The notes under the pieces: generated by a model
Told to the model about the DNA's origin: nothing
Databases searched by the model: none
The model's input: only the letters and a program-made list of their open reading frames with translations
DNA from: Candidatus Nomurabacteria bacterium
GTDB taxonomy: Bacteria > Patescibacteriota > Minisyncoccia > Phycocordibacterales > UBA9973
Direction: 5' to 3'
Length of the DNA: 64,000 bases
Assembly: GCA_943350445.1 (NCBI GenBank)
Contig: CALRAE010000002.1
Coordinates: 2,134 to 66,133 of the forward strand
Program-made: the position numbers and the translations under genes
In this document: one piece after another, positions 1 through 64,000 of the stretch
Layout: each line of letters opens with the position of its first letter
Position numbering within the stretch: the first letter of the stretch is position 1

Positions 1-333
1 GTAGTGGAAAGTCCAGAACATGAAGTAAGTGTGAAAAGTTTAAAGTTTTTTGGAATAAAGAAAATAAGTGCAAGAAAATTCTTAGAAAATATAGAGCACA
101 GAATTCAAAAAGTAAAAGGGGATTTCAGACAGAAAGAAATTTTAAAAATTTGGCACAAGGAACTAAATAAAAAAACACTTAAAAGTTTCTTTGTGGCTGA
201 TTTTCATATCAAATGTGGTAGTGGCACTTATGTACGGGGGATAGCCGACTCTTTAGGTGGGCGTATTGGTATACCATCCTTAGCTTTTTCCATTCAAAGG
301 ACAAAAATTGGCAACTGGGGCCAAGTAGAGTAG
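1..333 (+). CDS. truB: tRNA pseudouridine(55) synthase TruB, C-terminal fragment (5' end lies outside the window)
   Basis: ORF 4..333 is open to the window edge. The motif CGSGTYVRGIADSLG resembles the TruB C-terminal region. Confidence 0.45.
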   Translation, partial: VVESPEHEVSVKSLKFFGIKKISARKFLENIEHRIQKVKGDFRQKEILKIWHKELNKKTLKSFFVADFHIKCGSGTYVRGIADSLGGRIGIPSLAFSIQRTKIGNWGQVE

Positions 334-342
334 AATACAACA

Positions 343-1260
343 ATGATTGCAGCAATTTTTACAATTATAGGGTTGGTTCTTTTTGAAACAGTTTCGTCTG
401 TAGATAATGCAATAATCAATGCCGAAGTGCTTTCTACAATGGGGAAACGTGCCCGGAGATGGTTTTTAACCTGGGGTATGTTTATTGCAGTATTTCTAGT
501 GCGTGGACTTTTGCCGTTTTTAATAATTTGGGCTTTTAACACATCACTTAGCCCAATGCAGATTCTATCAGCTGCTTGGTCTAATGATCCCTTGGTTCTG
601 GAGTCTATAGAAAAATCAGCGCCTATTCTACTTGTTGCTGGTGGGGTGTTTCTTTTATTTTTATTTTTACATTGGCTCTTTCTGGAAGAAAAGCATTTAG
701 GGCTTCCAAGAGCGGAGAAATTCTTCATGTCTAAGGGGGTTTGGTTTTACGCTATTGTGTCTATTTTACTTGCAGTTATTGCATGGTTTGCATTACAAGA
801 AAGTAATTTGATGGGTTTTGGCGCGGTAGTAGGGTCAAGCCTATTTTTTATTACTCATGGTTTTAAACAAAATGCTGAAGAGCAAGAGAGAAAATTGCTT
901 GGCAGCGCGCATTCAGATTTGAGCAAACTTTTCTTTCTGGAGATAATTGATACGACCTTCTCTATTGATGGAGTGTTGGGAGCTTTTGCATTTACTTTAT
1001 CTGTGCCGTTGATTCTAATTGGTAACGGTATTGGGGCACTTGTTGTTCGTCAAGTAACTATTGGTAATATTGAAAGAATAAAAAAATATGTATATTTAAA
1101 AAATGGAGCTATGTATTCTGTTCTTGTTTTGGGGGTGGTGATGATATTTCATAGTTTTGGTGTGCATATACCAGAATGGCTTTCTCCATCAGCGACTCTT
1201 TTAATAATTGGATTTTTCTTCTGGAAATCCAAAATGCATTTCAAGACGAACTTAAGTTAA
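343..1260 (+). CDS. TerC/DUF475-family integral membrane protein
   Basis: Polytopic membrane ORF of 305 aa with the SVDNAI motif typical of the TerC family. Confidence 0.45.
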   Translation: MIAAIFTIIGLVLFETVSSVDNAIINAEVLSTMGKRARRWFLTWGMFIAVFLVRGLLPFLIIWAFNTSLSPMQILSAAWSNDPLVLESIEKSAPILLVAGGVFLLFLFLHWLFLEEKHLGLPRAEKFFMSKGVWFYAIVSILLAVIAWFALQESNLMGFGAVVGSSLFFITHGFKQNAEEQERKLLGSAHSDLSKLFFLEIIDTTFSIDGVLGAFAFTLSVPLILIGNGIGALVVRQVTIGNIERIKKYVYLKNGAMYSVLVLGVVMIFHSFGVHIPEWLSPSATLLIIGFFFWKSKMHFKTNLS

Positions 1261-1273
1261 GTTTAATAAAATC

Positions 1274-4267
1274 ATGAACAACTCCAAGAAAAAATTTGAG
1301 CAGGAGTATAAAAATTTAAACAAAGCACAAAAAGATGCCGTGGATAGTGTCGACGGTCCAGTCATGGTGGTGGCGGGTCCAGGTACTGGCAAGACGCAGA
1401 TCTTGGCATTACGTATAGCAAATATTTTAAACAAAACTGACTCCAAACCAGAAGATATATTGGCTTTGACTTTTACAAATGCTGGGGTTATATCAATGCG
1501 GGAACGTTTGCAGAAAATAATAGGTGATGCGGCATATCGTATAAATATTTTTACATTCCATTCTTTTTGTGAAAATACGATTAAAGAGCTCCCGTTTTAT
1601 TTTAAGAAATTTATTGGAGCGCGTGTATTAAATGATCTCGAGCGTATAGAAATCTTGGAAAAAATTATAAGAGCCAATAATTTTACTGAACTTACCACAT
1701 TTAATGACGAATTTTATTTCTTAAAAGATATTGTTAGAGCGATAAATAATATTAAAAAAGAAGGTTTGTCTCCAAAGCAGTTTGAAGAATCGATTCCAAG
1801 ATGGCGCAACATCTTACTTTCGCACGAAGATGTCTTTTATAAGAGGGATTATGGTGAATACAAAAAGGGTCAAATAAAACCTGCGGAAAAAGAAAAGATA
1901 GAGCACAAAATAGCTAAAGTGAATGAAATGGTCACGATTTTTACTCTCTATCAGAAAGAATTAGATAAGCTGGGAAGGTATGATTTTAGTGATATGATAT
2001 TGTCTGTCTTGGCTGAGTTGGAGGTAAATAAGAATCTTAAAGCTGACCTATCAGAGAAATTTCAGTATTTTTTGGTTGATGAACATCAAGATACGAATAG
2101 TGGACAGAATAGGCTAATTGAACTCTTGACAGACGCTCCACACTTAGAGGGTAAGGCCAATATTTTCGCAGTGGGGGATGAAAAGCAATCTATTTACCGT
2201 TTTCAGGGAGCGAGTCGAGAAACTTTTAGAAATTTTGAAAGTTTGTATAAAGATATTAAACACATAACTCTTTCAGAAAATTATCGTTCCACTCAAAATA
2301 TATTAGATGCAGCGACTTCTCTTATTAAGCATAATACAGAACTTGGTGATACAGAAAGACTAAATTCAAATCAAGAAAAAAATGACAAGGTTATGGTTCG
2401 TGAATTTTCTAATTACAAATTTGAGCTTCTTTTTTTAGCAGAAGATATAAAGAATAAAATCATCAAAGGCGTAAAGCCGAGCGACATAGCTGTGATTTAT
2501 CGGGCACATAAATATGTTTATGATATAAAATCTGTTTTCGATCACAGGCAGATACCTTATACAATTTTATCAAAGGGTAATGTATTGAATGATCCAAATA
2601 TTAGAAACCTAATCACCATTTTACGGGTTGTGCATAATCCGAACGACGAAGAATCTCTAGGTAAGGCCCTTTTTATAAATTTTTTAGGATTAGATGCATA
2701 TGATTCCGTACGCATTTTAGAGAAATTCCGTCGTATTCGTACTGATGGCAAGAAGCACATTTTTGCCATTATTGAGAATAAGAAAAATTTACAGGATACT
2801 GAAGTAGTACATGCAGGAGACTTTATTGCTTTTGCAGAACTTATTAAAAAATTAAAAATTGAATCTACTCAAGGAGATTTTCCGAATTTCTTCAAGTCTT
2901 TTCTGGAGAGTAGTGGTTATCTAAAAGAAATGCTAGGCGCTCTCGACGGGCAAGATCGATTATTAAAAATAGATAAACTTTTTGATGAGATCAAAAAACA
3001 AGCGGGTGAGAGAGCGGATTATGGGTTGTCTAATTTTATCTATTTTGTTGATGCGTTTCTGAAATATAATCTTGATGTTGAATCAAATGCACCAGAAATA
3101 GTTGAAGGTGTAAATTTAATGACTGCTCATGGTTCCAAAGGTCGTGAATTTGAACATGTGTATATCATAAATACCGTCCGGCGTGGCTGGGAGGGTAGTG
3201 GTTCTTCGAGTGCTATCGATCTGCCGATTGAGGAATATGAAGGAGATACTGAAGATGAAAGGCGTCTTTTTTATGTGGCTATAACTCGTGCCAAATATAA
3301 ACTCGATATTTCTTATTCTAATTCAGATAATGATGGTCGCCTCAATGAACCTTCAGAGTTTTTAGCTGAGATTGATGATGCTTATTTAGCTAAAGAAAAT
3401 ATGGTGCAATTTGAAGAAAAGAATTTAGGACAACTTTTTGATTTTATTTCCCCGAATAAGTCCTTAAAATCACTTTATCAAGCAGACTACTTGAGAGAAA
3501 TTTTCTTTCGTCGCACATTAAACGTTTCTGCTTTAAATAATTATCTATCTTGTCCATTAAGGTATTTTTATAAAAATTTATTACAGATTCCTTCGAGTTA
3601 TGAATCCAGACTTGAGTTTGGTAGCTCTATTCATGAATCCCTAGAAGAATTTTTTGCACATTCACGTGATGCAGGGGAAATTTTACCAAAGAAAGAATTA
3701 CTAAAAATATTTAATGAGCTTTTAAATAATAAATCTTTTACTGAAAAAGAAGCAAGTAAATTTAAGACAAGAGGTGAGGAATTGCTTTCCGAGTATTATG
3801 ATGAGCATGCATCAAGTTGGACACATAAAGTAGACCTAGAAAAATATATCAAGAGAGATTTTAAGACTGAACATGGGGAATCTATAACCATTAGTGGCAA
3901 AATAGACAAAATTGAATACTTGGAGGATCTGTTTGGTGGTAAGGTAAATATTATAGATTATAAAACAGGTAGGAGTTTTTCTGAGAAATCTAAAGAAGAA
4001 AAGAAAGATTATGAGAGGCAGATTGTTTTTTACCACCTACTTCTTGATGATTATGACGGTAATTTTAAGATAAATAAAAGCGTTTTAGATTTTGTGGAGA
4101 AAAACAAAAAAGGAAAATTTGAACAGCATTCATTCTTAGTTACAAAAGAAAACTTGGATGAGTTGAAAAGAGAAATAAACCAGTGTATACGAGAAGTCTT
4201 GTCTTTGGAATTTCTTAAAAAGGGTTGCGGGAAGCGTGATTGTGAATGGTGTAGTTTGAGCAAGTAG
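1274..4267 (+). CDS. UvrD/PcrA-family ATP-dependent DNA helicase fused to a C-terminal PD-(D/E)XK (RecB/AddA-like) nuclease domain
   Basis: Walker A VVAGPGTGKTQ. UvrD motifs (LVDEHQDTN, SIYRFQGA, TAHGSKGREF). C-terminal DYKTG...Y..Q..Y nuclease motifs and a terminal Cys cluster CGKRDCEWC. Confidence 0.7.
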   Translation: MNNSKKKFEQEYKNLNKAQKDAVDSVDGPVMVVAGPGTGKTQILALRIANILNKTDSKPEDILALTFTNAGVISMRERLQKIIGDAAYRINIFTFHSFCENTIKELPFYFKKFIGARVLNDLERIEILEKIIRANNFTELTTFNDEFYFLKDIVRAINNIKKEGLSPKQFEESIPRWRNILLSHEDVFYKRDYGEYKKGQIKPAEKEKIEHKIAKVNEMVTIFTLYQKELDKLGRYDFSDMILSVLAELEVNKNLKADLSEKFQYFLVDEHQDTNSGQNRLIELLTDAPHLEGKANIFAVGDEKQSIYRFQGASRETFRNFESLYKDIKHITLSENYRSTQNILDAATSLIKHNTELGDTERLNSNQEKNDKVMVREFSNYKFELLFLAEDIKNKIIKGVKPSDIAVIYRAHKYVYDIKSVFDHRQIPYTILSKGNVLNDPNIRNLITILRVVHNPNDEESLGKALFINFLGLDAYDSVRILEKFRRIRTDGKKHIFAIIENKKNLQDTEVVHAGDFIAFAELIKKLKIESTQGDFPNFFKSFLESSGYLKEMLGALDGQDRLLKIDKLFDEIKKQAGERADYGLSNFIYFVDAFLKYNLDVESNAPEIVEGVNLMTAHGSKGREFEHVYIINTVRRGWEGSGSSSAIDLPIEEYEGDTEDERRLFYVAITRAKYKLDISYSNSDNDGRLNEPSEFLAEIDDAYLAKENMVQFEEKNLGQLFDFISPNKSLKSLYQADYLREIFFRRTLNVSALNNYLSCPLRYFYKNLLQIPSSYESRLEFGSSIHESLEEFFAHSRDAGEILPKKELLKIFNELLNNKSFTEKEASKFKTRGEELLSEYYDEHASSWTHKVDLEKYIKRDFKTEHGESITISGKIDKIEYLEDLFGGKVNIIDYKTGRSFSEKSKEEKKDYERQIVFYHLLLDDYDGNFKINKSVLDFVEKNKKGKFEQHSFLVTKENLDELKREINQCIREVLSLEFLKKGCGKRDCEWCSLSK

Positions 4268-4304
4268 CTCTAGATAATTTTCTGTTTTCTGTTAGTATTT
4301 TACT

Positions 4305-5348
4305 ATGTTCAAGAAAGTTAACACTAAATCCAAAGAAGAGCTTTTGCATGAATTACAGGAAGAAAACTTTCAGCGCAAAACCCTTTCATTTTATCGCTAT
4401 GTGAAGATTTCTGATCCTCTTGCCATGCGAAATAAGCTTTTTGATAAATTTGAAGAATTAAAGTGTTTGGGGAGAATTTACATTGCAGAAGAAGGTATAA
4501 ACGCTCAGATGAATGTGCCTGAACACAACTGGCAGGCTTTTGATAAATTTATACAAAGTATCGAGGAGTTTGCTGGAGTGCTGTACAAAATGGCAGTCGA
4601 AGAAAAGGGTGCATCCAGTTTCATAAAGCTTATAATTAAGGTTCGTCCGAAGATTGTTGCCGATGGACTCAATGATAAAACTTTCAATCCGGCGGATACA
4701 GGGGATTATACTACTGCTAAAGATGTAAATGATATGATCGATCGTGGGGTGACCGTGATAGATATGAGGAATTTTTATGAAGCAATGATTGGCCATTTTG
4801 AGGGTGCAAAAATAATGGATGTGGATACGTTTCGTGAACAACTCGGGAAAGTGCACGATATGTTTACAAAAAAGAAGGATGAGGAAGTTTTACTCTATTG
4901 TACTGGAGGTATTCGTTGTGAAAAAGCTTCTGCTTGGATGAAACACAATGGTTTCAAGAATGTGAAACATATCAAGGGCGGTATTATTGATTATGCACGT
5001 CAAGTGAAAGAGATGGGGTTGCAAAATAAATTTCGTGGCAGGAATTTCGTTTTTGATGAGAGACTTAGTGAAAAGGTTGGGGATGAGGTGATAGCTACTT
5101 GTCAGATTTGTGAAAAACTAAAGTCCGATGATTATATTCATTGTAAAAATTTGCTTTGCCATATTTTATTTATCTGCTGTCAAAATTGTACGAGCAAGTT
5201 GAAGGGTTATTGTTCAGGCTTGTGTATGCTCAGTGAGAAATTCCCAAAGAGATTGAATCAATTTATTTTCCGTAAAAATCTTCAGAAGCACGAAAATTAT
5301 TATAAAAAGAATTATAAGAAACTAAAAATAAATACGGGAGTTAGGTAG
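4305..5348 (+). CDS. trhO: Rhodanese-domain tRNA U34 hydroxylase TrhO/YceA (UPF0176) with a Cys-rich C-terminal tail
   Basis: N-terminal UPF0176 region (LSFYRYVKISDP...GRIYIAEEGINAQ). Rhodanese active-site loop CTGGIRCEKAS. Cys-rich C-terminus. Confidence 0.6.
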   Translation: MFKKVNTKSKEELLHELQEENFQRKTLSFYRYVKISDPLAMRNKLFDKFEELKCLGRIYIAEEGINAQMNVPEHNWQAFDKFIQSIEEFAGVLYKMAVEEKGASSFIKLIIKVRPKIVADGLNDKTFNPADTGDYTTAKDVNDMIDRGVTVIDMRNFYEAMIGHFEGAKIMDVDTFREQLGKVHDMFTKKKDEEVLLYCTGGIRCEKASAWMKHNGFKNVKHIKGGIIDYARQVKEMGLQNKFRGRNFVFDERLSEKVGDEVIATCQICEKLKSDDYIHCKNLLCHILFICCQNCTSKLKGYCSGLCMLSEKFPKRLNQFIFRKNLQKHENYYKKNYKKLKINTGVR

Positions 5349-5380
5349 ATTTTACGGTTTATTTTTGTTATATTACCTAA

Positions 5381-6157
5381 ATGAACAAAGGCACAGAGCA
5401 TCCGCTTTCTATACTGGCAAATCAAGCTTACGATGCTTTTTCAGATATGGGTTTCGAAATTGCGACTGGTCCAGAGTTGGAGAGTGATTGGTATAATTTC
5501 TATGTTTTAAATTTCCCAAAAGATCATCCAGCGCTTGACATGCAGGACACGTTTTGGATTAAAAATAGCAAAGATTTGGCGAAGAATTCTCCCGACTTCG
5601 CCCCCCTAGACAAGAGGACAGGGGACCAACACGACTCCTTGAATTCTTCGCCAAATCTTGTGCTACGGACTCACACTACGACTGTGACTGCGCGATCTCT
5701 AGAGAAGGCTGGTAAAGATGGCAGATTACCTGCAGCTTTCATATCAATTGGAAAAGTTTTCAGAAATGAGGCGACGGATATAACTCATGAGATGCAATTT
5801 TTCCAGATAGATGGAGCGATGGTGGGAGAAAATATTTCTATTGCTGACTTGAAGGGTGTATTGACTAAATTTTATAAAAAAATGCTTGGCGAAGAGATAG
5901 AAATAGAATTTCGTCCAAGCTTTTTCCCTTTTACTGAGCCTTCAATTGAAGTGTTTGCTAAATTTAAAGGGCATTGGCTCGAGATGATGGGTGCAGGAAT
6001 GCTCCATCCAAATGTGTTACGGAATATTGGCCTCGATCCATCTAAGGTGCAAGGTTTCGCTTTTGGTGGAGGACTCGACCGTATCGCCATGATCAAATGG
6101 AATATTTCTGACGTGAGACTTTTTTATCAGGGAGATTTAAGGCTCAACCAGTTTTAA
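5381..6157 (+). CDS. pheS: Phenylalanine--tRNA ligase alpha subunit, compact form, carrying an in-frame ~85-bp palindromic insertion
   Basis: Class II motifs LRTHTT and FRPSFFPFTEPSIEV. 258 aa, no N-terminal extension. Extra ~29 aa between DTFWI and LVLRTHTT coincide with the family A element. Confidence 0.85.
   Translation: MNKGTEHPLSILANQAYDAFSDMGFEIATGPELESDWYNFYVLNFPKDHPALDMQDTFWIKNSKDLAKNSPDFAPLDKRTGDQHDSLNSSPNLVLRTHTTTVTARSLEKAGKDGRLPAAFISIGKVFRNEATDITHEMQFFQIDGAMVGENISIADLKGVLTKFYKKMLGEEIEIEFRPSFFPFTEPSIEVFAKFKGHWLEMMGAGMLHPNVLRNIGLDPSKVQGFAFGGGLDRIAMIKWNISDVRLFYQGDLRLNQF
5573..5657. repeat. Family A palindromic element, copy 1, in frame inside pheS. The core is shared with the mnmA copy and is flanked by a perfect 18-bp inverted repeat AGATTTGGCGAAGAATTC/GAATTCTTCGCCAAATCT
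   Basis: Direct comparison with 59729..59825. The shared core is AATTCTCCC..TTCGCCC..GACAAGAGGACAGGGGACC.ACACG.CTCCTTGAATTCTT. Local GC is far above background. Confidence 0.7.
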
Positions 6158-6158
6158 T

Positions 6159-7976
6159 ATGAAAATTTCTTACAATTGGCTTAAATGGTACGTGCCCGAT
6201 GTTCCAACTGCAGATAAACTCGTAGATATTTTTAATTATCATCTGTGTGAAGTTGAGAGTATTGAAAAAAGAGAAGACGGAGATATAATTCTTGATTTAA
6301 AAATATTACCAAATCGTGCGCATGACCTCCTTTCTCATCAAGGAGTGGCTCGAGAGCTTGCTTCACTTTTGAATATTGCATACGTTGATCCAACGCCGAA
6401 ATATAAAATTCCGGAATCCAAAACAACTAAACTAGAAGTAAAAATTGATACAGGAAACTGCCGTCGTTACATGGGTAGAATAATCAAAAATGTGAAGGTC
6501 GGACCAACACCCGACTGGGTGGTGCAACATTTAGCATCAATAGGTCAAAGAAGTATAAATAACATAGTAGATGCGGCAAACATCGTCATGTTCGACTGTG
6601 GACAGCCAACGCATGCTTTTGATCTAGATAAAGTTCAGGGTGGAGTAGTAGTGAGAGAAGCAAAAGACGGAGAGGCTCTGAACACACTTGATAACAAAGC
6701 AGTAACTTTTAAAAATTCCAATGTCATTATTGCTGATTCTAAAAATACTCTCGCAATTGCTGGAATCAAGGGTGGGAAAATAGCAGAGGTTGATAATAAT
6801 ACAAAAAATATAATTCTAGAATGCGCTAATTTCGACTCGATATCTGTGCGTAAAACTGCTCAAGCCTTAAATATTTTTACAGACGCTCGAAAACGTTTTG
6901 AGAACGATCTATCTCCAGAATTAGCTCCATATGCTATGCGAGAGCTATCTTCTTTAATTTTTGAGATGTGTCCTGAGGCAACTTTTGAAGATATCGTGGA
7001 TATATATCCAAAGAAACAAGAATCAAGAAAGCTTTCTTTTTCTACCGATAGAGTTTCAAAAATTTTGGGTTTGAAAGTTTCCGTAGATGAGATAAAAGAT
7101 ATTTTAAAGAGATATTTGTTTGAGTATGCAGAAAAAGCAGGGAAGTTTGAGATTGTGGTGCTAACAATGCGCCTCGATTTAACTATTGAAGAAGATATGG
7201 CAGAAGAAATAGTCCGAATCCTTGGATATGACAAGGTTAAAGGAGATATTCCAAAGATAAATTTTAAACCGCAGGTAAATAAAACTCGGGCAAAGATAAT
7301 GTGGGCGAGGAATAAACTGCTGGCTGAGGGATATAGCGAGGCCATGACATATGCTTTTTGCAATAAAGGGGAAGTGGAAGTGCAAAATAGCGCTTCAGAC
7401 AAAAAGTTCTTGAGGACTAATCTGTCGGACGGATTAAAAGAAAGCATTAAGCTCAATCAATTGAATGCTCCATTTTTGGGAAGTGATAAAGTTCAAGTTT
7501 TTGAAATTGGCACTGTTTTCAAAAAATCTGGCGAAGAAATGCATGTGGCTTTTGGAGATAAAAAGGGGGTTAAAGAGATGAAGCTAGATGAATTTATTTC
7601 ACCACCTCGCCTTTCAGGCTCTCCTCCTCAGAAAGGAGGAGAGGAATTTCCTCCCCAATTTGGTAAGGAGGGGGCAGGGGGTGGTAATTTCAAAATGTGG
7701 TCTCTATTTCCTTTTATCGCCCGTGATGTGGCTGTGTGGGTGCCGGAGAATATAAAAAGTGCGGAAGTCCTAAAAGTCATAAAAGAAAATACAGGGGATA
7801 TGGTTATCCGCGGGCCGGAACTTTTTGATGAATTCAAGAAAGATGGGAAAGTTTCCTATGCGTTTAGAATGGTTTTCCAGTCGTATGACAGGACTCTGAC
7901 AGATGCAGAAACAAACGAAATAATGGCAAAAATAACTAGTAAGATTAAAGAAAATAACGGTTGGCAAGTGAGGTAG
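6159..7976 (+). CDS. pheT: Phenylalanine--tRNA ligase beta subunit, short form lacking the N-terminal tRNA-binding domain, with an in-frame G/P/E-rich insertion
   Basis: B3/4 and B5 regions (DLTIEEDMAEEIVRILGYDKV). C-terminal FDX-ACB segment (FPFIARDVAVWVPENI). Insert SPPRLSGSPPQKGGEEFPPQFGKEGAGGGNFK coincides with the family B element. Confidence 0.8.
   Translation: MKISYNWLKWYVPDVPTADKLVDIFNYHLCEVESIEKREDGDIILDLKILPNRAHDLLSHQGVARELASLLNIAYVDPTPKYKIPESKTTKLEVKIDTGNCRRYMGRIIKNVKVGPTPDWVVQHLASIGQRSINNIVDAANIVMFDCGQPTHAFDLDKVQGGVVVREAKDGEALNTLDNKAVTFKNSNVIIADSKNTLAIAGIKGGKIAEVDNNTKNIILECANFDSISVRKTAQALNIFTDARKRFENDLSPELAPYAMRELSSLIFEMCPEATFEDIVDIYPKKQESRKLSFSTDRVSKILGLKVSVDEIKDILKRYLFEYAEKAGKFEIVVLTMRLDLTIEEDMAEEIVRILGYDKVKGDIPKINFKPQVNKTRAKIMWARNKLLAEGYSEAMTYAFCNKGEVEVQNSASDKKFLRTNLSDGLKESIKLNQLNAPFLGSDKVQVFEIGTVFKKSGEEMHVAFGDKKGVKEMKLDEFISPPRLSGSPPQKGGEEFPPQFGKEGAGGGNFKMWSLFPFIARDVAVWVPENIKSAEVLKVIKENTGDMVIRGPELFDEFKKDGKVSYAFRMVFQSYDRTLTDAETNEIMAKITSKIKENNGWQVR
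7598..7692. repeat. Family B palindromic element, composite copy, in frame inside pheT. CTCCTCCTcagaaAGGAGGAG plus CCTCCCCaatttggtaAGGAGGGGG, with outer arms TCACCACC / GGGGGTGGTAA
   Basis: Nested perfect palindromes seen directly. The GGGGGTGGTAATT tail is shared with the mnmA copy. Confidence 0.65.
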
Positions 7977-8000
7977 AATTTGCTATAATATCTCTACATT

Positions 8001-10067
8001 ATGGCAAAAGACGATACAGAAAAGAAGGGAAACGGGCATCATTATGACGCTTCGGACATCTCGGTTTTAGAGGGTCTGGAGCCGGTGCGGCGTCGTCCGG
8101 GTATGTATATTGGTACCACAGGCCCGGAAGGGCTTCATCATTTGGTGTGGGAAATTTTTGATAACTCTCGCGATGAGGCGATGGGCGGTTTTTGTAATGA
8201 TATCGAGGTGGTGTTGCTTCCTGGTAATAGAATACGTGTGGCGGACAACGGCCGTGGCATACCGGTAGACACTCACAAGAAAACAAAAGTTTCTGCGCTC
8301 GAGACTGTCATGACCACACTCCACGCCGGAGGAAAGTTTGGAGGAGAAGGATATAAAGTGTCCGGTGGTTTGCACGGAGTGGGCGCATCTGTGGTGAACG
8401 CTCTTTCTATTTTTTGTAAAGTAGTAGTACACAGAGATGGAGGCATGTATATGCAGGAATATTCTCAAGGCAAGAAAAAGGCTTCAGTGAAAAAAATCGG
8501 CAGTTCGAAACTTCATGGTACGATCGTGACTTTCGAACCAGATATAGAAATATTCAAAGATCTAAAATTTGACTGGCATACGGTAGTGAATCATATTCGT
8601 CAGCAAGCTTACCTGGTGAAGGGATTGAAAATTTTAATTATTGACGCTCGCGGCTGGGACAAGACAAAGGGGATGGATGATAGTGATGTTTTTTATTTTC
8701 GAGATCTAGGGCTAGAACTTCCATCAACATCTTTTTATTTCGAAGGTGGACTTATTTCTTTAATTAAATTTTACAATAAATTACAGAAGCCAATCCAGAG
8801 CAATATTTTTTATGTTGAGAAAGAGCTCGATGGCGTAGGCGTAGAGATAGCTCTCCAATATGTAGATGATATAAGTGACCGCATTATTCCTTTTGCAAAC
8901 AATATAAACACTCCCGAAGGTGGTACACATGTCACGGGTTTTAAGACTGCGCTTACAAGAACTCTAAATACATACTGCAAGAAGAATGAAATGATGAAGG
9001 AGTCTGAGGGTGGATTTACTGGTGAAGACGTCCTCGAAGGTCTTACGGTAGCCATTTCAGTAAAACTACGTGAAATACAGTTTGAAGGTCAAACAAAGGC
9101 AAAATTGGGTAGTATGGAGGCTCAGGGGGCGACTGCGACTGTCTTTGGTGAAGCCTTTAACAATTTCCTAGAAGAAAACCCAGATGAGGCAAGAGCTATA
9201 ATAAATAAATCCATTTTAGCGTTGAAGGCTCGCAAGGCGGCAAAAGCTGCAAAGGATTCTATTTTAAGGAAAGGCGCACTCGAGGGTATGACACTTCCGG
9301 GTAAACTTGCTGACTGTCAAAGTAAAGATGCTTCAGAATCTGAATTGTTCCTAGTGGAGGGAGACTCTGCGGGAGGTAGTGCCAAGCAGGGTAGAGACAG
9401 ACGCACTCAAGCAATATTACCACTCAAGGGTAAAATTTTGAACGTTGAAAGAGCGCGCATAGATAAAATGTTGGCTTCTAAGGAAATCAAATCTCTTGTT
9501 ATCGCTCTCGGTACTTCGATTGGAGACACCTTTAATATTTCAAAGATGCGTTACCATAAAATAATAATTGCTACAGATGCTGACGTGGACGGTTCACACA
9601 TCCGTACACTTCTTCTGACTCTTTTTTACCGATATTTCAGACAAGTCATCGATGCTGGATATATATACATCGCTCAGCCACCACTTTATAAAATAAAAAA
9701 AGGTAAAGAGATCTCATATGCTTACACTGACGAAGAAAGAATAAAACTTGTCGGTAAAGGGGCGGATGTGAGTGATATAGAAGAGGTAGAAGCCGAAGGT
9801 CCCGAGCAAAGCGAGGGAGAAGAGACCGAAGAAACAACTAAGAAATCAAACAAGATACACATCCAACGCTATAAAGGTCTCGGAGAAATGAACCCAGAAG
9901 AGCTTTGGGAAACGACCATGGACCCAGCAAATCGAGTACTTAAGAAAGTAAATATCGACGATGCTGAAGAAGCGAATAAAATCTTTGATATTCTCATGGG
10001 TTCCGAAGTCCCTCCTCGTAAATCTTTCATCCAGTCTAACGCAAAATTAGCTGAGATTGATATATAA
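8001..10067 (+). CDS. gyrB: DNA gyrase subunit B
   Basis: GHKL ATPase and TOPRIM motifs (LEGLEPVRRRPGMYIG, LVEGDSAGGSAKQGRDR, PLKGKILNVERA). Acidic insert near the C-terminus. Confidence 0.9.
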   Translation: MAKDDTEKKGNGHHYDASDISVLEGLEPVRRRPGMYIGTTGPEGLHHLVWEIFDNSRDEAMGGFCNDIEVVLLPGNRIRVADNGRGIPVDTHKKTKVSALETVMTTLHAGGKFGGEGYKVSGGLHGVGASVVNALSIFCKVVVHRDGGMYMQEYSQGKKKASVKKIGSSKLHGTIVTFEPDIEIFKDLKFDWHTVVNHIRQQAYLVKGLKILIIDARGWDKTKGMDDSDVFYFRDLGLELPSTSFYFEGGLISLIKFYNKLQKPIQSNIFYVEKELDGVGVEIALQYVDDISDRIIPFANNINTPEGGTHVTGFKTALTRTLNTYCKKNEMMKESEGGFTGEDVLEGLTVAISVKLREIQFEGQTKAKLGSMEAQGATATVFGEAFNNFLEENPDEARAIINKSILALKARKAAKAAKDSILRKGALEGMTLPGKLADCQSKDASESELFLVEGDSAGGSAKQGRDRRTQAILPLKGKILNVERARIDKMLASKEIKSLVIALGTSIGDTFNISKMRYHKIIIATDADVDGSHIRTLLLTLFYRYFRQVIDAGYIYIAQPPLYKIKKGKEISYAYTDEERIKLVGKGADVSDIEEVEAEGPEQSEGEETEETTKKSNKIHIQRYKGLGEMNPEELWETTMDPANRVLKKVNIDDAEEANKIFDILMGSEVPPRKSFIQSNAKLAEIDI

Positions 10068-10069
10068 AA

Positions 10070-10579
10070 ATGCAAAAAATTGTAATTGTGGGTTGTCCTA
10101 GTTCTGGAAAAACAACTTTAGCAAACAAACTCGGTGTTTTGTTAAATATTAAAGTTTACCACTTGGATAAAATTTTCTGGGTTGAAAAGCAAGGTATTAA
10201 ACAAGATATTTTCTTGGTCCAACAAGAAGAAATTATGATGAATAATACGTGGATTATTGATGGAGGTTTTGTAAAATCAAAATCATATGGTGTTAGGTTG
10301 AATAATGCTGATACTGTAATATTTTTTGCTTTCTCAAAGGTTATAATTTATTGGAGACTCTTAAAGAGAGCTATAAGATATTTTAATAAATTAAGACCAG
10401 ATATGGGAGGAAGTCGGAAGGATCATTTAAATTGGCAGTTAGTAAAATATATTTGGAATTACGATACTAAAGAGGAGTATAAAAAAATAATGGAATACTT
10501 AGGAACAAAGAAACTGATCGTTATTAGAAATTTTCAGGAGGAAAAAGATTTTTTTATCAAAGAAAAGTTAACTCTCTAG
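10070..10579 (+). CDS. Small P-loop NTPase (adenylate-kinase/FlaR topology-modulation-like)
   Basis: Walker A GCPSSGKTT at the N-terminus, 169 aa. Confidence 0.45.
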   Translation: MQKIVIVGCPSSGKTTLANKLGVLLNIKVYHLDKIFWVEKQGIKQDIFLVQQEEIMMNNTWIIDGGFVKSKSYGVRLNNADTVIFFAFSKVIIYWRLLKRAIRYFNKLRPDMGGSRKDHLNWQLVKYIWNYDTKEEYKKIMEYLGTKKLIVIRNFQEEKDFFIKEKLTL

Positions 10580-10619
10580 TGAAGCTTAAATTGTCTTGAA
10601 TTTTTGTTTGGAGAGTTTT

Positions 10620-12392
10620 TTACTTTTTATTCTTGATTTCCTCTAGTAGTTTTTTAACTAAATCTTCTTTAGATATTTGTCCTAGATTTCCATTGCCTGC
10701 CTGCGCAGACAGGTCGCGAGATTCTAGGGTGACTTTATTTGCTTCTATTTCTTTATCGCCAATGACTATCCAGTAGGGGATCTTGTTATTCTTTGCTTCA
10801 CGGACTTTTGTACCGAGGTTGTCTTTTCCATCATCAAATTCTGCTCTTATATTATTCTCATTAAGTAATTCAAAAACTTTCTTGGCGTATTCATTATGAT
10901 TTTCACGTACAGGGATTATTTTTACTTGTACAGGCGAGAGCCACAGGGGGAAGGCACCAGCGTAATGTTCGATAAGTATACCCATAAATCTATCTGGAGA
11001 ACCAATAAGTGCTCGGTGAATCATTACTGGTGTTTGTCTGCTTCCGTCATTGTCTGTATATTCTAGTTCGAATCTATTTGGTTGATTAAAATCAAGTTGA
11101 ATAGTTGAAATTTGCCATTCTCTTTTTAAGGCATCAACTGCCATAATATCTATTTTAGGTCCATAAAATGCAGCTTCACCTTCTGCTGCTTTGTAGTTTA
11201 TTTTTTTAGCATCTAGAAGTTTTTTCATTATTATTTGAGAATTCTCCCAAATTTCATCGGTACCAAGATATTTTTCTTTATTGTCCGGATCTCTTAATGA
11301 CAATCTCATCCAATAATCAATTTTGTATAATTTTAGAGCTTTTTCAATAGCATTTAAAATATTTGAAACTTCATCTTCAATTTGATCTTTGCGACAAAAA
11401 ACATGGCCATCGTCTTGAGCAAAGCAGCGAAGGCGGACTAAGCCAGAAAGTTCCCCAGGTCTTTCATCTCTGTAAAGATTTGCAAAATCAGAATAGCGAA
11501 TAGGTAAATCACGGTAACTCCTTGGTCGTGATGCATATATTTGAGTATGCTGGGGGCAGTTCATTGGTTTTAAGAAAAAATCTTCTTCACTGTATTGTGA
11601 TTGGACGGTGAGCATGTCTTGTTTGTATTTATCGTAATGACCAGATATTTTAAACAATTCTGCTTTGTTGAAATTTGGAGTATGTACTTCTCCAAAACCA
11701 AGTTCATTATTTAGTTCTCTAGAAAATCCTATAATTGCGTTACGAATAGCGTTTCCTTTTGGAGTGAACATTGGCATACCCGTCCCAACTAAATCAGAAA
11801 AAACTAGCAAGTCTTGCTCTTTTGCTATTTTTCTATGGTCTCTTTTCTTTGCTTCCTCTATTTGGATTAGATATGCATCCAACTCTTCTTTAGTATTAAA
11901 AGCCAAACCATAAATGCGTGTAAGCATTTTGTTCTTCTCATCTCCACGCCAGTATGCTCCAGCGATGCGGTCTAGTTTGAAAGATTCTGGGGCTATCTCT
12001 TTGGCTGGATTTTCTAAGTGTCCACCACGACATAGATCTGTGAACCCTCCACATGTATAAGTAGTTATTTTCTCTCCACGTTCGGCGATTTCATTTATGA
12101 GTTCTGCTTTGTATTCATTTTTAAAGAATTTCAGTGCCTCATCTTTGCTGATTTCTTTATGTTCCCATCCTATCCACTTCGGAAGCTTTTTCTTCATTAC
12201 ATCTTCAATTTTTTTTAGATTTGCATCCGTTATCTTTTCACTACAGAAATCAATATCATAATAGAAGCCATTTTCTATGGCTGGACCGAGGGTAAGCTTT
12301 ATTTTGTCGAATTTATAGATTTCCCCGACCGCAGCTGCTAGTAAGTGTGCCAAAGTGTGCCTCATGTTGCCTAGTTTGTCTGTCTTTTCCAT
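10620..12392 (-). CDS. thrS: Threonine--tRNA ligase (no TGS domain; starts at the second additional domain)
   Basis: HTLAHLLAAAV (HxxxH editing-domain motif). Class II core (FCRKDQ, GHYDKYK). C-terminal anticodon-binding domain. Carries an 18-bp palindrome near the 3' end. Confidence 0.85.
   Translation of the reverse strand: MEKTDKLGNMRHTLAHLLAAAVGEIYKFDKIKLTLGPAIENGFYYDIDFCSEKITDANLKKIEDVMKKKLPKWIGWEHKEISKDEALKFFKNEYKAELINEIAERGEKITTYTCGGFTDLCRGGHLENPAKEIAPESFKLDRIAGAYWRGDEKNKMLTRIYGLAFNTKEELDAYLIQIEEAKKRDHRKIAKEQDLLVFSDLVGTGMPMFTPKGNAIRNAIIGFSRELNNELGFGEVHTPNFNKAELFKISGHYDKYKQDMLTVQSQYSEEDFFLKPMNCPQHTQIYASRPRSYRDLPIRYSDFANLYRDERPGELSGLVRLRCFAQDDGHVFCRKDQIEDEVSNILNAIEKALKLYKIDYWMRLSLRDPDNKEKYLGTDEIWENSQIIMKKLLDAKKINYKAAEGEAAFYGPKIDIMAVDALKREWQISTIQLDFNQPNRFELEYTDNDGSRQTPVMIHRALIGSPDRFMGILIEHYAGAFPLWLSPVQVKIIPVRENHNEYAKKVFELLNENNIRAEFDDGKDNLGTKVREAKNNKIPYWIVIGDKEIEANKVTLESRDLSAQAGNGNLGQISKEDLVKKLLEEIKNKK
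10696..10713. repeat. Family D palindrome CCTGCCTGCGCAGaCAGG inside thrS (encodes ..SAQAG..)
   Basis: Near-identical to the perfect 18-bp palindrome at 20044..20061 in rnr. Both are read as (S/P)AQAG on the minus strand. Confidence 0.55.
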
Positions 12393-12476
12393 GTTTTACA
12401 TCATATCACATTATCTTTTTTCTGAAAGTCCTTCCTGAATTGCTTTTTACTTCAAATATGTTAGGATGTATCAATT

Positions 12477-12704
12477 ATGGTAGTAAGAATGAGAAGTACA
12501 AAATCACATACAGGCAACCGACGTTCTCACCACGCTTTGAAGAGCACGAGTTTTTCCAAGTGCGAGAATTGCAAATCTTTGAAAAGACGTCACACTGTTT
12601 GTTCTGGTTGCGGTTTTTACCGAGGCAAGAAGGTTGTGGATCTAGTTAAAAAGACAGAAAAGAAGCAAAAGAAAGCTAAAGCTAAGAAGGCGGAAACAAA
12701 GTAA
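12477..12704 (+). CDS. rpmF: 50S ribosomal protein bL32 with a Lys-rich C-terminal tail
   Basis: RRSHHAL motif and the C..C....C..C zinc-ribbon pattern typical of L32. Confidence 0.6.
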   Translation: MVVRMRSTKSHTGNRRSHHALKSTSFSKCENCKSLKRRHTVCSGCGFYRGKKVVDLVKKTEKKQKKAKAKKAETK

Positions 12705-12779
12705 ATCGCGCTTAGACCTTAGGCAATAGGCCCTAGCATAGAGCTAAAGCCTAGTACCTAGAGCCTAACGCCTAAACAA

Positions 12780-13724
12780 ATGGCAAATAGGCACCTCTCA
12801 AGATCAATAGTCCTACAAACCCTTTTCGAGTGGGATTTCTTGTCTGCTGATAAAAAGGCTGATACGTCTATTAAGGATGGCATCAAAGCTGCGCTAAATA
12901 GGAATTTGAAAGAATTTGCTCCTGGACTTGAGGATGATGATTTTGTGTCTTCTCTTATGAATGGTGTATTAGAAAAACATACCATTATAGATAAAATTAT
13001 AGAGAAAGCTGCGCCTGATTGGCCAATAGATAAAATTTCTGTTGTGGATAGAAATATTTTAAGAATTGGTTTAACAGAGCTTTTGTTTGGTGACAGATCA
13101 CAAGTCCCCCCAAAGGTGGCTATCAATGAAGCAATTGAACTAGCAAAAACTTTCGGCGGAGAAAATTCTGGTAAATTTATAAATGGAGTTCTCGGAGCTG
13201 TGTACAAAGAAATGGGCGAGCCAGATAAGGGACACCAAAAAGCTCCAGAAAAAAATAAAAACAATCGGGGGAAGGATGCGAAAGAGCCGGTAGACATATC
13301 GACTTTGCCTGTAGAGAATCTTGGTGGTGCGCTTGTGTATGCTAGAAAGGATGGGTCTATAATGTTTGCTCTGGTTCACGATGTATTTGGTTATTGGACT
13401 TTATCAAAGGGAAAGGTTGAGGAATCTGAAAACATTGAAGAGGGTGCATCAGAGGCTATTAAGAAAGAAATAGGCTTGGATATAAAAATAGAATCAAAAC
13501 TTGGTATAAATGAGTATGTCGCCACACATCCAACCAAAGGAAAGAGTTTAAAGAAGGTGGTTTACTTTTTAGCTTCGAGCGAGTATAAAGAGCTAGAGCT
13601 TGAGAAGTCTGGTGGACTGGACTCAGCTCGATGGTTCGAGATGTCTCTTGTTCCAGAGCTACGCATTTATAATGATATTATTCCACTTATTGCCAAAGCG
13701 GTTGAGATAATTAGTAAAAAATAA
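12780..13724 (+). CDS. nusB: Transcription antitermination factor NusB fused to a C-terminal Nudix-fold domain with a degenerate Nudix box
   Basis: The N-terminal ~140 aa have the NusB pattern (RHLSRSIVLQTLFEWDF). C-terminus reads GGALVYARKDGSIMFALV...GYWTLSKGKVEESENIEEGASEAIKKEIGL, i.e. GX5EX7 is kept but REUXEE is largely replaced (EAIKKE). Confidence 0.6.
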   Translation: MANRHLSRSIVLQTLFEWDFLSADKKADTSIKDGIKAALNRNLKEFAPGLEDDDFVSSLMNGVLEKHTIIDKIIEKAAPDWPIDKISVVDRNILRIGLTELLFGDRSQVPPKVAINEAIELAKTFGGENSGKFINGVLGAVYKEMGEPDKGHQKAPEKNKNNRGKDAKEPVDISTLPVENLGGALVYARKDGSIMFALVHDVFGYWTLSKGKVEESENIEEGASEAIKKEIGLDIKIESKLGINEYVATHPTKGKSLKKVVYFLASSEYKELELEKSGGLDSARWFEMSLVPELRIYNDIIPLIAKAVEIISKK

Positions 13725-14438
13725 TTGATTTTGCAAAATCACATGATTCAATTTTCAAATTTTGAGAAAAAAATAAAAATAATCTTTAAAGACAAAAATC
13801 TTTTGCAACAGGCTTTTATTCACCGTTCATATATAAATGAAAATCCATCGACCAATTTATCACACAATGAAAGGCTTGAATTTTTGGGTGATGCGGTACT
13901 CGAGCTAGTCGTCACAGATTTCTTGTATAAAAAATATCCTACATACACAGAGGGGGAACTAACGGCTCTGAGGTCTGCGCTAGTCAATGCTGTTATTATT
14001 TCTGAAGTTGCGACAGATCTAGGCATGAATGACTATCTGCTTTTATCTAAAGGCGAAACAAAAGACAAAGGTAAAGCGCGATCATATATTTTAGCTAATA
14101 CTTTTGAGGCATACATAGGAGCTTTGTACTTGGATCAAGGCATCGAAATAGTTGGTAAGTTTATAACTAAAACTCTTTTGCCGAAGACCGGAGAAATAGT
14201 TTCAAAGAAGCTCTGGCGCGATGCAAAATCCCTCGTGCAGGAAAAGGCGCAAGAATTTGTAAATGTCACTCCAGCATACAAGGTTCTCTCTGAATCTGGC
14301 CCTGACCATGACAAGCATTTCAATGTCGGTATCTACTTTGGTTCTACACTTGTAGGCGAAGGCAAGGGTCAATCCAAGCAAGAAGCAGAACAAAAAGCTG
14401 CTGAGTCTGCCCTAAAAGCTAAAAATTGGCTTGATTAG
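13725..14438 (+). CDS. rnc: Ribonuclease III
   Basis: Signature ERLEFLGDAVLELVV. C-terminal dsRBD. Confidence 0.85.
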   Translation: MILQNHMIQFSNFEKKIKIIFKDKNLLQQAFIHRSYINENPSTNLSHNERLEFLGDAVLELVVTDFLYKKYPTYTEGELTALRSALVNAVIISEVATDLGMNDYLLLSKGETKDKGKARSYILANTFEAYIGALYLDQGIEIVGKFITKTLLPKTGEIVSKKLWRDAKSLVQEKAQEFVNVTPAYKVLSESGPDHDKHFNVGIYFGSTLVGEGKGQSKQEAEQKAAESALKAKNWLD

Positions 14439-14463
14439 CTGATATTAGCTATACTAATACGGT

Positions 14464-16596
14464 ATGAGGCTGAAAACTCTAGAATTAAACGGCTTTAAAT
14501 CTTTCGCACAGAAGACTGTTTTGGAGTTCGATAGTCCTGTCGTCTCTGTTGTCGGACCGAATGGTTCTGGTAAATCCAACGTGGTGGAAGCTATCCGCTA
14601 CGTCTTGGGTGAGCAGTCTATCAAGTCTATGCGTGGCAAGTCTGGCCTCGACCTCATCTTCAAGGGTTCTAAAACTTTGCCGAAAGGGTCAAAGGCGTCC
14701 GTCTCAATCTATTTCAATAATGCTGACAAAGTTTTTAAACTTTCTAACAATGACGGGGAAGATGTAAATTTAAATTATGAAACTATTAGTATTTCCCGTG
14801 AAGTTTTTTCTGATGGATTAAATAAATATATTTTAAATGGCTCAGAGGTTCGATTGAAAGATATTCACAACCTTTTGGCATCGGTGAACGTGGGTTCGAG
14901 TGGGCACCACATAATTTCTCAGGGCGAAGCGGACAGGATTTTGAACGCGAATGCACAAGATAGGCGCGAAATGGTGGAAGACGCACTTGGACTTAAAATT
15001 TATCAATATAAAATAAAGGACAGTGTCCGCAAGCTAGAACGTACGGAGACAAATATGAAGGAAGTGACGATGCTGCGTCGAGAGAATGCCCCTCACTTGA
15101 ATTTTTTAAGGAAGCAAGTTGAAAAGTTCGAGAAAGCAAAAGATATGCAGATGGAGCTCGCTACTTTATATCGAGAATATTTAAAGAGAGAAAGTTTGTA
15201 TTTAGATAAAGAAAAGGAAAATTTGTCGGTTGAAAGGCATAATATTTCTGAAGAATTAAAAAGTGTCGCTAGCAAAATCTCTGTCACAGAAGATGCAAAT
15301 TCTATTGTAGGTAATAAAAAAATAGAAGAATTGAGGGTTGTAGAGCAGGCAATAAATGCTGTACGTGCTAGTAAAAGTGAAATGGAACGTAAGCTGGGCC
15401 GTATCGAAGGAATGATAGAAGCCAAGCAGAATAGGCCGAGGGTTTCTTCCGGTAGATGTCCGACGTGCGGAAAGGAGATGGGTGATGTGAGCCAAGAACT
15501 AATAGAAAGTAGGCAAAACAATGAAAAAGAGCTCGAAGATTTAAAAAGATCTCAAGGTGAGATCGTGCTCGAGATAGAGAGGAGGGGAGAGGAGGAGAGA
15601 AGACTTTTGCAATCCATTGAGGCGTTGAAGCAGGAGATAAATAAAGAAATGGAGGCTTTGCGTGATTTAGAAAAAGAAAAATTTAAATTTAAAGTCAGAC
15701 ATCAAGAACTTTCTTCAGCTTTAGAGATGGTGGCGATAAAGGAGTCTAACTTAAGAAGCCGAACTGAAAGTTTTGAAAATGAAATTAAAGAAGGCGTGGC
15801 GCTTATCGGGCATGAGATTTTAGCCTATAAAAATTATCAAATCGAAACTCAGGTAGAGGCGCACGTGGTAGAAGAGCAAAAGCGAAAAATCGAACGCCTA
15901 AAAATAAAATTAGAGGATGCGGGACTTGGCAATGGGGCGGAAGTGATGAAAGAATTTAAAGAAGTCTCTGAGCGAGATGGATTCTTGGCAAAAGAAATGG
16001 AGGATCTAACGAAGAGCATCGAAGCCTTACAAAAACTTATCGCGGACCTGAAAGAAAAGATAGACATTGAATTCAAAGAAGGCGTCAAAAAAATAAACGT
16101 CGAATTCCAAGAATTTTTCTCACTCATGTTTGGTGGAGGAACGGGGGAGCTAAACATCGTCCTAGAGAGCAAGAAGAAAAAGAATATTTCTGAAGAACTT
16201 GAGGGTGTGGTAGAAATGGAAGAAGAAAAAATAGCTTTTGAAAAGGGGATAGAGATAAACGTCTCGCTTCCACAAAAAAAGGTCAAAGAACTTCATGCGC
16301 TCTCTGGTGGTGAAAGATCTCTCACCTCTATCGCGCTCCTTTTTGCGATGTCCCAAGTTAACCCGCCGCCTTTTTTGGTTTTAGACGAGACAGATGCAGC
16401 TCTAGACGAGGCAAATTCCCGCAAGTATGGCGACATGCTCGAAAAGCTCTCAAAGCATTCCCAGCTCATCGTCGTGACCCACAACCGTGAGACGATGTCC
16501 CGCGCTGGCGTCCTCTATGGCGTGACCGTGGGCAGTAACGGCGCCTCTAAGCTCCTCTCAGTAAAATTCGACGAAGCCGCCGCTATTGCGAAGTAA
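14464..16596 (+). CDS. smc: SMC-family chromosome segregation ATPase, short form of 710 aa (RecN/SbcC not excluded)
   Basis: N-terminal LNGFKSFA...GPNGSGKSN. Coiled-coil middle. C-terminal LSGGERSLTSIALLFAM and LVLDETDAALDE. Confidence 0.65.
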   Translation: MRLKTLELNGFKSFAQKTVLEFDSPVVSVVGPNGSGKSNVVEAIRYVLGEQSIKSMRGKSGLDLIFKGSKTLPKGSKASVSIYFNNADKVFKLSNNDGEDVNLNYETISISREVFSDGLNKYILNGSEVRLKDIHNLLASVNVGSSGHHIISQGEADRILNANAQDRREMVEDALGLKIYQYKIKDSVRKLERTETNMKEVTMLRRENAPHLNFLRKQVEKFEKAKDMQMELATLYREYLKRESLYLDKEKENLSVERHNISEELKSVASKISVTEDANSIVGNKKIEELRVVEQAINAVRASKSEMERKLGRIEGMIEAKQNRPRVSSGRCPTCGKEMGDVSQELIESRQNNEKELEDLKRSQGEIVLEIERRGEEERRLLQSIEALKQEINKEMEALRDLEKEKFKFKVRHQELSSALEMVAIKESNLRSRTESFENEIKEGVALIGHEILAYKNYQIETQVEAHVVEEQKRKIERLKIKLEDAGLGNGAEVMKEFKEVSERDGFLAKEMEDLTKSIEALQKLIADLKEKIDIEFKEGVKKINVEFQEFFSLMFGGGTGELNIVLESKKKKNISEELEGVVEMEEEKIAFEKGIEINVSLPQKKVKELHALSGGERSLTSIALLFAMSQVNPPPFLVLDETDAALDEANSRKYGDMLEKLSKHSQLIVVTHNRETMSRAGVLYGVTVGSNGASKLLSVKFDEAAAIAK

Positions 16597-16616
16597 AAGG
16601 TGTATAATTGTAAAAT

Positions 16617-17306
16617 ATGAAAAATTCACAAAACGGTTTCGTTTCGCCTATTCTTTTAGGAATAATTGCCTTATTGGTAATTGGGGGTGGTGTGTACGTT
16701 TATAAGAATAAAAAAGAAAAAGCATCTGAAGCCAATGTTGAAACACAGCAATCAAATAAAAATCAACAACAGACAAATACACAAACTTCACCAGTTGCTA
16801 CTCAAAAAAATAATAATTCTGTGGTTCCTGCTCCAATTAAAACTCCTGATATAAAAAGCGTCCCACAAAATTTTTCAACCTATAATAATTCAGGTTTAAA
16901 ATTAAATTATCCAAAAAACTGGACAATTATCGAAGATCCATCAAGAAGTGATGATACTTTAATAGAGTTTAGTATAGAAACTCCGAAAACAGATACAAGT
17001 AGATATGGGAAGCTTTTCTTTCAGTTTGCAAAGAAAGGTGAACTACCTCTTAGTACTATGATGAAAGTTGAACAAAATACTTTAGAAAAAAGTGGGGCTA
17101 CAATTACAGAACCAATGCCGTTTGAATTTGCAGGAATGTCTGGAAATAGATTCACTGCAACACTCGTAGATAATACTGGAACTAAGTATGAAAGTCTTAT
17201 ATTTGTAAACGGCAGGCTTATTGTTAGTTTTGCTGGACGAATTAAGGGTGATTCTACTTATGATGATACTGTAATGAATATTATCAATTCTATCAAAATT
17301 CAATAG
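16617..17306 (+). CDS. Membrane-anchored hypothetical protein with a Q/N-rich linker
   Basis: N-terminal TM helix followed by low-complexity Q/N/T stretch, then a globular domain. No recognisable family. Confidence 0.35.
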   Translation: MKNSQNGFVSPILLGIIALLVIGGGVYVYKNKKEKASEANVETQQSNKNQQQTNTQTSPVATQKNNNSVVPAPIKTPDIKSVPQNFSTYNNSGLKLNYPKNWTIIEDPSRSDDTLIEFSIETPKTDTSRYGKLFFQFAKKGELPLSTMMKVEQNTLEKSGATITEPMPFEFAGMSGNRFTATLVDNTGTKYESLIFVNGRLIVSFAGRIKGDSTYDDTVMNIINSIKIQ

Positions 17307-17334
17307 AAGATATGGAGGCAACGCCATGTCTCAT

Positions 17335-25943: not shown

Positions 25944-28900
25944 TTGGGCCAAGCAAATATGCATACAATTGCAAAGCGTCCGAAGAAGTATTTTAGTAGA
26001 TACAAGAAACCTCTCGTCGAATTTCCAAATTTGATCGAGTCTCAAGTAAAAAGTTTTAAGTGGTTGGTGGAGAAAGGCATTGGAGAAGTTTTTAAGGAAT
26101 TTTCTCCCATCAGCGACTACTCGACAAAAAAGTTTCAATTAGAATTCACCTCTTTCTCTTTGGGTGAATCAAAGACAGATGAAAATAATTCAAAAATAAA
26201 CAAACTCTCTTACCAAGGGCTTCTAAAAGCGCGCGTAAAATTGACGAACAAGATTTTAGGCACGGTTAAGGAGCAGGAAATATTCATGTCTGAATTTCCT
26301 TTGATGACTTCTCATGGAACTTTCATCATAAATGGTGTAGAGCGTGTGATTGTGCCACAGCTGGCGAGAAGTTTCGGAGTTTTCTTCACTGAATCTGAAA
26401 GTAAGGGTAATAGATATTTCGGTGCAAAGATTATTCCTGCTCGTGGAGTTTGGATCGAGATAGAATCAGAGTCCGATGGGGCTATTTACATCAGAATAGA
26501 CAAAAAGCGAAAATTCCCAGCGACAGCTTTACTGCGTGCGATGGGCTACGAAAGCAATGAATCCATAATCAAGGCTTTTTCTGGTAATAAAAACCCTATT
26601 TTTGAAGAAACAATAAAGAACTGTCTAGCAAAAGACGGAGTTAAGACATTGAGTGATTCTTTTATTGAAATATATAAGCGCTTAAGAGATGGCGATATGG
26701 CTACAGCGGATAATGCGAAAGAATTTATAAATTCTTTGTTTACTGCAGAGCGATACGACCTTTCTCCAGTTGGACGTTTCCGATTCAATCAGCGCTTTGA
26801 AAAGCCTATGGATGAAGTAGCACTTCTCCGCAGAACCATATCTAAAGAAGATTTGGTCACAGTTATAATGCACATTATCCTTTTAAACAATACTCCAGAT
26901 GCAAAGAGTGACGATATAGATCACTTGGGTCAAAGACGTGTTAGATTCGTCGGTGAAATTTTACAACAGAAAATTCGCACAGGTATGATGCAAATCAAAA
27001 GAAACATTCAAGACCGAATGTCCATCATTGATGTTGATACTGCTATGCCTATCGCCATCATCAATCAGCGTCCACTCCAAGCTCGCATAAAAGAATTTTT
27101 CACTACAAATCAACTCTCACAATTCATGGCGCAAGAAAACGTGCTTTACGAAATAGAGCACTTGCGTACGCTTTCAGCACTCGGACCTGGTGGACTCACC
27201 CGTGAGCGCGCAGGTCTTGAAGTTCGTGATGTGCATCCTTCACACTACGGAAGAGTTTGCCCTATTCATACTCCTGAAGGTCCAAACATTGGACTTATCT
27301 TACACCTTTCGACTTATGCGAAAATAAATGAATTCGGAATAATCGAAACTCCGTATATCAAAGTCAAAAACGGTAAACTAACTTTTGAGGTGGTTTATTT
27401 GAACGCACTCGAAGAAGAAAAATTTAACATCGCGCATGCAGCGACTCCTTATGATGATAAGGGAAATATAACAGAAGAAAAAGTAGAAGCTCGAGTCAAG
27501 ACAGAACCAGGATCAATTTCTCGTGAGGAGGTTGATTTTATTGACGTTGCTCCAAACCAGGCATTTTCTATTGCAACTTCTATGATTCCATTTTTGGAAC
27601 ACAACAATGCAAACCGTGCACTCATGGGAAGTAATATGCAGAAACAAGCTGTGCCTTGTGTTCTTCCGGAAGCTCCATTAGTTGCGACCGGTATGGAAGA
27701 ATTGGCCTCACGAGATTCAGGTAGATTGATCGTGGCAGAAGAGGACGGGGTTATTTCTTATGTTGATGCGAAAAAGATAGTAATGGAAGGTAAAAAGGAA
27801 AAGACTTATAGTCTAGTTAATTTCATGAGAAATAATAACTTTGCTGTATTTCACCAGCGCCCTCTCGTAAACGTCGGTGATAAGGTAAAGAAGGGCGATG
27901 TGCTTGCAGATACTAGTAGTACTGTAGGTGGCCAGATCTCTATAGGGCAGAATGTTTTTGTGGCTTTCTTGTCATGGTCTGGTTCAACTTATGAAGACGC
28001 TATCATTATTTCTGAACGTTTAGTAAAAAAGAGTAAATTTACATCTATCTATGTAGAGGAATTTACTTGTGTGGTTCGTGATACAAAACTTGGGCCTGAA
28101 ATCACTACTCGCGATATACCAAATGTTGGAGAATTAAAACTCAAGGACCTAGATGAGGACGGAGTTGTCCGCATTGGAGCAGAAGTTAGAGAAAACGATA
28201 TCTTGGTTGGTAAAATTACTCCAAAAGGGGAAACAGAACTTACTCCAGAAGAGAGACTGTTGCGATCTATATTTGCTGAAAAGGCTCGTGATGTTAAAGA
28301 TACATCACTTCGTGTTGAACACGGAAAGCGTGGACGTATAATTGGTGTGAAGATTTTCTCTCGTGATTTAGGACATACACTTGAGGCGGGAATTATCAAG
28401 AAGATTGTTATCGAGGTTGCACAAATCAGAAATATTTCAGTTGGAGACAAGCTTTCTGGCCGACACGGAAACAAGGGAGTTATTTCAAAAATAATGCCAG
28501 AAGAGGATATGCCTTATATGGCAGATGGTACACCGATAGATGTTATTCTTTCGCCACTTGGTGTTCCTTCTCGTATGAACTTAGGACAGATATTGGAATT
28601 ACACCTTGGTATGGCAGCAAATAGTCTCGGCTATCAAGCAATCGTTCCACCATTTTTGGGTGCTAAGTATGAAGAGATAAAACAAGAATTGGTAAAGGCT
28701 GGATTGCCAGAAAATGGTAAATTAAAACTTTTTGATGGACGTACTGGAGAAGCTTTCGAGCAAGATATAGCGGTGGGTTATATGTATATGCTCAAATTGC
28801 ACCACATGGTTGAAGACAAGATTCACATGCGTTCGATCGGACCCTACTCTCTTATTACACAACAGCCACTTGGAGGCAAGGCTCAAGGTGGAGGCCAGAG

Positions 28901-29132
28901 ATTTGGAGAAATGGAAGTCTGGGCACTCGAAGGTTACGGTGCTGCTTATACACTTCGTGAAATGCTTACTATAAAGTCTGATGACATACTAGGTCGATCT
29001 GCTACTTTTGATTCTATTATCAAAAATGAGACTATTCGACCGCCAAATTCTCCTGCATCTTTCAATGTGCTCCTCAATTACTTGCGAGGTCTTGCCATGG
29101 ATGTAGATCTAAAGAAAACCGGAGACAAATAA
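25944..29132 (+). CDS. rpoB: DNA-directed RNA polymerase subunit beta, reduced form of 1,062 aa
   Basis: VCPIHTPEGPNIGLI, GDKLSGRHGNKGV, RFGEMEVWALE. Confidence 0.9.
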   Translation: MGQANMHTIAKRPKKYFSRYKKPLVEFPNLIESQVKSFKWLVEKGIGEVFKEFSPISDYSTKKFQLEFTSFSLGESKTDENNSKINKLSYQGLLKARVKLTNKILGTVKEQEIFMSEFPLMTSHGTFIINGVERVIVPQLARSFGVFFTESESKGNRYFGAKIIPARGVWIEIESESDGAIYIRIDKKRKFPATALLRAMGYESNESIIKAFSGNKNPIFEETIKNCLAKDGVKTLSDSFIEIYKRLRDGDMATADNAKEFINSLFTAERYDLSPVGRFRFNQRFEKPMDEVALLRRTISKEDLVTVIMHIILLNNTPDAKSDDIDHLGQRRVRFVGEILQQKIRTGMMQIKRNIQDRMSIIDVDTAMPIAIINQRPLQARIKEFFTTNQLSQFMAQENVLYEIEHLRTLSALGPGGLTRERAGLEVRDVHPSHYGRVCPIHTPEGPNIGLILHLSTYAKINEFGIIETPYIKVKNGKLTFEVVYLNALEEEKFNIAHAATPYDDKGNITEEKVEARVKTEPGSISREEVDFIDVAPNQAFSIATSMIPFLEHNNANRALMGSNMQKQAVPCVLPEAPLVATGMEELASRDSGRLIVAEEDGVISYVDAKKIVMEGKKEKTYSLVNFMRNNNFAVFHQRPLVNVGDKVKKGDVLADTSSTVGGQISIGQNVFVAFLSWSGSTYEDAIIISERLVKKSKFTSIYVEEFTCVVRDTKLGPEITTRDIPNVGELKLKDLDEDGVVRIGAEVRENDILVGKITPKGETELTPEERLLRSIFAEKARDVKDTSLRVEHGKRGRIIGVKIFSRDLGHTLEAGIIKKIVIEVAQIRNISVGDKLSGRHGNKGVISKIMPEEDMPYMADGTPIDVILSPLGVPSRMNLGQILELHLGMAANSLGYQAIVPPFLGAKYEEIKQELVKAGLPENGKLKLFDGRTGEAFEQDIAVGYMYMLKLHHMVEDKIHMRSIGPYSLITQQPLGGKAQGGGQRFGEMEVWALEGYGAAYTLREMLTIKSDDILGRSATFDSIIKNETIRPPNSPASFNVLLNYLRGLAMDVDLKKTGDK

Positions 29133-29151
29133 TAAAATATAAATCAAAAAT

Positions 29152-32100
29152 ATGAAAACATTAAACACAACTGAATTTGATCGAATTGCTCTCCGTCTTG
29201 CGTCTCCGGAGCAGATAAAAGAATGGTCTTTTGGAGAAGTTACTAAGCCTGAAACGATCAACTATCGTACAGGTCGTTCTGAGCGTGGTGGTCTCTTTGA
29301 CGAAAAGATATTCGGGCCAGAAAAAGACTATGAGTGTTATTGTGGAAAATATCGTCGAATTCGCTACAAAGATATTATTTGTGAGAAATGTGGAGTCGAG
29401 GTTACTCGTTCTATAGTTCGACGTGAGCGTATGGGGCATATCGAACTCTCTACTCCAGTATCACACATCTGGTTCTTGCGTGGGGTGCCTTCTCGTATGA
29501 GTATTCTCCTCAATATCTCTGTTTCTGATCTTGAAAAGGTTATCTATTTCGCCGGGTACATAATTACAAAAGTTCACGAAGAAGAAAAAGAGAATGTCAT
29601 ATCTGGTCTAGATAAAGAGTATAAAGTTAAACTTAAAAATGCAGCTGATGATGATACTAGAGAAAAACTAAAGAACCTGCTTTCTATTACTAAAAAAGAA
29701 ATTGGGGAAATCTATGAAGGAAAGGTTTTGAATGAGATTTCTTTCCACCATTACTCATTGAAATATGGTACTTGCTTTGAAGCTAATATAGGGGCTGAAG
29801 CTATATATTCTATTTTTAAGAATCTAGATTTAAATAAATTAAAGGCTCACACCCAAGCGATGATCGAGAAGGCTAGTGCTATAGAAAAAGAGAAGCTACA
29901 AAAGAGACTTTCTCTTATTCGTGCTATGACATATGCGAACATTCGACCAGAATGGATGTTCTTGACTGTGATCCCAGTTATTCCGCCAGTTTTACGTCCG
30001 ATGGTGGCTCTTGATGGAGGTAGACATGCGACTTCTGATTTGAATGACTTATATCGCCGAGTTATAAACAGAAATAATCGTCTAAAGAAACTTAAGGAAA
30101 TAAATGCTCCTGACGTTATTTTACGTAATGAGAAAAGAATTATTCAGGAAGCAGTCGATGCTCTTATTGATAACTCAATTGCAAAGCAAAATGATTCTGC
30201 TGCAATGAGTCAATCACAAAAGCGTCCTCTTAAATCTCTATCTGATAATTTGAAGTCCAAGCAAGGCCTATTTAGACAGAATTTATTAGGAAAGCGTGTA
30301 GACTATTCAGGTCGTTCAGTTATCGTTGTTGGTCCTGAGTTGAAATTAAATCAATGTGGGTTACCAAAACACATGGCGCTAGAACTTTTCAGACCATTCG
30401 TTATTTCTAAAATATTACAGGCAGAACTAGCATTCAATATTCGTGGAGCAAACAAGCTTATTGAGGAACGTACTCCTGATGTCTGGGCAATGCTCGAAGA
30501 AGTTATCGCTGGAAAATATGTTCTCTTAAACCGTGCACCTACTTTGCATAGACTTGGTATTCAGGCTTTCAATCCTATTCTAATTGAAGGAAATGCTATT
30601 CAAGTGCACCCTCTTGTGTGTCAAGCTTTCAACGCTGACTTCGACGGAGATCAGATGGCTGTCTATGTGCCTCTTCTTGAAGAAGCGCAGTCTGAAGCTA
30701 AAGAATTAATGGCGGCAAACAAGAACTTATTAAAACCACAAAATGGTGATCCTATCGTTCATCCTCGTATGGATATGGTGCTCGGAAGTTATTGGATGAC
30801 CAAATCAATGGATGGTGAAAAAGGTGAGGGCAAGTACTTTTCTCGTCCCAATATCGCCATTAGTGCATATGAGTATGGTGTGACTTCTTTACGTGCTAGG
30901 GTAAAAGTTCTAGCACATGACACACCTAAATATAAAAAATTTGATGGCGGAATTTTCGAGACTTCAGCTGGTAAACTTCTCTTTAACACTATTTTGCCGG
31001 ATGATTTTCCTTATGTTGGTGATGAAATGACTCAAGATAGACTTTCAGCGCTTTTGGATGAGCTTATTGTGCATTCAGGTGTAGAAAAGACTCCAGATAT
31101 CTTGGATAAAATTAAAGCTTTTGGTTTCAAATATTCTACAATTTCTGGTACTACTTGGGGACTCGACAACGTGTCTGTTTCACCAGAAAAGCCGGCTATT
31201 ATAGTGAAGGGTAAAAAACTTGAAGAAGAGATAGTTTCTCAATGGCGTGAAGGCTTGCTTTCTGAGGAAGAAAAATATCAGAAAATTATTGAAATCTGGA
31301 CACATACCAAGAAAGATTTGGAAAAGGTTTTACCAAAGACGCTCGACAAAAGAAGTTCTACTTATGACTTGTTTACTTCCAAGGCGAGAGGTACTATGTC
31401 ATCTTTAATGCAGATGACGGGGATGATCGGGCTTATCCAGAACAACCAAGGTAAGACTTTGGAATTCCCAATTATCCCTTGTTACCAAGAAGGTCTTTCT
31501 CCTATCGAATACTTCGTCATTACGCACGGTGCTCGTAAAGGAGCATCTGACACTGCTCTAAACACCGCTAAAGCTGGATATTTGACTCGCCGACTCGTAG
31601 ACGTGGCGCAAGACGTGGTCATCACCGAAGAAGATTGTGGCACAAAGGAAGGTAAGATTGTTTCCAAGGAAAATATTTCCGGAATTGAAATTCCACTTTC
31701 TAAAAACATTCGTGGAAGAATATTGGCTGGAGATTTGAAAGATAAGGATGGCAAAGTGGCCTACAAGCGAGGTTTCTTGGTTACCAAAGAAGAAGCGTAC
31801 AATATAGAAGGCACGGGCTTTACTGAAGTTTTCGTTCGCTCGCCTCTTACTTGTAAAACTGTCCATGGTCTATGTCAAATGTGCTATGGCCTTGATCTCG
31901 GACGTAATCACTTGGTGGACCTTGGTGAAGCAGTGGGCATCATAGCGGCGCAAGCTATCGGCGAACCTGGTACTCAGCTTACACTACGCACATTCCACGC
32001 CGGAGGTGTCGCTGGTACAGACATTACCACTGGTCTGCCTCGCGTTGAAGAAATCTTTGAAAGAAGAATTCCTAAAAATCCTGCGATTATTTCTGAGACA

Positions 32101-32778
32101 GACGGAGAAGTTATGGAAATCAAAGCGAAGGACGGCAAAGAAAAGATCATCAAAGTTCTTTCTGATACCAAGATGGATGGTAAGCCTAATGAGATCGAAT
32201 ACCTCGTAGCTTTCCGCCGAAGCCCAATAGTAAAGGTGGGTGACAAGGTGAAAAAAGGTGAAATTCTAACAGACGGATCTGCAGATATTGCTGAAATATT
32301 CAAATTTGGTAGTAAGGAAATGGTGGAAGAGTACATCATTCGCGAAATAAATAAAGTTTACGAATTGCAGAGTGCTTCGATTTCTAGAAAGCACACAGAA
32401 ATAATTATTCGTCAAATGTTCTCTCGCCGAAAGATCAAAGATGCTGGCATTACCAATTTCTCTGTTGGTGATATTGTTGAAAACACTGCATTCATAGAAG
32501 AAAATATGAGAGTGGGTGAGTTGAAAGATAAAGATGCAGAAATTGGTGGAGCAGCGAAGGCAGAGACTGTTGTTTTGGGTATCACTGAAGTATCCCTACG
32601 TACAAAGAGCTGGCTATCTGCGGCGTCATTCCAAAACACCAACCGCGTGCTTATCGAAAATGCGATAAAGGGTGGTGTGGATAATCTCCGCGGACTTAAA
32701 GAGAATGTTATAATCGGTAGATTAATACCTGCTGGTACTGGATTCAAGAGTAAAATCAAGCCTGTGGTGGAGAAATAA
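29152..32778 (+). CDS. rpoC: DNA-directed RNA polymerase subunit beta'
   Basis: Zn finger CYCGKYRRIRYKDIICEKCG. Catalytic NADFDGDQMAV. Confidence 0.9.
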   Translation: MKTLNTTEFDRIALRLASPEQIKEWSFGEVTKPETINYRTGRSERGGLFDEKIFGPEKDYECYCGKYRRIRYKDIICEKCGVEVTRSIVRRERMGHIELSTPVSHIWFLRGVPSRMSILLNISVSDLEKVIYFAGYIITKVHEEEKENVISGLDKEYKVKLKNAADDDTREKLKNLLSITKKEIGEIYEGKVLNEISFHHYSLKYGTCFEANIGAEAIYSIFKNLDLNKLKAHTQAMIEKASAIEKEKLQKRLSLIRAMTYANIRPEWMFLTVIPVIPPVLRPMVALDGGRHATSDLNDLYRRVINRNNRLKKLKEINAPDVILRNEKRIIQEAVDALIDNSIAKQNDSAAMSQSQKRPLKSLSDNLKSKQGLFRQNLLGKRVDYSGRSVIVVGPELKLNQCGLPKHMALELFRPFVISKILQAELAFNIRGANKLIEERTPDVWAMLEEVIAGKYVLLNRAPTLHRLGIQAFNPILIEGNAIQVHPLVCQAFNADFDGDQMAVYVPLLEEAQSEAKELMAANKNLLKPQNGDPIVHPRMDMVLGSYWMTKSMDGEKGEGKYFSRPNIAISAYEYGVTSLRARVKVLAHDTPKYKKFDGGIFETSAGKLLFNTILPDDFPYVGDEMTQDRLSALLDELIVHSGVEKTPDILDKIKAFGFKYSTISGTTWGLDNVSVSPEKPAIIVKGKKLEEEIVSQWREGLLSEEEKYQKIIEIWTHTKKDLEKVLPKTLDKRSSTYDLFTSKARGTMSSLMQMTGMIGLIQNNQGKTLEFPIIPCYQEGLSPIEYFVITHGARKGASDTALNTAKAGYLTRRLVDVAQDVVITEEDCGTKEGKIVSKENISGIEIPLSKNIRGRILAGDLKDKDGKVAYKRGFLVTKEEAYNIEGTGFTEVFVRSPLTCKTVHGLCQMCYGLDLGRNHLVDLGEAVGIIAAQAIGEPGTQLTLRTFHAGGVAGTDITTGLPRVEEIFERRIPKNPAIISETDGEVMEIKAKDGKEKIIKVLSDTKMDGKPNEIEYLVAFRRSPIVKVGDKVKKGEILTDGSADIAEIFKFGSKEMVEEYIIREINKVYELQSASISRKHTEIIIRQMFSRRKIKDAGITNFSVGDIVENTAFIEENMRVGELKDKDAEIGGAAKAETVVLGITEVSLRTKSWLSAASFQNTNRVLIENAIKGGVDNLRGLKENVIIGRLIPAGTGFKSKIKPVVEK

Positions 32779-32823
32779 TCTTTTAGTCTATTAGACTTCG
32801 GGGGTGGGTGATCAATAAAAATT

Positions 32824-34560
32824 ATGTCCTCATCTGTTGATCAAATAAAATCAAGAATAGACATACTCTCGCTTATCTCATCTTATATAAAGTTGGATAA
32901 GGCGGGGGCGAGCTCTAAGGGCCGATGTCCTTTTCACAATGAAAAGACCCCAAGCTTTTTTGTCTCGCCGGATCGTGGGAGCTATTATTGTTTTGGCTGT
33001 GGAGCCTCCGGAGATATTTTTACTTTCGTTCAGGAATTCGAAGGGTTGGATTTCAAGGGTGCCTTAAAACTTTTAGCCGATAGGGCTGGAGTGGCGCTTG
33101 AAGTGTACAGTCCAGAGATGAAGGAAGCGGAAAGTGAAAAGGAAAAAATTTATCGAGTGATGGAAGAGGCTACCAAGTTCTTTGAAAACAATCTGAAAGA
33201 TTATAAGCCGGCGCAAGAGTATTTAAAATCTCGTGGACTCGAAGATAAAACTATCGGTGATTTCAGAATAGGTTATGCAATTCTGGATTGGAGAAAGTTG
33301 TGTGATTTTTTGAGGTCAAAGAATTTCACAGACAAAGAAATAGAGCTTGCTGGGCTTGCCAAAAAACCAGAAGATACATCTAAGGCGATGTACGATAGAT
33401 TTCGAGGACGAGTGATGTTTCCGATTAGTGATTCGAGTGGTCGCATAATTGCTTTTTCTGGTAGAATTTTATCCGATGACGGTAAATCAGCAAAATACCT
33501 GAATAGTCCAGAGACTCCGATATTCAACAAATCTTCGGTATTGTTTGGTATAGATAAAGCAAAGGAATCTATACGAAGAAATGATTTTTCTATTCTGGTA
33601 GAAGGGCAGATGGACCTCGTGCTTTCTCATCAGGCTGGTTTCAAGAATACCGTGGCTTCTTCTGGCACAGCCATGACGGATCAGACTATTTCCAAAGAGA
33701 ATTTGATAAACAATCTAGGTCTTGTTTGTAGATTGTCCAAAAATATTGTCCTCGCTTATGATGCCGACAAGGCAGGACTCAATGCTTCGAATCGTTTTGC
33801 TAAAATCGCTCTTTCGCTCGGGATGGATGTGAAGGTGGCGGGCATCAAGGAAGGGGTAGACCCAGCTGATACAATCTCAAAAGAGGGGAAAGACGCTTGG
33901 AGGGAAGTCATCAGGAATTCCAAGCACTTTATTCCCTTTATGTTGGAGAAAATTCTGAAGCAAGCCTCGGGGGATGGTAGGAAAGCAGGCATCTTGATTA
34001 AAGATCGCCTTCTGCCTTTCCTGAATGATTTGGAGAGTGCGATAGAAAAAGCACATTTTATTACTCTGATTAGTAATCAATCGGGCATAGCAGAGAAGGC
34101 ACTTCTCGAGGATTTAAAAAAAGTGGAGTCTGAATTGAAGCACGAAAAAGAAGACACAGAAAATGCAATAGTTAATGTTGAGAAAAGATTAAGAAAAGAC
34201 CCTATCGAGCGCCGGCTTCTCGGAATAGCTTTTTGGCAAGAGAGTATGCAAAATAGGACTATAGATCCCGCGTTAATTTTTACAAAACTAGATAAAACAA
34301 AAGAATCTTATAAAGATAAAAAAGAAGATTTAATTTACGAAGCGGAGTCTTTTTATTTAAATAGTGATAATTTGCAAAAAGATGTGGATGAGATGTTACT
34401 TTCGCTTGAGGAAGAATACTTAAATGAAGAACTTTCGAGGGAAATGGTAAAGCTTAAGAATTTAAAAGACAAGACAGAAGAAATAGAAATTTTAAAAAAG
34501 ATAAATGAGATAAATAAAAGAAAAGAAGTAATTAAAAACAGTCGGCAATTAAAAAAATAA
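32824..34560 (+). CDS. dnaG: DNA primase
   Basis: CHC2 zinc finger CPFHNEKTPSFFVS..YYCFGCGASGD. TOPRIM motifs ILVEGQMD and DADKAG. Confidence 0.85.
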   Translation: MSSSVDQIKSRIDILSLISSYIKLDKAGASSKGRCPFHNEKTPSFFVSPDRGSYYCFGCGASGDIFTFVQEFEGLDFKGALKLLADRAGVALEVYSPEMKEAESEKEKIYRVMEEATKFFENNLKDYKPAQEYLKSRGLEDKTIGDFRIGYAILDWRKLCDFLRSKNFTDKEIELAGLAKKPEDTSKAMYDRFRGRVMFPISDSSGRIIAFSGRILSDDGKSAKYLNSPETPIFNKSSVLFGIDKAKESIRRNDFSILVEGQMDLVLSHQAGFKNTVASSGTAMTDQTISKENLINNLGLVCRLSKNIVLAYDADKAGLNASNRFAKIALSLGMDVKVAGIKEGVDPADTISKEGKDAWREVIRNSKHFIPFMLEKILKQASGDGRKAGILIKDRLLPFLNDLESAIEKAHFITLISNQSGIAEKALLEDLKKVESELKHEKEDTENAIVNVEKRLRKDPIERRLLGIAFWQESMQNRTIDPALIFTKLDKTKESYKDKKEDLIYEAESFYLNSDNLQKDVDEMLLSLEEEYLNEELSREMVKLKNLKDKTEEIEILKKINEINKRKEVIKNSRQLKK

Positions 34561-34566
34561 AATAAC

Positions 34567-35778
34567 ATGAAGAAAAAAAATAAAAAATTAAATAAAAAGA
34601 TAAAAGTAGTAAAAAAGACTAGAAAAGTCGTCAAAAAGGTAAAAAAGATTAAAAAATTAATGAAATCAAAAGTTGTTGGCAAAAAAGCCTTGAAACTGTC
34701 TTCAGGTGAAAAGAAGGCAGTTAATTTGGCTCGTATTTCGAGCGAGCTGATAGAAAAAGGACGCAAGAGAGGGTTTATTACTTATGATGAGATCTTGAAG
34801 ACTTTCCCGGATATTGAAAATAATATTTTATTTTTAGATGAACTTTATGAGAAGTTTGCAGTTGCTGGTATCGATGTACTCGAAGGTGGGAATTTGCTTA
34901 ATCTAAATACAGATGCAACAGATAAAGATTTGAACAAGTCGACGATGCATGACTCTATTCAGATGTATCTGAAGGAGATAGGGCAATATCCGCTCATTCA
35001 TGCGAGTGATGAAAAAGACCTCGCAAAACGTATAGAGAAAGGGGATCTAGAAGCCAAAAACCTACTTGCTCGTGCGAATCTACGTCTAGTCGTTTCTATC
35101 GCCAAAAAATATGTAGGTAGATCAGCGAATCTAACACTTCTTGATCTAATTCAAGAGGGGAACTTAGGTCTTTTTAAAGCAGTTGAGAAGTTTGACTGGA
35201 CTAAGGGATATAAATTCTCTACCTATGCCACTTGGTGGATTCGTCAGTCTATCACTCGCGCTTTAGCCGACCAATCTCGCACTATCCGCATACCGGTGCA
35301 CATGGTGGAGACGATTTCTAAATACAAGCAAACTCATCGTCGCCTTTCTCAAGACTTGGGGCGAGAGCCACTTGCAGAAGAGATTGCGACCGAAATGGGT
35401 ATCCCAGTCGAGAAAATACATGTGATTGAAAATATCTCCCAAGAGACAGTCTCTCTTGAACAACCAGTTGGGGATGATGATGACAAATCAACACTCGAAA
35501 ACTTTATTCCAGATGATAAAATTTTACGTCCAGATCAAGAATCTTCACGCAGAATTCTCTCGGACCAGATTCGAGAGGTTCTAAATGAACTCAATCCAAA
35601 AGAACGCAAAATTCTCGAAATGCGTTACGGGCTACTTGATGGTATCCAACATACTCTAGAGAGAGTGGGTGAAGAGTTCGGCGTGACTCGCGAGCGTATT
35701 CGTCAAATAGAAGCAAAAGTGCACGAAAAACTCCGACAACATGAAAAGATCTCACGTTTAAAGAACTATTTCGATTAG
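34567..35778 (+). CDS. rpoD: RNA polymerase sigma-70 factor with a Lys-rich N-terminus
   Basis: Region 2 [29 protein letters not shown]. Region 4 [23 protein letters not shown]. Confidence 0.85.
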
Positions 35779-35854
35779 CGAGGAGCATGTGAAAATTTAT
35801 TTTCACAATGTCCGAGTGCCATCGAAATATTGTACCCAGTTATATTTTGATTAA

Positions 35855-36583
35855 TTACAACCTCGCCTCATCGAGGCCATCATTTGATGTGGTGATCTCG
35901 AAAAGTTTATCCATATATTTCCAGAAGCCATCGTTTCCCTTTTGTTCCCATGCGCATTCTGTTGCAAGAGCTTCGCGGAAGGCTTTTTTATGAAGCTGGG
36001 GGATTGGGTAGTGTCTATAAACCCAAGCTACATCTCCATTACTTTTTTCTACTACTTGATGCATGGTGTTATGGAATACTTTACAGAAAGGACATTCAAG
36101 GTCTGAGTATTCAACTATGATTATTTTTGCATTTGCATCTCCCAGAATATGATCATCGGGTGAAACTGGTTTTAGTTTGGTTTCAATTGACGCTACTTCA
36201 TTTTTCAGTATTCGTTCCATATTTTTCATTATTATGTCATATGGTTGAGCACCGGGGATGGTAGTATATGTTTTTTCGTCACCTCCAATAAAAGAGACTA
36301 CTTTACCGTCCTTTAGTATAAAAGAAGAAGGAGTTCCACTTACTCCAGCTTTAACCCCATCATCTATATCAGCTTCTATCTTGTCTTTAAATTTTCCACT
36401 TGCAAGGCAGGTATTAAATGATTTTACATTAAGTCCAATCATCTTAGAAATTGATGCATTCACCGCTACTGCTGGTGCAGAACTTCCTTTTAGTAAAATC
36501 GCTCCTGCTATAACAAGTCCGGCTATTACTATAGCTCCAGCTATTTGCTTGGTTCCACCTTCATTTTTTGTATTTTCTTCCAT
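35855..36583 (-). CDS. DsbA-family thiol:disulfide oxidoreductase, membrane-anchored
   Basis: N-terminal TM helix. Thioredoxin-fold CxxC in YSDLECPFCKVFH. Confidence 0.6.
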   Translation of the reverse strand: MEENTKNEGGTKQIAGAIVIAGLVIAGAILLKGSSAPAVAVNASISKMIGLNVKSFNTCLASGKFKDKIEADIDDGVKAGVSGTPSSFILKDGKVVSFIGGDEKTYTTIPGAQPYDIIMKNMERILKNEVASIETKLKPVSPDDHILGDANAKIIIVEYSDLECPFCKVFHNTMHQVVEKSNGDVAWVYRHYPIPQLHKKAFREALATECAWEQKGNDGFWKYMDKLFEITTSNDGLDEARL

Positions 36584-36727
36584 TGTTATATATTAAATAT
36601 TAATATAGCCATTGTAGCATATACCATTGTCTTTTTAAAAGTAGTATACCCCCACACCCGATATGAGCTTGTAATAAATTGGGTGTAGGAGTATAATTAT
36701 ATCTATTATTAATTATTTATAAATATT

Positions 36728-37009
36728 ATGTATGATTCAAAATGTGGTAGTGGAAAGTGTACTCTAGTTTTGATTGGTAAAATATTACTGATTGTTGGAG
36801 GTGTCAACTGGGGTCTAGTGGGTGTTGGGATGTTGATGGATACTGACTTAAATGTCGTACATATGCTTATTGGCTCTTTGGCTTACGTAGAAGCTGTCGT
36901 ATACATACTAGTAGGTGTGGCTGCTATCATGACGATTTTTGGTTATAAGTGTAAAAACTGCACGAATTCATGTGGCTCTTGTGCAGAAGGTGGAGAAAAC
37001 AAAGTATAA
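36728..37009 (+). CDS. DUF378-family small membrane protein with Cys-rich termini
   Basis: Conserved GGVNWGLVG motif. Confidence 0.5.
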   Translation: MYDSKCGSGKCTLVLIGKILLIVGGVNWGLVGVGMLMDTDLNVVHMLIGSLAYVEAVVYILVGVAAIMTIFGYKCKNCTNSCGSCAEGGENKV

Positions 37010-37033
37010 TACTTTTGATTTTTCTTATAAAAA

Positions 37034-37057
37034 AAGCTCCCTTTTGGGGCTTTTTTA
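37034..37057 (+). terminator. Rho-independent terminator after the DUF378 gene
   Basis: AGCTCCC-tttt-GGGGCT followed by TTTTTT. Confidence 0.5.
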
Positions 37058-37096
37058 TTTACATTTAACCCAAGAAATGATATAATAGAAAAGTAA

Positions 37097-38341
37097 ATGG
37101 CTTCAATTCCAGACCTTATATTTTATATTTTAATTTTCTTGTCTGTATATGTGCAGGTATTTTTTTTCGTCACTTTTCTTGAAAATAGAAAAAGAATAGT
37201 TTTTAAAAATGGAAAAACTGAATTGGAATTTTATCCTACGGTGACTATTATTGTGCCTTGTTTTAATGAAGAACAAACAGTATCTCAAACAATAAATTCA
37301 CTATTTGACTTAAATTATCCAAAAGAAAAAGTTAAAATTTTTTTAATAGATGATGGATCTACTGATAATACTTTAAGTTTAATGAAAAGTTTTGAGGGGT
37401 GTTTCAATGTTTTTATTTTTCATAAAGAGAATGGTGGAAAGCATACGGCGATAAATTTGGGTCTTAAAAATGTTGAAACTGAATTTATTGCTTGTTTAGA
37501 TGCGGATTCTTTTGTTCATCCGCAGGCACTAGTGAGAATGATGAAATGTTTTCTAGAAAATGAAGATATTATGGCAGTTATCCCAGCTACGGTAATTCAT
37601 AATCCAAAAAACTTTATTCAATCAATTCAAAAAATTGAGTATTTTGGTGCTATTTTTACAAAAAAAATGTTGGGTTTATCGAATGGCTTGCACGTTACAC
37701 CTGGGACATTGCCTATTTATAAAAAAGAAGTTTTTGATAAATTGGGGGGTTTTAGAAAAGCGCACAATGTTGAAGATGGAGAGATTGCGCTTAGAATGCA
37801 TCAACATAATTTACGAATAGAGTATTGTCATGATGCCTATGTTTATACTGTTCCACCAGATTCACTTTATAAATTATATAAACAACGATTGCGTTGGGGT
37901 TATGGGTTTATGAAAAACCTTATTGACTACAAGCATCTGCTGTTTAGGCCCAAATTTGGAGCTCTTTCTTTACTCACCTTGCCTTCAGGCATAATCTCTA
38001 TGTTTAGCATGGTTCTTTTATTTATATTTTTTATTTCAACATTCATTAATTTTTTTATTGAAAAAATTGTAAAAGTCCAAGCTGTTGGTTTGAATGGGAT
38101 GTTCCATTTGCAAAAATTTGATTGGTTTTATTTCGATATAAGAGGTATATCTTTGATCTTGGTGGTGTGTTCCATCTTGGCTGTTTTTACTATTTTGGTT
38201 GGTCGGAAGATGGTCGAAGATCGTTTCCAGCCAAGTTTTTATATTATTTTATATATTATAACTTACACTGTTATAGCCCCTGTTTGGTTTTTAAAGGCCA
38301 TCTATAATGTTATAGTTTCAGAAAGACCAAATTGGCGATAA
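37097..38341 (+). CDS. Processive family-2 glycosyltransferase (cellulose/chitin/hyaluronan-synthase-like)
   Basis: N-terminal TM helix. GT-A core (IIVPCFNEE, IDDGSTDNT, CLDADS). Q(R)xRW motif KQRLRWGYG. Multiple C-terminal TM helices. Confidence 0.7.
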   Translation: MASIPDLIFYILIFLSVYVQVFFFVTFLENRKRIVFKNGKTELEFYPTVTIIVPCFNEEQTVSQTINSLFDLNYPKEKVKIFLIDDGSTDNTLSLMKSFEGCFNVFIFHKENGGKHTAINLGLKNVETEFIACLDADSFVHPQALVRMMKCFLENEDIMAVIPATVIHNPKNFIQSIQKIEYFGAIFTKKMLGLSNGLHVTPGTLPIYKKEVFDKLGGFRKAHNVEDGEIALRMHQHNLRIEYCHDAYVYTVPPDSLYKLYKQRLRWGYGFMKNLIDYKHLLFRPKFGALSLLTLPSGIISMFSMVLLFIFFISTFINFFIEKIVKVQAVGLNGMFHLQKFDWFYFDIRGISLILVVCSILAVFTILVGRKMVEDRFQPSFYIILYIITYTVIAPVWFLKAIYNVIVSERPNWR

Positions 38342-39048
38342 TAAAAATGATTATACAAAATGATTGGAAAAAATATCTAATAGTTTTCTTTATAACAGCT
38401 GCTTTGTTTTTGAGTGCTTTTTATGTTACTAATTATTTCTATAATAATAAAATTGATCAACTAAAGAATATTCAAGATAATATATCTATTGATATTCTTT
38501 CTTCCGAAACACAGTTTTCTCTTCTTCAGGAATTGTCTTGTAAGGATGTCGATAATTCTATACTTTCGCAAGAAATAAACAATATTGCTGATAAAATTAA
38601 TTATAGTGAAAAAAATTTCGCTACTGACAATACTGATGTTAGATATTTAAAGAGGTATTACTTTTTATTGGAAATAAAAGATTATCTTTTGATGAAAAAA
38701 ATAAGTGAACGTTGTGGTACTAAAAATTCCTTTATTCTTTATATGTATTCTCCCGATCCTACCTGCACTGATTGTGTAAAACAAGAATATGTTTTATCAA
38801 CATTACGTGAAAAATATCCACAATTACGTATTTATTCTTTTGATTATAACTTAAATTTATCAGCCATAAAAGCTTTGATTTCAATTTATAAAATACCCGC
38901 AAGTGTACCAGTCATGGTAATAGATGGAAAAAATTATACTGGTTTTAAAACTGTAGAGGAAGTTGAAAATATTATCCCCAAATTGAAAGAGTCTTTTAAA
39001 CTTCAAGAGATGAAGCCATGGGAGAAGAATGTTCAACAGAGTTCTTGA
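38332..39048 (+). CDS. Membrane-anchored hypothetical protein co-transcribed with the GT2 synthase (has a C-x-x-C pair)
   Basis: Start overlaps the GT2 stop. N-terminal TM helix. PDPTCTDCV. Confidence 0.35.
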   Translation: MAIIKMIIQNDWKKYLIVFFITAALFLSAFYVTNYFYNNKIDQLKNIQDNISIDILSSETQFSLLQELSCKDVDNSILSQEINNIADKINYSEKNFATDNTDVRYLKRYYFLLEIKDYLLMKKISERCGTKNSFILYMYSPDPTCTDCVKQEYVLSTLREKYPQLRIYSFDYNLNLSAIKALISIYKIPASVPVMVIDGKNYTGFKTVEEVENIIPKLKESFKLQEMKPWEKNVQQSS

Positions 39049-39058
39049 TTGATTGCGG

Positions 39059-39131
39059 AGCCGCCTCTCGGATTCGAACCGAGGACCTTCGCTTTACAAA
39101 AGCGTTGCTCTACCAACTGAGCTAAGGCGGC
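39059..39131 (-). tRNA. tRNA-Thr (anticodon UGU)
   Basis: Manual fold: acceptor GCCGCCU/AGGCGGC, D-arm GCUC-AGUUGGUA-GAGC, anticodon loop UUUGUAA, T-arm CUCGG-UUCGAAU-CCGAG. 73 nt, CCA not encoded. Confidence 0.8.
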
Positions 39132-39205
39132 ACATTCGCACTGGCATGTTCAGTACTTCCTCATCTGCATTCGTCAGCATGCTTGAAACATATACTAGCA
39201 CATAT

Positions 39206-39601
39206 CTATAAATTCTCCTCTTTTGTTATTTTGTGTTTGATCTCTCTGATTTTTTGCTTGTAATCTCCTATGATTTTCAGGAATTTAGAAATTTCTTTAT
39301 TCTGACCGTTGACTTTATTTATGTAATTTATATTTTTAACCTTAACCTTTATCTCTTGGTATTTGTTTTTTGTAAAATTCACACCACGTACATAAAATCT
39401 GATAGTTGCCACAAGTCCAGAGTACCCATGTTTTTTTATATTAGTCATGGTTATGTGTTTAACTTCTTTCAAGTAGGGAAGTTCTAAATCAACTTCTTTG
39501 TGGTTCAATACTTGCTCATGTTCTAGAGCAAATAATTTCCTACCTACCATGAAGGATAGAGACAAGAGTGATGTAAAGAATAAAATTAAGAGGATATGCA
39601 T
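39206..39601 (-). CDS. Small Lys-rich membrane-anchored hypothetical protein
   Basis: ORF with N-terminal TM helix only. Confidence 0.3.
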   Translation of the reverse strand: MHILLILFFTSLLSLSFMVGRKLFALEHEQVLNHKEVDLELPYLKEVKHITMTNIKKHGYSGLVATIRFYVRGVNFTKNKYQEIKVKVKNINYINKVNGQNKEISKFLKIIGDYKQKIREIKHKITKEENL

Positions 39602-39634
39602 TTTGATTTATTGAAACCACACTCGGGTTGCTTA

Positions 39635-40414
39635 TTATATTGAATAACGCTTTACTTCTTTTATTTTTGCCTTCGCTTTCTCTAGGAGCTTACCCACCGT
39701 ATCTTGTGGATCCTTAATGAATGGTTGGTTTACTAAAGTTTTTTCCTTAAAGTAGGTGCTTATCTTACCCTCAAGCATTTTTTTCTTTATCTCTTCTGGT
39801 TTATCTACACCTGCAACTTCTTTTTGGAAAATTTCCATCATTATGGTTTTTGCTTCAGGTGTTACCTCACTCTCATCTATGTATTCTGGTCGCATTGCCG
39901 TGATGTGCATAGCGATATCTTTTGCAAGGTCTACACTTCCGCCTTCTAGGCTGACTATGACTCCAGATTTATTGTTGTGCACATAGCCACCCAAGACACT
40001 TCCTAACACTTCAGATATTTCACCGAGTTGGATGTTCTCCCCGGTCTTTTGGATTATTGGATCGATCATGTCCTTAGCTCCGGCTTTCATTTTTTCTACT
40101 CCGTCTGCGAGAGCCATATCACCTAGTTTACTGAGTAGGGTAGTGAAGTCAGCATTCCTAGAGACGAAGTCAGTTTCGCAGTGTAAAGCAACCAAGACAG
40201 CCTTCTTGTCTGTTGTTTTTATTGTTACAGCACCATCTTTAACTTCGCGATTACCCTTTTTGAGAGCAATGTCAGAACTAGTTTTCTTCAATATAGCTAG
40301 CGCCTTTTTCATATCACCCTCTGCTTCTTCGAGTGCACGTTTACATTGCATTACAGAAACGCCAGTAGCATCTCTAAGTTCCTTTACCAACTCAGTTGTT
40401 ATTTGTGATGACAT
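39635..40414 (-). CDS. tsf: Elongation factor Ts
   Basis: UBA-like N-terminus ELVKELRDATGVSVMQCKRALEEAEGDMKKA. Confidence 0.85.
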   Translation of the reverse strand: MSSQITTELVKELRDATGVSVMQCKRALEEAEGDMKKALAILKKTSSDIALKKGNREVKDGAVTIKTTDKKAVLVALHCETDFVSRNADFTTLLSKLGDMALADGVEKMKAGAKDMIDPIIQKTGENIQLGEISEVLGSVLGGYVHNNKSGVIVSLEGGSVDLAKDIAMHITAMRPEYIDESEVTPEAKTIMMEIFQKEVAGVDKPEEIKKKMLEGKISTYFKEKTLVNQPFIKDPQDTVGKLLEKAKAKIKEVKRYSI

Positions 40415-40425
40415 ATTTTATTTTT

Positions 40426-41223
40426 TTAAACTTCCTTAGGAGCGGGGACAGAATTTTGGCCTATTTTGTACGCATTCGCAATATGTGTAGTAAAAAATTT
40501 AACTGAAGGAATACTTGAGTCATTGCCGACGATAGGGTAGGTGATATTATTTATGTTTGAATCAGAGTTTACAAGTGATACTACAGGTATGTCTCTATTT
40601 TTTGCCTCAGTTACTGCGATATGTTCTGCTTTAGCATCTATTACGAATAAAACGTCAGGAGCCTTTTTAAGACCAAGTAGTCCAGTGTAGTATCGAGCGA
40701 GCTTCTCCATTTTCTTTGCCATAACCACTCTTTCTTTTTTTGTGTACTTATCAAGTCCTCCATCTTTACTGTCTTTCTGGTAATTTTCTAGTTCGTTGAT
40801 TCTCTTTTTTATTTCGGTGAAATTTGACAATGTGCCTCCAATCCAACGTTCAGCAACATAAGGCATATTCAATGATTCTGCGATGCTTTTAGTCGCTTCT
40901 CTTGCTTCAGGCTTTGTTCCAACAAAAAGAATAGTTTTACTAGAAGCGCCCAACTTTTTTATGAATTCAGTCGCACTTTCTAAAGCAACACTTGTCTTTT
41001 CAAGGTCTATTATGTCTGTTTTATTTTTTGTGGCGTAGATATATTTTGCAACACTTGGGTGCCTTCGTGTCTTGCTATAGCCATAGTGTGCTCCAACTTG
41101 GAACATCTTTTCTATTAATGTATCTGCATCTTTACCCTTTAAATCTGCTTTTTGCATATGCAATAATATAGCAGAAAGATTGTATTTTTGCAAATTTTCA
41201 GTTAAGATGGGCTGATGAGACAA
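40426..41223 (-). CDS. rpsB: 30S ribosomal protein uS2
   Basis: MFQVGAHYGYSKTRRHP. Conserved rpsB-tsf order. Confidence 0.85.
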   Translation of the reverse strand: MSHQPILTENLQKYNLSAILLHMQKADLKGKDADTLIEKMFQVGAHYGYSKTRRHPSVAKYIYATKNKTDIIDLEKTSVALESATEFIKKLGASSKTILFVGTKPEAREATKSIAESLNMPYVAERWIGGTLSNFTEIKKRINELENYQKDSKDGGLDKYTKKERVVMAKKMEKLARYYTGLLGLKKAPDVLFVIDAKAEHIAVTEAKNRDIPVVSLVNSDSNINNITYPIVGNDSSIPSVKFFTTHIANAYKIGQNSVPAPKEV

Positions 41224-42480
41224 AGCATACTTTTTACTAAAACACGCAAAGAAGCGCCAGCAGACGAGATGTCTCGAAATGCTGAGTTACTTATCCGTGG
41301 TGGTTTTATTCATAAAGAAATGGCTGGGGTGTATAGCTATCTACCGCTTGGGCTAAGAGTTTTAAAAAAAATTGAAAATATTATTAGAGAGGAGATGAAT
41401 AGGGTCGGTGGTCAGGAAGTCTTGATGTCTTCTTTCCAGCCAAAAGAAAATTGGGAAAAAACTGGCCGATGGGAAGCGATGGATGATTTATATAAAGTTA
41501 TCGACTCTTCTGGTAGAGAAGTCGCTTTGGGTCCAACCCACGAAGAGATTATTGTTCCGATTTTGAAAAATTATATTTCTTCATACAAAGATTTTCCAGA
41601 AGGTGGACCTCTTGCTATTTATCAGATTCAAAATAAATTTAGAATGGAACTGCGCGCCAAGTCTGGAGTTTTGCGTGGCCGTGAATTTATGATGAAAGAT
41701 ATGTATTCTTTCCACAAGTCAGCTTCAGATTTTGAAGGATTTTATGAAAAAATGAAGGATGTTTATAAAACAATTTTTCAGAAAATGGGCATTGGGCATC
41801 TAACTTATATGACTTTTGCATCTGGGGGAACTTTTGCAAAATATTCGCATGAATTTCAGACAATTACAGCAGTGGGAGAGGACACTATTTATGTTGATGA
41901 AAAAAAGGGTGTTGCAGTAAATAAAGAAGTTTTTAATGATGAAGTTTTAGTTCAGCTCAATATGGTCAAGGAACAATTAGTCGAAAATAAATCAATTGAA
42001 GTTGGGAATATTTTTGATCTGAAGATAAAATATTCCAAGCCGTTTGATTTGTCATATGTCGATGAAAAGGAACAAAAGCACGATGTTTTGATGGGTTGTT
42101 ATGGAATAGGTTTGGGGCGTCTTATGGGCACCGTGGTAGAAGTCCTTTCGGATGATAAAGGTATAATCTGGCCTGAGGCTATTGCTCCATTTTCTATACA
42201 TTTACTCCTTTTGGGAGAAGGTGAGGCTGTGAAAAAAGAGGCTAATAAAGTTTACGAGAGTTTGTTAAAAAATAATATTGAAGTTTTATTTGATGATCGT
42301 AGTGGTGTGACGGCTGGAGAAAAATTTGCAGATTCTGATTTGCTCGGCATTCCACTCCGAGCTGTGATTTCTCCACGAAGTATCAAAGAAGGGGGGATAG
42401 AGATAAAAAAACGTACGGAAGAAAAAGGAAAAATCGTTTCCCTGGATGAATTATTAAAATTACTAAAAAGCAATGTCTAA
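41215..42480 (+). CDS. proS: Proline--tRNA ligase, short form without the INS editing domain
   Basis: MRQSILFTKTRKEAPADE...LLIRGGFI...YSYLPLGLRVLKKIENIIREEM matches the ProRS N-terminus. C-terminal anticodon-binding domain. Confidence 0.8.
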   Translation: MRQSILFTKTRKEAPADEMSRNAELLIRGGFIHKEMAGVYSYLPLGLRVLKKIENIIREEMNRVGGQEVLMSSFQPKENWEKTGRWEAMDDLYKVIDSSGREVALGPTHEEIIVPILKNYISSYKDFPEGGPLAIYQIQNKFRMELRAKSGVLRGREFMMKDMYSFHKSASDFEGFYEKMKDVYKTIFQKMGIGHLTYMTFASGGTFAKYSHEFQTITAVGEDTIYVDEKKGVAVNKEVFNDEVLVQLNMVKEQLVENKSIEVGNIFDLKIKYSKPFDLSYVDEKEQKHDVLMGCYGIGLGRLMGTVVEVLSDDKGIIWPEAIAPFSIHLLLLGEGEAVKKEANKVYESLLKNNIEVLFDDRSGVTAGEKFADSDLLGIPLRAVISPRSIKEGGIEIKKRTEEKGKIVSLDELLKLLKSNV

Positions 42481-42483
42481 TTT

Positions 42484-43530
42484 ATGTTTGATAAAATATA
42501 CAAATTAATTTCAAACGACATAGGCATAGATCTGGGTACATCAAATACTCTGGTGTATTTAAAAGGTCACGGTATCGTAATCAATGAGCCTTCAGTTGTA
42601 GCTGTGAATGTGAAAACAAATCAAATTTTAGCTGTTGGTACAAAAGCTAAAGAGATGTTGGGTCGTACTCCAGGACATATCAAAGCTATCCGTCCGCTTG
42701 TTGATGGTGTTATATCGGACTTTGAAGTTACGGAAGAGATGCTTTCATATTTGATAAATAAAGCAGACAAAATGTCCAAAAAGTTGGCTCGCCCGAGGGT
42801 CCTCGTGGGTGTGCCGACTGGTACGACCAATGTCGAGAGTCGTGCGGTATATGACGCTGCACGTTCTGCTGGTGCACGAGAAGTTTTCTTGGTAGAGGAG
42901 CCGATGGCAGCGGCTATCGGCATAAGACTTCCAATCAAAGATCCGGTGGGTTCAATGATTATAGACATCGGAGGTGGTACTACAGATATTGCAGTTATTT
43001 CTTTAGGTGGAGTAGTAAAATCTAAAAACTTAAAGATAGCGGGTGATAGACTGGACAACGATATCATTACTTATATGAGAGATGAGTTTAAAATACTTAT
43101 TGGCGAGAGAACTGCTGAGACCATAAAGATTGCTCTTGGTTCCGCACTTCCTGGAGAATATATGGAGACAGAGGTTCATGGACGTGACATTTTGACTGGG
43201 TTACCTCGTGCTGTCATGGTCACTGATTCTGATGTTCGTGAAGCTTTCTCCTTATCAATCAAAGAATTAGTAGATGGCATTAAGGACACACTTGAGACGA
43301 CACCGCCTGAGATTTTATCTGACATAATGCATAGAGGGATTACGCTTTCTGGTGGCGGGGCTTTAATTCAAGGGCTTGATCAGCTTTTACAAAGAGTCCT
43401 CAAGATCCCAGTTTATGTCGCTGAAGACCCTCTTTCAGCAGTTGCGAGGGGTACAGGTGTCATCTTGGACGATATTCCTTTTTATAAAGAAGTTTTGATT
43501 GGAAATCAAGATGAGTTACCTCCTAGATAA
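42484..43530 (+). CDS. mreB: Rod-shape-determining actin homologue MreB
   Basis: IGIDLGTSNTLVY. DIGGGTTDIAVIS. Confidence 0.9.
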   Translation: MFDKIYKLISNDIGIDLGTSNTLVYLKGHGIVINEPSVVAVNVKTNQILAVGTKAKEMLGRTPGHIKAIRPLVDGVISDFEVTEEMLSYLINKADKMSKKLARPRVLVGVPTGTTNVESRAVYDAARSAGAREVFLVEEPMAAAIGIRLPIKDPVGSMIIDIGGGTTDIAVISLGGVVKSKNLKIAGDRLDNDIITYMRDEFKILIGERTAETIKIALGSALPGEYMETEVHGRDILTGLPRAVMVTDSDVREAFSLSIKELVDGIKDTLETTPPEILSDIMHRGITLSGGGALIQGLDQLLQRVLKIPVYVAEDPLSAVARGTGVILDDIPFYKEVLIGNQDELPPR

Positions 43531-44329
43531 AAAAATAAAACGTAAAAAGCTCTCGTATATTTTTTCATTTGTTTTTCTCTGTATCATTTTGTTTTATTTT
43601 CAAGTTGGTATTATAAATGGATTGTCTTATGTTAGTCATAAAGTTTTTAGCCCGATTTTATTTTTAGGAAATAATATTGGAGAAAAATTTACTAGTTTTG
43701 GTTCCTTTTTTATTTCAAAAAAATCTCTTTATTTAGAAAATCAAGATTTAAAATCAACATTAGATATAGACAGAGCAAAAATGTCGAATTATGATTCTAT
43801 TTTAGCTGAAAATATTTCTCTTAAAGAAATTTCGGGACGCAAAAATGAGAATGTGCCTATGGTTTTAGGTGTTATTTTGTCTAAACCAAACCAGAGTCCT
43901 TATGGCACACTTGTCATTGATGTAGGTCTCAAAGATGGTTTAAAATCGGGTGACCAGGTTTTTGCATTAGGCAATGTGCCAATTGGAACTATTGCTGAAA
44001 CTTATGTTAATTCTTCAAAGGTGACCCTTTTTTCAAATAGTGGCCAAAAAACTCAAGTAGTGGTTGGTCAAAAAAATGAGGAATCCAAAGCTGGTAAAAG
44101 TGTCTTTATGGAAATTGTTGGACGAGGTGGGGGAAATTTTGAAATGATTTTGCCGAGAGACTTTACATTACAAAAAGGGGATCAGGTTTTGTTGCCAGGT
44201 ATTAACAATCTTTTGGTGGGTATCGTCGAGACCATACTTTCTGACCCGCGTGAGCCTTTTATTAAAGCATTGATTGTTTCTCCAGTGAACGTGCAAGAAC
44301 TAAAATTCGTTGAAGTAGAAGTGAAATAA
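43499..44329 (+). CDS. mreC: Rod-shape-determining protein MreC
   Basis: N-terminal TM helix. Coiled coil. C-terminal beta-rich domain GDQVFALGNVPIGTIAETYV. Position after mreB. Confidence 0.7.
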   Translation: MEIKMSYLLDKKIKRKKLSYIFSFVFLCIILFYFQVGIINGLSYVSHKVFSPILFLGNNIGEKFTSFGSFFISKKSLYLENQDLKSTLDIDRAKMSNYDSILAENISLKEISGRKNENVPMVLGVILSKPNQSPYGTLVIDVGLKDGLKSGDQVFALGNVPIGTIAETYVNSSKVTLFSNSGQKTQVVVGQKNEESKAGKSVFMEIVGRGGGNFEMILPRDFTLQKGDQVLLPGINNLLVGIVETILSDPREPFIKALIVSPVNVQELKFVEVEVK

Positions 44330-45651
44330 TGAATTTTAAAATAGAAAAAAAATTAAAAAATAGTTTGGGTCGGGTGGGGGTTCTCACAACTTCACACGGA
44401 ATAATACAAACTCCCGCTTTTGTGGCAGTGGGCACCAAGGCTACTATAAAATCCTTAAATCCTGAACAGGTAAAAGATGCTGGCACACAAGTAGTGCTAG
44501 GCAATACCTATCATTTATATTTACAACCCGGAGATGAAATAGTCCGCGGGGCGGGCGGTATCGGTAAATTTATGAATTGGAGTGGGCCGACAATGACAGA
44601 CTCTGGTGGCTTTCAAGTTTTTTCTTTGGGTGCGGCTTATGGTAAACAAATTTCAAAGATAACTAAAATAACTGATCCATCTCTACTTATTCCAGAACGT
44701 TTCGATGATTCTGATGCTCCCAGGTTGGCGAAAATTGGGCAAGATGGGGTTTCTTTTAAATCACACTTGGATGGTTCTATTCATTACATCACTCCAGAGA
44801 AATCAATTCAGATTCAGCATAATTTGGGCGCGGATATAATTTTTGCATTTGACGAATGCACCAGTCCGACAGAAGATTTGAAATATCAAGAAGAAGCCCT
44901 CGAGCGGACACACCGATGGGCAGAGAGGAGTTTAGATGAACACAAGAAATTGGAAGAGTTAAAAAACATGGAAGAAGTGAAAAATAAAGCAGATTCTTCC
45001 TTTTTTGGGTCGCTGTCTACGGGTGCTCCCGTAGCGCTGCCTCTCAGCCCGTCGGCTTGCGAGACACCCAAAAAAGAAAAATCTGCTGACTTTTCACAAG
45101 CGCTATTCGGCATCGTCCAAGGTGGACGAGATGAGGCTCTACGAAAAAAATCAGCAAAGTTTATTTCTAGTCTAGATTTTGATGGGTTTGGTATTGGGGG
45201 TTCATTTGCAAAAGAAGACATGTCGACGGCGGTGAAATGGGTAAATGAAATTTTGCCCGAAGAAAAGCCTCGACACCTCCTCGGCATCGGTGAGCCTGAA
45301 GATTTATTTATGGGGATTGAAAATGGAGTAGATTTATTTGACTGCGTAGCTCCGACTAGACTTGGAAGAAATGGAACTTTGTACACTAAAAATGGGAAAA
45401 TTATAATCATGAATCGACAATTTAGAGAAGATTATTCTCCCATTGAGCGGGATTGTGCCTGCTATTCTTGCCAAAACTATACAAAAGCCTACATTGCGCA
45501 CCTTTTTCACGGCAAAGAAATGCTTGCGGGCACATTGGCTTCGATACATAATTTATATTTTATAGTCAATCTAGTGAAGAAAATAAGGCAGTCAATTTTG
45601 GACGATAATTTCTTCGAATTTAAAGAAGAATTTCTAAAAGAGTATCTATAG
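44329..45651 (+). CDS. tgt: Queuine tRNA-ribosyltransferase with a ~60-aa low-complexity GC-rich insertion
   Basis: TPAFVAVGTKATIKSL. GNTYHLYLQPG. C-terminal Zn site CACYSCQNY..H. Insert at about nt 44940..45110. Confidence 0.85.
   Translation: MNFKIEKKLKNSLGRVGVLTTSHGIIQTPAFVAVGTKATIKSLNPEQVKDAGTQVVLGNTYHLYLQPGDEIVRGAGGIGKFMNWSGPTMTDSGGFQVFSLGAAYGKQISKITKITDPSLLIPERFDDSDAPRLAKIGQDGVSFKSHLDGSIHYITPEKSIQIQHNLGADIIFAFDECTSPTEDLKYQEEALERTHRWAERSLDEHKKLEELKNMEEVKNKADSSFFGSLSTGAPVALPLSPSACETPKKEKSADFSQALFGIVQGGRDEALRKKSAKFISSLDFDGFGIGGSFAKEDMSTAVKWVNEILPEEKPRHLLGIGEPEDLFMGIENGVDLFDCVAPTRLGRNGTLYTKNGKIIIMNRQFREDYSPIERDCACYSCQNYTKAYIAHLFHGKEMLAGTLASIHNLYFIVNLVKKIRQSILDDNFFEFKEEFLKEYL
45008..45070. 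repeat. GC-rich insert inside tgt containing the palindrome CTACGGGtgctCCCGTAG (family C)
   Basis: Seen directly at 45018..45034. Local GC is about 65%, against about 38% background. Confidence 0.5.
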
Positions 45652-45690
45652 GGTTACCACCCCTAGCCCCTCCTTGATTAAGGAGGGGAG
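45652..45690. repeat. Family B element, intergenic copy, abutting the tgt stop codon: GGTTACCACCCCtagCCCCTCCTTGattaAGGAGGGG
   Basis: Nearly identical to the copy at 45951..45999. Reverse orientation relative to the pheT/mnmA copies. Confidence 0.65.
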
Positions 45691-45767
45691 GACACGGGAG
45701 TTATCCCCACTTTTCCTTACCCGACATATATATTATTGATATAATGTAGATATTTCCGAGTAAAAAA

Positions 45768-48700
45768 GTGAAACAAAAAAATAAATTTTTTAGGGCATAT
45801 ATAAAAAGGTTTTCACTTGGACTCTTTGTCTTTGCTTTTTTTGTTTTTCTACCTACTTCTAGTGTATTTGCAGCAGCTACAAAAGACTCATTAATGAATG
45901 CTTTTAAGAGTTATGTAACTGTACTTACTACACCTGTTAACAATCAAGTAGTTACCACCACCCCACCTCCGGCACCCCTCCTTGATCAAGGAGGGGAAAG
46001 GGGTCCTAATCCTGTTTCTATTCCTGTAACACCACCACCCCCTTCGTCAAGCTCAGGGCAGGAAATAGTCTACGTCACACCACAACCTACAATAAACGAA
46101 GCAACCCTTCTTTCTGCTTTAAGAAACCTTCTCTCAAAAAAAGAAATTGCTAACAAATTACGTGGGTCACAAGGAGCACAAGGTATCCAAGGCCTTCAGG
46201 GTCCACAAGGAGCATCAGTTACACCAGCACCAAATCCTATCTCTTATCTACCTGTTCATATCTCATACCCTAATCCTTCTGTAAACTTCTCTGGTGGTGC
46301 TTCTGCAAACATAGCTAATCTATCTTCAAACATTCTCACTGCTACTACTTCTAATATTACTACTTTGAATGTGGCTGGAACTTCTACTCTTGCAGGAACT
46401 CTAAATGTCACTGGTGCCGTCACTCTTCCGTCTTCTGGAAGTTTAACTTCGCCTTTGGTTATTGGTTCTACATCTGCTAATGGCACTTTGACCTTAGAAG
46501 GTAACAACACTACAGGCAATACCGCAACTAATGCAAACTTAATATTCAAGGTTGGTAATAATGCAGCAACTACTGCGATGACTATTTTGAATAATGGCAA
46601 TGTGGGGGTGGGGACGACGACTCCAGGAAGATTTGTCGATTTGTTTTATACGGAGCCAGGTGCAACTCGTGCTTACAATTACCTACGTTTGACTGCTAAT
46701 AGTGCTGTGGGAGCTCATCATGGTACATCTGTCATCGAAGGATTTTATAAGGATAGTGGAAACGGTAATAGTTTTACTCACAGCCAGATCGCATTGGAGG
46801 GGACATCAGTCGGCAATGGTGCTGTAAATTCTATTGGTGAAATCTTGTTTTTGACAAAGTCAGATACAGGTAGCGCGTCAGCATTGCCTACTGAAAAGAT
46901 GCGTGTGACTAGTGATGGAAAATTACTTATTGGAACCAATCGAAATGGTACTGAGGATGGTGATTTGAGTTTCTATGGTATTTCCAATAGACTCATTTCT
47001 ATAGGATCAAATCCAAGTACCAATGTGGAAGGTAAAGACTTAACTATTAGGGCAGGAAATCCTTACCCGTCATCCACCAATCTAACAGGAGGGACTCTCA
47101 ATCTTTCAGGTGGAAAATCATCTGGCACAGGGACATCACAAATTCAATTCCAGACTGCTACCGCAGGTTCTACAGGAAACTCTGTTGTGACCCCAACAAC
47201 TAAAATGACAATTTTAGGTTCCGGCAACGTGGGGATTGGGACGACGAGTCCAGGTCTCCCACTCCAAGTTGTTGGTCACGTAAATGAATTTATTGCAGAT
47301 TTTTTATATAGCTCCTCTGGCTCAGGCGTTGCAGTTGGTGGTGGGGTTAATGGCACAACCGCATGGGTAGCGAGTGATTATCTTGGTGCGACTGAACCAA
47401 AACTACATTTAGCAACCTGGTCTAATCGTGCTAATGCAAATGGTATCACTATTGATACCTCTGGCAACGTCGGGATCGGGACGACGAATCCTAGTATCGG
47501 TTCGTGGGGTAAGGCTTTGACCATTCTTAATAACGGCTTGAACACTACCGCAGCCGCACTTGAAATTGCTTCTTTTGGACTCACAGCAGGAGACGGAGAA
47601 AGCGCTCTTAGTTTTGTAAATGGTGTTGATCTAGGTAATCGTTGGGAGGTGGGACGAATTCAGGCAATTCGTGGTGCTACCGACAATGGTTCAGGTCATA
47701 TTGCGCTATCTACACGAGTGAGTGCAACAGGAGGAGGTTTGGCTGAAGTGATGCGCTTGACTGACGATGGCAAAGTCGGTATCGGCGACACTACTCCAGA
47801 TTATAAATTAGACATAGAGACAGATGTTGCTTCGTATGTTGCCAACTTCTTCAATGATGGCAATCTTGCCACCCGTAGCGGTATCCTTATCCAAGGAGGC
47901 TTAGATGATCACACTGCAGCCGGACCATCCACTCTCATTGGTTTCCAAGATGGTGACGGTGGTGCTGTCGGATCAATCACTTTTGGTTCATCTGCCACAG
48001 CATACAACACTACATCAGACCAAAGATTAAAGAATTTAGTAAACGAAAATACTACTTCATCTCTCAATATCTTAAATCAAATAAAAATTCATGATTTCAC
48101 ATGGAAAGAAGATGCTAACCATAATCTATACACTGGAATCTTCGCTCAAGAGCTCTATGATGTTTATCCTCACGCAATTACTAAACCAATCAATGATGCA
48201 GACAACTGGATGGTGGATTATTCTAAACTCACCCCTGTAATGATCGCATCTATCCAAGAACTAGATCTAAACTTAAATAGTATCGCGGGCACTATCACTC
48301 CACTTGCTGGCTCAGCCAATGAATCTTTCGTGAATGCTTTCTTCGCAAACATTTTTTCCAAGGTTGATAATTGGATGGCGGATCGGGCGAATGGGATAGG
48401 AGATTTCTTTGCAGACAAAGTACATACAAAGCAAATCTGTGTTGCGAAAGCTGATGGCACAGAATTTTGTGCAGATGGTGACCAACTTCAAGCTATGGCA
48501 GGGGGATCAGGAACACCTCCAGCGCCAACCCCTACTCCAGCTCCAGTCCCCGCACCATCATCCGACACCACTCCACCAGTCATCACCCTCACAGGTGAAT
48601 CTACAATAACTTTAAACGTGGGAGACACATATACTGAACAAGGAGCCACAGCCACAGATAATGTAGACACAGGAGTAGCTGTCATAATCAGTGGTTCTGT

Positions 48701-48800
48701 AGATACATCTGTTGCAGGCACATACACTATCACTTATAATGCCACTGACACAGCAGGGAATAATGCGATAGAGGTGGCGAGGAGTGTAGTGGTTCAATAA
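45768..48800 (+). CDS. Large secreted fibre protein (GTG start). Collagen-like G-x-y triplets, repeated NVGIGTT(S/N)P beta-helix-like motifs, a peptidase-S74-type intramolecular chaperone domain, a Pro/Thr linker and a C-terminal Ig-like (DUF5011-type) domain
   Basis: Signal/TM N-terminus. GSQGAQGIQGLQGPQGAS. At least 4 NVGIGTTxP repeats. S-D-x-R-L-K motif TSDQRLKNL followed by ..GIFAQELYDVYPHAI..VDYSKLTPVMIASIQEL. (PT)n linker. C-terminus ITLTGESTITLNVGDTYTEQGATATDNVD..VAGTYTITYNATDTAGN. Confidence 0.6.
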   Translation: MKQKNKFFRAYIKRFSLGLFVFAFFVFLPTSSVFAAATKDSLMNAFKSYVTVLTTPVNNQVVTTTPPPAPLLDQGGERGPNPVSIPVTPPPPSSSSGQEIVYVTPQPTINEATLLSALRNLLSKKEIANKLRGSQGAQGIQGLQGPQGASVTPAPNPISYLPVHISYPNPSVNFSGGASANIANLSSNILTATTSNITTLNVAGTSTLAGTLNVTGAVTLPSSGSLTSPLVIGSTSANGTLTLEGNNTTGNTATNANLIFKVGNNAATTAMTILNNGNVGVGTTTPGRFVDLFYTEPGATRAYNYLRLTANSAVGAHHGTSVIEGFYKDSGNGNSFTHSQIALEGTSVGNGAVNSIGEILFLTKSDTGSASALPTEKMRVTSDGKLLIGTNRNGTEDGDLSFYGISNRLISIGSNPSTNVEGKDLTIRAGNPYPSSTNLTGGTLNLSGGKSSGTGTSQIQFQTATAGSTGNSVVTPTTKMTILGSGNVGIGTTSPGLPLQVVGHVNEFIADFLYSSSGSGVAVGGGVNGTTAWVASDYLGATEPKLHLATWSNRANANGITIDTSGNVGIGTTNPSIGSWGKALTILNNGLNTTAAALEIASFGLTAGDGESALSFVNGVDLGNRWEVGRIQAIRGATDNGSGHIALSTRVSATGGGLAEVMRLTDDGKVGIGDTTPDYKLDIETDVASYVANFFNDGNLATRSGILIQGGLDDHTAAGPSTLIGFQDGDGGAVGSITFGSSATAYNTTSDQRLKNLVNENTTSSLNILNQIKIHDFTWKEDANHNLYTGIFAQELYDVYPHAITKPINDADNWMVDYSKLTPVMIASIQELDLNLNSIAGTITPLAGSANESFVNAFFANIFSKVDNWMADRANGIGDFFADKVHTKQICVAKADGTEFCADGDQLQAMAGGSGTPPAPTPTPAPVPAPSSDTTPPVITLTGESTITLNVGDTYTEQGATATDNVDTGVAVIISGSVDTSVAGTYTITYNATDTAGNNAIEVARSVVVQ
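45951..45999. repeat. Family B element, copy in frame inside the fibre gene (encodes ..TTPPPAPLLDQGGERG..)
   Basis: GTTACCACCaCCCCAcctccggcaCCCCTCCTTGatcaAGGAGGGG, a close match to 45652..45690. Confidence 0.65.
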
Positions 48801-48845
48801 TAAGTTTCAACACAATTTACGCCAAGCGTTATTTTACTAATTTAT

Positions 48846-49325
48846 ATGAAAAAAAAATATCTACCTGTTGTTATAATCATAAGTTTCTTTTTAATAATAT
48901 TCTCTTTGATTGAAGAGCCTACTCAAGACTTAACATCAGAGGGGATACAAAACATAAGGTATGTAAAAATTGCAGGGCAAAGTATTAAAGTTGATTTGGC
49001 TTTAACCAAAGATGCCCAAAATATGGGCCTATCCGGCCGAGAGGCTTTAGATAGCGACGAGGGTATGTTGTTTGTTTTCAAGTATTCTACTAGTCATCCA
49101 TTTTGGATGAAAGACATGAATTTCCCTATTGACATTATTTGGATCAGTGAAGATTTTAAAATAGTCTATATTAAAAAAAGTGCTCAGCCAGAATCATATC
49201 CAGAAGTTTACGAACCCAAAGGGAAAGGGCAATATTCGAGATATGTCTTAGAAGTTGTCGCTGGGTTTGCTGAAAAAAATAATCTAAAAGTGGGGGACAA
49301 AATTGAAAATTTTGTCAGTCCGTAG
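48846..49325 (+). CDS. DUF192-family protein (secreted)
   Basis: N-terminal hydrophobic segment. Conserved ..MNFPIDIIWISEDFKIVYI.. pattern. Confidence 0.5.
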   Translation: MKKKYLPVVIIISFFLIIFSLIEEPTQDLTSEGIQNIRYVKIAGQSIKVDLALTKDAQNMGLSGREALDSDEGMLFVFKYSTSHPFWMKDMNFPIDIIWISEDFKIVYIKKSAQPESYPEVYEPKGKGQYSRYVLEVVAGFAEKNNLKVGDKIENFVSP

Positions 49326-49535
49326 CACGACGGTGCGAGGAGCGGGTGGCGAAATTTTTCAACAGAAAAATATTTGCGACTACGGGTGGAGTTTTACTAA
49401 CTGAAACTTTTTGAAATATAACTTTTCTTTGGTACGGATTTTTCAATATAACCTTAGCCTTAAAAAATATTGAATTTCTGTGCGCGTCAGCCTACGAAAC
49501 CCCGCGAAAAGTTATATTTCGAAAAGTTTCTCACA

Positions 49536-49565
49536 AAAAGAAAATCCCCCGCTTTTGGCAGGGGA
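49536..49565 (-). terminator. Rho-independent terminator of rnpB
   Basis: Minus-strand read: CCCCUGC-caaaa-GCGGGGG followed by AUUUUCUUUUU. Confidence 0.55.
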
Positions 49566-49576
49566 CTTTCATTTTG

Positions 49577-50019
49577 TTGTAGGTGTCTATAAGCCGAATT
49601 TTGTCCCAATTTTGTTCACCACAGGTGATTCAAAATTGAGGACCCTGAGGATTTGTCGAAGGGTTCCCTCGACGTGGCTCGGGATGCTCAATTTTGTAAT
49701 TGCCTATGGCAAACAAAATTGGCAGATAACAATTTATCTAGGTCTAAAATTACTCTTAGACTCAAGCGATTCTTCCAAGCTTGCGCTTGGACACGATCTT
49801 GCACAGGGGTAAGGATTTAGCCGTTTCACTCTGATGTTACCACCAGACTATTCCATGGATTGCTCGATGGAACCCTAGCATCTCTGCATCAGCGTCTCTG
49901 CTCGCACCTATATATCACTATATGTGGGCGTTACCCACTACCTTTCTCCCTGATAAATCAGGGCTGTGTTCGGACTTTCCTCCCTATGAAATCATAGAGT
50001 AGCTATCCGACACCTACGC
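49577..50019 (-). ncRNA. rnpB: RNase P RNA (bacterial type)
   Basis: Minus-strand read has a P1 helix (GUAGGUGUC at the 5' end, GACACCUAC at the 3' end). It has P4 5' strand GGAGGAAAGUCCG, then ..GGUAACGCC.., then GGUGCGAGCAGAGACGC (P10-12-like), ..UGGUAACA..GGCUAAAUCC.. and P4 3' strand ACAAAAUUCGGCUUAUAG. TSS position fits the promoter. Confidence 0.8.
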
Positions 50020-50023
50020 ATAT

Positions 50024-50075
50024 ATTATACAATAGTTGCAATTTACTTGCAATTTTTTTGCAAGTATGCTATACT
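50024..50075. promoter_or_regulatory. Back-to-back sigma70-type promoters sharing one palindromic -35 hexamer. Minus strand: TTGCAA(50052..50047)-17 bp-TATAAT(50029..50024), driving rnpB. Plus strand: TTGCAA(50047..50052)-17 bp-TATACT(50070..50075). Two more TTGCAA copies lie at 50036 and 50058 on an 11-bp register.
   Basis: Hexamers and spacings counted directly. The minus TSS predicted ~7 nt after the -10 coincides with the rnpB P1 5' end (~50017). Confidence 0.55.
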
Positions 50076-50081
50076 AGTCTT

Positions 50082-50159
50082 GTGGGTGTGAGGTAAAATT
50101 CACATTTATCGTAAACAACATAAGTGCCGCAAAGACGCCCTTCGGGGCGTTTTTGTTTT
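50082..50159 (+). ncRNA. Candidate short transcript or 5' leader (~75 nt) from the plus-strand promoter, ending at an intrinsic terminator
   Basis: Predicted TSS ~50082. Internal hairpin GUGUGA..UCACAU. Terminator GACGCCC-uucg-GGGCGU + UUUUUGUUUUG. The methyltransferase ORF starts ~50 nt downstream. Confidence 0.35.
50134..50159 (+). terminator. Rho-independent terminator
   Basis: GACGCCC-TTCG-GGGCGT followed by TTTTTGTTTTG. Confidence 0.6.
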
Positions 50160-50205
50160 GTTAAGGAAATTGTATTATAGTGTATAAGCCCCCCTTAATG
50201 GACGG

Positions 50206-51021
50206 TTGCGCGGCATGATTTCGCTAAATCATATGAAAAAAGATACTTCTAAAAATAATTCCGGTGAGACTTCGTGGGGCTCTGTAGCAGGGTGGTATGA
50301 CGAGCTCTTAGAAGAATCAGACGATTCCTTTCAGGCGAAGGTTATTTTACCGAACCTGCTCCGAGTTCTTAATGTTAAGGCGGGTATGAACATAATTGAT
50401 ATTGCTTGTGGGCAGGGATATTTTAGTCGGGCGCTTGAAAATGCTGGGGCGCAGGTGACTGGTGTGGATATATCAAGTGAACTTATAAAAAAAGCGCAAG
50501 AACGTTCTCCTAAAAATATCAGTTTTTGTGTCGCCGAAGCGGACAAACTCTCTTTTTCAAAAGATGCTAGTTATGATGCAGCCATAATTATTTTAGCTAT
50601 TCAAAATATTAAAAATTTCGCTGGCGCGCTAGCTGAGTCCGCGCGGGTTCTCAAACCAAAAGGCAAGCTTGTGATTGTTTTAAATCATCCAGCATTTCGA
50701 ATTCCGCAAAATTCTAGTTGGGATTGGGATGTAAAGAAGGGGAGGCAGTATCGCCGAATCGATTCTTATTTAAAAGAATATCAGATAGAGATAGATATGA
50801 CCCCCGGGGAAAAAGATCCATCCAAGAAAAAGAAAACACTTTCATTTCATCGACCACTTCAATCTTATTTTAAATTCTTAAACAAAGCCGGATTTGCTGT
50901 CTCGGGTCTAGAAGAATTAATTTCTCACAAAAAGAGTCAAAAAGGTCCGCGCTCAATAGAAGAGGACAGGATACGTAAAGAAATTCCAATGTTTCTGATG
51001 CTAGAAGCTAAAAAGCTTTAA
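50206..51021 (+). CDS. Class I SAM-dependent methyltransferase
   Basis: Motif I IIDIACGQGYFSRAL. Acidic post-I residue. Methyltransf_11/25-like. Confidence 0.65.
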   Translation: MRGMISLNHMKKDTSKNNSGETSWGSVAGWYDELLEESDDSFQAKVILPNLLRVLNVKAGMNIIDIACGQGYFSRALENAGAQVTGVDISSELIKKAQERSPKNISFCVAEADKLSFSKDASYDAAIIILAIQNIKNFAGALAESARVLKPKGKLVIVLNHPAFRIPQNSSWDWDVKKGRQYRRIDSYLKEYQIEIDMTPGEKDPSKKKKTLSFHRPLQSYFKFLNKAGFAVSGLEELISHKKSQKGPRSIEEDRIRKEIPMFLMLEAKKL

Positions 51022-51050
51022 CCTATAGCAAGGACGGTCCTTGCTATAGG
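51022..51050. other. Perfect 14-bp-arm hairpin CCTATAGCAAGGAC-g-GTCCTTGCTATAGG immediately after the methyltransferase stop
   Basis: Read directly. No T-tract. Confidence 0.5.
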
Positions 51051-51080
51051 TGGGCCTTGTGAAAAATTGGCAAAAAAACA

Positions 51081-51112
51081 GCGCGGATACCTTTCGGTCC
51101 GCGCGTCTTTGT
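51081..51112 (+). terminator. Terminator-like hairpin GCGCGGA..TCCGCGC followed by a T-rich tract
   Basis: Read directly. Confidence 0.45.
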
Positions 51113-51129
51113 GATGGATGGATGCCTTT

Positions 51130-51567
51130 TCAGGTCTTATTCCAAAATAACAGATAGACTGGTCGGTTCGGAACCGACTCAACCATCTCGTAGCCCGACT
51201 TGTCCTTCTTGAGCTTCAAGAAAGCGAGCTTGTCGCCGCCCCAGCTGAACGCCAGCGGGAGCTCAATCGTCTTGGTAAACCGGTCAGGGTTGTCCATGAC
51301 ATTTCCGACACCTGCCGGATGAAGTATTGACCCATTAGCGCGCGACAGTTTGTCGTGTTTGGTCATCAGTTCGAAGGCTTCTGTTGGTGAGCTGACCTTG
51401 ACCAACAAGTAGCCGCTATCGATGATGACCGACGGCAACTCCTGGTTGGTGTTGTTCACGACGGCCAAAGTGGCGGTCTGGTGATGGTTGGATTGCTGTC
51501 CCCACTGGTGCCCCAAGTAGAGGCCGAAGACCAGCAGAGCGAAACCGACTGTCAGTGTTTTCTTCAT
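51130..51567 (-). CDS. GC-rich (~52%) secreted hypothetical protein. Likely start MKKTLTVGFALLVF (signal peptide); the ORF track extends to 51618
   Basis: Composition differs from neighbours. Signal-peptide-like N-terminus. Adjacent to tRNA-Tyr. Confidence 0.4.
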   Translation of the reverse strand: MKKTLTVGFALLVFGLYLGHQWGQQSNHHQTATLAVVNNTNQELPSVIIDSGYLLVKVSSPTEAFELMTKHDKLSRANGSILHPAGVGNVMDNPDRFTKTIELPLAFSWGGDKLAFLKLKKDKSGYEMVESVPNRPVYLLFWNKT

Positions 51568-51580
51568 GGTGTTTTGTTTC

Positions 51581-51656
51581 TGTAACCAACTTTGTTTATT
51601 AGCCTTGGTTACATACAACTTTCTGCATCTTTATACAAAAAATTGTTTGTAACCAA
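51581..51656. promoter_or_regulatory. Operator-like inverted repeat TGTAACCAA-N16-TTGGTTACA plus a third half-site TGTAACCAA upstream of the GC-rich secreted-protein gene
   Basis: 9-bp perfect IR at 51581..51589 / 51606..51614. Direct copy at 51648..51656. Confidence 0.45.
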
Positions 51657-51801
51657 AGCTTTTGAAAGAACATACTTATACCTGTATTATATACTCTTTT
51701 GAGCTAAAAGTCAATAGCAAATTAAACTCTTGTAAAATAAGGCTATTTAGAGGTTGTAGAAAAGATGCAAAAAAGAGTTTTTTATGTTAATTTATCTACA
51801 T

Positions 51802-51887
51802 GCGTCGATGGTAGAGTGGTCAAATACGACACGCTGTAAACGTGTTGCCTTCGGGCTTCGGGGGTTCGAATCCCTCTCGACGCACCA
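51802..51887 (+). tRNA. tRNA-Tyr (anticodon GUA), long variable arm, CCA encoded
   Basis: Manual fold: acceptor GCGUCGA/UCGACGC, anticodon stem-loop ACACG-CUGUAAA-CGUGU, variable arm GCCUUCGGGC, T-loop GGGGG-UUCGAAU-CCCUC, 3' ACCA. Confidence 0.8.
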
Positions 51888-51897
51888 AAAGAATTCT

Positions 51898-52566
51898 CTA
51901 GAAGAATCTTACTTTCATTAATTTTACGATTCCTTTGTATCCGTCTTTCCAGTTGATATGTTTTCCTTCCTCAAAACTTCGCGGCATGTATTGAATAGAT
52001 ATTTCTTCGATATCGATTTTCTTTTTTAAAATTTTTGCAATTATTTCCGCTTCTATTTCAAAGCCGTTTGATTCCAAGTTGAGTGAGTTCATAAGTTCAC
52101 GCGGTATGATTTTATAACAGGTGTATATATCAGAAATATCAGACGAAAATAATATGTTACAAGTCAAAGATAGTACCTTATTACCGATTCTATTTAATAT
52201 GTATCCATCTTTTCCACTTCTCTTTCCATAAATTACAACTTTTTTATTTTTCACTATTTTCCAGAGTTCATAGAGGTTTTTTGGATCATATTCGAGATCC
52301 GCATCTTGGATAGCGACATAGTCTCCTCTCGTTTTTTCTAGAGCACTTCGTATGGATCTTCCTTTTCCATAATTTTTTTCGTGATGCACTGTGCGTATAT
52401 GAGGATCTTTTATTCTTGAAATTATGTTGTATGTTTCATCTGTGGACCCATCATTGACTAAAATTATTTCATAATCTTCCCCTTTGAATGCTTGTTCCAC
52501 TCCAAGTACCACTTGCTCTAAAGTTTTTTCTTCATTATGTGCAGGAATTATGATCGATAGTTTCAT
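51898..52566 (-). CDS. Family-2 glycosyltransferase, polyprenol-phosphate sugar transferase type (Dpm1/GtrB/ArnC-like)
   Basis: MKLSIIIPAHNEE. ILVNDGSTDET. DAD motif (IQDADLEYDP). 222 aa, soluble. Confidence 0.7.
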   Translation of the reverse strand: MKLSIIIPAHNEEKTLEQVVLGVEQAFKGEDYEIILVNDGSTDETYNIISRIKDPHIRTVHHEKNYGKGRSIRSALEKTRGDYVAIQDADLEYDPKNLYELWKIVKNKKVVIYGKRSGKDGYILNRIGNKVLSLTCNILFSSDISDIYTCYKIIPRELMNSLNLESNGFEIEAEIIAKILKKKIDIEEISIQYMPRSFEEGKHINWKDGYKGIVKLMKVRFF

Positions 52567-54146
52567 TATTTTATCTTAAACATTTCTTTTGGTAGTTCGT
52601 ATTTTTTTATAATTTCTTTGTTTTCTTCATTTCGATAAAGAAATATGATCGTCTGATCATCGACGTATATCGGCGCCCAGAGTGGGTCACTTACACGAGA
52701 TATGAGAAAAGTCTGTGACCATGGTGTGTAATCCAGTCTATAAAAAAATATAGCATTAAATTTATTTTTCTTCAATTCTTGTTCCCAAATATCTTCTCGT
52801 TCTTGCATTGGCACGTATATGTTTTTAAAAAATTCTTTTGGGTAGGCTTCTGGTCGATTGTCCACGAACACACGCTCTTTTGGGAAAAATCCGAAAATCA
52901 TAAGTCCACCAATATCGTAATTATTGAAAAATGGTCCATGTATTTTGTTGTTTTTTATAAATTCAATTGGAGCTAATTGTTTTTTATTTATTCCAATTCC
53001 AAAATCACGATTCCACGGCAATTTTGTAGAAAACTGAAACATCGTTACTGTGATAAGAATAAGAGAAAACACTGCGTAAAAAATTACTTTAACGTCAACA
53101 TCTGTCTTGTAGTTTATCTTGTTCTCTAGTATTTTTTTAATTACGGTTAGATTGTAAACTAGGAGAGGGAGAGACAATAAGGCAAAAGCAGGAATATGGC
53201 GAATGCCGAAATATCCGAGTACTGCAAAGACTAGTGCGATGACTGAAAGTGCTAGTAAGAAACTTTTTCTTTGTTTTATTATGATGACAATAGAGGTTGT
53301 AATAATAAGTAAGAGTATAATTTTATACCAAAAAAATTCAGGATTAATAAAAGATAAATGTTCTAGAAAATTTATGGATTGATTTTCTACAATCCTATAT
53401 CCGTAATTTTGGAAAATAGTAAATGGATATAAGGCACCTTTGATCCCATAAGGAGTGATACACATCGCTATGAAGCTCGATAGTAATATTATTCCCAGTT
53501 TTTTTACTTTCTCCTTATTTTTTAGAAATAAGGCTTCAATTAAAAATATGCCGATCAAAAATGGTCCAAAAATAAAATAAATATGCATATTTGCCCAAAT
53601 TAGTTCTAGAAATGGTATGAGCCAAATCATACGATATGAGATCTTATCTTTAGAGTATCTATAAAGTAGATATAAAAAAACTGCGAGAAAAAAATAACTC
53701 AATCCTTCAGGTCTGATTTCTGTACGCCCAGCAATGAGAGGTATAAGAAAAACGCTTGTGAAAAACAAAATACTTTTATCAGCTTCATCGCTCATTACCA
53801 CCAGTGTGAAAATAAGAGCTCCTAATACAAGTAAAAAATAGAAAATAGACAACCCATTGAAACCAAGAATGCTAAAAATAAGATAAATGATTATACCGCT
53901 TCCCCAATGGTGATTTATAAACGGAAAATCAGGATGTGTGTAAGAAAATAAATTTGTATAAAGTATATCTTTTTTTGAAATGTCATACTGGGCGTTATTT
54001 AGGAGAATATTGCCGTTTGCAATATGTCGTCCAATGTCTGAAGTGGGTAAGTTTATTTTATGGAATGAAAATAAAACCAAGAAAAGTGAAAGCAAGATCA
54101 AAATTATCCATAAAGATTTGTTCATGATTTTTAAAAATTGTAGCAT
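52566..54146 (-). CDS. Polytopic membrane protein, probable GT-C-fold (ArnT/PMT-like) glycosyltransferase partner of the upstream GT2
   Basis: 526 aa with at least 10 predicted TM segments. Start-stop overlap with the GT2 gene. Confidence 0.45.
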   Translation of the reverse strand: MLQFLKIMNKSLWIILILLSLFLVLFSFHKINLPTSDIGRHIANGNILLNNAQYDISKKDILYTNLFSYTHPDFPFINHHWGSGIIIYLIFSILGFNGLSIFYFLLVLGALIFTLVVMSDEADKSILFFTSVFLIPLIAGRTEIRPEGLSYFFLAVFLYLLYRYSKDKISYRMIWLIPFLELIWANMHIYFIFGPFLIGIFLIEALFLKNKEKVKKLGIILLSSFIAMCITPYGIKGALYPFTIFQNYGYRIVENQSINFLEHLSFINPEFFWYKIILLLIITTSIVIIIKQRKSFLLALSVIALVFAVLGYFGIRHIPAFALLSLPLLVYNLTVIKKILENKINYKTDVDVKVIFYAVFSLILITVTMFQFSTKLPWNRDFGIGINKKQLAPIEFIKNNKIHGPFFNNYDIGGLMIFGFFPKERVFVDNRPEAYPKEFFKNIYVPMQEREDIWEQELKKNKFNAIFFYRLDYTPWSQTFLISRVSDPLWAPIYVDDQTIIFLYRNEENKEIIKKYELPKEMFKIK

Positions 54147-54254
54147 ATATCTAGAATAAATATGTTTTCAACTAAAAACTTGTTGTTTTTATAAAAGTAT
54201 GTTATTATAAATTTAGTTAAAAACAGGCCTTCGGGCTTTTTTGTTTAACCCAAT

Positions 54255-56060
54255 ATGGAAATACGAAACATAGCAATCATAGCTCACGTCGACCATGGCA
54301 AGACTACTTTGACTGATGGTTTGATGAAGCAAAATGGCGGACTACAAGATGAAGGAATATCGATGGACTCAAATGCCCTAGAAAAAGAGCGCGGTATTAC
54401 TATTTACGCTAAAAATACTTCCATAACCTATAAAGACACAAAAATAAACATTGTGGATACTCCTGGGCACGCGGATTTCGGGTCTGAGGTGGAACGTGTG
54501 CTTCGAGCTGTTGATTCTGTGCTTTTATTGGTGGATGCGGTTGAAGGACCGATGCCACAGACTAGATTCGTTTTGAAAAAATCTCTTGAGCTCGGACTCA
54601 AACCTATCGTTGTTATAAATAAAATTGATAAACCAGCAGCCGAGCCAGATCGAGTGCATAATGAGATTTTAGAATTATTTTTCGAGCTTGGTGCAAACGA
54701 AGAACAGGCAAACTTTGAAACAGTTTATGCCATCGGACGTGAGGGTAAGGCTTTCAAGAAATTGGGTGATGCGTCGAAAGATCTATCTCCACTTTTAGAT
54801 TTAATTTTAGAAAAAGTGCCACCAGCTTCAGTAAATCCAGATGGTAAAATGTCTGCGCAAGTTTTCAACTTGGGGTATGACAATTTCTTGGGCAGAATGG
54901 CCGTCGCTCGTATTTACTCTGGCAAAATTTCAACTTCCAGTAATATTTCCGTAAAGGGTGAAAATGGAACACGTAAGGGTAAGATAACCAAACTATTTTC
55001 TTTCCAAGGAATCGAAAGAAAAGAAGTAGAATCTGCAACTTCGGGAGACATAGTGATGCTCGCTGGTATTCCAGACATATATATTGGTGAGACTGTGTGT
55101 GAGGATGATTCTGTGGAGCCATTACCACACATTGCTATCGATGAACCGACACTGTCGCTTAACTTTTTAGTAAACGACTCTCCATTTGCGGGCAAAGAAG
55201 GTAAATTTGTTACTTCAAGACAGATTAAAGAAAGACTCGAAAAAGAGCTTGAGATAAACGTAGGACTCCGAGTGGATTTTTCTCCAGATCAAGGCGATAA
55301 ATTTGGCCCTAGCTTTTTTAAAGTATACGGACGTGGAGAGCTTCACGTCGCTATTCTTTTAGAATATATGCGTCGTGAAGGATTTGAAATGCAGGTGTCT
55401 CAGCCGGAGGTTATTATTAAAGAAGAGAATGGTCAAAAGACAGAACCCTATGAAGAGCTGGTAATAGATGTGCCTATGGAGGCGAGTGGTAGTGTAATAG
55501 AAAAAATAGGTAAAAGACGTGGAATCATGAAAGACATGGTGGAGAAAGAGGGCATCGCTCGAGTTATTTTTGACATACCTACGCGTGGACTTTTGGGCTA
55601 TCGTGGTGAATTTATTATCGACACAAAAGGAGAGGGAATTATGAGTTCTCGAGTTACAGGATTCAGAGAATACGCGGGAGAAATAAAGAAACGAGAGTAT
55701 GGCGCTATGACTTCGATGGTGGCTGGCAAGGCCGTAGCCTTTTCTCTTGCAAATCTACAAGAACGTGGTATACTGTACGTAGGACATGGTACAGAAGTCT
55801 ATGAAGGGATGGTTGTCGGTAACGTACTGAAAGGAGAAGACATGGCAGTGAACCCTACAAAAGGAAAACAACTGACCAACATGCGAGCTTCTGGTACTGA
55901 TGAAGCCATCGTTTTAAATCCTGTGTTTAGTTTGACCATAGAGAGAGCATTAGAGGTTATGAATGGAGATGAGTATCTAGAAATAACTCCGAAATCTGTC
56001 CGTTTACGCAAGAAATATTTGACGGAGCTTGATCGTAAGAAACATGGAGAAAAGAAGTAA
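54255..56060 (+). CDS. typA: Translational GTPase TypA/BipA
   Basis: IRNIAIIAHVDHGKTTL. DTPGHADF. NKIDK. EF-G-like domain layout of ~600 aa. Confidence 0.85.
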   Translation: MEIRNIAIIAHVDHGKTTLTDGLMKQNGGLQDEGISMDSNALEKERGITIYAKNTSITYKDTKINIVDTPGHADFGSEVERVLRAVDSVLLLVDAVEGPMPQTRFVLKKSLELGLKPIVVINKIDKPAAEPDRVHNEILELFFELGANEEQANFETVYAIGREGKAFKKLGDASKDLSPLLDLILEKVPPASVNPDGKMSAQVFNLGYDNFLGRMAVARIYSGKISTSSNISVKGENGTRKGKITKLFSFQGIERKEVESATSGDIVMLAGIPDIYIGETVCEDDSVEPLPHIAIDEPTLSLNFLVNDSPFAGKEGKFVTSRQIKERLEKELEINVGLRVDFSPDQGDKFGPSFFKVYGRGELHVAILLEYMRREGFEMQVSQPEVIIKEENGQKTEPYEELVIDVPMEASGSVIEKIGKRRGIMKDMVEKEGIARVIFDIPTRGLLGYRGEFIIDTKGEGIMSSRVTGFREYAGEIKKREYGAMTSMVAGKAVAFSLANLQERGILYVGHGTEVYEGMVVGNVLKGEDMAVNPTKGKQLTNMRASGTDEAIVLNPVFSLTIERALEVMNGDEYLEITPKSVRLRKKYLTELDRKKHGEKK

Positions 56061-57126
56061 TCAATTAAAATTCTTTATAACTTTAAACCAATTTATTATG
56101 TTAATAATATCATTTAAACCAAAAAAAATAACAAAGAAGATAGCTTCACAGCTCGCCCCTCGAGCTTCTGATGTTATTATGAACCGTTTTGGTTTGACTG
56201 CTGATGGTAAAATAAAAACTCTCGAAGAGATCGGACAAAAATATAACATTACTCGAGAACGTGTGCGGCAGGTGGAAGATGCAGCATTAAATTTTATCAA
56301 AAAGTCAGATGTTTACAAAGGGGAGCAGGCTGTTTTTGATGAACTAAAGCAACTAGTTCGTAAATTAGGTTCAGTGGTTGCCGAGCATGAGTTGTTGCCA
56401 CACATATCAAAAGATAAATTAACCCAGAATCATATCAATTTTTTCTTGGTTCTTTCTGATGCTTTCAAGAAGCATCGTGAAGATGAACATTTTCATGCTC
56501 GTTGGAGTGTGGATCATGATGTAGTAGATAGGGTACACGAAACATTACGCAAACTATATGCAAGTTTAAACGATGAAGACCTAGTCCCAGAGACAGAGAT
56601 GATTAAAAAGTTTTTTGATTATATGGGGGAGGTGACTGAAGAATACAGAGATGCTGAGATAGCTAAAAGATGGCTCTCTATGTCGAAGACTGTATCTCAG
56701 AATCCTCTTGGAGAGTGGGGTAGGACAAGTTCTCCAAACATACGCATTCGTGGTGTAAAAGACTATGCTTACTTGGTTATGAGAAAAAATGGTTCGCCGA
56801 TGCATTTCAAGGAAGTCGCAGATGCTATCTCAAAGACTTTCAGTAAAAAAATTCACTATGCTACTTGTCATAATGAGCTGATCAAGGACCACAGATTCGT
56901 CCTTGTGGGCCGAGGTATGTATGCTCTCGCTGAGTGGGGTTATAAGAAGGGCATCGCTCGCGAAGTTATCGCAGATATTTTAAAGCGTGAAGGCGCACTC
57001 TCCAAAGAAGAAGTAATTAAACGAGTAAACAAGGAAAGATATTTCAAGAAAAACACTATTTTAGTCAATCTTGTAAATCCTAAATATTTCAAGAAGAATA
57101 AAGGTGGACTTTACGTAGCAGTTTAG
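56029..57126 (+). CDS. Sigma-70 region-4-like HTH + HARE-HTH domain protein of unknown function (true start probably internal)
   Basis: LEEIGQKYNITRERVRQVEDAAL resembles region 4.2. C-terminal DYAYLVMRKNGSPMHFKEVADAI...VLVGRGMYALAEW resembles the HARE-HTH (RpoE delta N-terminal) fold. Confidence 0.45.
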   Translation: MIVRNMEKRSNQLKFFITLNQFIMLIISFKPKKITKKIASQLAPRASDVIMNRFGLTADGKIKTLEEIGQKYNITRERVRQVEDAALNFIKKSDVYKGEQAVFDELKQLVRKLGSVVAEHELLPHISKDKLTQNHINFFLVLSDAFKKHREDEHFHARWSVDHDVVDRVHETLRKLYASLNDEDLVPETEMIKKFFDYMGEVTEEYRDAEIAKRWLSMSKTVSQNPLGEWGRTSSPNIRIRGVKDYAYLVMRKNGSPMHFKEVADAISKTFSKKIHYATCHNELIKDHRFVLVGRGMYALAEWGYKKGIAREVIADILKREGALSKEEVIKRVNKERYFKKNTILVNLVNPKYFKKNKGGLYVAV

Positions 57127-57139
57127 ATAAAATAAGGGT

Positions 57140-58435
57140 ATGACTGATGCGGTTACCCATTTTATCTATAGTGTACTTTTAGCCATTGCTCCTTTTGTGG
57201 GCACTTTGGTGCTTGGCCGTATGGCATGGAGACTCTGGATTCACTATATACAACAGGATTTTATTTCTGGTATTGATTTCGTGTTGCTTGAGATTACTCC
57301 TCCACGTGATGTCGTCAGGTCTCCAAAGGCTATGGAGCTCTTTTTAACCAATGCTCTCTATCATATGAGTAATAAGGGTGGCAAAGAAGAATATTGGCAG
57401 GGTGCCGTCTGGTTTTGGTTTTCCTTAGAGATTGCTTCTATAGATGGACAAGTTCATTTCTATATACGTACACCAACGCGCGTTCGATCTTTAATTGAAA
57501 CACAACTATATGCTCAATATCCTCAAGCGCAGATAAGGGCGGTGGAGGATTATACGCTTTCAGTTGATGAGATAAGTCCAAAGAGTGCGTGGGATGGTTG
57601 GGGCTGTGAATTCAAACTAGAAAAATCTGAGGCATATCCAATAAAGACATATGTTGATTTTGGACTAGATAAAGATCCAAAAGAAGAGTTTAAGGTTGAT
57701 CCTATTTCGCCAGTGGTAGAGCTTTTTGGTTCTATACAAAAAGGAGAACAGATGTGGATGCAGATAATTATTACTCCAACGAAAAAGAGTTGGCATACAC
57801 ACGGGACTTGGTTTACTCATCATGGTTGGGTAGAGGAATCAAGAATGGTAATACAAAAACTATTAAAACCCTATACTACTACTCGTAAGCAAGCTCACAA
57901 TGAACATGAATTTGGAACTGAAGTACGCACCCCTATATTCTTAGATAGCGCTGTGAAGGCGATGAATGTTAAAATTACCAAGGTGGGTTTTGATACTGGT
58001 ATTCGAGTTTACTATGCTGCAAAGAAAGAAGTATTTAATCCAAATAATAAAAGAACCATGCGCCTTTTATTTCGTCAGTATGCAAAACCTGATTGTAATC
58101 AGTTAGAGCGTCATAATTCTACTCAAGCAGACGCTTATAGTGGTATATTTTTGGCTTCTTCAAATACTATTATGCTTTTAGCTAACAGAATGCTGAAAGA
58201 ATATCGAGAACGCTCCTTTTTTCATGATTCTCTAAGACAGGCAATTTTCTCTAAACACAATGTGCCTTGGCCACTCGATGGTATCATTAAGGCTTATTTC
58301 CATCCTTCGATTTTCGTTTTAAATACTGAAGAGATATCGACCTTGTGGCACTTCCCAGGTCAGATATTAAAAGTTCCTACTTTGGAGCGTATCGAATCAA
58401 AGGAAGCTTCTCCACCTACCAACTTACCGATATAG
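57140..58435 (+). CDS. Hypothetical protein (431 aa), membrane-anchored
   Basis: N-terminal hydrophobic helix. No recognisable family. Confidence 0.3.
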   Translation: MTDAVTHFIYSVLLAIAPFVGTLVLGRMAWRLWIHYIQQDFISGIDFVLLEITPPRDVVRSPKAMELFLTNALYHMSNKGGKEEYWQGAVWFWFSLEIASIDGQVHFYIRTPTRVRSLIETQLYAQYPQAQIRAVEDYTLSVDEISPKSAWDGWGCEFKLEKSEAYPIKTYVDFGLDKDPKEEFKVDPISPVVELFGSIQKGEQMWMQIIITPTKKSWHTHGTWFTHHGWVEESRMVIQKLLKPYTTTRKQAHNEHEFGTEVRTPIFLDSAVKAMNVKITKVGFDTGIRVYYAAKKEVFNPNNKRTMRLLFRQYAKPDCNQLERHNSTQADAYSGIFLASSNTIMLLANRMLKEYRERSFFHDSLRQAIFSKHNVPWPLDGIIKAYFHPSIFVLNTEEISTLWHFPGQILKVPTLERIESKEASPPTNLPI

Positions 58436-58438
58436 TTT

Positions 58439-59320
58439 ATGTATAACAAAAATATTTATTATACTTTGGGTGTAATTACGTTCTTTGTGTTGTTTTCCGT
58501 TTTTTTTATCAAACCACCGTTAGATTTTCCATCTGGAACTATATTTAAGATAGATGAAGGATCGAGCTTGCGCGGGGTGTCTTTGAAATTAAAAAATTCT
58601 AATATCATACGTTCTCGTCTTGCCTTCGAAGCCTTTGTAATACTTTTTGGTGGTGAAAAGCGTACTATGTCAGCGGATTATTTTTTTGAGAAAAAATTGC
58701 CGGTTTTTGAAATTGCACGGAGGATATCAAAAGGTGAACACCATATGGCGCCAATAGTGGTGACTATTCCTGAAGGTTTTACGATGGCTCAGATTTCCGA
58801 CACCTTTTTATTAAAATTATCTAATTTTAATAAAAATAAATTTATTTTAGAAGCTAAAGGTTTAGAAGGGTATCTTTTTCCAGACACTTACTTTTTTTTA
58901 ACTAATGACGATGAAACTAGTGTGCTTCTTTCAATGAAAGAAAATTTTAAAAAGAAAATTGCAATCCTTCGTTCTGACATTGCATCATCTAAACAGAGTG
59001 AAAGGGATATAATAATAATGGCTTCTTTGCTTGAAGGAGAGGCTAAGGGTGATATAGATAGGGAGTTTGTTTCTGGAATCTTGTGGAAGAGAATATCTAT
59101 CAACATGCCTCTCCAGGTAGACGTGGCACCTGTAACATATAAGACAAGGGGTCTTCCCAATAGCCCAATAGGTAATCCAGGCATGGAAGCGATAAAAGCC
59201 GCTATCTATCCAAAAACTTCACCTTATCTTTACTATTTACATGACAGGAATGGTGTTATACACTACGCTCGTTCGTTTGCGGAGCATCAAAATAACATAA
59301 GGAAGTATCTAACCCGGTAG
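58439..59320 (+). CDS. mltG: Endolytic murein transglycosylase MltG (YceG-like)
   Basis: N-terminal TM helix. MASLLEGEAKG. ..PLQVDVAPVTYKTRGLPNSPIGNPGMEAIKAAIYP. Confidence 0.75.
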   Translation: MYNKNIYYTLGVITFFVLFSVFFIKPPLDFPSGTIFKIDEGSSLRGVSLKLKNSNIIRSRLAFEAFVILFGGEKRTMSADYFFEKKLPVFEIARRISKGEHHMAPIVVTIPEGFTMAQISDTFLLKLSNFNKNKFILEAKGLEGYLFPDTYFFLTNDDETSVLLSMKENFKKKIAILRSDIASSKQSERDIIIMASLLEGEAKGDIDREFVSGILWKRISINMPLQVDVAPVTYKTRGLPNSPIGNPGMEAIKAAIYPKTSPYLYYLHDRNGVIHYARSFAEHQNNIRKYLTR

Positions 59321-60502
59321 GTGATTTTACTAAATCAAATAAATACAATGAAAAGAAAGAAAGTTTTTGTGGGGATGTCAGGGGGTGTTGACTCTGCAGT
59401 TAGTGCAGCACTACTTAAAAAAGATGGATGTGAAGTTATCGGGGTTTTTATCAAGACTTGGCATCCGGACTTTTTAGAGTGCAATGAAGAAGAAGAGCGT
59501 AGGGACGCCATGCGTGTGGCGGCTTTTTTAGATATTCCATTTTTAACTTTTGACTTAGAAGACGTTTACAAAAAAGAAGTGGCGGATTATATGATACGTG
59601 AATATAAAGCAGGGAGGACGCCTAACCCAGATGTGATGTGCAATAAAGAGGTGAAATTTGGTGCCTTTCTTAAAAAAGCTATTTTGATGGGGGCTGATTT
59701 TGTAGCGACAGGGCATTATGCGCAAAATGCAAATGAAAACTTCAAAAATTCTCCCACCTTCGCCCTCGGAGACAAGAGGACAGGGGACCGACACGGCTCC
59801 TTGAATTCTTCAAGTTTTCATTTGCAAAAAGGTGTTGACCCTTCCAAAGACCAAAGTTATTTCCTATGGACACTCACTCAAGAGCAATTAAAGAAAATTT
59901 TGTTTCCTGTCGGGCATTTAAAAAAGACTGAAGTCCGCAAGTTGGCGAAGAAATTTAAATTACCAGTAGCAGAAAAGAAAGATAGTCAGGGGATATGCTT
60001 TTTGGGTGCGGTGGATCTAAAAGAATTCTTAAAGCATTATATTAAGTCGAAACAAGGCGAGGTGCAAAATGAGAAAGGAGAAAAAATTGGTTTTCATGAT
60101 GGTGTAGTTTTTCATACACTCGGCGAACGTCATGGTTTTATTATCACTAAGAAAAGTCCGAATGACGGACCACACTATGTGGTTAGTAAAGATATTGCAA
60201 AAAATATATTAGTAGTTTCTCAGAAATCTCCCCTCCTTGTCGAGGAGGGGGTGGGGGGTGGTAATTCAAAAAAGAATTCCTTATCTATTATTGATACGAA
60301 TTGGATTTCTGAAATTCCAGAACCAAACAAAAATTACACAGCTCAGATACGGTATCATGGTGAATTTTTATCATGTAAAGTAGATTGTGCAACATCGGAT
60401 GTTGCACAATTGGTTTTTAAAAAACCAGTTTTGGTGGCTTCTGGGCAGTCTGTTGTGGCCTACGACGGTGATATTTGTCTTGGTGGTGGGGTTGTTGTAT
60501 GA
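59321..60502 (+). CDS. mnmA: tRNA 2-thiouridine(34) synthase MnmA, carrying two in-frame palindromic insertions
   Basis: PP-loop VGMSGGVDSAVSA. ATGHYA. KDQSYFL. C-terminal beta-barrel. Inserts at 59729..59825 (family A) and 60228..60266 (family B). Confidence 0.85.
   Translation: MILLNQINTMKRKKVFVGMSGGVDSAVSAALLKKDGCEVIGVFIKTWHPDFLECNEEEERRDAMRVAAFLDIPFLTFDLEDVYKKEVADYMIREYKAGRTPNPDVMCNKEVKFGAFLKKAILMGADFVATGHYAQNANENFKNSPTFALGDKRTGDRHGSLNSSSFHLQKGVDPSKDQSYFLWTLTQEQLKKILFPVGHLKKTEVRKLAKKFKLPVAEKKDSQGICFLGAVDLKEFLKHYIKSKQGEVQNEKGEKIGFHDGVVFHTLGERHGFIITKKSPNDGPHYVVSKDIAKNILVVSQKSPLLVEEGVGGGNSKKNSLSIIDTNWISEIPEPNKNYTAQIRYHGEFLSCKVDCATSDVAQLVFKKPVLVASGQSVVAYDGDICLGGGVVV
59729..59825. repeat. Family A palindromic element, copy 2, in frame inside mnmA. 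Same core as the pheS copy, with a copy-specific 23-bp flanking IR (2 mismatches)
   Basis: Flanks GCAAATGAAAACTTcAAaAATTC / GAATTCTTCAAGTTTTCATTTGC. The core matches 5584..5649 with few substitutions. Confidence 0.7.
60228..60266. repeat. Family B element in frame inside mnmA: CTCCCCTCCTTGtcgAGGAGGGGGtGGGGGGTGGTAATTC
   Basis: Perfect palindrome plus the GGGGTGGTAATT tail shared with the pheT copy. Encodes ..LVEEGVGGGNSK.. Confidence 0.65.
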
Positions 60503-60509
60503 TATATAC

Positions 60510-60983
60510 ATGTATGAATTTTTAACACAAAATAGTGATTTAATTTTAAAACTAGTCTTGGCAGTTGGGCTGGGTATGATTATTGGCGCTGAACGTATCT
60601 TGGCACACAAAGAAGCAGGGATGAAGACACATGCACTTGTGTCCCTCGGCTCAGCCCTTTTTATAATTATTTCTGAAATGATAGTTCTGAAGTATGGAGA
60701 TATCGGAGGTTTTGATCCGACCAGAATAGCTTCGCAAGTCATTGTGGGTATAGGATTTTTGGGTGCTGGATCTATAATATTTCAAGGTAATAGACTTTTA
60801 GGCCTGACGACTGCTGGTGGACTTTGGGTGACTGCTGGCATCGGTATGGCGACTGGATTTGGTTTTTATGGTTTAGCAATCATCACTACATTTATAGTAC
60901 TTTTAGTTTTGGTTTTGATGAATATTTTAGAGAGGCCCATCAGGAGAATGTTTGACGGTGTGGATAAGCCTGAGGCCAAATAA
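60510..60983 (+). CDS. MgtC/SapB-family membrane protein (short)
   Basis: LAVGLGMIIGAER, DPTRIASQVIVGIGFLGAGSI, GLTTAGGLWVTAGIGMA. The track ORF begins at 60387 inside mnmA; the first in-frame ATG after the mnmA stop is 60510. Confidence 0.65.
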   Translation: MYEFLTQNSDLILKLVLAVGLGMIIGAERILAHKEAGMKTHALVSLGSALFIIISEMIVLKYGDIGGFDPTRIASQVIVGIGFLGAGSIIFQGNRLLGLTTAGGLWVTAGIGMATGFGFYGLAIITTFIVLLVLVLMNILERPIRRMFDGVDKPEAK

Positions 60984-60994
60984 ATAATACGCAT

Positions 60995-62761
60995 ATGCAA
61001 TCAGACGAAATTCGGTCAAGATTTTTAAAATTTTTTGAAAAAAGGGGACATAAAATAATTCCTTCTGCATCTCTAGTGCCAGAGAATGATCCTTCTGTGC
61101 TTTTTAACACTGCAGGTATGCAACCTCTTGTACCATATCTGATGGGTCAGAAACATCCGATGGGTACACGGATTGTGGATGTGCAAAAGTGTGTGCGAAC
61201 CGGGGATCTGGATGATATTGGCGACAATCGTCATTTTTCTTTTTTTGAAATGATGGGCAATTGGTCTTTAGGAGATTATTTTAAAGAAGATGCAATTAAG
61301 TGGAGCTATGAATTTTTAACTTCTAAGGAAGAAGGTCTTGGTCTCGATCCAAAACGTCTATATGTGACCGTCTTTGAAGGTGACGAAAATGCTCCAAAAG
61401 ATATTGAATCAATAGAAATTTGGAAAAGTGTGGGTATTACAGAAAATAGAATTTACTTCTTGCCAAAAGAAGACAACTGGTGGAGTCCTGGAGACAATGG
61501 TCCATGTGGTCCATGTAGTGAAATGTTTTATGATATGACGGGCAATGTGGGAGATTTAACACCAGCGGGTTTTATTGAAGCCATAAAAAAAGAAGATGTG
61601 ATTGAGATTTGGAATGATGTTTTTATGGAATATGAAAAGAAGGATGGGGAGGTAATTGGTAAACTTAAGCAAAAAAATGTAGATACTGGCGCAGGACTGG
61701 AGCGTATGACAGCAGTCATGCAGGGCAAGAAGACTGCGTACGATACGGATTTGTTTCAAGGAGCATTCATAAGTTTCGATCAAAGATTAAAAGAATTAAA
61801 ATTTTTTGAGAGAGATGAAAAGACGATTAGATCTATAAGAATTATTCTAGATCATTTTAGAACCTCTCTGTTTTTGGTGTCTGATGGTGTTGTTCCTTCT
61901 AATAAAGAAGCAGGATATGTTTTACGCAGATTAATAAGGAGAGGTTGGACCTATTTTAAAAGACTTATACCAGTATCTTCTTCTGAAGACCTAGATATAT
62001 TATTTAATTTGTACATCAATAAGTACAAAAATCAATATCCAGGAATTTTAATAGTAAAGCATAGTATTATTACTGATGAAATATCTAAATTTTCCAAAAC
62101 TTTAGAAAATGGATTAAAAGAATTCGAAAAAGGTATAGATCCATTTATACTTGCTACCACTTATGGTTTCCCAATAGAGCTCACTCTTGAACTCGCCAAA
62201 GAAAAAGGTGAGATAGTAGATCTTGAAGGTTTCCATAAAAAAATGACAGAGCACCAGAAACTTTCTCAGACTTCTTCCACTGGTATGTTTAAAGGAGGTC
62301 TTGCGAATCATAACCAAAAAACTATTAGGCTACACACAGCACATCACCTACTGTTGGCTGGGTTACAAGCTGTTGTTGATAAAAATATTAAACAACGGGG
62401 GAGTAATATTACAGATGAACGTTTGAGGTTAGATTTCTTGTGTGATCATAAACTTACTGATGAAGAAAAGAAAAAAGTAGAAGACTGGGTTAATGAAAAA
62501 ATAAAATCTGGTCTAGATGTTACTCGTAGAGAATTACCATTATATGTTGCAGAAAAAATAGGGGCTGAAATGGAATTTGGAGCAAAATACCCCGAGGTTG
62601 TGTCTGTGTATCTTATTGAAGATAAAGATAGCAACCCTATTTCAAAAGAATTCTGTGGTGGTCCACATGTAAAAAATACTTCAGAACTTGGTCAATTCAA
62701 GATTCAAAAAGAAGAGGCTGTGGCTCAGGGCGTGAGACGCATTAAAGCCATACTGGTGTAG
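60995..62761 (+). CDS. alaS: Alanine--tRNA ligase, compact form without the C-Ala domain
   Basis: N-terminus MQSDEIRSRFLKFFEKRGHKIIPSASLVPENDPSVLFNTAGM. Editing-site HxxxH (TAHHLLLAGL) and CxxxH (CGGPHV). Confidence 0.85.
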   Translation: MQSDEIRSRFLKFFEKRGHKIIPSASLVPENDPSVLFNTAGMQPLVPYLMGQKHPMGTRIVDVQKCVRTGDLDDIGDNRHFSFFEMMGNWSLGDYFKEDAIKWSYEFLTSKEEGLGLDPKRLYVTVFEGDENAPKDIESIEIWKSVGITENRIYFLPKEDNWWSPGDNGPCGPCSEMFYDMTGNVGDLTPAGFIEAIKKEDVIEIWNDVFMEYEKKDGEVIGKLKQKNVDTGAGLERMTAVMQGKKTAYDTDLFQGAFISFDQRLKELKFFERDEKTIRSIRIILDHFRTSLFLVSDGVVPSNKEAGYVLRRLIRRGWTYFKRLIPVSSSEDLDILFNLYINKYKNQYPGILIVKHSIITDEISKFSKTLENGLKEFEKGIDPFILATTYGFPIELTLELAKEKGEIVDLEGFHKKMTEHQKLSQTSSTGMFKGGLANHNQKTIRLHTAHHLLLAGLQAVVDKNIKQRGSNITDERLRLDFLCDHKLTDEEKKKVEDWVNEKIKSGLDVTRRELPLYVAEKIGAEMEFGAKYPEVVSVYLIEDKDSNPISKEFCGGPHVKNTSELGQFKIQKEEAVAQGVRRIKAILV

Positions 62762-62795
62762 TTTTCAAAGATTATTTTGTGGTATAATTAATGTA

Positions 62796-63986
62796 ATGGA
62801 TATCTTTTCAAAAGATAAAAACGCAGAGAAATTGATATTGGTTTTTTATGTTGGGTCTTCGTCAGTCGGAGGTGCATTTTTCTGTACACAAAAATCAGGA
62901 ATTCCCAAAATAGTTTTTTCTATTCGTGAGCCTATAGCCCTAGAAGACAATATAGAACCCAAGCGTTTTTTTACTTCGACTATGAAATCTTTAGAAATTG
63001 TGGCTAACTTAGTTCATAGTGCGGGTGTGGGTGCACCAGAGGAGGTATACTGTGTCCTGTCTTCGCTTTGGTATGTTTCTCAAACGAGAGTTATAAAGCT
63101 TGAAAAGAATACGCCTTTTATTTTTACAACAAAGCTCGCAGATGGTTTGATTCAAAAAGAAATATCTCTGTTTGAGGATGAGCATTCTAAAGACTATGCT
63201 ATCTCTGGCAACCCAGTTCGATTGATTGAACTTAAAAATATAAAAACAGTTCTAAATGGATATGAAACGTCGAATCCAATAAATCAAAAAGGTAAAGAGC
63301 TTGAAATGACGATCTTTGTTTCGATAAGTAGTGAACAGGTGTTGGGCAAGATAGAAGATATAGTGGGTAAGCATTTTCATTCTAAAAAAATAAAGTTCTC
63401 TTCTTTTGCCCTCTCTTCTTTTGCGGTGGTGCGAGATATGTATGTACAAAGTGAGAATTTCCTTATGGTCAATGTTGGTGGAGAAGTTACGGACATCTCG
63501 ATGATTAAAAATAATATATTGCGTGAGTCGATTTCTTTTCCCCTTGGTTCAAATTTTATGATACGTGGGGTAGCAGCTGTTTCAAAGTCCTCACTTGATG
63601 AAGCTAAATCATCGATATATCTTTTAAAAGATGGCCACGCCGCAGACTCTGTTATGAAGAAGCTTAACCCCGTAGTAAATAAATTAAAGATGGAGTGGCT
63701 CCACAAATTTCAAGAATCTTTGTCCAATCTTTCGAATGATATATCTGTCCCTTCAACTATTTACTTGACTGTAGACAAAGATTTAGCTGATTTTTTTACA
63801 GAAATAATTAAAAATGAACAGTTCAATCAGTACACTCTAACTGAATCTAAGTTCAAGATTATCTTTCTGGGCGCAGAAGTTTTTCATGGTATGGCAGATT
63901 TCAAGGAGAATATAATCCGTGATCCATTTCTAATAATCGATTCTGTCTACATTAATAGGTTTTTAATTAATGCCGTTAAAATATAA
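62796..63986 (+). CDS. Hypothetical protein with a possible actin-like ATPase fold (FtsA/PilM-like)
   Basis: LILVFYVGSSSVGGAFF and FLMVNVGGEVTDISMI resemble the phosphate-1 and phosphate-2 motifs of the ASKHA fold. Weak. Confidence 0.3.
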   Translation: MDIFSKDKNAEKLILVFYVGSSSVGGAFFCTQKSGIPKIVFSIREPIALEDNIEPKRFFTSTMKSLEIVANLVHSAGVGAPEEVYCVLSSLWYVSQTRVIKLEKNTPFIFTTKLADGLIQKEISLFEDEHSKDYAISGNPVRLIELKNIKTVLNGYETSNPINQKGKELEMTIFVSISSEQVLGKIEDIVGKHFHSKKIKFSSFALSSFAVVRDMYVQSENFLMVNVGGEVTDISMIKNNILRESISFPLGSNFMIRGVAAVSKSSLDEAKSSIYLLKDGHAADSVMKKLNPVVNKLKMEWLHKFQESLSNLSNDISVPSTIYLTVDKDLADFFTEIIKNEQFNQYTLTESKFKIIFLGAEVFHGMADFKENIIRDPFLIIDSVYINRFLINAVKI

Positions 63987-64000
63987 TCTATGGCGAAGAA

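Follow-up and report, generated by a model that had tools for sequence, protein, structure and literature searches.

A chromosomal S74-domain protein of a Nomurabacteria-type Patescibacterium is related to the MAT fibres of Bdellovibrio and is probably a secreted cellular fibre, not a phage part

Intramolecular chaperone auto-processing (ICA) domains, as known from characterised relatives, template the folding of an intertwined trimeric beta-helix. Virion fibres assemble in the cytoplasm, where a secretion signal is not needed. The mosaic adhesive trimer (MAT) fibres of Bdellovibrio bacteriovorus have been shown experimentally to be located at the cell surface, to form a trimeric beta-helix and to bind glycans, and in one of them, Bd3182, self-cleavage of the Peptidase_S74 (S74) domain is blocked by the substitution S782A (PMC10769870). 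The characterised S74 domains with a Ser-Lys dyad, those of endosialidase, the T5 fibre, MyRF and Bd3182, all cleave (PMC10769870). In this work, a gene with such a domain was studied in a window of 64 kb, that is, the whole stretch of DNA analysed. The first-pass annotation of this DNA had presented the product as built like a phage tail fibre. It is indeed a fibre with a genuine S74 domain, but its closest described relatives are the B. bacteriovorus MAT fibres of the S74 subgroup (e.g. Bd3182; Caulton et al. 2024, PMC10769870) and not phage fibres. We favour, with a probability of roughly 0.6, the reading that it is a secreted, trimeric, self-cleaving adhesive fibre of the MAT type, belonging to the cell of a Nomurabacteria/Paceibacteria-group Patescibacterium and not to a phage.

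The gene occupies positions 45768..48800 (stop codon included) of the forward strand, as do all features described below with the exception of the RNase P RNA, and it encodes 1010 aa from a GTG start. In the closest homologue, from locus L002, an ATG stands at the position of this GTG, and an identical protein (P0001) is recorded in public assemblies. The conserved motif GTTATCCCCACTTTTC (45700..45715) is nearly identical upstream of the fibre genes of the window, L002 and L069, the surrounding intergenic DNA being different; a role as a regulatory or promoter-upstream site is conceivable. Closer to the gene, a putative extended -10-like sequence, TGATATAAT (45737..45745), is conserved in L002 and was unlisted in the promoter scan because it has no -35 match. 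Its distance of 22 nt to the GTG would imply a very short leader, in which inspection of the sequence found no clear Shine-Dalgarno before the start codon.

The palindromic element earlier noted inside the gene is a perfect 22-nt palindrome, CCCCTCCTTGATCAAGGAGGGG, at 45975..45996, in frame over codons 70-76 (PLLDQGG) and within the Pro-rich N-terminal linker of the protein. It occurs again between tgt and the fibre gene (45667-45688), and no copies are expected by chance. The palindrome sits in an island of ~60 nt whose DNA is highly conserved with L069, the gene of which is otherwise a distant homologue, and the palindrome 25-mer recurs in 60 metagenome contigs, where it stands in several contexts and is read in several frames. 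This GC-rich in-frame palindrome is a curiosity in its own right.

The protein begins with a predicted Sec-type signal peptide (45768..45878; aa 1-35/37), composed of a K/R-rich n-region, the hydrophobic stretch LGLFVFAFFVFL and a cleavage site assigned by rule, between VFA and AA or between AAA and T. The L002 homologue displays an equivalent architecture, with a site between ASA and A at the matching place; the GTG start and the signal segment originally claimed for the 1,010-aa reading frame agree with the alignment of the start codons and with the conserved A-x-A site. The N-terminal region then runs from a Pro-rich stretch to a helix, NEATLLSALRNLLSKKEIANKLR (aa 110-132), six G-x-y triplets (GSQ GAQ GIQ GLQ GPQ GAS; aa 133-150; helix and triplets together at 46095..46217) and a segment of the form NF(S/T)GG..ANL... 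The number of triplets is the one previously reported. They are best termed a short collagen-like segment, six not making up a long G-x-y run, and the Pfam Collagen family (PF01391) gave no match in the protein even at E<=1. The layout of helix followed by triplets is kept in L002, P0002, P0003, P0100 and P0105, and we propose that both elements form an N-terminal trimerisation segment.

Next comes an all-beta fibre shaft at aa ~225-749 (46440..48014), whose modules each open with the motif ..M.I...G(N/K)VG(I/V)G..P... At least four NVGIGTT(S/N)P repeats had been claimed; four motifs are present, but the exact pattern occurs in only two of them, NVGIGTTSP (aa 487-495; 47226..47252), which aligns with ERMRIDTSGNLGLGTAAP of Bd2133, and NVGIGTTNP (aa 567-575; 47466..47492). 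The other two are variants, NVGVGTTTP (the first copy; aa 278-286; 46599..46625) and KVGIGDTTP (the fourth; aa 669-677; 47772..47798), the latter opening the last shaft module. These (N/K)VG(I/V)G..P repeats align with a motif that is itself repeated in the solved Bdellovibrio fibres, and they are probably the capping-loop motif V-G-G/N-pi-x-x-P-x-x-x-L of the MAT paper, in a register that differs by one residue. When a profile of aa 470-760 was compared with the PDB, it matched Bd2133 (E 5e-26), Bd1334 (2e-16), Bd3182 (4e-15) and Bd2439 (1e-10); the significant matches of the shaft spanned E 5e-26 to 4e-7, all to Bdellovibrio MAT fibres, and this search returned nothing significant besides them. 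The shaft model, a monomer only, is all-beta and of low confidence (pLDDT 65.8), and in its fold search against the PDB MAT fibres filled the top 13 places, with the T5 L-shaped fibre next. The shaft is therefore homologous to the Bdellovibrio MAT fibres in sequence and in fold. Compared with the L002 homologue, the C-terminal 345 aa are 76% identical, the N-terminus 51%, and the middle is essentially unalignable; the last shaft module, which would form the tip of the mature fibre after the predicted cleavage, also shows 76% identity. A fast-evolving receptor-binding tip would give the opposite pattern of conservation, and this counts against the adhesive-fibre reading.

The shaft is followed by the S74 intramolecular chaperone auto-processing domain (aa 750-842; 48015..48293). 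Its presence, with an S-D-x-R-L-K motif, had been asserted earlier and was borne out by a significant HMM match of aa 750-803 to Pfam PF13884 (35.5 bits, with the cutoff at 22 bits; E 1.2e-8). The hexapeptide SDQRLK (aa 750-755; 48015-48032) contains the predicted catalytic residues Ser750 and Lys755, and self-cleavage is predicted directly before Ser750. Both residues are invariant in alignments of 15 and 32 sequences, and they align with the S-D-x-x-x-K positions of the phage fibres 8jov and 6f45, of MyRF (7dc3) and of the T5 fibre (8hqz). Solved ICA domains, from phage fibres as well as from MyRF and the T5 L-shaped fibre, are matched by the profile of the chaperone region with E values of 2e-12 to 2e-3. 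In the structural model, which is confident over this domain (pLDDT 80-96), the ICA fold is present as a beta segment plus a long C-terminal helix; Foldseek related the model to the MyRF ICA 7dc3 (E 9.5e-4, TMt 0.56), and 259 viral proteins also matched in fold at E<=1e-3, those ranked best being annotated as ICA/S74.

The ICA domain is internal, since about 170 residues come after it. A conserved post-chaperone module of ~80 aa (aa 834-913; 48267..48506) is modelled as two helices, a beta-hairpin and a short helix. The hairpin holds the sole two cysteines of the protein, C891 and C901, which probably form a disulfide; in alignments of the module an F, a second F, an N and both Cys are invariant and a W is nearly so. 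Pfam gave no match over aa 804-938, and a sequence search of the PDB gave none to the module. After the Pro/Thr-rich linker TPPAPTPTPAPVPAPSS (aa 916-932; 48513..48563; model pLDDT <60), the protein ends in an Ig-like domain (aa ~933-1010; 48564..48797) matched by PF16403, Bact_surface_Ig-like, at aa 939-1009 (66 bits; cutoff 27), which NCBI labels DUF5011 in the match name; the PT linker and DUF5011-type Ig-like domain described at first are thus confirmed. PDB entry 2kpn matches this domain in sequence (E 2e-4) and, together with BT2262, Big_3 and InlK, in fold, and the model (pLDDT about 90-96) makes it a PF16403 Ig-like beta-sandwich.

The post-chaperone module defines a large sub-family, found at E<=1e-3 in 1,763 protein-cluster representatives, and species genomes carry 2-4 loci with it, nearly all of them in Patescibacteria. 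The order S74, linker and Ig-like domain had been called unusual; it is so with respect to phages and Bdellovibrio, but it is not peculiar to this protein, as S74 followed by further domains recurs in this mainly patescibacterial sub-family. The neighbourhood mreB-mreC-tgt...DUF192 with a fibre gene is also present in L003, L016, L024 and L035, and in L041 the fibre gene is near DUF192. Among the syntenic loci the TGT proteins are 72-84% identical and the fibres 35-41%, across the C-terminal module only, and the size and sequence of the fibres vary strongly in this otherwise syntenic setting. Among the papers open to searching, none was found on the sub-family, the post-ICA module or the link to MAT fibres.

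Taken as an adhesive fibre, the protein would leave the cytoplasm by the Sec route, directed by its N-terminal signal peptide, and three chains would associate, aided at the N-terminal end by the helix and the short collagen-like segment and at the C-terminal end by the S74 chaperone. Once the trimer had formed, the Ser750/Lys755 dyad would cut each chain just before Ser750, leaving a mature fibre of aa ~36-749 with the last beta-helix module (aa ~669-749) at its end, and a 261-aa C-terminal fragment (chaperone, Cys-hairpin module, PT linker and Ig-like domain) that may be shed or kept as a removable cap. The fibre, presumably retained at the surface, would project from the cell and attach to some structure on the surface of another, in the way that Bdellovibrio MATs bind prey glycans. 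The gene is hence a good candidate for how tiny Nomurabacteria-type bacteria attach to other cells.

That the gene is instead a tail fibre left in the chromosome, as part of a prophage remnant, a tailocin or another phage-derived particle, is suggested by PHROGs tail-fibre families that match the C-terminal region (best E 9e-16) and by the database names of relatives ("tail fiber domain-containing protein", "Phage tail fiber-like protein"). These PHROG matches, however, do not extend beyond the ICA region, whereas the relatives of the shaft are MAT fibres, which are cellular, and the genomic context speaks against such an origin. TGT is encoded upstream and DUF192 downstream, and the RNase P RNA class A was located at 49574-50018 of the reverse strand (88.3 bits, below the Rfam gathering score of 100; full model covered, E 3.5e-27), in agreement with the neighbours tgt, DUF192 and rnpB initially listed. 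Not only are phage genes missing next to the fibre gene, as had been observed, but there is no prophage anywhere in the 64-kb window: the identifiable genes are all housekeeping, and no phage, baseplate, sheath, tube, portal or terminase family was detected among the scanned ORFs. The housekeeping neighbourhood is matched around fibre genes in other genomes, and in the flanks of 19 related loci (124 proteins) the commonest families are housekeeping, with no phage structural family among them. Likewise, the post-chaperone module had no relative in the one scan of viral contigs, which used two short peptide patterns. A phage or tailocin virion component was rejected on the absence of phage structural genes among the scanned ORFs of the window and on the predicted Sec signal peptide, which is present and conserved. 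We regard a phage-derived particle as highly improbable, so that of the two options offered by the first-pass annotation the tailocin or prophage remnant is abandoned, and the domesticated fibre or adhesin is retained on the homology of the shaft with the adhesive MAT fibres.

Two further alternatives concern the use of a cellular fibre. The chaperone could act as a permanent trimerisation knot, uncleaved or cleaved but still bound, with three Ig-like domains on flexible PT linkers as distal binding tips. In favour of this, the post-ICA module and the Ig-like domain are strongly conserved (76% identical to those of L002), 42 of 175 sub-family members close with the same Ig-like domain, and its fold is one that bacterial surface proteins and adhesins (e.g. 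InlK, Rib, SraP and BT2262) typically have; moreover, discarding a conserved Ig-like domain after cleavage is hard to rationalise, which counts against our preferred reading. A recognisable S-x-x-x-x-K upstream of the module is also absent in 20 of 143 members, so the module can exist without an obvious catalytic site. Nevertheless, Ser750 and Lys755 are invariant in the close sub-family, which points to selection for catalysis, all characterised S74 domains that carry a Ser-Lys dyad are self-cleaving (PMC10769870), and in many members the module is followed by a low-complexity tail alone, without a binding domain; a permanent knot is therefore unlikely. About as unlikely, or slightly more so, is an envelope or matrix fibre without partner recognition (spacing, biofilm or an S-layer-like coat), or a tailspike-like polysaccharide-degrading enzyme. 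Beta-helical S74 proteins do include enzymes such as endosialidases, PF16403 Ig-like domains are found in many surface proteins whose ligand is unknown, and secreted proteins with CarboxypepD_reg-like domains often neighbour related loci. Yet the one PHROG match to a "hyaluronidase" family covers the chaperone region alone (aa 740-833), Pfam and NCBIfam found no catalytic domain in the protein, the sole homologues of known function are the adhesive MAT fibres, and the strong variation among syntenic loci is more in keeping with recognition molecules than with a structural coat. Returning to the adhesive fibre, a tentative and rather doubtful extension is that these proteins are a so far undescribed patescibacterial branch of the MATs that serves as a repertoire for partner or host recognition, in which the ICA has been extended by the disulfide-hairpin module and variable end domains and cleavage releases or repositions a second functional trimer. 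If this were true, that trimer could be, for example, a removable cap masking the fibre tip until deployed, or a shed lectin-like decoy.

Proteins recorded in databases as "tail fiber domain-containing" or "DUF5011 domain-containing" from Nomurabacteria, Parcubacteria and Dojkabacteria MAGs (e.g. MCC7160317.1, KKW10390.1, MDP2704973.1) are members of the same family, with the same composition of S74 with or without PF16403, and their names are automatic only. The phage ICA fibres (K1F endosialidase 3GW6, T5 pb1 4UW8/8HQZ and the phi29-type neck appendage 3GUD) share the Ser-Lys ICA joined to a beta-helical trimeric fibre, which in the present protein would likewise be a trimer. They are, however, phage-encoded virion parts, cytoplasmic, without signal peptide and with the ICA at the extreme C-terminus, whereas here the gene is cellular, the protein is predicted to be secreted and the ICA is internal. 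To our knowledge, MyRF is the only other well-studied ICA protein with further domains after the ICA, where cleavage separates two functional pieces. The MyRF ICA (7DC3) matches the present chaperone domain in both fold and profile, but MyRF is a membrane-bound transcription factor in which the C-terminal piece is a membrane anchor and the released piece a DNA-binding trimer, while no transmembrane segment follows the ICA here. As regards the MAT fibres, the text portion of the supplement of PMC10769870 contains no mention of Patescibacteria. The C-terminus of a MAT is S74 or a swapped-in adhesive tip, and the Bdellovibrio S74 MATs end in S74; here S74 is present and, unusually, the ~80-aa Cys-hairpin module, the PT linker and the Ig-like domain come after it. 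All 21 Bdellovibrio MATs are described as having a conserved beta-rich N-terminal anchor domain of ~130 aa immediately behind the signal peptide, from which, compared by description, the Pro-rich stretch, helix and triplets look different, and the host is presumably a monoderm-like Patescibacterium in place of a Gram-negative predator. The unlike N-terminal region counts against the adhesive-fibre reading, as does the fact that free patescibacterial cells are common (PMC11665869). The likenesses to the MATs are that both are chromosomal, secreted proteins of roughly 1,000 aa that carry a signal peptide and have several paralogues in the genome, that they have a homologous shaft with aligned repeats and an S74 domain with an SDxxxK motif, and that they belong to organisms that live, or may live, on other bacteria.

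The fibre feature described in the first-pass annotation is real, and all of the elements listed there are present in the gene or its locus. The 1,010-aa reading frame with a GTG start was borne out as ORF 45768-48800 (+), whose GTG lines up with the start ATG of the nearest homologue (2,060 aa; Candidatus Nomurabacteria MAG L002). The proposed N-terminal signal segment is organised like a Sec signal peptide: an n-region rich in K/R, then the hydrophobic stretch LGLFVFAFFVFL and next VFA|AA, where the L002 protein has ASA|A. The six G-x-y collagen triplets were located at aa 133-150. The expectation of at least four fibre repeats held as to number (aa 278, 487, 567 and 669) and only partly as to sequence, two copies having the exact NVGIGTT(S/N)P and two being variants. 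Pfam recognizes the predicted chaperone domain as Peptidase_S74, the intramolecular chaperone auto-processing (ICA) domain, at aa 750-803 (35.5 bits, cutoff 22), with S750-D-Q-R-L-K755 as the S-D-x-R-L-K motif, and the DUF5011-type Ig-like domain expected after it proved to be Bact_surface_Ig-like (PF16403; aa 939-1009, 66 bits, cutoff 27). This domain content is already covered by automatic annotation ('tail fiber domain-containing protein'). A sortase anchor was rejected, the C-terminus being without an LPXTG motif, and so was the target of a diversity-generating retroelement, as the window has neither a C-type lectin domain nor a reverse transcriptase.

The ICA and mosaic adhesive trimer (MAT) structures in the PDB were reached by profiles and not by single-sequence search, since phmmer with the whole fibre sequence against the PDB returned nothing beyond an Ig-like domain. 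A shaft profile (aa 470-760) searched against the whole PDB matched Bd2133 (5e-26), Bd1334 (2e-16), Bd3182 (4e-15) and Bd2439 (1e-10), with no significant match outside the MAT fibres of Bdellovibrio bacteriovorus, and the profile alignments matched the ..ERMRI.ssGNVGIGTtsP...L.V motif to a motif that repeats in the Bdellovibrio fibres. Modelled as a monomer, the shaft is all-beta at low confidence (pLDDT 65.8), and the model was used for the identity of its best fold matches only; the best 13 in the PDB are all MAT fibres and the T5 fibre comes next, with low TM-scores and large rmsd because MAT chains are extended and intertwined. A profile of the chaperone region matched the solved ICA domains of the phage fibres 8jov (2e-12) and 6f45 (4e-12), and also MyRF (7dc3, 3e-10), the T5 L-shaped fibre (8hqz, 9e-6) and a phi29-type neck appendage (3gud). 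In the profile matches the S-D-x-x-x-K positions align with those of solved ICA domains, and alignments of the C-terminal region show no variation at Ser750 or Lys755. The AlphaFold model of aa 700-1010 has a mean pLDDT of 80.9 (80-96 in the chaperone domain), and a fold search with it retrieved the MyRF ICA structure and 259 viral proteins, the top-ranked of which are annotated as ICA/S74; the viral matches span only about 130-180 residues and none has the full C-terminal architecture. MAT fibres are encoded on the chromosome, carry a signal peptide and stand on the surface of the predator as intertwined trimers (Caulton et al., 2024, PMC10769870). In Bdellovibrio, 13 of the 21 MATs end in an S74 domain with the SDxxxK motif, Bd3182 cleaves itself at the catalytic serine, which is blocked by S782A, and one member binds prey glycans (PMC10769870). 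Therefore, from the shaft and chaperone matches together with this literature, the window protein is a sequence and fold homologue of an S74-type MAT fibre.

A prophage or tailocin remnant had been proposed as an alternative to a domesticated fibre or adhesin. The neighbours named beforehand are in place, with TGT upstream, DUF192 downstream and rnpB at 49574-50018 (-), and the reported lack of phage genes extends to the whole 64-kb window, where no phage, baseplate or sheath family was found in the scanned ORFs. The identifiable genes of the window are all core housekeeping genes, among them an addA-like helicase, pheS/T, gyrB, thrS, nusB, rnc, smc, RNase R, trmD, rpoB, rpoC, dnaG, rpoD, tsf, rpsB, mreB, mreC, tgt, typA and mltG. 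TGT and MreB are 72-85% identical to proteins of Paceibacterota and 'bacterium' MAGs, and the best fibre homologue was found in a Ca. Nomurabacteria MAG, which places the organism in the Nomurabacteria/Paceibacteria group of Patescibacteria. Compared with that L002 protein, identity is 51% over the N-terminal 227 aa and 76% over the C-terminal 345 aa, the promoter region and signal peptide are also kept, and the middle, about twice as long in L002, shows weak repeat-level similarity only. The mreB-mreC-tgt...DUF192 neighbourhood also holds fibre genes (1,010-2,929 aa) in loci L003, L016, L024 and L035, and the fibre of L041 lies near DUF192; at these shared mreB-mreC-tgt...DUF192 loci TGT is 72-84% identical, and the fibres 35-41% over the C-terminal module only. 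Among 124 flanking proteins of 19 related loci, the top families are MurJ, LepA, GatA-type amidase, TGT, RF-1 and ABC transporters, other secreted proteins are also among the commonest families, and phage structural families are not. The mosaic structure, the recurrent housekeeping locus and the flanking genes together mark a cellular family of surface proteins that diversifies quickly, and do not fit a prophage remnant.

Other genes accompany the fibres. CarboxypepD_reg-like domains are the most frequent family among fibre neighbours (8/124). A protein of about 470 aa with a conserved N-terminus (..KKxGKNW(R/K)KFWKLG.EDFNTQ(Y/F)F..), which the window lacks, lies next to or near the fibre genes of L003 (10735-12177), L016 (11968-13398), L024 (14700-16091) and L041 (2826-4232), in the last three immediately before DUF192. 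Directly upstream of the 2,000-2,100-aa fibre genes of L016 (1860-4242) and L024 (2185-4611) stands a conserved gene pair for a secreted protein of about 675 aa and a small membrane protein of about 121 aa, which may be accessory or partner genes.

The palindromic element noted within the gene was confirmed as a perfect 22-nt palindrome at 45975-45996 (codons 70-76, PLLDQGG), and an identical 22-mer occurs between genes at 45667-45688, 16 nt past the tgt stop; no copies are expected by chance. The element is GC-rich, with the core CACCCCTCCTTRATYAAGGAGGGGA often flanked by ACCACCCC...GGGGTGGT, and folds into a strong hairpin in which a Shine-Dalgarno-like AAGGAGG pairs with an anti-SD-like CCUCCUU. 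It is absent from both sites in L002, the closest relative. The in-gene copy lies in an island of about 60 nt highly conserved in DNA with the gene of L069, whose product P0100 is a distant homologue (28% aa identity); third positions are identical in 11 of 11 aligned codons of the island, and the flanks barely align. L069 has copies at 397-414 and 3679-3696, the second inside another ORF. The 25-mer core was found in 60 metagenome contigs (L071-L130), many from groundwater, in at least two frames of long ORFs (..TTPPxAPLL(N/D)QGGE.. or ..HPSLIKEG..) and also in apparently non-coding DNA. Copies in the PLL(N/D)QGGE frame lie mostly in Pro-rich linkers, and in L123, which encodes another fibre protein, a copy falls in the linker right after the conserved module that follows the chaperone domain. 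Rickettsia palindromic elements insert in frame into genes, and the behaviour of the present element recalls theirs. An invertible promoter switch formed by the two copies at the 5' end of the gene is unsupported, no recombinase having been identified in the window, and is also disfavoured by the dispersal of the palindrome in many contexts.

The conserved motif GTTATCCCCACTTTTC stands about 20 nt upstream of the extended -10-like TGATATAAT before fibre genes in three different genomes (window 45700-45745; L002, about 4520-4570; L069, about 100-160), as found by sequence comparison. The fibre start codon follows the -10-like element by only about 22 nt, and by less in L002, so that the transcript may be leaderless or carry only a very short leader. 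On the other side of the locus, the RNase P RNA (class A) encoded by rnpB matches the full Rfam model with 88.3 bits (E 3.5e-27), below the gathering score of 100, and was therefore missed by the standard scan at that threshold and recovered in E-value mode. A 110-aa ORF overlapping it on the opposite strand (49480-49812, +) is probably spurious, and a terminator-like hairpin (49570-49540, -) lies just beyond the rnpB 3' end. The roughly 130 nt between DUF192 and rnpB (49400-49535) weakly matched, on either strand, a model of a long hairpin (plant miRNA precursor), which suggests a long inverted repeat or hairpin. Elsewhere, the G+C peak of the window (21300-24100; 0.47 against about 0.38) holds only weak or overlapping ORFs and gave no Rfam match at E<=0.01.

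The first 80 or so residues after the chaperone domain (aa 834-913) form a conserved post-chaperone module, in which F, F, N and two Cys do not vary and W hardly does; C891 and C901 are the sole cysteines of the fibre protein. In the AlphaFold model it comprises two helices, then a beta-hairpin with one of the cysteines on each strand, then a short helix, and neither Pfam nor PDB sequences gave a match to it. A profile of the module alone, which is what these figures count, retrieved 1,763 cluster representatives at E<=1e-3 and 661 at 1e-10 among 1.84 billion (clusters at 50% identity). Among the matches listed, proteins reach 6,101 aa and the module mostly ends about 60-250 residues before the C-terminus. 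An S-x-x-x-x-K motif precedes it in 123 of 143 members. The tail beyond it, in the 175 members examined, is 99 aa long at the median and mostly rich in P/T/S/E/G/A/D, 42 having an Ig-like domain homologous to that of the fibre. Tails of the P0018 and P0080 type repeat a Cys motif (..ETCSDGIQNQDETG(I/V)DTGGVC..), and other members, such as P0010, P0018 and P0112, have Ala-rich helical repeats where the Ig-like domain would be, so that the C-terminal addition is modular. Some giant members of the sub-family (1,388-3,206 aa: L035 1799-10588, L052 944-10564, L053 3308-10804, L043 4100-8266 and P0093) start with a helix-turn-helix-like sequence (..KKYISxKEASxLTGYSRDYIGQLVRxNK..) without a signal peptide, annotated in P0093 as excisionase-type DNA binding (PF12728), an unusual combination for a putative fibre of the cell surface.

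Building on the homology, the conserved catalytic residues and the genomic context documented here, we infer from characterised relatives that the fibre would trimerise, cleave itself, be retained at the surface and mediate adhesion. In the best-supported mechanism the protein would be exported by Sec and three chains would trimerise, assisted at one end by the N-terminal helix and collagen-like segment and at the other by the chaperone domain, which would template the intertwined beta-helix. The chain would be cut before Ser750 by the Ser750/Lys755 dyad, leaving the last shaft module (aa ~669-749) as the end of the mature fibre, which would attach to another cell by binding some structure at its surface. 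What lies C-terminal to the cut (chaperone, Cys-hairpin module, linker and Ig) would be shed, or retained as a cap. Two observations count against this mechanism: the Ig-like domain is conserved, though cleaved off in the model, and the C-terminus is more conserved than the remainder of the protein. The main rival explanation is that the C-terminus is not released and that the Ig domains serve as the tips.

Little is known of how the ultrasmall Patescibacteria find other cells and stay attached to them: work has centred on type IV pili, the 'surface proteins predicted to be adhesins' have yet to be characterised, and reviews describe host recognition in the phylum as largely unexplained (PMC12206443; PMC11665869). 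In our literature search, no account of patescibacterial S74 or tail-fibre proteins came up, and the accessible part of the MAT paper's supplement names relatives in Omnitrophica, Micavibrio, Uabimicrobium and others, Patescibacteria being absent from that part (PMC10769870). S74-type cellular fibres were already known from Bdellovibrio; what is new is that patescibacterial proteins are linked to MAT fibres by sequence and fold, that the family of the post-chaperone module is defined and its size given, and that the mreBC-tgt-DUF192 locus recurs. A widespread family is tied to the one cellular fibre group for which adhesion, trimer structure and self-cleavage were established experimentally, a conserved domain without a Pfam match is defined, and a second cellular lineage is seen to use a phage-type chaperone-protease for secreted fibres. 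Several fibre paralogues sit in very small genomes, and they are concrete, testable candidates for host-range determinants.

A scan of one genome per species with a 6-sequence alignment found the module at 67 loci, with 2-4 per genome, nearly all in Patescibacteria MAGs (Nomura-, Zambryski-, Kaiser-, Vogel- and Harrisonbacteria, Paceibacterota, Minisyncoccia and some labelled Saccharibacteria). Among viral contigs no relative was found, a limited negative based on two short peptide patterns. An S74 domain followed by further domains is therefore a recurrent patescibacterial design, yet it is unusual against both known systems: phage S74 proteins end with the chaperone domain and the S74 MATs of Bdellovibrio stop there as well, whereas the present fibre continues for about 170 residues. 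Its N-terminal part, in which a helix and short collagen-like triplets follow a Pro-rich linker, also differs from the description of Bdellovibrio MATs, and the arrangement is kept in several homologues.

Follow-up and report, generated by a model that had tools for sequence, protein, structure and literature searches.

The window analyzed here is a 64-kb stretch of DNA that matches an 81.6-kb metagenome contig (ENA ERZ27280223). It encodes core chromosomal genes, namely rpoB/C, rpoD, dnaG, gyrB, pheST, thrS, smc, RNase R, RNase III and trmD, together with S2/Tsf, mreBC, tgt, typA, mnmA and alaS, and neither a transposase nor a homing endonuclease was found in the window. On its minus strand, at 49579..50017, lies a 439-nt rnpB gene for RNase P RNA that runs from the 5′ to the 3′ strand of P1. 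The gene stands in a conserved synteny of mreB, mreC, tgt and a DUF192 gene followed by rnpB in convergent orientation. Homologues of the adjacent DUF192 protein were named Candidatus Nomurabacteria, Paceibacterota or Patescibacteria, and the same lineage names were borne by ten GTDB species genomes sharing the 3′ anchor of rnpB.

Several features of the neighborhood appeared to be specific to individual lineages. Between tgt and DUF192, the window encodes a 1010-aa protein (45768-48800) with Peptidase_S74 (endosialidase-chaperone) and bacterial Ig-like domains; tgt overlaps DUF192 directly in most relatives, and this surface or tail-fibre-like gene is lineage-specific. Between the DUF192 stop codon and the rnpB terminator, we found a 128-nt element (49403-49530) with 25-nt inverted repeats (GAAACTTTTTGAAATATAACTTTTC, 96% complementary), which is single-copy in the window. 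Hardly any spacer is present at this place in the relatives, which makes the element a lineage-specific insertion, possibly a MITE. A PemK-family toxin gene was found directly upstream of DUF192 in another related lineage (L041:1205-1594, the L035/L041 lineage described below). Elsewhere in the window, a NusB-NUDIX fusion protein (12780-13724) is encoded directly before the RNase III gene rnc (13725-14438).

The original prediction had read the minus strand of 49577-50019 as an RNase P RNA, and this reading held. Positions 1-367 of the class A model RF00010 aligned end to end to 49574..50018 (-) with 88.3 bits and E = 3.2e-27, the core helices were canonical, and syntenic orthologues at the same position downstream of DUF192 scored 104-128 bits against the same model, that is, above its threshold. 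The class A model beat the other members of the RNase P clan, and a lower-scoring overlapping clan match was suppressed. The gathering score of RF00010 is 100 bits, 12 bits above the match in the window, which therefore appeared only under an E-value threshold; the covariance-model search that had been proposed thus returned a highly significant match, but one that fell short of the family cut-off. A scan of the whole window at Rfam gathering thresholds yielded two tRNAs only and no RF00010 match. The prediction had also named two signs that would together speak against it, a sub-threshold score and unpaired P4 strands: the score did fall short (88.3 versus 100 bits), but P4 pairs fully. Across the clade, RF00010 scores ranged from 84 to 128 bits and straddled the cut-off, with some relatives at 84-98 bits. 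The fold of the whole RNA was far more stable than that of shuffled sequence (z = -10.1).

The minus strand has a single instance of every motif quoted in the prediction, and their order is the canonical one that it had given: GUAGGUGUC (50017-50009), GGAGGAAAGUCCG (49983-49971), GGUAACGCC (49935-49927), GGUGCGAGCAGAGACGC (49908-49892), UGGUAACA (49842-49835), GGCUAAAUCC (49822-49813), ACAAAAUUCGGCUUAUAG (49604-49587) and GACACCUAC (49587-49579). A base-by-base check of P1 (9 bp), P2, P3, P5, P7, P8, P9, P15, P18 and the P4 pseudoknot found zero non-canonical pairs. The 5′ strand of P4 (AAGUCCGAA, 49969..49977 on the minus strand) has a bulged U and pairs with 49591-49598 at 8 of 8 canonical positions. 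This helix, AAG(U)CCGAA / UUCGGCUU, differs from the Rfam consensus by the compensatory changes GG to AA and CC to UU, and the RNA has the bulged U and the conserved GGAAAGUCCG / CGGCUUA strands by which a class A P4 is recognized. The core helices P1, P2, P3, P5 and P7-P10, the conserved P8 and P9 loops and P11/P12 were all present, with helices covarying across 21 relatives.

Around this core, the peripheral architecture was reduced. A P5.1-like hairpin (49948..49963, minus strand) lies between P5 and P7 in place of the 5′ strand of P6 and was found in 21 of 21 relatives with differing sequences. The specificity domain (49807..49943, minus strand) comprises P7, P8 (GGGUAACGCCC), P9 and a P10-P12 portion of the long-P12 type and has no P13 or P14. 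P15 (49767..49798, minus strand) is reduced to a short 3-bp stem and a GCAA-capped hairpin, and P18 (49742..49761, minus strand; GUCUAAGA-GUAA-UUUUAGAC) ends in a GUAA tetraloop of the GNRA type. In the RF00010 alignment and per-helix folds, P6, P13, P14, P16, P17 and the GGU motif of L15 were absent from the window RNA; because these losses are common in CPR, we regarded it as a reduced class A derivative. Of the elements typical of class B (RF00011), namely P5.1, P10.1, P15.1 and P19, a P5.1-like hairpin and a P19 were seen, and P18 is of the class A type. The locus is supported by these sequence comparisons as the RNase P RNA gene of a Nomurabacteria-like Patescibacteria (CPR) bacterium, and the predicted RNA should cleave the 5′ leaders of pre-tRNAs as in any bacterial RNase P. 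As for the tRNA genes of the window (39057-39131 and 51802-51887), tRNA-Tyr encodes a 3′ CCA and tRNA-Thr ends in CCG instead; the CCA-binding GGU motif of L15 is missing from the RNase P RNA.

For comparison, relatives were gathered from genomes and metagenomes with the anchor AATTCGGCTTATAGACACCTAC and by look-ups starting from spurious ORFs, which resulted in a set of 25 distinct rnpB genes, 21 of them with full-length and four with partial RNAs, referred to below by L numbers. These were compared by anchored extraction and per-helix folding. The conserved core of the 21 full-length RNAs aligned cleanly. The segments of P3, the P5.1-like helix, the P15 arm, the GNRA-capped P18 and P19 each formed a hairpin in every RNA despite having unrelated sequences, which provides comparative support for the fold. 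The 554-nt rnpB gene of L022 (216-769, minus strand) has, in addition to the P19 module described below, a P3 of 37 nt and an AT-rich P15-arm expansion of 103 nt, with a base that matches the P15 arms of L016 and L021. Insertions seem to occur readily in the peripheral hairpins of CPR rnpB genes.

A sigma-70-type promoter (50024..50052, minus strand) with TTGCAA, a 17-nt spacer and TATAAT (10 of 12 consensus matches) precedes the gene, its -10 hexamer ending 7 nt upstream of the first P1 nucleotide, and a sigma-70 gene, rpoD, is itself encoded within the window (34567-35778). Downstream of the 3′ strand of P1, a 13-bp hairpin followed by a U-tract forms an intrinsic terminator whose sequence is conserved clade-wide. 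The terminator foreseen after the RNA is therefore present, although it spans 49570..49540 (-) rather than 49536..49565. From these signals, transcription of rnpB would start at or beside the first P1 nucleotide from its own sigma-70 promoter and stop at the conserved terminator. The terminator hairpin GAAAGUCCCCUGCCAAAAGCGGGGGAUUUUC was conserved at the equivalent sites in L003-L044 with covariation from CUGCC/GCGGG to CUACC/GUGGG; this conservation exceeds the need of a plain terminator, and the hairpin may serve as a processing or 3′-end element.

Antisense to rnpB, a 110-aa ORF (49480..49812, plus strand) is mechanically present, and it had been taken for an artefact. This view was borne out: the ORF had zero NCBIfam matches, was not called in the ENA annotation, was absent from a 15-billion-protein collection, and its frame was broken by a frameshift in L027. 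Its three weak matches among 5.8 billion proteins were all spurious ORFs antisense to other rnpB genes, and we rejected it as a real protein.

The RNA had been noted as somewhat long, with expansion segments as the suggested reason. This guess proved apt, as about 100 extra nt reside in P19, in addition to a long-P12 architecture common to the relatives. RNAs of relatives at the syntenic position were 289-364 nt long. The spacing between the P4 strands was 382 nt in the window versus 232-286 nt in relatives, and all of the difference lies between the 3′ strands of P2 and P4. Here the site of the whole P19 hairpin is occupied by a 120-nt module with 44-48 bp (49605..49724, minus strand), compared with a P19 region of 16-36 nt in the 18 element-free full-length RNAs (16-24 nt, except for 36 nt in L030). 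The short P19 of relatives consists of 5-11 bp, usually with a UUCG or GNRA cap, and its stem sequence drifts freely; that of L013, for example, is GCCCCGUUCGCGGGG. L014 and L019 were tentatively regarded as lacking P19 from their CTAGA-to-P4 distance, but alignment and per-segment folds revealed short P19 hairpins in both. As no remnant of a short P19 stem was found around the module in any carrier, the module took the place of P19 as a whole instead of interrupting it. The module does not account for the sub-threshold score of the window RNA, because element-free relatives likewise score below the cut-off, including L013 (88.9 bits), which has the nearest backbone, and L021 (96.3 bits).

The two ends of the module pair in a 20-bp basal stem (49722-49703 / 49625-49606), followed toward the tip by an internal loop, a 10-bp stem, stems of 4 and 3 bp and an 8-bp apical hairpin. 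This rod has 48 bp with a dG of -62 kcal/mol (z = -9.7). In an alternative fold, each half forms a hairpin of its own (CAAUUUUG...CAAAAUUG stems) around a shared central hairpin, giving three local hairpins. The rod is favored over this fold by 8-19 kcal/mol. As the local hairpins would be the first to form while the RNA is being transcribed, the module is possibly bistable. P19 stacks coaxially on P2/P3, and its length differs among bacteria (PMC12974513). Since it extends this stack away from the active site, we infer that a long rod would be tolerated as a peripheral arm. No known ribozyme, intron or sRNA was recognized in the module by a permissive Rfam scan, which gave only noise of up to 14.5 bits, and the module contains no ORF. 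An intron was rejected because the module is below the size of group I or II introns and a bulge-helix-bulge motif is missing.

At least 5 of the 25 related rnpB genes, that of the window among them, have this module of 117-120 nt, always identically placed and oriented. The other carriers were L035 (JGI Ga0209429) and L041 (ENA ERZ27294292), which have identical RNAs, L022 (Ga0172379), L027 (Ga0209541) and L043 (Logan ERR12084921), the last with a more divergent copy that is ∼79% identical. The copies thus came from five independent assemblies or samples. Pairwise identities among the four close copies were 89-94%, compared with 66-84% for the rest of the host RNAs, universal core included, and the P3, P12, P15 and P18 helices of the carriers were unrelated to each other. 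Neither the 64 kb of the window nor ∼300 kb of related loci contained a second copy, and searches of viral contigs, phages and plasmids returned no match, so that no vehicle was identified. The module was thus never met outside rnpB, but all of the copies were obtained by rnpB-anchored searches, which does not prove that it is exclusive to rnpB.

All copies fold alike with a dG of -58 to -62 kcal/mol. Variable columns were depleted in the stems (3 of 74, versus 5 of 15 in loops; p = 0.003), and every change in the well-aligned stems of the four close copies was a UA/UG or AU/GU switch, which indicates selection on the sense-strand RNA. Sequence comparison thus shows the module helices to be under purifying selection. 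When L043 was added, the rod kept 138 of 140 pair cells and gained two mismatches; in the alternative fold, two double changes (A-U to G-C and U-A to C-G) were truly compensatory. Apparent double compensatory changes in the apical stem were left uncounted, since they were an artefact of alignment register caused by a one-position shift of the window hairpin.

The distribution of the module was patchy. Each of the four close carriers had an element-free RNA as its nearest rnpB backbone (window and L013, L035 and L006, L027 and L010, L022 and L039); the rnpB of L043 was too truncated for this comparison. In the DUF192 tree, carriers were scattered, with amino-acid identities of only 0.53-0.68 among them; L027 and L041 were closer to element-free relatives (0.77-0.81), and L043 had no close DUF192 relative. 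The nearest DUF192 relative of the window was L009 (about 84-86%), whose contig ends 48 nt after DUF192 and does not reach rnpB. For the upstream methyltransferase, the closest relative of the window was the element-free L026 with 87% identity. Carriers and non-carriers also shared metagenomes, L022 with L032 and L027 with L028 and L040.

The markers of L026 were discordant, its methyltransferase being 87% identical to that of the window but its DUF192, on the other side of rnpB, only 50%, which suggests local recombination or mosaicism around rnpB. The window genes compared, at 48846-49325 and 50206-51021, flank rnpB. Such conflicts between single-gene markers leave it less than certain that the distribution is also patchy on the true species tree. 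Divergence of the module tracked that of the host DUF192 with a Spearman coefficient of 0.94 over 6 non-independent pairs, a correlation compatible with both lateral exchange and ancient vertical descent followed by many losses. Moreover, the neighboring terminator hairpin is ∼90% conserved across the clade by plain descent, so the high identity of the module alone does not show transfer.

The module is bordered by flanks that are invariant clade-wide, CUAGAUAAAUUGUUAUC upstream and ∼70 nt of J19/4, the 3′ strands of P4 and P1 and the terminator downstream. With such flanks, allelic exchange by homologous recombination is the simplest route, and the module is most likely an accessory P19 allele that is exchanged or lost by recombination through them. 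A cassette of this kind would be gained, lost or exchanged via the P2-3′ flank on one side and the flank of J19/4, P4-3′, P1-3′ and terminator on the other. Any transferred tract would have to be short, because P18, directly upstream of the module, differs between carriers. In L022, ACAGAAUUCGG adjoins an unchanged 3′ arm of the module, which is consistent with the module having arrived there as a unit. The 3′ arm itself (ACAAAAUUGGG, 49605-49615) is a tandem near-repeat of 11 nt of the P4-3′ strand (ACAAAAUUCGG, 49594-49604) within the adjoining J19/4 and P4-3′ segment (ACAAAAUUCGGCUU, 49591..49604, minus strand), which hints at an origin within rnpB by local duplication. Taken as a whole, an account in which the locus is a functional rnpB of a reduced class A type, with its own promoter and terminator and with the P19 module as a recombining cassette, appears to us very probable. 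Its demonstrated part is the identity and architecture of the RNA together with the recurrence, structure, conservation and patchiness of the module; the route by which the module spreads, its harmlessness for catalysis and any processing are presumed.

Ancient vertical inheritance with repeated replacement remained viable as the history of the module. In this reading, the module would have been kept for a function of its own, for instance as an accessory arm for protein docking or folding; it would be ancestral to the clade, inherited vertically under strong constraint and repeatedly lost. The parallel divergence of module and host fits this account, as do the conserved stems with their pair-preserving changes and the near-repeat of the P4-3′ strand with its suggestion of an origin within rnpB. 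The two compensatory double changes in L043 support the local 5′ hairpin and would imply selection on a specific, possibly bistable fold. However, 20 of the 25 relatives are without the module and their P19 hairpins are not deletion derivatives of it; roughly 8 or more independent and precise replacements by unrelated short tetraloop hairpins would also be needed. We regard a retained domain as a serious contender, though one with the balance tilted against it.

Slightly behind it stands the possibility that the module resembles an intervening sequence (IVS), its long P19 duplex being cut by the host RNase III and not religated. The mature RNA would then consist of two pieces, ∼300 nt and ∼35-45 nt, that P1, P4 and the remaining stump of P19 keep together. 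The 20-bp basal and 10-bp stems make an ideal RNase III substrate, and the window encodes a candidate processing enzyme, the rnc product (13725..14438, plus strand), with Pfam Ribonuclease_3, Ribonucleas_3_3 and dsrm (dsRBD) matches; its link to the module is inferred. As in 23S rRNA IVSs, an extended stem-loop with paired ends (here the 20-bp basal stem) replaces a tetraloop-capped peripheral helix, P19, and it occurs sporadically and in similar form across diverged hosts (5 of 25 genes, 89-94% identical with a fifth copy at ∼79%, for host DUF192 identities of 53-68%). A naturally fragmented RNase P RNA does exist, as a P12 segment is excised in vivo in Thermodesulfatator indicus (PMC9945441). 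Given this and the insertions in CPR rRNA genes as precedents, excision of the module by RNase III is plausible and may occur. On the other hand, the break would fall inside the catalytic domain, between the 3′ strands of P2 and P4, and the 3′ fragment would be very short; excision as such also does not require the apical and central parts to be under purifying selection. The combined picture of an rnpB-specific IVS-like cassette, spread by recombination and cut by RNase III to give a two-piece ribozyme, or alternatively a bistable accessory domain, is put forward tentatively.

That the module could be a miniature transposable element (MITE or PATE-like) with rnpB as its chance location seemed improbable to us. 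It does have terminal inverted repeats of 20 nt, its alternative fold has a similar hairpin on either side, and a second, unrelated inverted-repeat element lies 75 nt downstream (49403-49530), all of which could be read in this way. Against this, there is no target-site duplication: the flanks are UAUCUG and GACAAAA, and the sole nearby repeat is the tandem pair of 3′ arm and P4-3′. In 5 of 5 cases, site and orientation were identical and P19 was replaced outright, and the G.U pairs and UA/UG switches reflect selection on the sense strand at the RNA level. The absence of a second copy from the window, the ∼300 kb of related loci, viral contigs, phages and plasmids, the lack of a transposase gene in the window and the fact that the 5.8 billion proteins yielded just 3 matches, each a spurious ORF antisense to rnpB, point in the same direction. 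The weakest alternative, that the extra 100 nt are an assembly chimera or artefact or that the locus is a decayed rnpB pseudogene, as the metagenomic source and the sub-threshold score might suggest, can practically be dismissed, given five distinct copies that carry individual substitutions and come from independent samples and assemblers, intact core helices, promoter and terminator, and element-free relatives with equally sub-threshold scores.

With the recombining P19 cassette as the preferred reading, the patchy swap of a sequence-conserved P19 suggests that RNase P RNA, like the rRNAs of CPR, hosts cassette-like intervening elements. If RNase III does excise the module, natural fragmentation would be known from two bacterial RNase P RNAs, and this one would be the first to have the split in its catalytic domain; a retained module would be a candidate docking or folding domain. 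As far as the literature was searched, a conserved, patchy P19 replacement module has not been described.

Other expansions of peripheral helices in RNase P RNA offer points of comparison. In cyanobacteria, P12 carries an embedded and tolerated repetitive element that consists of short tandem repeats dispersed in the genome. The module is similarly an element in a peripheral helix of rnpB, but it is a structured hairpin and single-copy as far as seen. In T. indicus, an expansion of P12 is excised from the type A RNase P RNA post-transcriptionally, and the fragmented RNA is functional (PMC9945441). Both cases involve a long expansion of a peripheral helix in a type A RNA; that of T. indicus, however, is in P12 of the specificity domain, is known from a single species as a non-recurring segment and has demonstrated excision, whereas the module of the window is in P19 of the catalytic domain and recurs, its excision being hypothetical.

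The window RNA otherwise resembles previously described CPR RNase P RNAs. In 10 of 35 circular CPR genomes, these RNAs were under the Rfam cut-offs (Lui et al. 2021, PMC8172020); they lacked P13, P14, P16 and P17 and usually the UGG motif, had extended helices and needed manual refolding (PMC8172020). The window RNA is likewise class-A-like, sub-threshold and without P13, P14, P16, P17 and the UGG/GGU CCA-binding motif. Because sub-threshold CPR RNase P RNAs have thus already been published, the rnpB gene itself is ordinary, and it adds another case in which the class A gathering score of Rfam misses a real CPR RNase P RNA and gene callers add spurious ORFs. The published set differs in having an extended P15 and a missing P12, in leaving P19 unmentioned and in showing no conserved module shared between divergent rnpB genes (PMC8172020).

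Many short insertions without ORFs occur in CPR rRNA genes and have been read as horizontally spread IVSs processed by RNase III (PMC11270868). Like the module, 23S rRNA IVSs and CPR rRNA insertions are stem-loops that replace the tip of a helix, occur sporadically and are similar across hosts (PMC11270868, PMC4990558); the CPR insertions are abundant and are proposed RNase III substrates (PMC11270868, PMC4990558). The module differs in that its host is RNase P RNA and not rRNA, it has no ORF or intron signature, and its processing is hypothetical. Finally, P19 of type B and some type A RNAs, such as those of the PVC group, varies in length and is sporadically lost (PMC9945441, PMC12974513), and the module shares with it the position between the 3′ strands of P2 and P4. 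The usual P19 is short and drifts freely, as in the 20 element-free relatives, whereas the module is a 120-nt structure of 44-48 bp that is conserved in sequence.

Follow-up and report, generated by a model that had tools for sequence, protein, structure and literature searches.

The window, by which we mean the whole 64-kb stretch of Patescibacterial DNA that was analysed, carries two non-coding RNA genes that point away from each other in the gap between a DUF192 gene and a methyltransferase gene. The leftward one is rnpB, the RNA component of RNase P, and the rightward one encodes a small RNA of about 80 nt. The methyltransferase (ATG at 50233) is the first open reading frame that would be met rightward of the small RNA's promoter. 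The two promoters lie back to back in the sequence between 50024 and 50075, and one hexamer stands at the -35 position of both.

The leftward gene is a class-A RNase P RNA (49574-50018, minus strand) matching RF00010 over model positions 1-367 with 88.3 bits and E = 3e-27. Unlike typical RF00010 members, it scores under the Rfam gathering threshold of 100; it was absent from the default scan and found by a permissive one. The gene contains GAGGAAAGUCC and the 3' segment ACAAAAUUCGGCUUAUAG, and both universally conserved P4 sequences (GAGGAAAGUCCG and ACAAAAUUCGGCUUAUAG) were found. It is 81% identical to the copy in L005, a Patescibacterial MAG. Near its 3' end (about 49603-49709, minus strand), between the CCUAGAUAAAU segment and ACAAAAUUCGG, it has an insertion of ~107 nt without counterpart in L005, which has only a short GC hairpin at that place. 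This insertion, together with other deviations, explains the score below the gathering threshold, and default annotation would miss the gene. Directly 3' of the RNase P RNA match lies an intrinsic terminator (49540-49570, minus strand) with a 13-bp stem, including 7 GC pairs, followed by a T-run.

On comparative grounds, the rightward unit is a discrete conserved sRNA gene (50082-50163, plus strand), an identity that the first-pass annotation had missed. A 5' stem-loop (50082-50109) is followed by a single-stranded core (about 50110-50133) and a terminator (50129-50156) with its T-run. The stem-loop has 11 bp and includes the very first nucleotides from the predicted start, G50082; the predicted fold has a minimum free energy of -28.7 kcal/mol (z = -3.8) and a single-stranded stretch of ~25 nt. 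A 32-nt stretch of the sRNA is 100% identical in L005, and the exact core ACATTTATCGTAAACNNNNTANGTGCCGCAA occurs in 59 metagenome contigs, which reduce to 54 distinct loci after deduplication, with L005 and L006 in addition. As the metagenome loci were retrieved through this exact 26-base core, they form a biased and phylogenetically non-independent sample. All distinct loci have the 5' sequence GTGAGTGTGAGG, covarying closing pairs in the stem-loop, the core, and a terminator whose stems and loops are free to differ in sequence while the pairing is kept. Across the alignment, 97% of the cells of the proposed structure can pair, versus 88% in shuffles, and compensatory changes occur in eight pairs, including all six terminator pairs. 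The window's sRNA matches the covariance model of the family with 87.8 bits.

Within the family (L083-L141, L005 and L006), whose contigs are Patescibacterial and come from groundwater, peat and lake samples, an invariant 5' GUGAGUGUGAGG pairs with CUCACAUUUAU ahead of the variable terminator, and the single-stranded core CGUAAACAACAUAAGUGCCGCAAAA is conserved, with ..AAUGUAUG.. as a second common variant. A minority core variant, CGUAAACGAUG, is found in L006, L131 and L117, in place of the majority CGUAAACAACAU (50110-50125 in the window). This variant is identical in sense to what we take to be a universally conserved segment of 16S rRNA near E. coli positions 810-820 (..GCCGUAAACGAUG..), an 11-mer identity that may be due to chance.

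A permissive scan of the window's sRNA against Rfam 15 (E up to 10) gave no credible family; the best match scored 22.8 bits against a gathering score of 55, and the matches were driven by the terminator. Searches of the literature for a Patescibacterial sRNA adjoining rnpB returned nothing relevant. The sRNA family is previously unannotated and is the more novel by-product of the analysis; it should help annotation and offers a candidate for functional work.

We considered and rejected two other identities for this RNA. A cis-acting leader of the methyltransferase can be set aside on three counts: the genes downstream of the sRNA differ among loci, in relatives a separate -10-like element, TATAGT, closely precedes the ATG of the methyltransferase, and the covariance model finds no sRNA copy near 78 other methyltransferase loci. 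These belong to a set of 80 genome loci collected by synteny with the downstream methyltransferase, among which the sRNA was present only in L005 and L006 and rnpB only in L005. A coding gene was rejected as well, as both the frame and the length of the 5' stem-loop vary. A predicted duplex between the sRNA core and rnpB (-16.0 kcal/mol) equals background (-15.9 +/- 3.7), and no target within the 64-kb window stood out.

The sRNA gene and rnpB occur together well beyond the window. Among ~49 informative loci, rnpB adjoins the sRNA in ~43, in either orientation: 20 loci are divergent, and about 23-24 are tandem, in the order rnpB, terminator, sRNA promoter. An adjacent rnpB is absent in about six loci with adequate flanking sequence. 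Such frequent adjacency hints at a functional link. The orientation can differ between close relatives: in L147 and L148 the methyltransferase is 78% identical to that of the window, yet rnpB and the sRNA are in tandem. Comparing these two loci with the window and L142-144 (methyltransferases 78-87% identical), both the orientation of rnpB and its P1 sequence type differ, and rnpB appears to have been inverted or replaced recently among these lineages.

Between the two RNA genes, reading the sequence directly, we find three copies of TTGCAA (50036-50041, 50047-50052 and 50058-50063) in an 11-bp register; Tandem Repeats Finder describes the region as 2.5 copies of the unit TTGCAATTTAC with a period of 11. 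The central copy lies 17 bp from a -10 box on either side and would be the -35 of the rnpB promoter on the minus strand and of the sRNA promoter on the plus strand. On the minus strand, it is separated by the spacer 50030-50046 from TATAAT (50029..50024, plus-strand ATTATA), whose predicted start is G50017. On the plus strand, it is separated by the spacer 50053-50069 from TATACT (50070-50075), whose predicted start is G50082. The plus-strand spacer holds a T-run, the right-hand TTGCAA and, directly before TATACT, the sequence TATGc (50065-50069), an extended -10 or '-16' motif. In the rnpB direction, this T-run appears as an A7 tract immediately upstream of the -35. Forty bp separate the -10 boxes and 65 bp the predicted starts, from which the promoters would drive rnpB leftward and the terminated sRNA rightward.

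Both promoters have their hexamers within the 17 +/- 1 bp of sigma-70-type spacing, and a promoter scanner listed the two sites independently. The minus-strand site, with 10 of 12 matches, ranks first within 3 kb; the plus-strand site has 9 of 12 matches to the sigma-70-type consensus, with the TG, by a standard from which Patescibacterial rules may differ. The arrangement of 17 bp to each side of the central TTGCAA, as the first-pass annotation had described it, is correct from both the sequence and the scanner.

How much weight can the geometry bear by itself? The window has 31 copies of TTGCAA where 35 +/- 6 are expected, so the hexamer is not enriched. In Markov-1 simulations, an equally spaced triple of any hexamer (7-15 bp) arises 0.09 times per 64 kb and a double promoter with a shared hexamer 0.08 times per 64 kb. 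The window has one of each, and these coincide, between two RNA genes. The geometry alone is thus modestly improbable, which is suggestive but not compelling, and it is the comparative data that carry the case.

The sRNA promoter is very strongly conserved. Aligning 44 sRNA loci on their -10 boxes gives the consensus cTTGC(a/t)TTTTTwTTkCAAgTATGcTATACT-N6-GTGAGTGTGAGG, in which the T, A, C and T at positions 1, 2, 5 and 6 of the -10 are invariant. Nearly every column of the spacer is conserved, and conservation ends abruptly upstream of -24. The window's central TTGCAA is homologous to the conserved TTGC(A/T)T of the -35, and its right-hand TTGCAA corresponds to the TTkCAAg segment of the conserved spacer. 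At its 5' end the sRNA is conserved and base-paired from the predicted start, G50082, onward. The proposal of a plus-strand promoter at this site is therefore borne out by its conservation almost base for base across the 44 aligned loci and by an RNA structure that begins at the predicted +1.

For rnpB, the evidence lies in the position of the -10. The window's TATAAT is 6 nt from the 5' end of the class-A RNA, and a TAnnnT hexamer stands exactly 6 nt from the P1 strand in all 20 divergent loci. Tandem loci, read by eye, mostly have a -10-like hexamer (for example, TATAAT) a few nucleotides upstream of the predicted P1. Because the position of the -10 is fixed relative to P1 in relatives, rnpB is most likely transcribed from its mature 5' end. 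The predicted start G50017 is one base from covariance-model position 1 (50018), in agreement, to within 1 nt, with the match between start and P1 5' end that had been claimed from the sequence. In E. coli, the primary transcription start of rnpB is likewise the mature 5' end, and in the window and its relatives, as at the E. coli rnpB promoter, the -10 places the start at the first base of P1.

Where the two promoters are divergent, their relative placement takes only a few discrete values. Measured from the sRNA -35, the offset of the rnpB -35 in the 20 divergent loci is quantised at +11, 0, -11 and -41 bp. Eleven loci have an offset of +11 bp, an 'interdigitated' layout in which each -35 lies inside the spacer of the other promoter and the rnpB -35 reads TTGNNA (TGGAAA in L139). 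Seven loci, including the window, have an offset of 0 bp, the 'shared' hexamer. The -35 elements are separate in L112, the one locus at -11 bp, and L132, the one locus at -41 bp, has a fully separate rnpB promoter (TTGAAG-17-TATGcTATAAT). The first-pass annotation had proposed looking for the same arrangement upstream of rnpB in related genomes. The 17+6+17 geometry does recur, in the six other shared-class loci; the perfect palindrome does not, being confined at the central position to the window while those six loci have TTGCAT, and the layout is flexible. Layouts as varied as these, some of them tandem or with fully separate promoters, are not what a conserved regulatory switch would lead one to expect.

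Since the elements of both promoters are positionally conserved relative to the 5' ends of their RNAs in relatives, both promoters are very probably real, with one hexamer serving both in the window. We consider it probable, on this comparative evidence, that the locus consists of two back-to-back sigma-70-type promoters sharing 50047-50052, in a register variant that arose by an 11-bp duplication.

The closest competitor to this reading is that the promoters overlap without truly sharing a -35, the central hexamer working for the sRNA only and rnpB relying on its -10. In the six other shared-class loci, the hexamer reads ATGCAA in the rnpB direction, with 3 of 6 matches to TTGACA, and all six have a TRTGn extended -10, a motif that can substitute for a -35 in other bacteria. 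With so poor a reading beside an extended -10, the rnpB -35 may be of small importance in these six of the seven shared-class loci. The window, however, stands alone in its class: it has no TRTGn or TGn (TATTG precedes TATAAT), and it is the sole locus to read TTGCAA toward rnpB. It looks as if -35 quality and the extended -10 compensate each other at rnpB, and the palindrome, specific to the window genome, is plausibly adaptive for rnpB.

Two further patterns argue against the overlap being incidental. All 7 shared-class loci have an A at position 5 of the sRNA -35, which puts a T second in the hexamer as read toward rnpB; only 7 of 24 tandem loci have this A, TTGCTT being the usual form among them (raw counts over related loci). 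And the 11-bp quantisation keeps a TTG-type hexamer 16-18 bp (mostly 17) from the rnpB -10 in 18 of the 20 divergent loci. At the right-hand hexamer, 10 of 11 loci with offset +11 retain CAA, which is TTG in the rnpB direction, versus about 14 of 24 tandem loci, again as raw counts over related loci. Inspection by eye of one tandem locus, L089, showed no -10 at the position required for a divergent promoter behind the conserved CAAG. We infer that the central hexamer contributes to rnpB transcription in the window and regard overlap without sharing as unlikely.

The conservation of the sRNA spacer raises another possibility, that the inverted repeat CTTGC-N9-GCAAG is an operator for an sRNA-specific repressor, with the hexamer a half-site first and a -35 second. 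The spacer is indeed conserved far beyond what is normal for a spacer, and C-24/TTG and CAA/G-6 stay conserved and complementary whatever the orientation of rnpB, tandem loci without a divergent promoter included. However, 38 unrelated promoter-like sites (L004-L141) show the same trends: a C before the TTG, a spacer that is T-rich and then A-rich, and TRTGnTAnnnT. Because these unrelated sites share the pattern, part of the sRNA spacer conservation would be general promoter grammar of the clade, and the features of the supposed operator are largely accounted for by it. In addition, the complementary pair at -20/-10 is mostly lost, and C-9 and G-6 are conserved only about 60%. We therefore think a dedicated repressor site here quite improbable.

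Provisionally, then, cTTGnnn, a T-rich to A-rich spacer and TRTGnTAnnnT may be taken as the promoter consensus for these Patescibacteria. Two further sites in the window follow the clade pattern cTTGnCw...TRTGnTAnnnT (24037-24066 and 54179-54208, both on the plus strand), and the window's contig carries a gene with a Sigma70_r4 domain. The locus and its about 50 relatives give an internally controlled view of promoter grammar in uncultured Patescibacteria: a natural experiment in which the same gene pair occurs in layouts differing by exact 11-bp steps while a usable -35 spacing is kept.

The origin of the triple TTGCAA array can be approached through the same relatives. Multiple alignment of the offset +11 and offset 0 classes shows a clean 11-bp indel. 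The closest syntenic relative, L094 (the same as L142-144), has the order DUF192-rnpB-sRNA-methyltransferase, with a methyltransferase 87% identical to the window's, and it has just two hexamers, TTGCAA and TTACAA. The window's left-hand copy (50036-50041), which lies within the rnpB spacer, falls in an 11-bp block that is missing from all offset +11 loci, this relative included. Five of the six other shared-class loci have a degenerate left unit (TTCCAT, TTATAT, TTTCTT and CTTCCT). The exception is L129, where the unit CTTGCATTTTG is visibly duplicated and the sRNA resembles that of the two-hexamer locus L090. At the position of the right-hand copy, the 11 offset +11 loci have their rnpB -35; the copy itself is present also where rnpB is not divergent.

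The ancestral-looking state would have had two TTGCA-type hexamers 11 bp apart, each the -35 of one promoter inside the spacer of the other. An 11-bp tandem duplication of the hexamer-plus-T-run unit would place the rnpB -10 one unit farther out; both promoters would then have the middle copy in common, and a functionless third copy, the left-hand one, would remain in the rnpB spacer as a duplicate with no promoter role. Recurrent slippage of this 11-bp unit, a hexamer with five T-rich bases, would change the layout in a register that keeps a hexamer 17 bp from each -10. The direction of the change, duplication rather than deletion, is drawn from one outgroup and residual repeat similarity. 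In a neighbour-joining tree of rnpB, built without support values, the layout classes are interspersed, which is only suggestive.

The triple array is thus best read as a register-keeping 11-bp duplication and not as a regulator site, since slippage of the unit suffices to explain both the repeat and its register without a regulator. The alternative would make the three phased palindromes an operator array of a dimeric DNA-binding protein controlling both genes. In its favour, all three hexamers are perfect palindromes and, with a phasing of 11 bp, lie on the same side of the helix; L129 likewise has three TTGCA-type hexamers in register. Yet the left copy is missing in the nearest relative and degenerate in most of the shared class, the central hexamer is a non-palindromic TTGCAT or TTGCTT in nearly all loci, and no regulator gene was consistently adjacent among the loci examined. 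A word used by such a protein might be expected to recur, and TTGCAA is unenriched in the window, where the phased triple occurs once in 64 kb. We consider such an array very unlikely. The suggestions of the first-pass annotation that the triple forms a functional unit and that the flanking hexamers could be a regulator site are not supported here, given a left copy that is not conserved, a right copy that is part of the conserved sRNA spacer, and a window-wide count of TTGCAA no higher than expected. However striking, a local repeat is not necessarily a regulator site.

It is scarcely credible that either hexamer pair, or both, matches the consensus by chance in this AT-rich intergenic DNA. 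Promoter-like matches are common (10 versus 6.7 expected in 3 kb), and a shared-hexamer pair is expected about 0.08 times per window, but in dozens of divergent contigs both elements keep their distance from the 5' ends of the RNAs.

Two back-to-back promoters with one -35 may interfere with each other. E. coli RNA polymerase has a footprint of roughly -55 to +20, and with starts 65 bp apart and an identical -35, the polymerase footprints at the window promoters would overlap. Going by E. coli structures, the two sigma region-4 domains would have to contact a single major groove, so that simultaneous binding of two holoenzymes would be unlikely. It is plausible that two RNA polymerases are unable to bind both promoters at once, and the mutually exclusive transcription predicted in the first-pass annotation is a reasonable expectation. 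If double occupancy is impossible, rnpB and the sRNA would compete whenever occupancy is high. Competition between the two promoters is plausible since both are near-consensus and drive stable RNAs. In bidirectional E. coli promoters that share a -10, there was no measurable competition at basal activity and strong competition once one direction was strengthened (PMC12825309).

A more ambitious interpretation, which we regard as doubtful, is that rnpB and the sRNA form a functional module, the sRNA either working with RNase P, as its partner or regulator, or being a housekeeping RNA under common control, with their adjacency selected, the promoter overlap setting the ratio of the two RNAs and 11-bp slippage tuning it. 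If this were true, selection would keep the sRNA beside rnpB in either orientation across Patescibacteria, polymerase competition at the overlapping promoters would set the rnpB:sRNA ratio in divergent lineages, and 11-bp slippage would let evolution tune the pair between its 'interdigitated' and 'shared' forms.

The window locus is a back-to-back, overlapping pair of divergent promoters, a long-known class. Beck and Warren reportedly classified such back-to-back (divergent, overlapping) bacterial promoters in 1988; examples include E. coli bioA/bioBFCD, Tn10 tetA/tetR and pairs of a LysR-type regulator and its target. As in these, two sigma-70 promoters lie on opposite strands with their polymerase regions overlapping upstream of the -10 boxes, leaving room for competition. 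The window differs from these in that the genes driven are both for stable non-coding RNAs, neither a regulator gene nor a recognisable operator being present. It also differs in the exactness of the overlap, where a single palindromic hexamer provides both -35 boxes, and in the discrete 11-bp register variants in which relatives have this pair. What is new here is this 11-bp register series among relatives, together with the sRNA family linked to rnpB.

The locus is also the topological opposite of -10-sharing promoters. Bidirectional promoters with -10 symmetry share the -10 and have their -35 boxes on the outside, with 18 (or 10 or 23) bp between the starts (PMC12825309; PMC10268837). The likeness is a short symmetric element that can be read both ways, so that one binding event would exclude the other. 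The window instead shares the -35, with the -10 boxes outside, 40 bp apart, and starts separated by about 65 bp. In its extended -10, the locus recalls the TRTG promoters of Gram-positive bacteria, whose '-16 region' was reportedly described by Voskuil and Chambliss in 1998: TATGnTATACT is found at the sRNA, and TRTGn at most shared-class rnpB promoters and at other sites of the clade. The host here, unlike theirs, is a Patescibacterium, of the Paceibacteria/Parcubacteria type to go by the names carried by homologues and contigs, and in it conservation is what points to a role for the motif.

Several smaller features surround the pair. Just upstream of the DUF192 gene, 45768-48800 (plus strand) encodes a predicted surface protein of 1010 aa with Peptidase_S74 and bacterial Ig-like domains and a low-complexity central region rich in T, S, G and N. 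Between the DUF192 gene and the rnpB terminator, a 25-nt inverted repeat (49403-49427 and 49506-49530, 96% complementary) flanks 78 nt, and no other copy of it was found in the window; the region could be a small insertion element or a structured RNA. The whole gap from the DUF192 gene to the methyltransferase is about 380 nt shorter in the closest relative, L142-144.

On the other side, the methyltransferase has its own conserved element, TTGTAyTATAGTGTAA (within 50170-50233, plus strand, in the window; 815-835 in L005; 70-95 in L006; about 1480-1501 in L142). In relatives, its ATG begins 6-8 nt after TATAGT, which suggests that their methyltransferase mRNA is leaderless. In the window, about 50 extra bases, with in-frame TTG and ATG codons, lie between the TATAGT element and the ATG at 50233.

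Follow-up and report, generated by a model that had tools for sequence, protein, structure and literature searches.

A long leader hairpin upstream of an orphan gene beside tRNA-Tyr as a candidate RNA control element in a Patescibacteria genome

Our analysis of a 64-kb stretch of DNA from a Candidatus Nomurabacteria bacterium (hereafter, the window) revealed a 27-bp hairpin in the predicted 5' leader of an orphan gene located beside tRNA-Tyr. This hairpin is best read as a modest candidate RNA control element, and as neither a repressor site nor part of a tRNA-integrated island. The explanation that we favor overall, with a probability of roughly 0.55, is that of a self-contained expression module under posttranscriptional control through the leader hairpin; the module would consist of a promoter, a structured leader of ~113 nt, an ORF of 145 codons, and a terminator, all placed between tRNA-Tyr and a methyltransferase gene. 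To our knowledge, gene regulation has hardly been studied in Patescibacteria (CPR), and we know of no Patescibacteria-specific cis-regulatory RNA that has been catalogued. The locus offers a concrete, testable candidate, namely, a conserved promoter followed by a 27-bp leader hairpin with a built-in re-pairing element, which, if our explanation is true, would represent a way in which reduced genomes control accessory, possibly surface-exposed, proteins.

Results

The orphan gene (51130..51567, minus strand) encodes a protein of 145 aa with a predicted N-terminal signal peptide or membrane anchor and a predicted alpha/beta domain of ~100 aa. The initial annotation described it as a signal-peptide protein of no recognisable family, and our searches agree: an N-terminal hydrophobic segment is present, and the protein matched nothing in Pfam, NCBIfam, PHROGs, PADLOC, or the PDB sequences. 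Its family, which has four members among ~15 billion proteins, is among the rarest seen and is fast-evolving. In structure-based homology searching, Foldseek against the PDB was negative, and a weak C-type-lectin-like fold match (TM 0.3-0.4) stayed below confident thresholds, making membership uncertain; the proteins that carry this C-type lectin-like/Link-module fold (i.e., invasin D5, LYVE-1, Ly49, and poxvirus CTL proteins) have no sequence similarity to the orphan protein. We infer that the protein may be exported and have a surface-binding function. The gene is also compositionally distinct, as originally stated: GC content (0.534) and GC3 (0.726) of the ORF, relative to a window mean GC of 0.383, place it in the top 1.3% of 438-nt windows. 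More specifically, GC3 is 0.19-0.46 in the other genes versus 0.73 in the orphan gene, and a GC3 excess was found in all lineages that carry the gene.

Upstream of the ORF and on the same strand lies a sigma-70-type promoter (51686..51714, minus strand) that matches the consensus at 11 of 12 positions, with TTGACT at 51714-51709, a 17-nt spacer, and TATAAT at 51691-51686. Its TATTGACTTTTA core and the -10 box are kept at three further loci carrying homologues of the gene (L003, L008, and L010), i.e., in four lineages including the window. Transcription would start near 51679 according to this promoter prediction, giving a predicted leader of ~113 nt. Such a leader is exceptional in this genome, because none of the 47 genes has a Shine-Dalgarno-like tetramer and, in 15 of the 47, the -10 box ends 3-16 nt ahead of the start codon; the genome appears to lack Shine-Dalgarno sites and to use largely leaderless mRNAs. 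The missing Shine-Dalgarno site was accordingly rejected as a special trait of the orphan gene, its absence being genome-wide. The early leader contains a GTTCTTT box (51665..51671, minus strand) 14 nt downstream of the -10 box, and GTTCTT is found 13-20 nt past the -10 box in the window, in L003, in L008, and in the leader of an unrelated orphan gene from another genome (L016). Within 310 kb, the composite of promoter plus GTTCTT occurred only at these leaders. We also considered the GUUCUUU box as an anti-start-codon clamp and discarded the idea, since duplexes between the box and the start region had no energy advantage over shuffles (fractions 0.28-0.92).

The initial annotation had reported a perfect 9-bp inverted repeat plus a third copy upstream of the gene and had interpreted these as the operator of a dimeric regulator. 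The repeats are there: the window has exactly three copies of TGTAACCAA, at 51581 (+), 51605 (-), and 51648 (+), all inside 51581-51656, against a chance expectation of 0.65, and at least three copies were seen in 1 of 100 shuffles. The spacer of the inverted repeat measures 15 nt rather than the 16 nt given originally. Because the conserved promoter stands upstream of them, all three copies fall inside the predicted leader. Copy A (51581..51589, minus strand) reads UUGGUUACA in the mRNA and lies 13 nt 5' of the AUG. Copies B and C are the core of a longer inverted repeat that had been overlooked, with 28-nt arms spanning 51601-51660, whose complementarity as DNA is only 82%. On the minus strand, the same segment (51601..51660) forms the leader hairpin, with a 5' arm (51660-51633) containing copy C (UUGGUUACA), an AAAG loop, and a 3' arm (51628-51601) containing copy B (UGUAACCAA), so that B and C make up the base of the stem. 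The hairpin has 27 pairs and a folding energy of -33 kcal/mol, including four G:U pairs and one conserved A:A mismatch. Apart from this A:A, every non-Watson-Crick position of the stem is a G:U in the sense strand, and for that reason the hairpin is far more stable as sense than as antisense RNA. Consistently, the window leader folded at -35.5 kcal/mol (z -6.55) in the sense versus -23.1 (z -2.31) in the antisense orientation, and the corresponding values were -38.5 (z -8.26) versus -23.7 for L003 and -39.8 (z -4.57) versus -29.6 (z -1.33) for L008. The leader of L010, a family member from a GC-rich organism, showed no significant structure (z -0.2).

Comparison of the window with L003 indicates how the stem has been kept. 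Of the 27 pairs, 22 are invariant, three carry one-sided wobble changes, one shows a compensatory exchange (G:C to A:U), and the terminal pair is the only one missing; the covariation thus comes from two distinct sequences and one compensatory pair, for which a shuffle control was uninformative. Nucleotide identity is 77-83% in the hairpin versus 55-60% in the CDS. At the corresponding leader position, the L008 orthologue carries a hairpin whose sequence is unrelated. Strand asymmetry alone is no proof of function, because one other hairpin in the window (12705-12774) is likewise strongly asymmetric and yet antisense to its flanking genes. Part of the G:U excess could also stem from transcription-coupled mutation bias. 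Weighing these observations, we consider it likely that the locus acts as a sense-RNA leader structure rather than as a DNA operator.

The operator interpretation, in which a dimeric transcription factor would bind the TGTAACCAA-N15-TTGGTTACA inverted repeat together with the third copy and repress through an elongation block or DNA looping, appears improbable. As in MarR/TetR-type operators, a perfect 9-bp inverted repeat lies close to a promoter (<110 bp downstream of it), these are the sole three copies in 64 kb, and a MarR gene is found near tRNA-Tyr in the related locus L008. What distinguishes the site from such operators is that neither its spacing nor its symmetry is conserved, that no regulator is adjacent and no second site exists in the DNA searched, and that the repeats are embedded in a longer structure with 28-nt arms that forms much better as sense RNA. 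Specifically, the TGTAACC/GGTTACA arms of B and A stand 26 nt apart (centre to centre) in the window versus 22 nt in L003, a 4-nt shift, and the C-B distance differs by a further 1 nt; the C half-site of L003 is TTGGTTGCA opposite TGTAACCAA, which breaks the DNA symmetry and keeps a G:U pair in the sense RNA; L008, the very locus with the MarR gene, has none of the repeats; and the site has no HTH gene next to it in the window. A regulon was equally elusive: the 9-mer had no further copy in the window or in 20 of the other related loci, and the motif was not found elsewhere in 310 kb of related loci, JGI metagenomes, or viral contigs. A search with the 20-mer AGAAAGTTGTATGTAACCAA returned only the already known L003-type contig from JGI metagenomes, and no match in viral contigs. 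For annotation in practice, this means that an operator should be called from a perfect promoter-proximal inverted repeat only after its pairing has been examined for strand asymmetry (G:U).

Within the sense-RNA reading, a ligand-sensing riboswitch, an RNA thermometer, or a transcription attenuator would also account for a long structured leader in which copy B can pair with C or with A, but we regard all three as very unlikely. At gathering thresholds, Rfam recognized only tRNAs, and the leader matched no family; a permissive search (E <= 1) with the hairpin gave only chance-level matches to miRNA precursors and to the FourU thermometer (23.9 bits, E 0.12). The structure is an almost perfect duplex that has neither a junction nor a pocket, and the start codon is not sequestered. 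Because the hairpin sequences of the orthologues differ completely, a ligand pocket does not fit, and attenuation was dismissed since no U-run follows either the long or the alternative hairpin. A T-box, suggested by the neighboring tRNA-Tyr and a UAC in the repeat, was set aside as well, there being no Rfam T-box match and too short a leader.

A relic of a mobile element (i.e., a MITE or IS end, an integron attC site, or a REP-like palindrome) could leave a long imperfect inverted repeat beside a small ORF of odd composition, and is the explanation to which we give the least credence. The element is single-copy in the 64 kb and in all collections searched, is conserved through pair-preserving changes, and lies between promoter and ORF rather than 3' of a cassette, with no transposase or integron integrase nearby. 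The RYYYAAC/GTTRRRY core sites are absent by eye, and on these grounds (single copy, no integrase, no core sites) both attC and MITE were rejected.

Downstream of the gene, we identified an intrinsic terminator (51071..51104, minus strand; hairpin at 51081-51104) composed of the stem GCGCGGACC-GAAA-GGUAUCCGCGC followed by UGUUUUUUUG. Its 8-bp stem contains six G:C pairs and precedes a T-run (TGTTTTTTTG) on the minus strand, as expected of a Rho-independent terminator. It corresponds to the second terminator hairpin of the initial annotation; in L003, the gene is likewise followed by a homologous terminator (GCGCGACCGAAAGGCCGCGC plus T-run), and in L008 by an analogous one. The perfect palindrome recorded on this side does exist, with arms of 15 nt instead of 14 nt (51021-51035/51037-51051). 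It abuts the methyltransferase stop codon, has no second copy in the window, and gives folding energies of -31.0 (plus strand) and -28.1 (minus strand); L008 lacks it and has a single bidirectional terminator instead. We read the palindrome (51021..51051) as a second or bidirectional terminator hairpin between convergent genes, and what had been called unusually strong flanking hairpins are, in our view, ordinary terminators between such genes.

On the other side, the reported tRNA-Tyr neighbor is present 234 nt from the start codon of the orphan gene. This tRNA-Tyr (GTA; 51802..51887, plus strand; 60.1 bits) is of type II, with a long variable arm and an encoded CCA, and is transcribed divergently from the orphan gene, an arrangement shared by three lineages. 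It is identical over the aligned 77 nt in L003 and L008. Immediately upstream, a conserved block at 51765..51793 (plus strand; ATGCAAAAAAGAGTTTTTTATGTTAATTT) contains TGCAAAAAAG..TTTTRTGTTA, which is kept in the window, L003, L008, and most of 16 related genomes; although it is below the promoter-scan threshold, we read this block as the putative promoter of tRNA-Tyr itself.

Comparing the tRNA-Tyr flank across relatives confirmed a patchy distribution: the orphan gene is missing from all 16 related species in which this tRNA-Tyr core is shared, and is thus accessory. Our data support only part of the proposal of a small acquired island at the tRNA. A tRNA-adjacent position, anomalous GC, and patchy occurrence are traits held in common with tRNA-associated islands, and a recent acquisition, with the GC-rich gene as cargo integrated at tRNA-Tyr, would agree with the GC3 excess, with the absence of the gene in the 16 related species, with a homologue under the same promoter core in a 55% GC organism (L010), and with the sharp drop in window-L008 nucleotide identity at the edges of the module. 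Integration at the tRNA is nonetheless quite unlikely. The gene stands on the 5' side of the tRNA, whereas the segment that varies between relatives is on the 3' side (a GT2 gene and a membrane protein gene in the window, a MarR-efflux operon in L008); no integrase is encoded within 10 kb on either side, the only recombinase of the contig being >50 kb away; and no second copy of the 23-nt tRNA 3' end was found, even with <=3 mismatches allowed, i.e., there is no att duplication. Moreover, the tRNA-Tyr-orphan gene pair recurs in L003, and the close relative L008 has the same order of tRNA-Tyr, orphan gene, and methyltransferase gene, its BipA and methyltransferase being 92% and 78% identical to those of the window. 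An 11-nt direct repeat, TCTAGAAGAAT (50907 and 51897), was examined as a pair of island borders and rejected, since one copy is inside the conserved methyltransferase gene and its length is near chance for 1.1 kb.

Another account of origin, which we hold only tentatively, is that of an exchangeable cassette, in which divergent leader, ORF, and terminator alleles from a GC-richer donor pool would be swapped by homologous recombination between the conserved tRNA/promoter and the methyltransferase gene. The window and L008 share ~80% nucleotide identity across the methyltransferase gene and 100% across the tRNA, and identity falls with sharp edges to ~45-50% in between; the orphan proteins are 38% identical versus 66-92% for their neighbors; and the GC3 excess recurs in all lineages. 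However, a fast-evolving surface protein next to neutral intergenic DNA could yield the same profile, the window allele is closest to that of L003, and no donor was identified. The cassette account concerns origin and is compatible with a mechanism acting through the RNA leader.

Discussion

Having favored a sense-RNA leader over a DNA site, we can outline how the three copies of TGTAACCAA/TTGGTTACA might act as RNA. Copies C and B would form the base of the 27-bp hairpin, and copy A, just 5' of the start codon, would pair with B only if C were unavailable. Copy A is a duplicate of the base of the 5' arm (copy C) and is able to pair with copy B. The long duplex may be a substrate for the genome's own RNase III, the gene for which (rnc; 13725-14438, plus strand) was recognized by Ribonucleas_3_3 (7.6e-37), by the dsRNA-binding domain dsrm (9.3e-15), and by its ERLEFLGD signature. 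Once the 5' arm had been cut away, the left-over 3' arm could pair with copy A in a short hairpin close to the newly formed 5' end, which would alter the stability and/or translation of the message in a cspA-like manner.

In-silico removal of the 5' arm is in part consistent with this scheme. In the window, it yielded a 9-bp B:A hairpin of -9.5 kcal/mol, which in a post hoc test was equaled by 0.35% of shuffled downstream sequences, and L003 keeps a 7-bp version (GGUUACA). More generally, the basal 3' arm refolded with a downstream segment, with post hoc shuffle fractions of 0.0035 for the window leader, 0.005 for L003, 0.025 for L008, and 0.018 for a second leader in the window, whereas refolding was not significant by the same post hoc test in the third leader of the window (p 0.088) or in L016 (p 0.21). 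We regard the specific RNase III refolding mechanism as a possible model with the odds against it.

Similar hairpin leaders precede the other GC-rich ORFs of the window and the unrelated orphan gene of L016. A 79-aa ORF at 21454-21693 had no homologues and is not called in the public annotation. A more speculative idea, which we think doubtful, is that the hairpin is one case of an undescribed leader class in Nomurabacteria-like Patescibacteria, tied specifically to compositionally foreign (GC3-rich) orphan genes. It would be a dedicated gate, probably dependent on RNase III, through which acquired genes are expressed or silenced. In members of such a class, a consensus promoter would be followed by a GUUCUUU box at ~8-15 nt of the transcript, by a G:U-rich hairpin of 20-30 bp, and by an A-rich spacer, in genomes that otherwise lack Shine-Dalgarno sites and have mostly leaderless mRNAs.

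Leader duplexes and 5'-proximal stem-loops that set mRNA half-life are known from the E. coli rnc and pnp leader hairpins and from the 5' stem-loop stabilizer of the ompA type. The hairpin described here starts at a distance of ~19 nt from the predicted 5' end, and without processing this is too far for it to protect that end directly; an autoregulatory link to RNase III or PNPase is not evident. The closest parallel is Staphylococcus aureus cspA, whose 113-nt 5' UTR hairpin is cut by RNase III, leaving a processed leader of 52 nt with a short 5' hairpin and an mRNA that is more stable and better translated (Lioliou et al. 2012, PMC3386247). The two leaders have no sequence similarity, and the gene behind ours encodes a predicted exported orphan protein rather than a cold-shock protein; moreover, because the genome appears to lack Shine-Dalgarno sites, freeing of the ribosome-binding site as in cspA cannot be the same step here. 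What the two systems share is a leader of ~113 nt (predicted here) dominated by a long hairpin and an RNase III encoded by the organism; a short hairpin near the new 5' end upon loss of the 5' part, predicted here in silico for some of the leaders, may be a further parallel; with 27 pairs, the duplex also has the ~20 bp or more expected of a cspA-type, RNase III-processed 5' UTR, its placement in the UTR following from the predicted promoter.

Predicted leader of the orphan gene

A promoter scan revealed TTGACT-17-TATAAT on the minus strand at 51714-51686, upstream of the orphan gene (51130-51567, minus strand) and matching the consensus at 11 of 12 positions. Given this placement, transcription is predicted to start near 51679, so that all three copies of the repeat TGTAACCAA would lie within a 5' untranslated region (UTR) of ~113 nucleotides (nt). 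These copies, at 51581(+), 51605(-), and 51648(+), are the only ones in 64 kb, where 0.65 are expected by chance. The initial annotation had described an inverted repeat plus a third copy at this place; both are present, with a spacer that measures 15 nt rather than 16 nt.

Copies C (51656-51648) and B (51613-51605) form the core of an inverted repeat with 28-nt arms (51601-51660), which shows only 82% complementarity when read as DNA. Its sense RNA forms 27 pairs, including 4 G:U, with one A:A mismatch. The predicted fold of the leader reached -35.5 kcal/mol in sense orientation (z = -6.55) versus -23.1 kcal/mol in antisense (z = -2.31). Likewise, the leaders of two other lineages with a family member, L003 and the close syntenic relative L008, gave -38.5 versus -23.7 kcal/mol (z = -8.26 and -3.40) and -39.8 versus -29.6 kcal/mol (z = -4.57 and -1.33), respectively. 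No significant leader structure was found on folding the fourth lineage, L010 (an organism of 55% GC). All four lineages retain the -10 box as well as the promoter core TATTGACTTTTA.

L003 carries the same hairpin as the window: 22 of the 27 pairs are invariant and three show one-sided wobble changes; a further pair has undergone a compensatory change (G:C to A:U), and only the terminal one no longer forms. Nucleotide identity is 77-83% in the hairpin versus 55-60% in the coding region; formal covariation statistics were uninformative, as only two distinct sequences exist. In L008, a hairpin of unrelated sequence occupies the equivalent position (21 pairs, including 4 G:U). The repeats had initially been read as the operator of a dimeric regulator. 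In L003, one half-site has become TTGGTTGCA, which is asymmetric as DNA yet still pairs through G:U in RNA, and the distance from B to copy A (51581-51589) differs from that in the window by 4 nt. As sense-RNA pairing is kept while DNA symmetry and spacing change, the operator reading is not supported, and these comparisons lead us to favor selection on sense-RNA structure over a fixed-geometry DNA operator. Control of the orphan gene by a structured mRNA leader is the best explanation of the data.

In three leaders (window, L003, and L008), the -10 box is followed by a GTTCTTT box. A test of whether this box pairs with the region around the start led us to reject such pairing.

Predicted leaders elsewhere in this and another genome

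None of 47 genes carries a GGAG, GAGG, or AGGA tetramer 4-18 nt 5' of its start (8.3% of random positions do), and in 15/47 a -10 box (at least 5/6 matches) ends 3-16 nt ahead of the start codon, versus 9% at random. The genome thus seems devoid of Shine-Dalgarno sites and rich in leaderless or near-leaderless mRNAs, a setting in which a leader of 113 nt is exceptional.

When the entire window was scanned with sliding folds, only three sense-specific long leader hairpins emerged, and these precede exactly its three ORFs of anomalous third-position GC (GC3). Besides that of the orphan gene (51601-51660, 27 pairs; GC3, 0.73), they comprise a 29-pair hairpin at 21365-21427 (-37.3 sense versus -29.4 antisense) ahead of a 79-aa ORF (21454-21693; GC3, 0.57), and a 29-pair hairpin with 6 G:U at 21930-21994 (-41.5 versus -25.2) ahead of a 327-aa ORF (22045-23028; GC3, 0.70). 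The latter two lie in a second GC-rich island (21261-23028) between RNase R and rpsP. The 79-aa ORF is uncalled and lipoprotein-like, and its leader ends in GGGAAACAAAAAACCACACATGAAAAAAC, resembling the end of the orphan-gene leader, AGAAACAAAACACCATGAAGAAAAC; the 327-aa ORF has 57% GC and a weak DUF5069 match.

The same layout was observed in an independent genome, a Patescibacteria MAG (JBBTYD010000003.1), at L016:2036-2688. There, TTGACA-17-TATAAT precedes a GTTCTTT box by 13 nt, and the hairpin comprises 21 bp, of which 4 are G:U (-28.7 sense, -15.0 antisense). The gene behind it is an unrelated orphan of raised GC3 (0.56) whose 163-aa product has no Pfam match. Within 310 kb, the composite of promoter and GTTCTT is confined to the orphan-gene leaders of the window, L003, and L008 and to that of L016. 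A wider leader class across these genomes is possible and merits a proper survey.

Flanks and origin of the gene

On the gene's strand, a GC-rich hairpin (51081-51104) followed by UGUUUUUUUG is homologous to the terminator behind the L003 gene and is the intrinsic terminator of the orphan gene; a terminator hairpin had been proposed here. The perfect palindrome also reported is present at 51021-51051, with arms of 15 rather than 14 nt. It is unique, abuts the methyltransferase stop codon, and is nearly equally stable on either strand; we take it for a second terminator, or a bidirectional one, of the two convergent genes. In L008, a single bidirectional terminator suffices.

A tRNA-Tyr(GTA) gene lies beside the orphan gene at 51802-51887(+), as first noted. 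Directly 5' of it, a block TGCAAAAAAG-N-TTTTRTGTTA (51765-51793), shared by most related tRNA-Tyr regions (L011-L026), probably serves as the promoter of this tRNA, whose transcription would then begin only a few nt ahead of the mature 5' end.

The initial annotation suggested an island acquired at this tRNA. Its view of the gene as compositionally distinct and accessory holds: GC is 0.534 (GC3, 0.726, far beyond the genomic range) in a window of 38.3% GC, and gene and promoter are absent beside tRNA-Tyr in 16/16 GTDB species with the common tRNA core. A homologue also occurs in a GC-rich organism. Synteny with L008 spans MnmA, YceG, DUF8128, sigma factor, BipA, tRNA-Tyr, the gene, and the methyltransferase, with protein identities of 92% (BipA), 87% (sigma factor), and 78% (methyltransferase) versus just 38% for the family protein; at the nucleotide level, identity drops with sharp edges from ~80% (methyltransferase) and 100% (tRNA) to ~45-50% over the module. 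However, the gene lies on the 5' side of the tRNA, neither a nearby integrase nor a repeat of the tRNA 3' end was found, and the divergent tRNA-Tyr/orphan-gene pair is kept in three lineages, i.e., two besides the window's. Comparison of the tRNA flank revealed patchy presence of the gene, and acquisition as a classical tRNA island is not supported. GC3 is raised in all orthologues (0.73, 0.63, and 0.53 versus ~0.3-0.4 in the hosts), which may reflect repeated cassette replacement from GC-richer donors or selection on composition.

The segment that truly sets the window apart from L008 lies 3' of the tRNA. Between tRNA-Tyr and BipA, the window (51888-54254, 31-33% GC) encodes a GT2 together with a 526-aa protein that spans the membrane several times and belongs to no family, and L008:5891-9589 an efflux operon (MarR, a 358-aa protein, YknX-like, MFS). 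An 11-nt perfect direct repeat TCTAGAAGAAT (50907-50917 and 51897-51907) brackets the methyltransferase 3' end, the orphan gene, and the tRNA; with one copy inside the conserved methyltransferase coding sequence, it was judged to be chance.

The encoded protein

An exhaustive HMMER search of 1.84 billion representatives recovered only three further members of this rare family (52, 42, and 41% identity), and word-indexed searches of 5.8 billion clusters returned the same four. The 145-aa protein, initially described as secreted, does have a hydrophobic N-terminal segment, MKKTLTVGFALLVFGLYLG, which, judged from sequence, would serve as a signal peptide or anchor the protein in the membrane. It is followed by a ~100-aa domain with conserved motifs GY-LI, L-PA--GN[VI]MD-P--F, and P[LI]AF. 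An AlphaFold2 model from the four sequences (pLDDT, 73; core, 85-94) gave no significant Foldseek match in the PDB, in agreement with the earlier view that no family is recognizable. The top BFVD match (E = 0.009; TM = 0.38), to a C-type lectin protein of a poxvirus, is consistent with a surface binding domain but is a weak lead. The protein has diverged faster than its neighbors, as would fit an exposed protein.

Other features of the contig

The contig corresponds to the metagenome contig k141_826318 (81.6 kb) of ENA ERZ27280223, an independent assembly from run ERR3719144. Relatives of its tRNA-Tyr place the lineage in Candidatus Nomurabacteria / Paceibacterota (Patescibacteria). In the gap that separates DUF192 from the methyltransferase and holds no ORF, 49574-50018(-) matches the full-length model of bacterial RNase P RNA class A (88.3 bits; E = 8.6e-27); default annotation missed it because the Rfam gathering score is 100. 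A ~27-bp hairpin of TAGGC/CTAGG-like words (12705-12774; minus -39.1, plus -24.4) lies between two plus-strand genes, an uncalled rpmF-like (L32) small ORF ending at ~12704 and a gene from 12780. Hairpins of the CCCCTCCTT..AAGGAGGGG type recur at 7602-7686, 45640-45717, 45941-46010, and 60222-60250, some within coding sequence, and are notable in a genome otherwise avoiding GGAGG 5' of genes. A 1,010-aa surface protein (45768-48800, plus; GC locally up to 49%) combines Peptidase_S74, a tail-fibre intramolecular chaperone, with a C-terminal Ig-like domain. Beyond the window's left end, the contig end (L031:102-5904) carries genes for RmuC, for a large serine recombinase of 528 aa, for an N6/N4 DNA methyltransferase, and for three proteins that fall in no known family; this could be a mobile element that has integrated, or a defence region.

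Proposed refolding of the leader and RNase III

When the 5' arm was deleted in silico, the basal 3' arm and a downstream segment paired as a 7- to 11-bp hairpin in the window, L003, L008, and the second window leader; in the window, this refold is UGUAACCAA-15-UUGGUUACA (-9.5 kcal/mol). In a shuffle test devised post hoc, with the pattern already seen, 0.35% (window), 0.5% (L003), 2.5% (L008), and 1.8% (second leader) of shuffled downstream segments matched the observed energy. The result was weaker for the third window leader (8.8%) and not significant for L016 (21%).

Attenuation and thermometer-type control are unlikely, because no U-run follows the long or the alternative hairpin and the predicted folds always leave the start codon free. 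A complete RNase III is encoded at 13725-14438. The refolding design, this gene, and the precedent of cspA led us to suggest that refolding set off by RNase III is the likeliest mechanism: the leader hairpin would be a probable RNase III substrate, and its cleavage would permit refolding through the built-in downstream element. We infer this cleavage, the transcription start site, and the direction of the effect. The best-documented analogue is Staphylococcus aureus cspA, in which RNase III cleaves a long hairpin within a 113-nt 5' UTR, as against a predicted leader of ~113 nt here, and the processed leader of 52 nt, with a short 5' hairpin, confers greater stability and better translation (PMC3386247).
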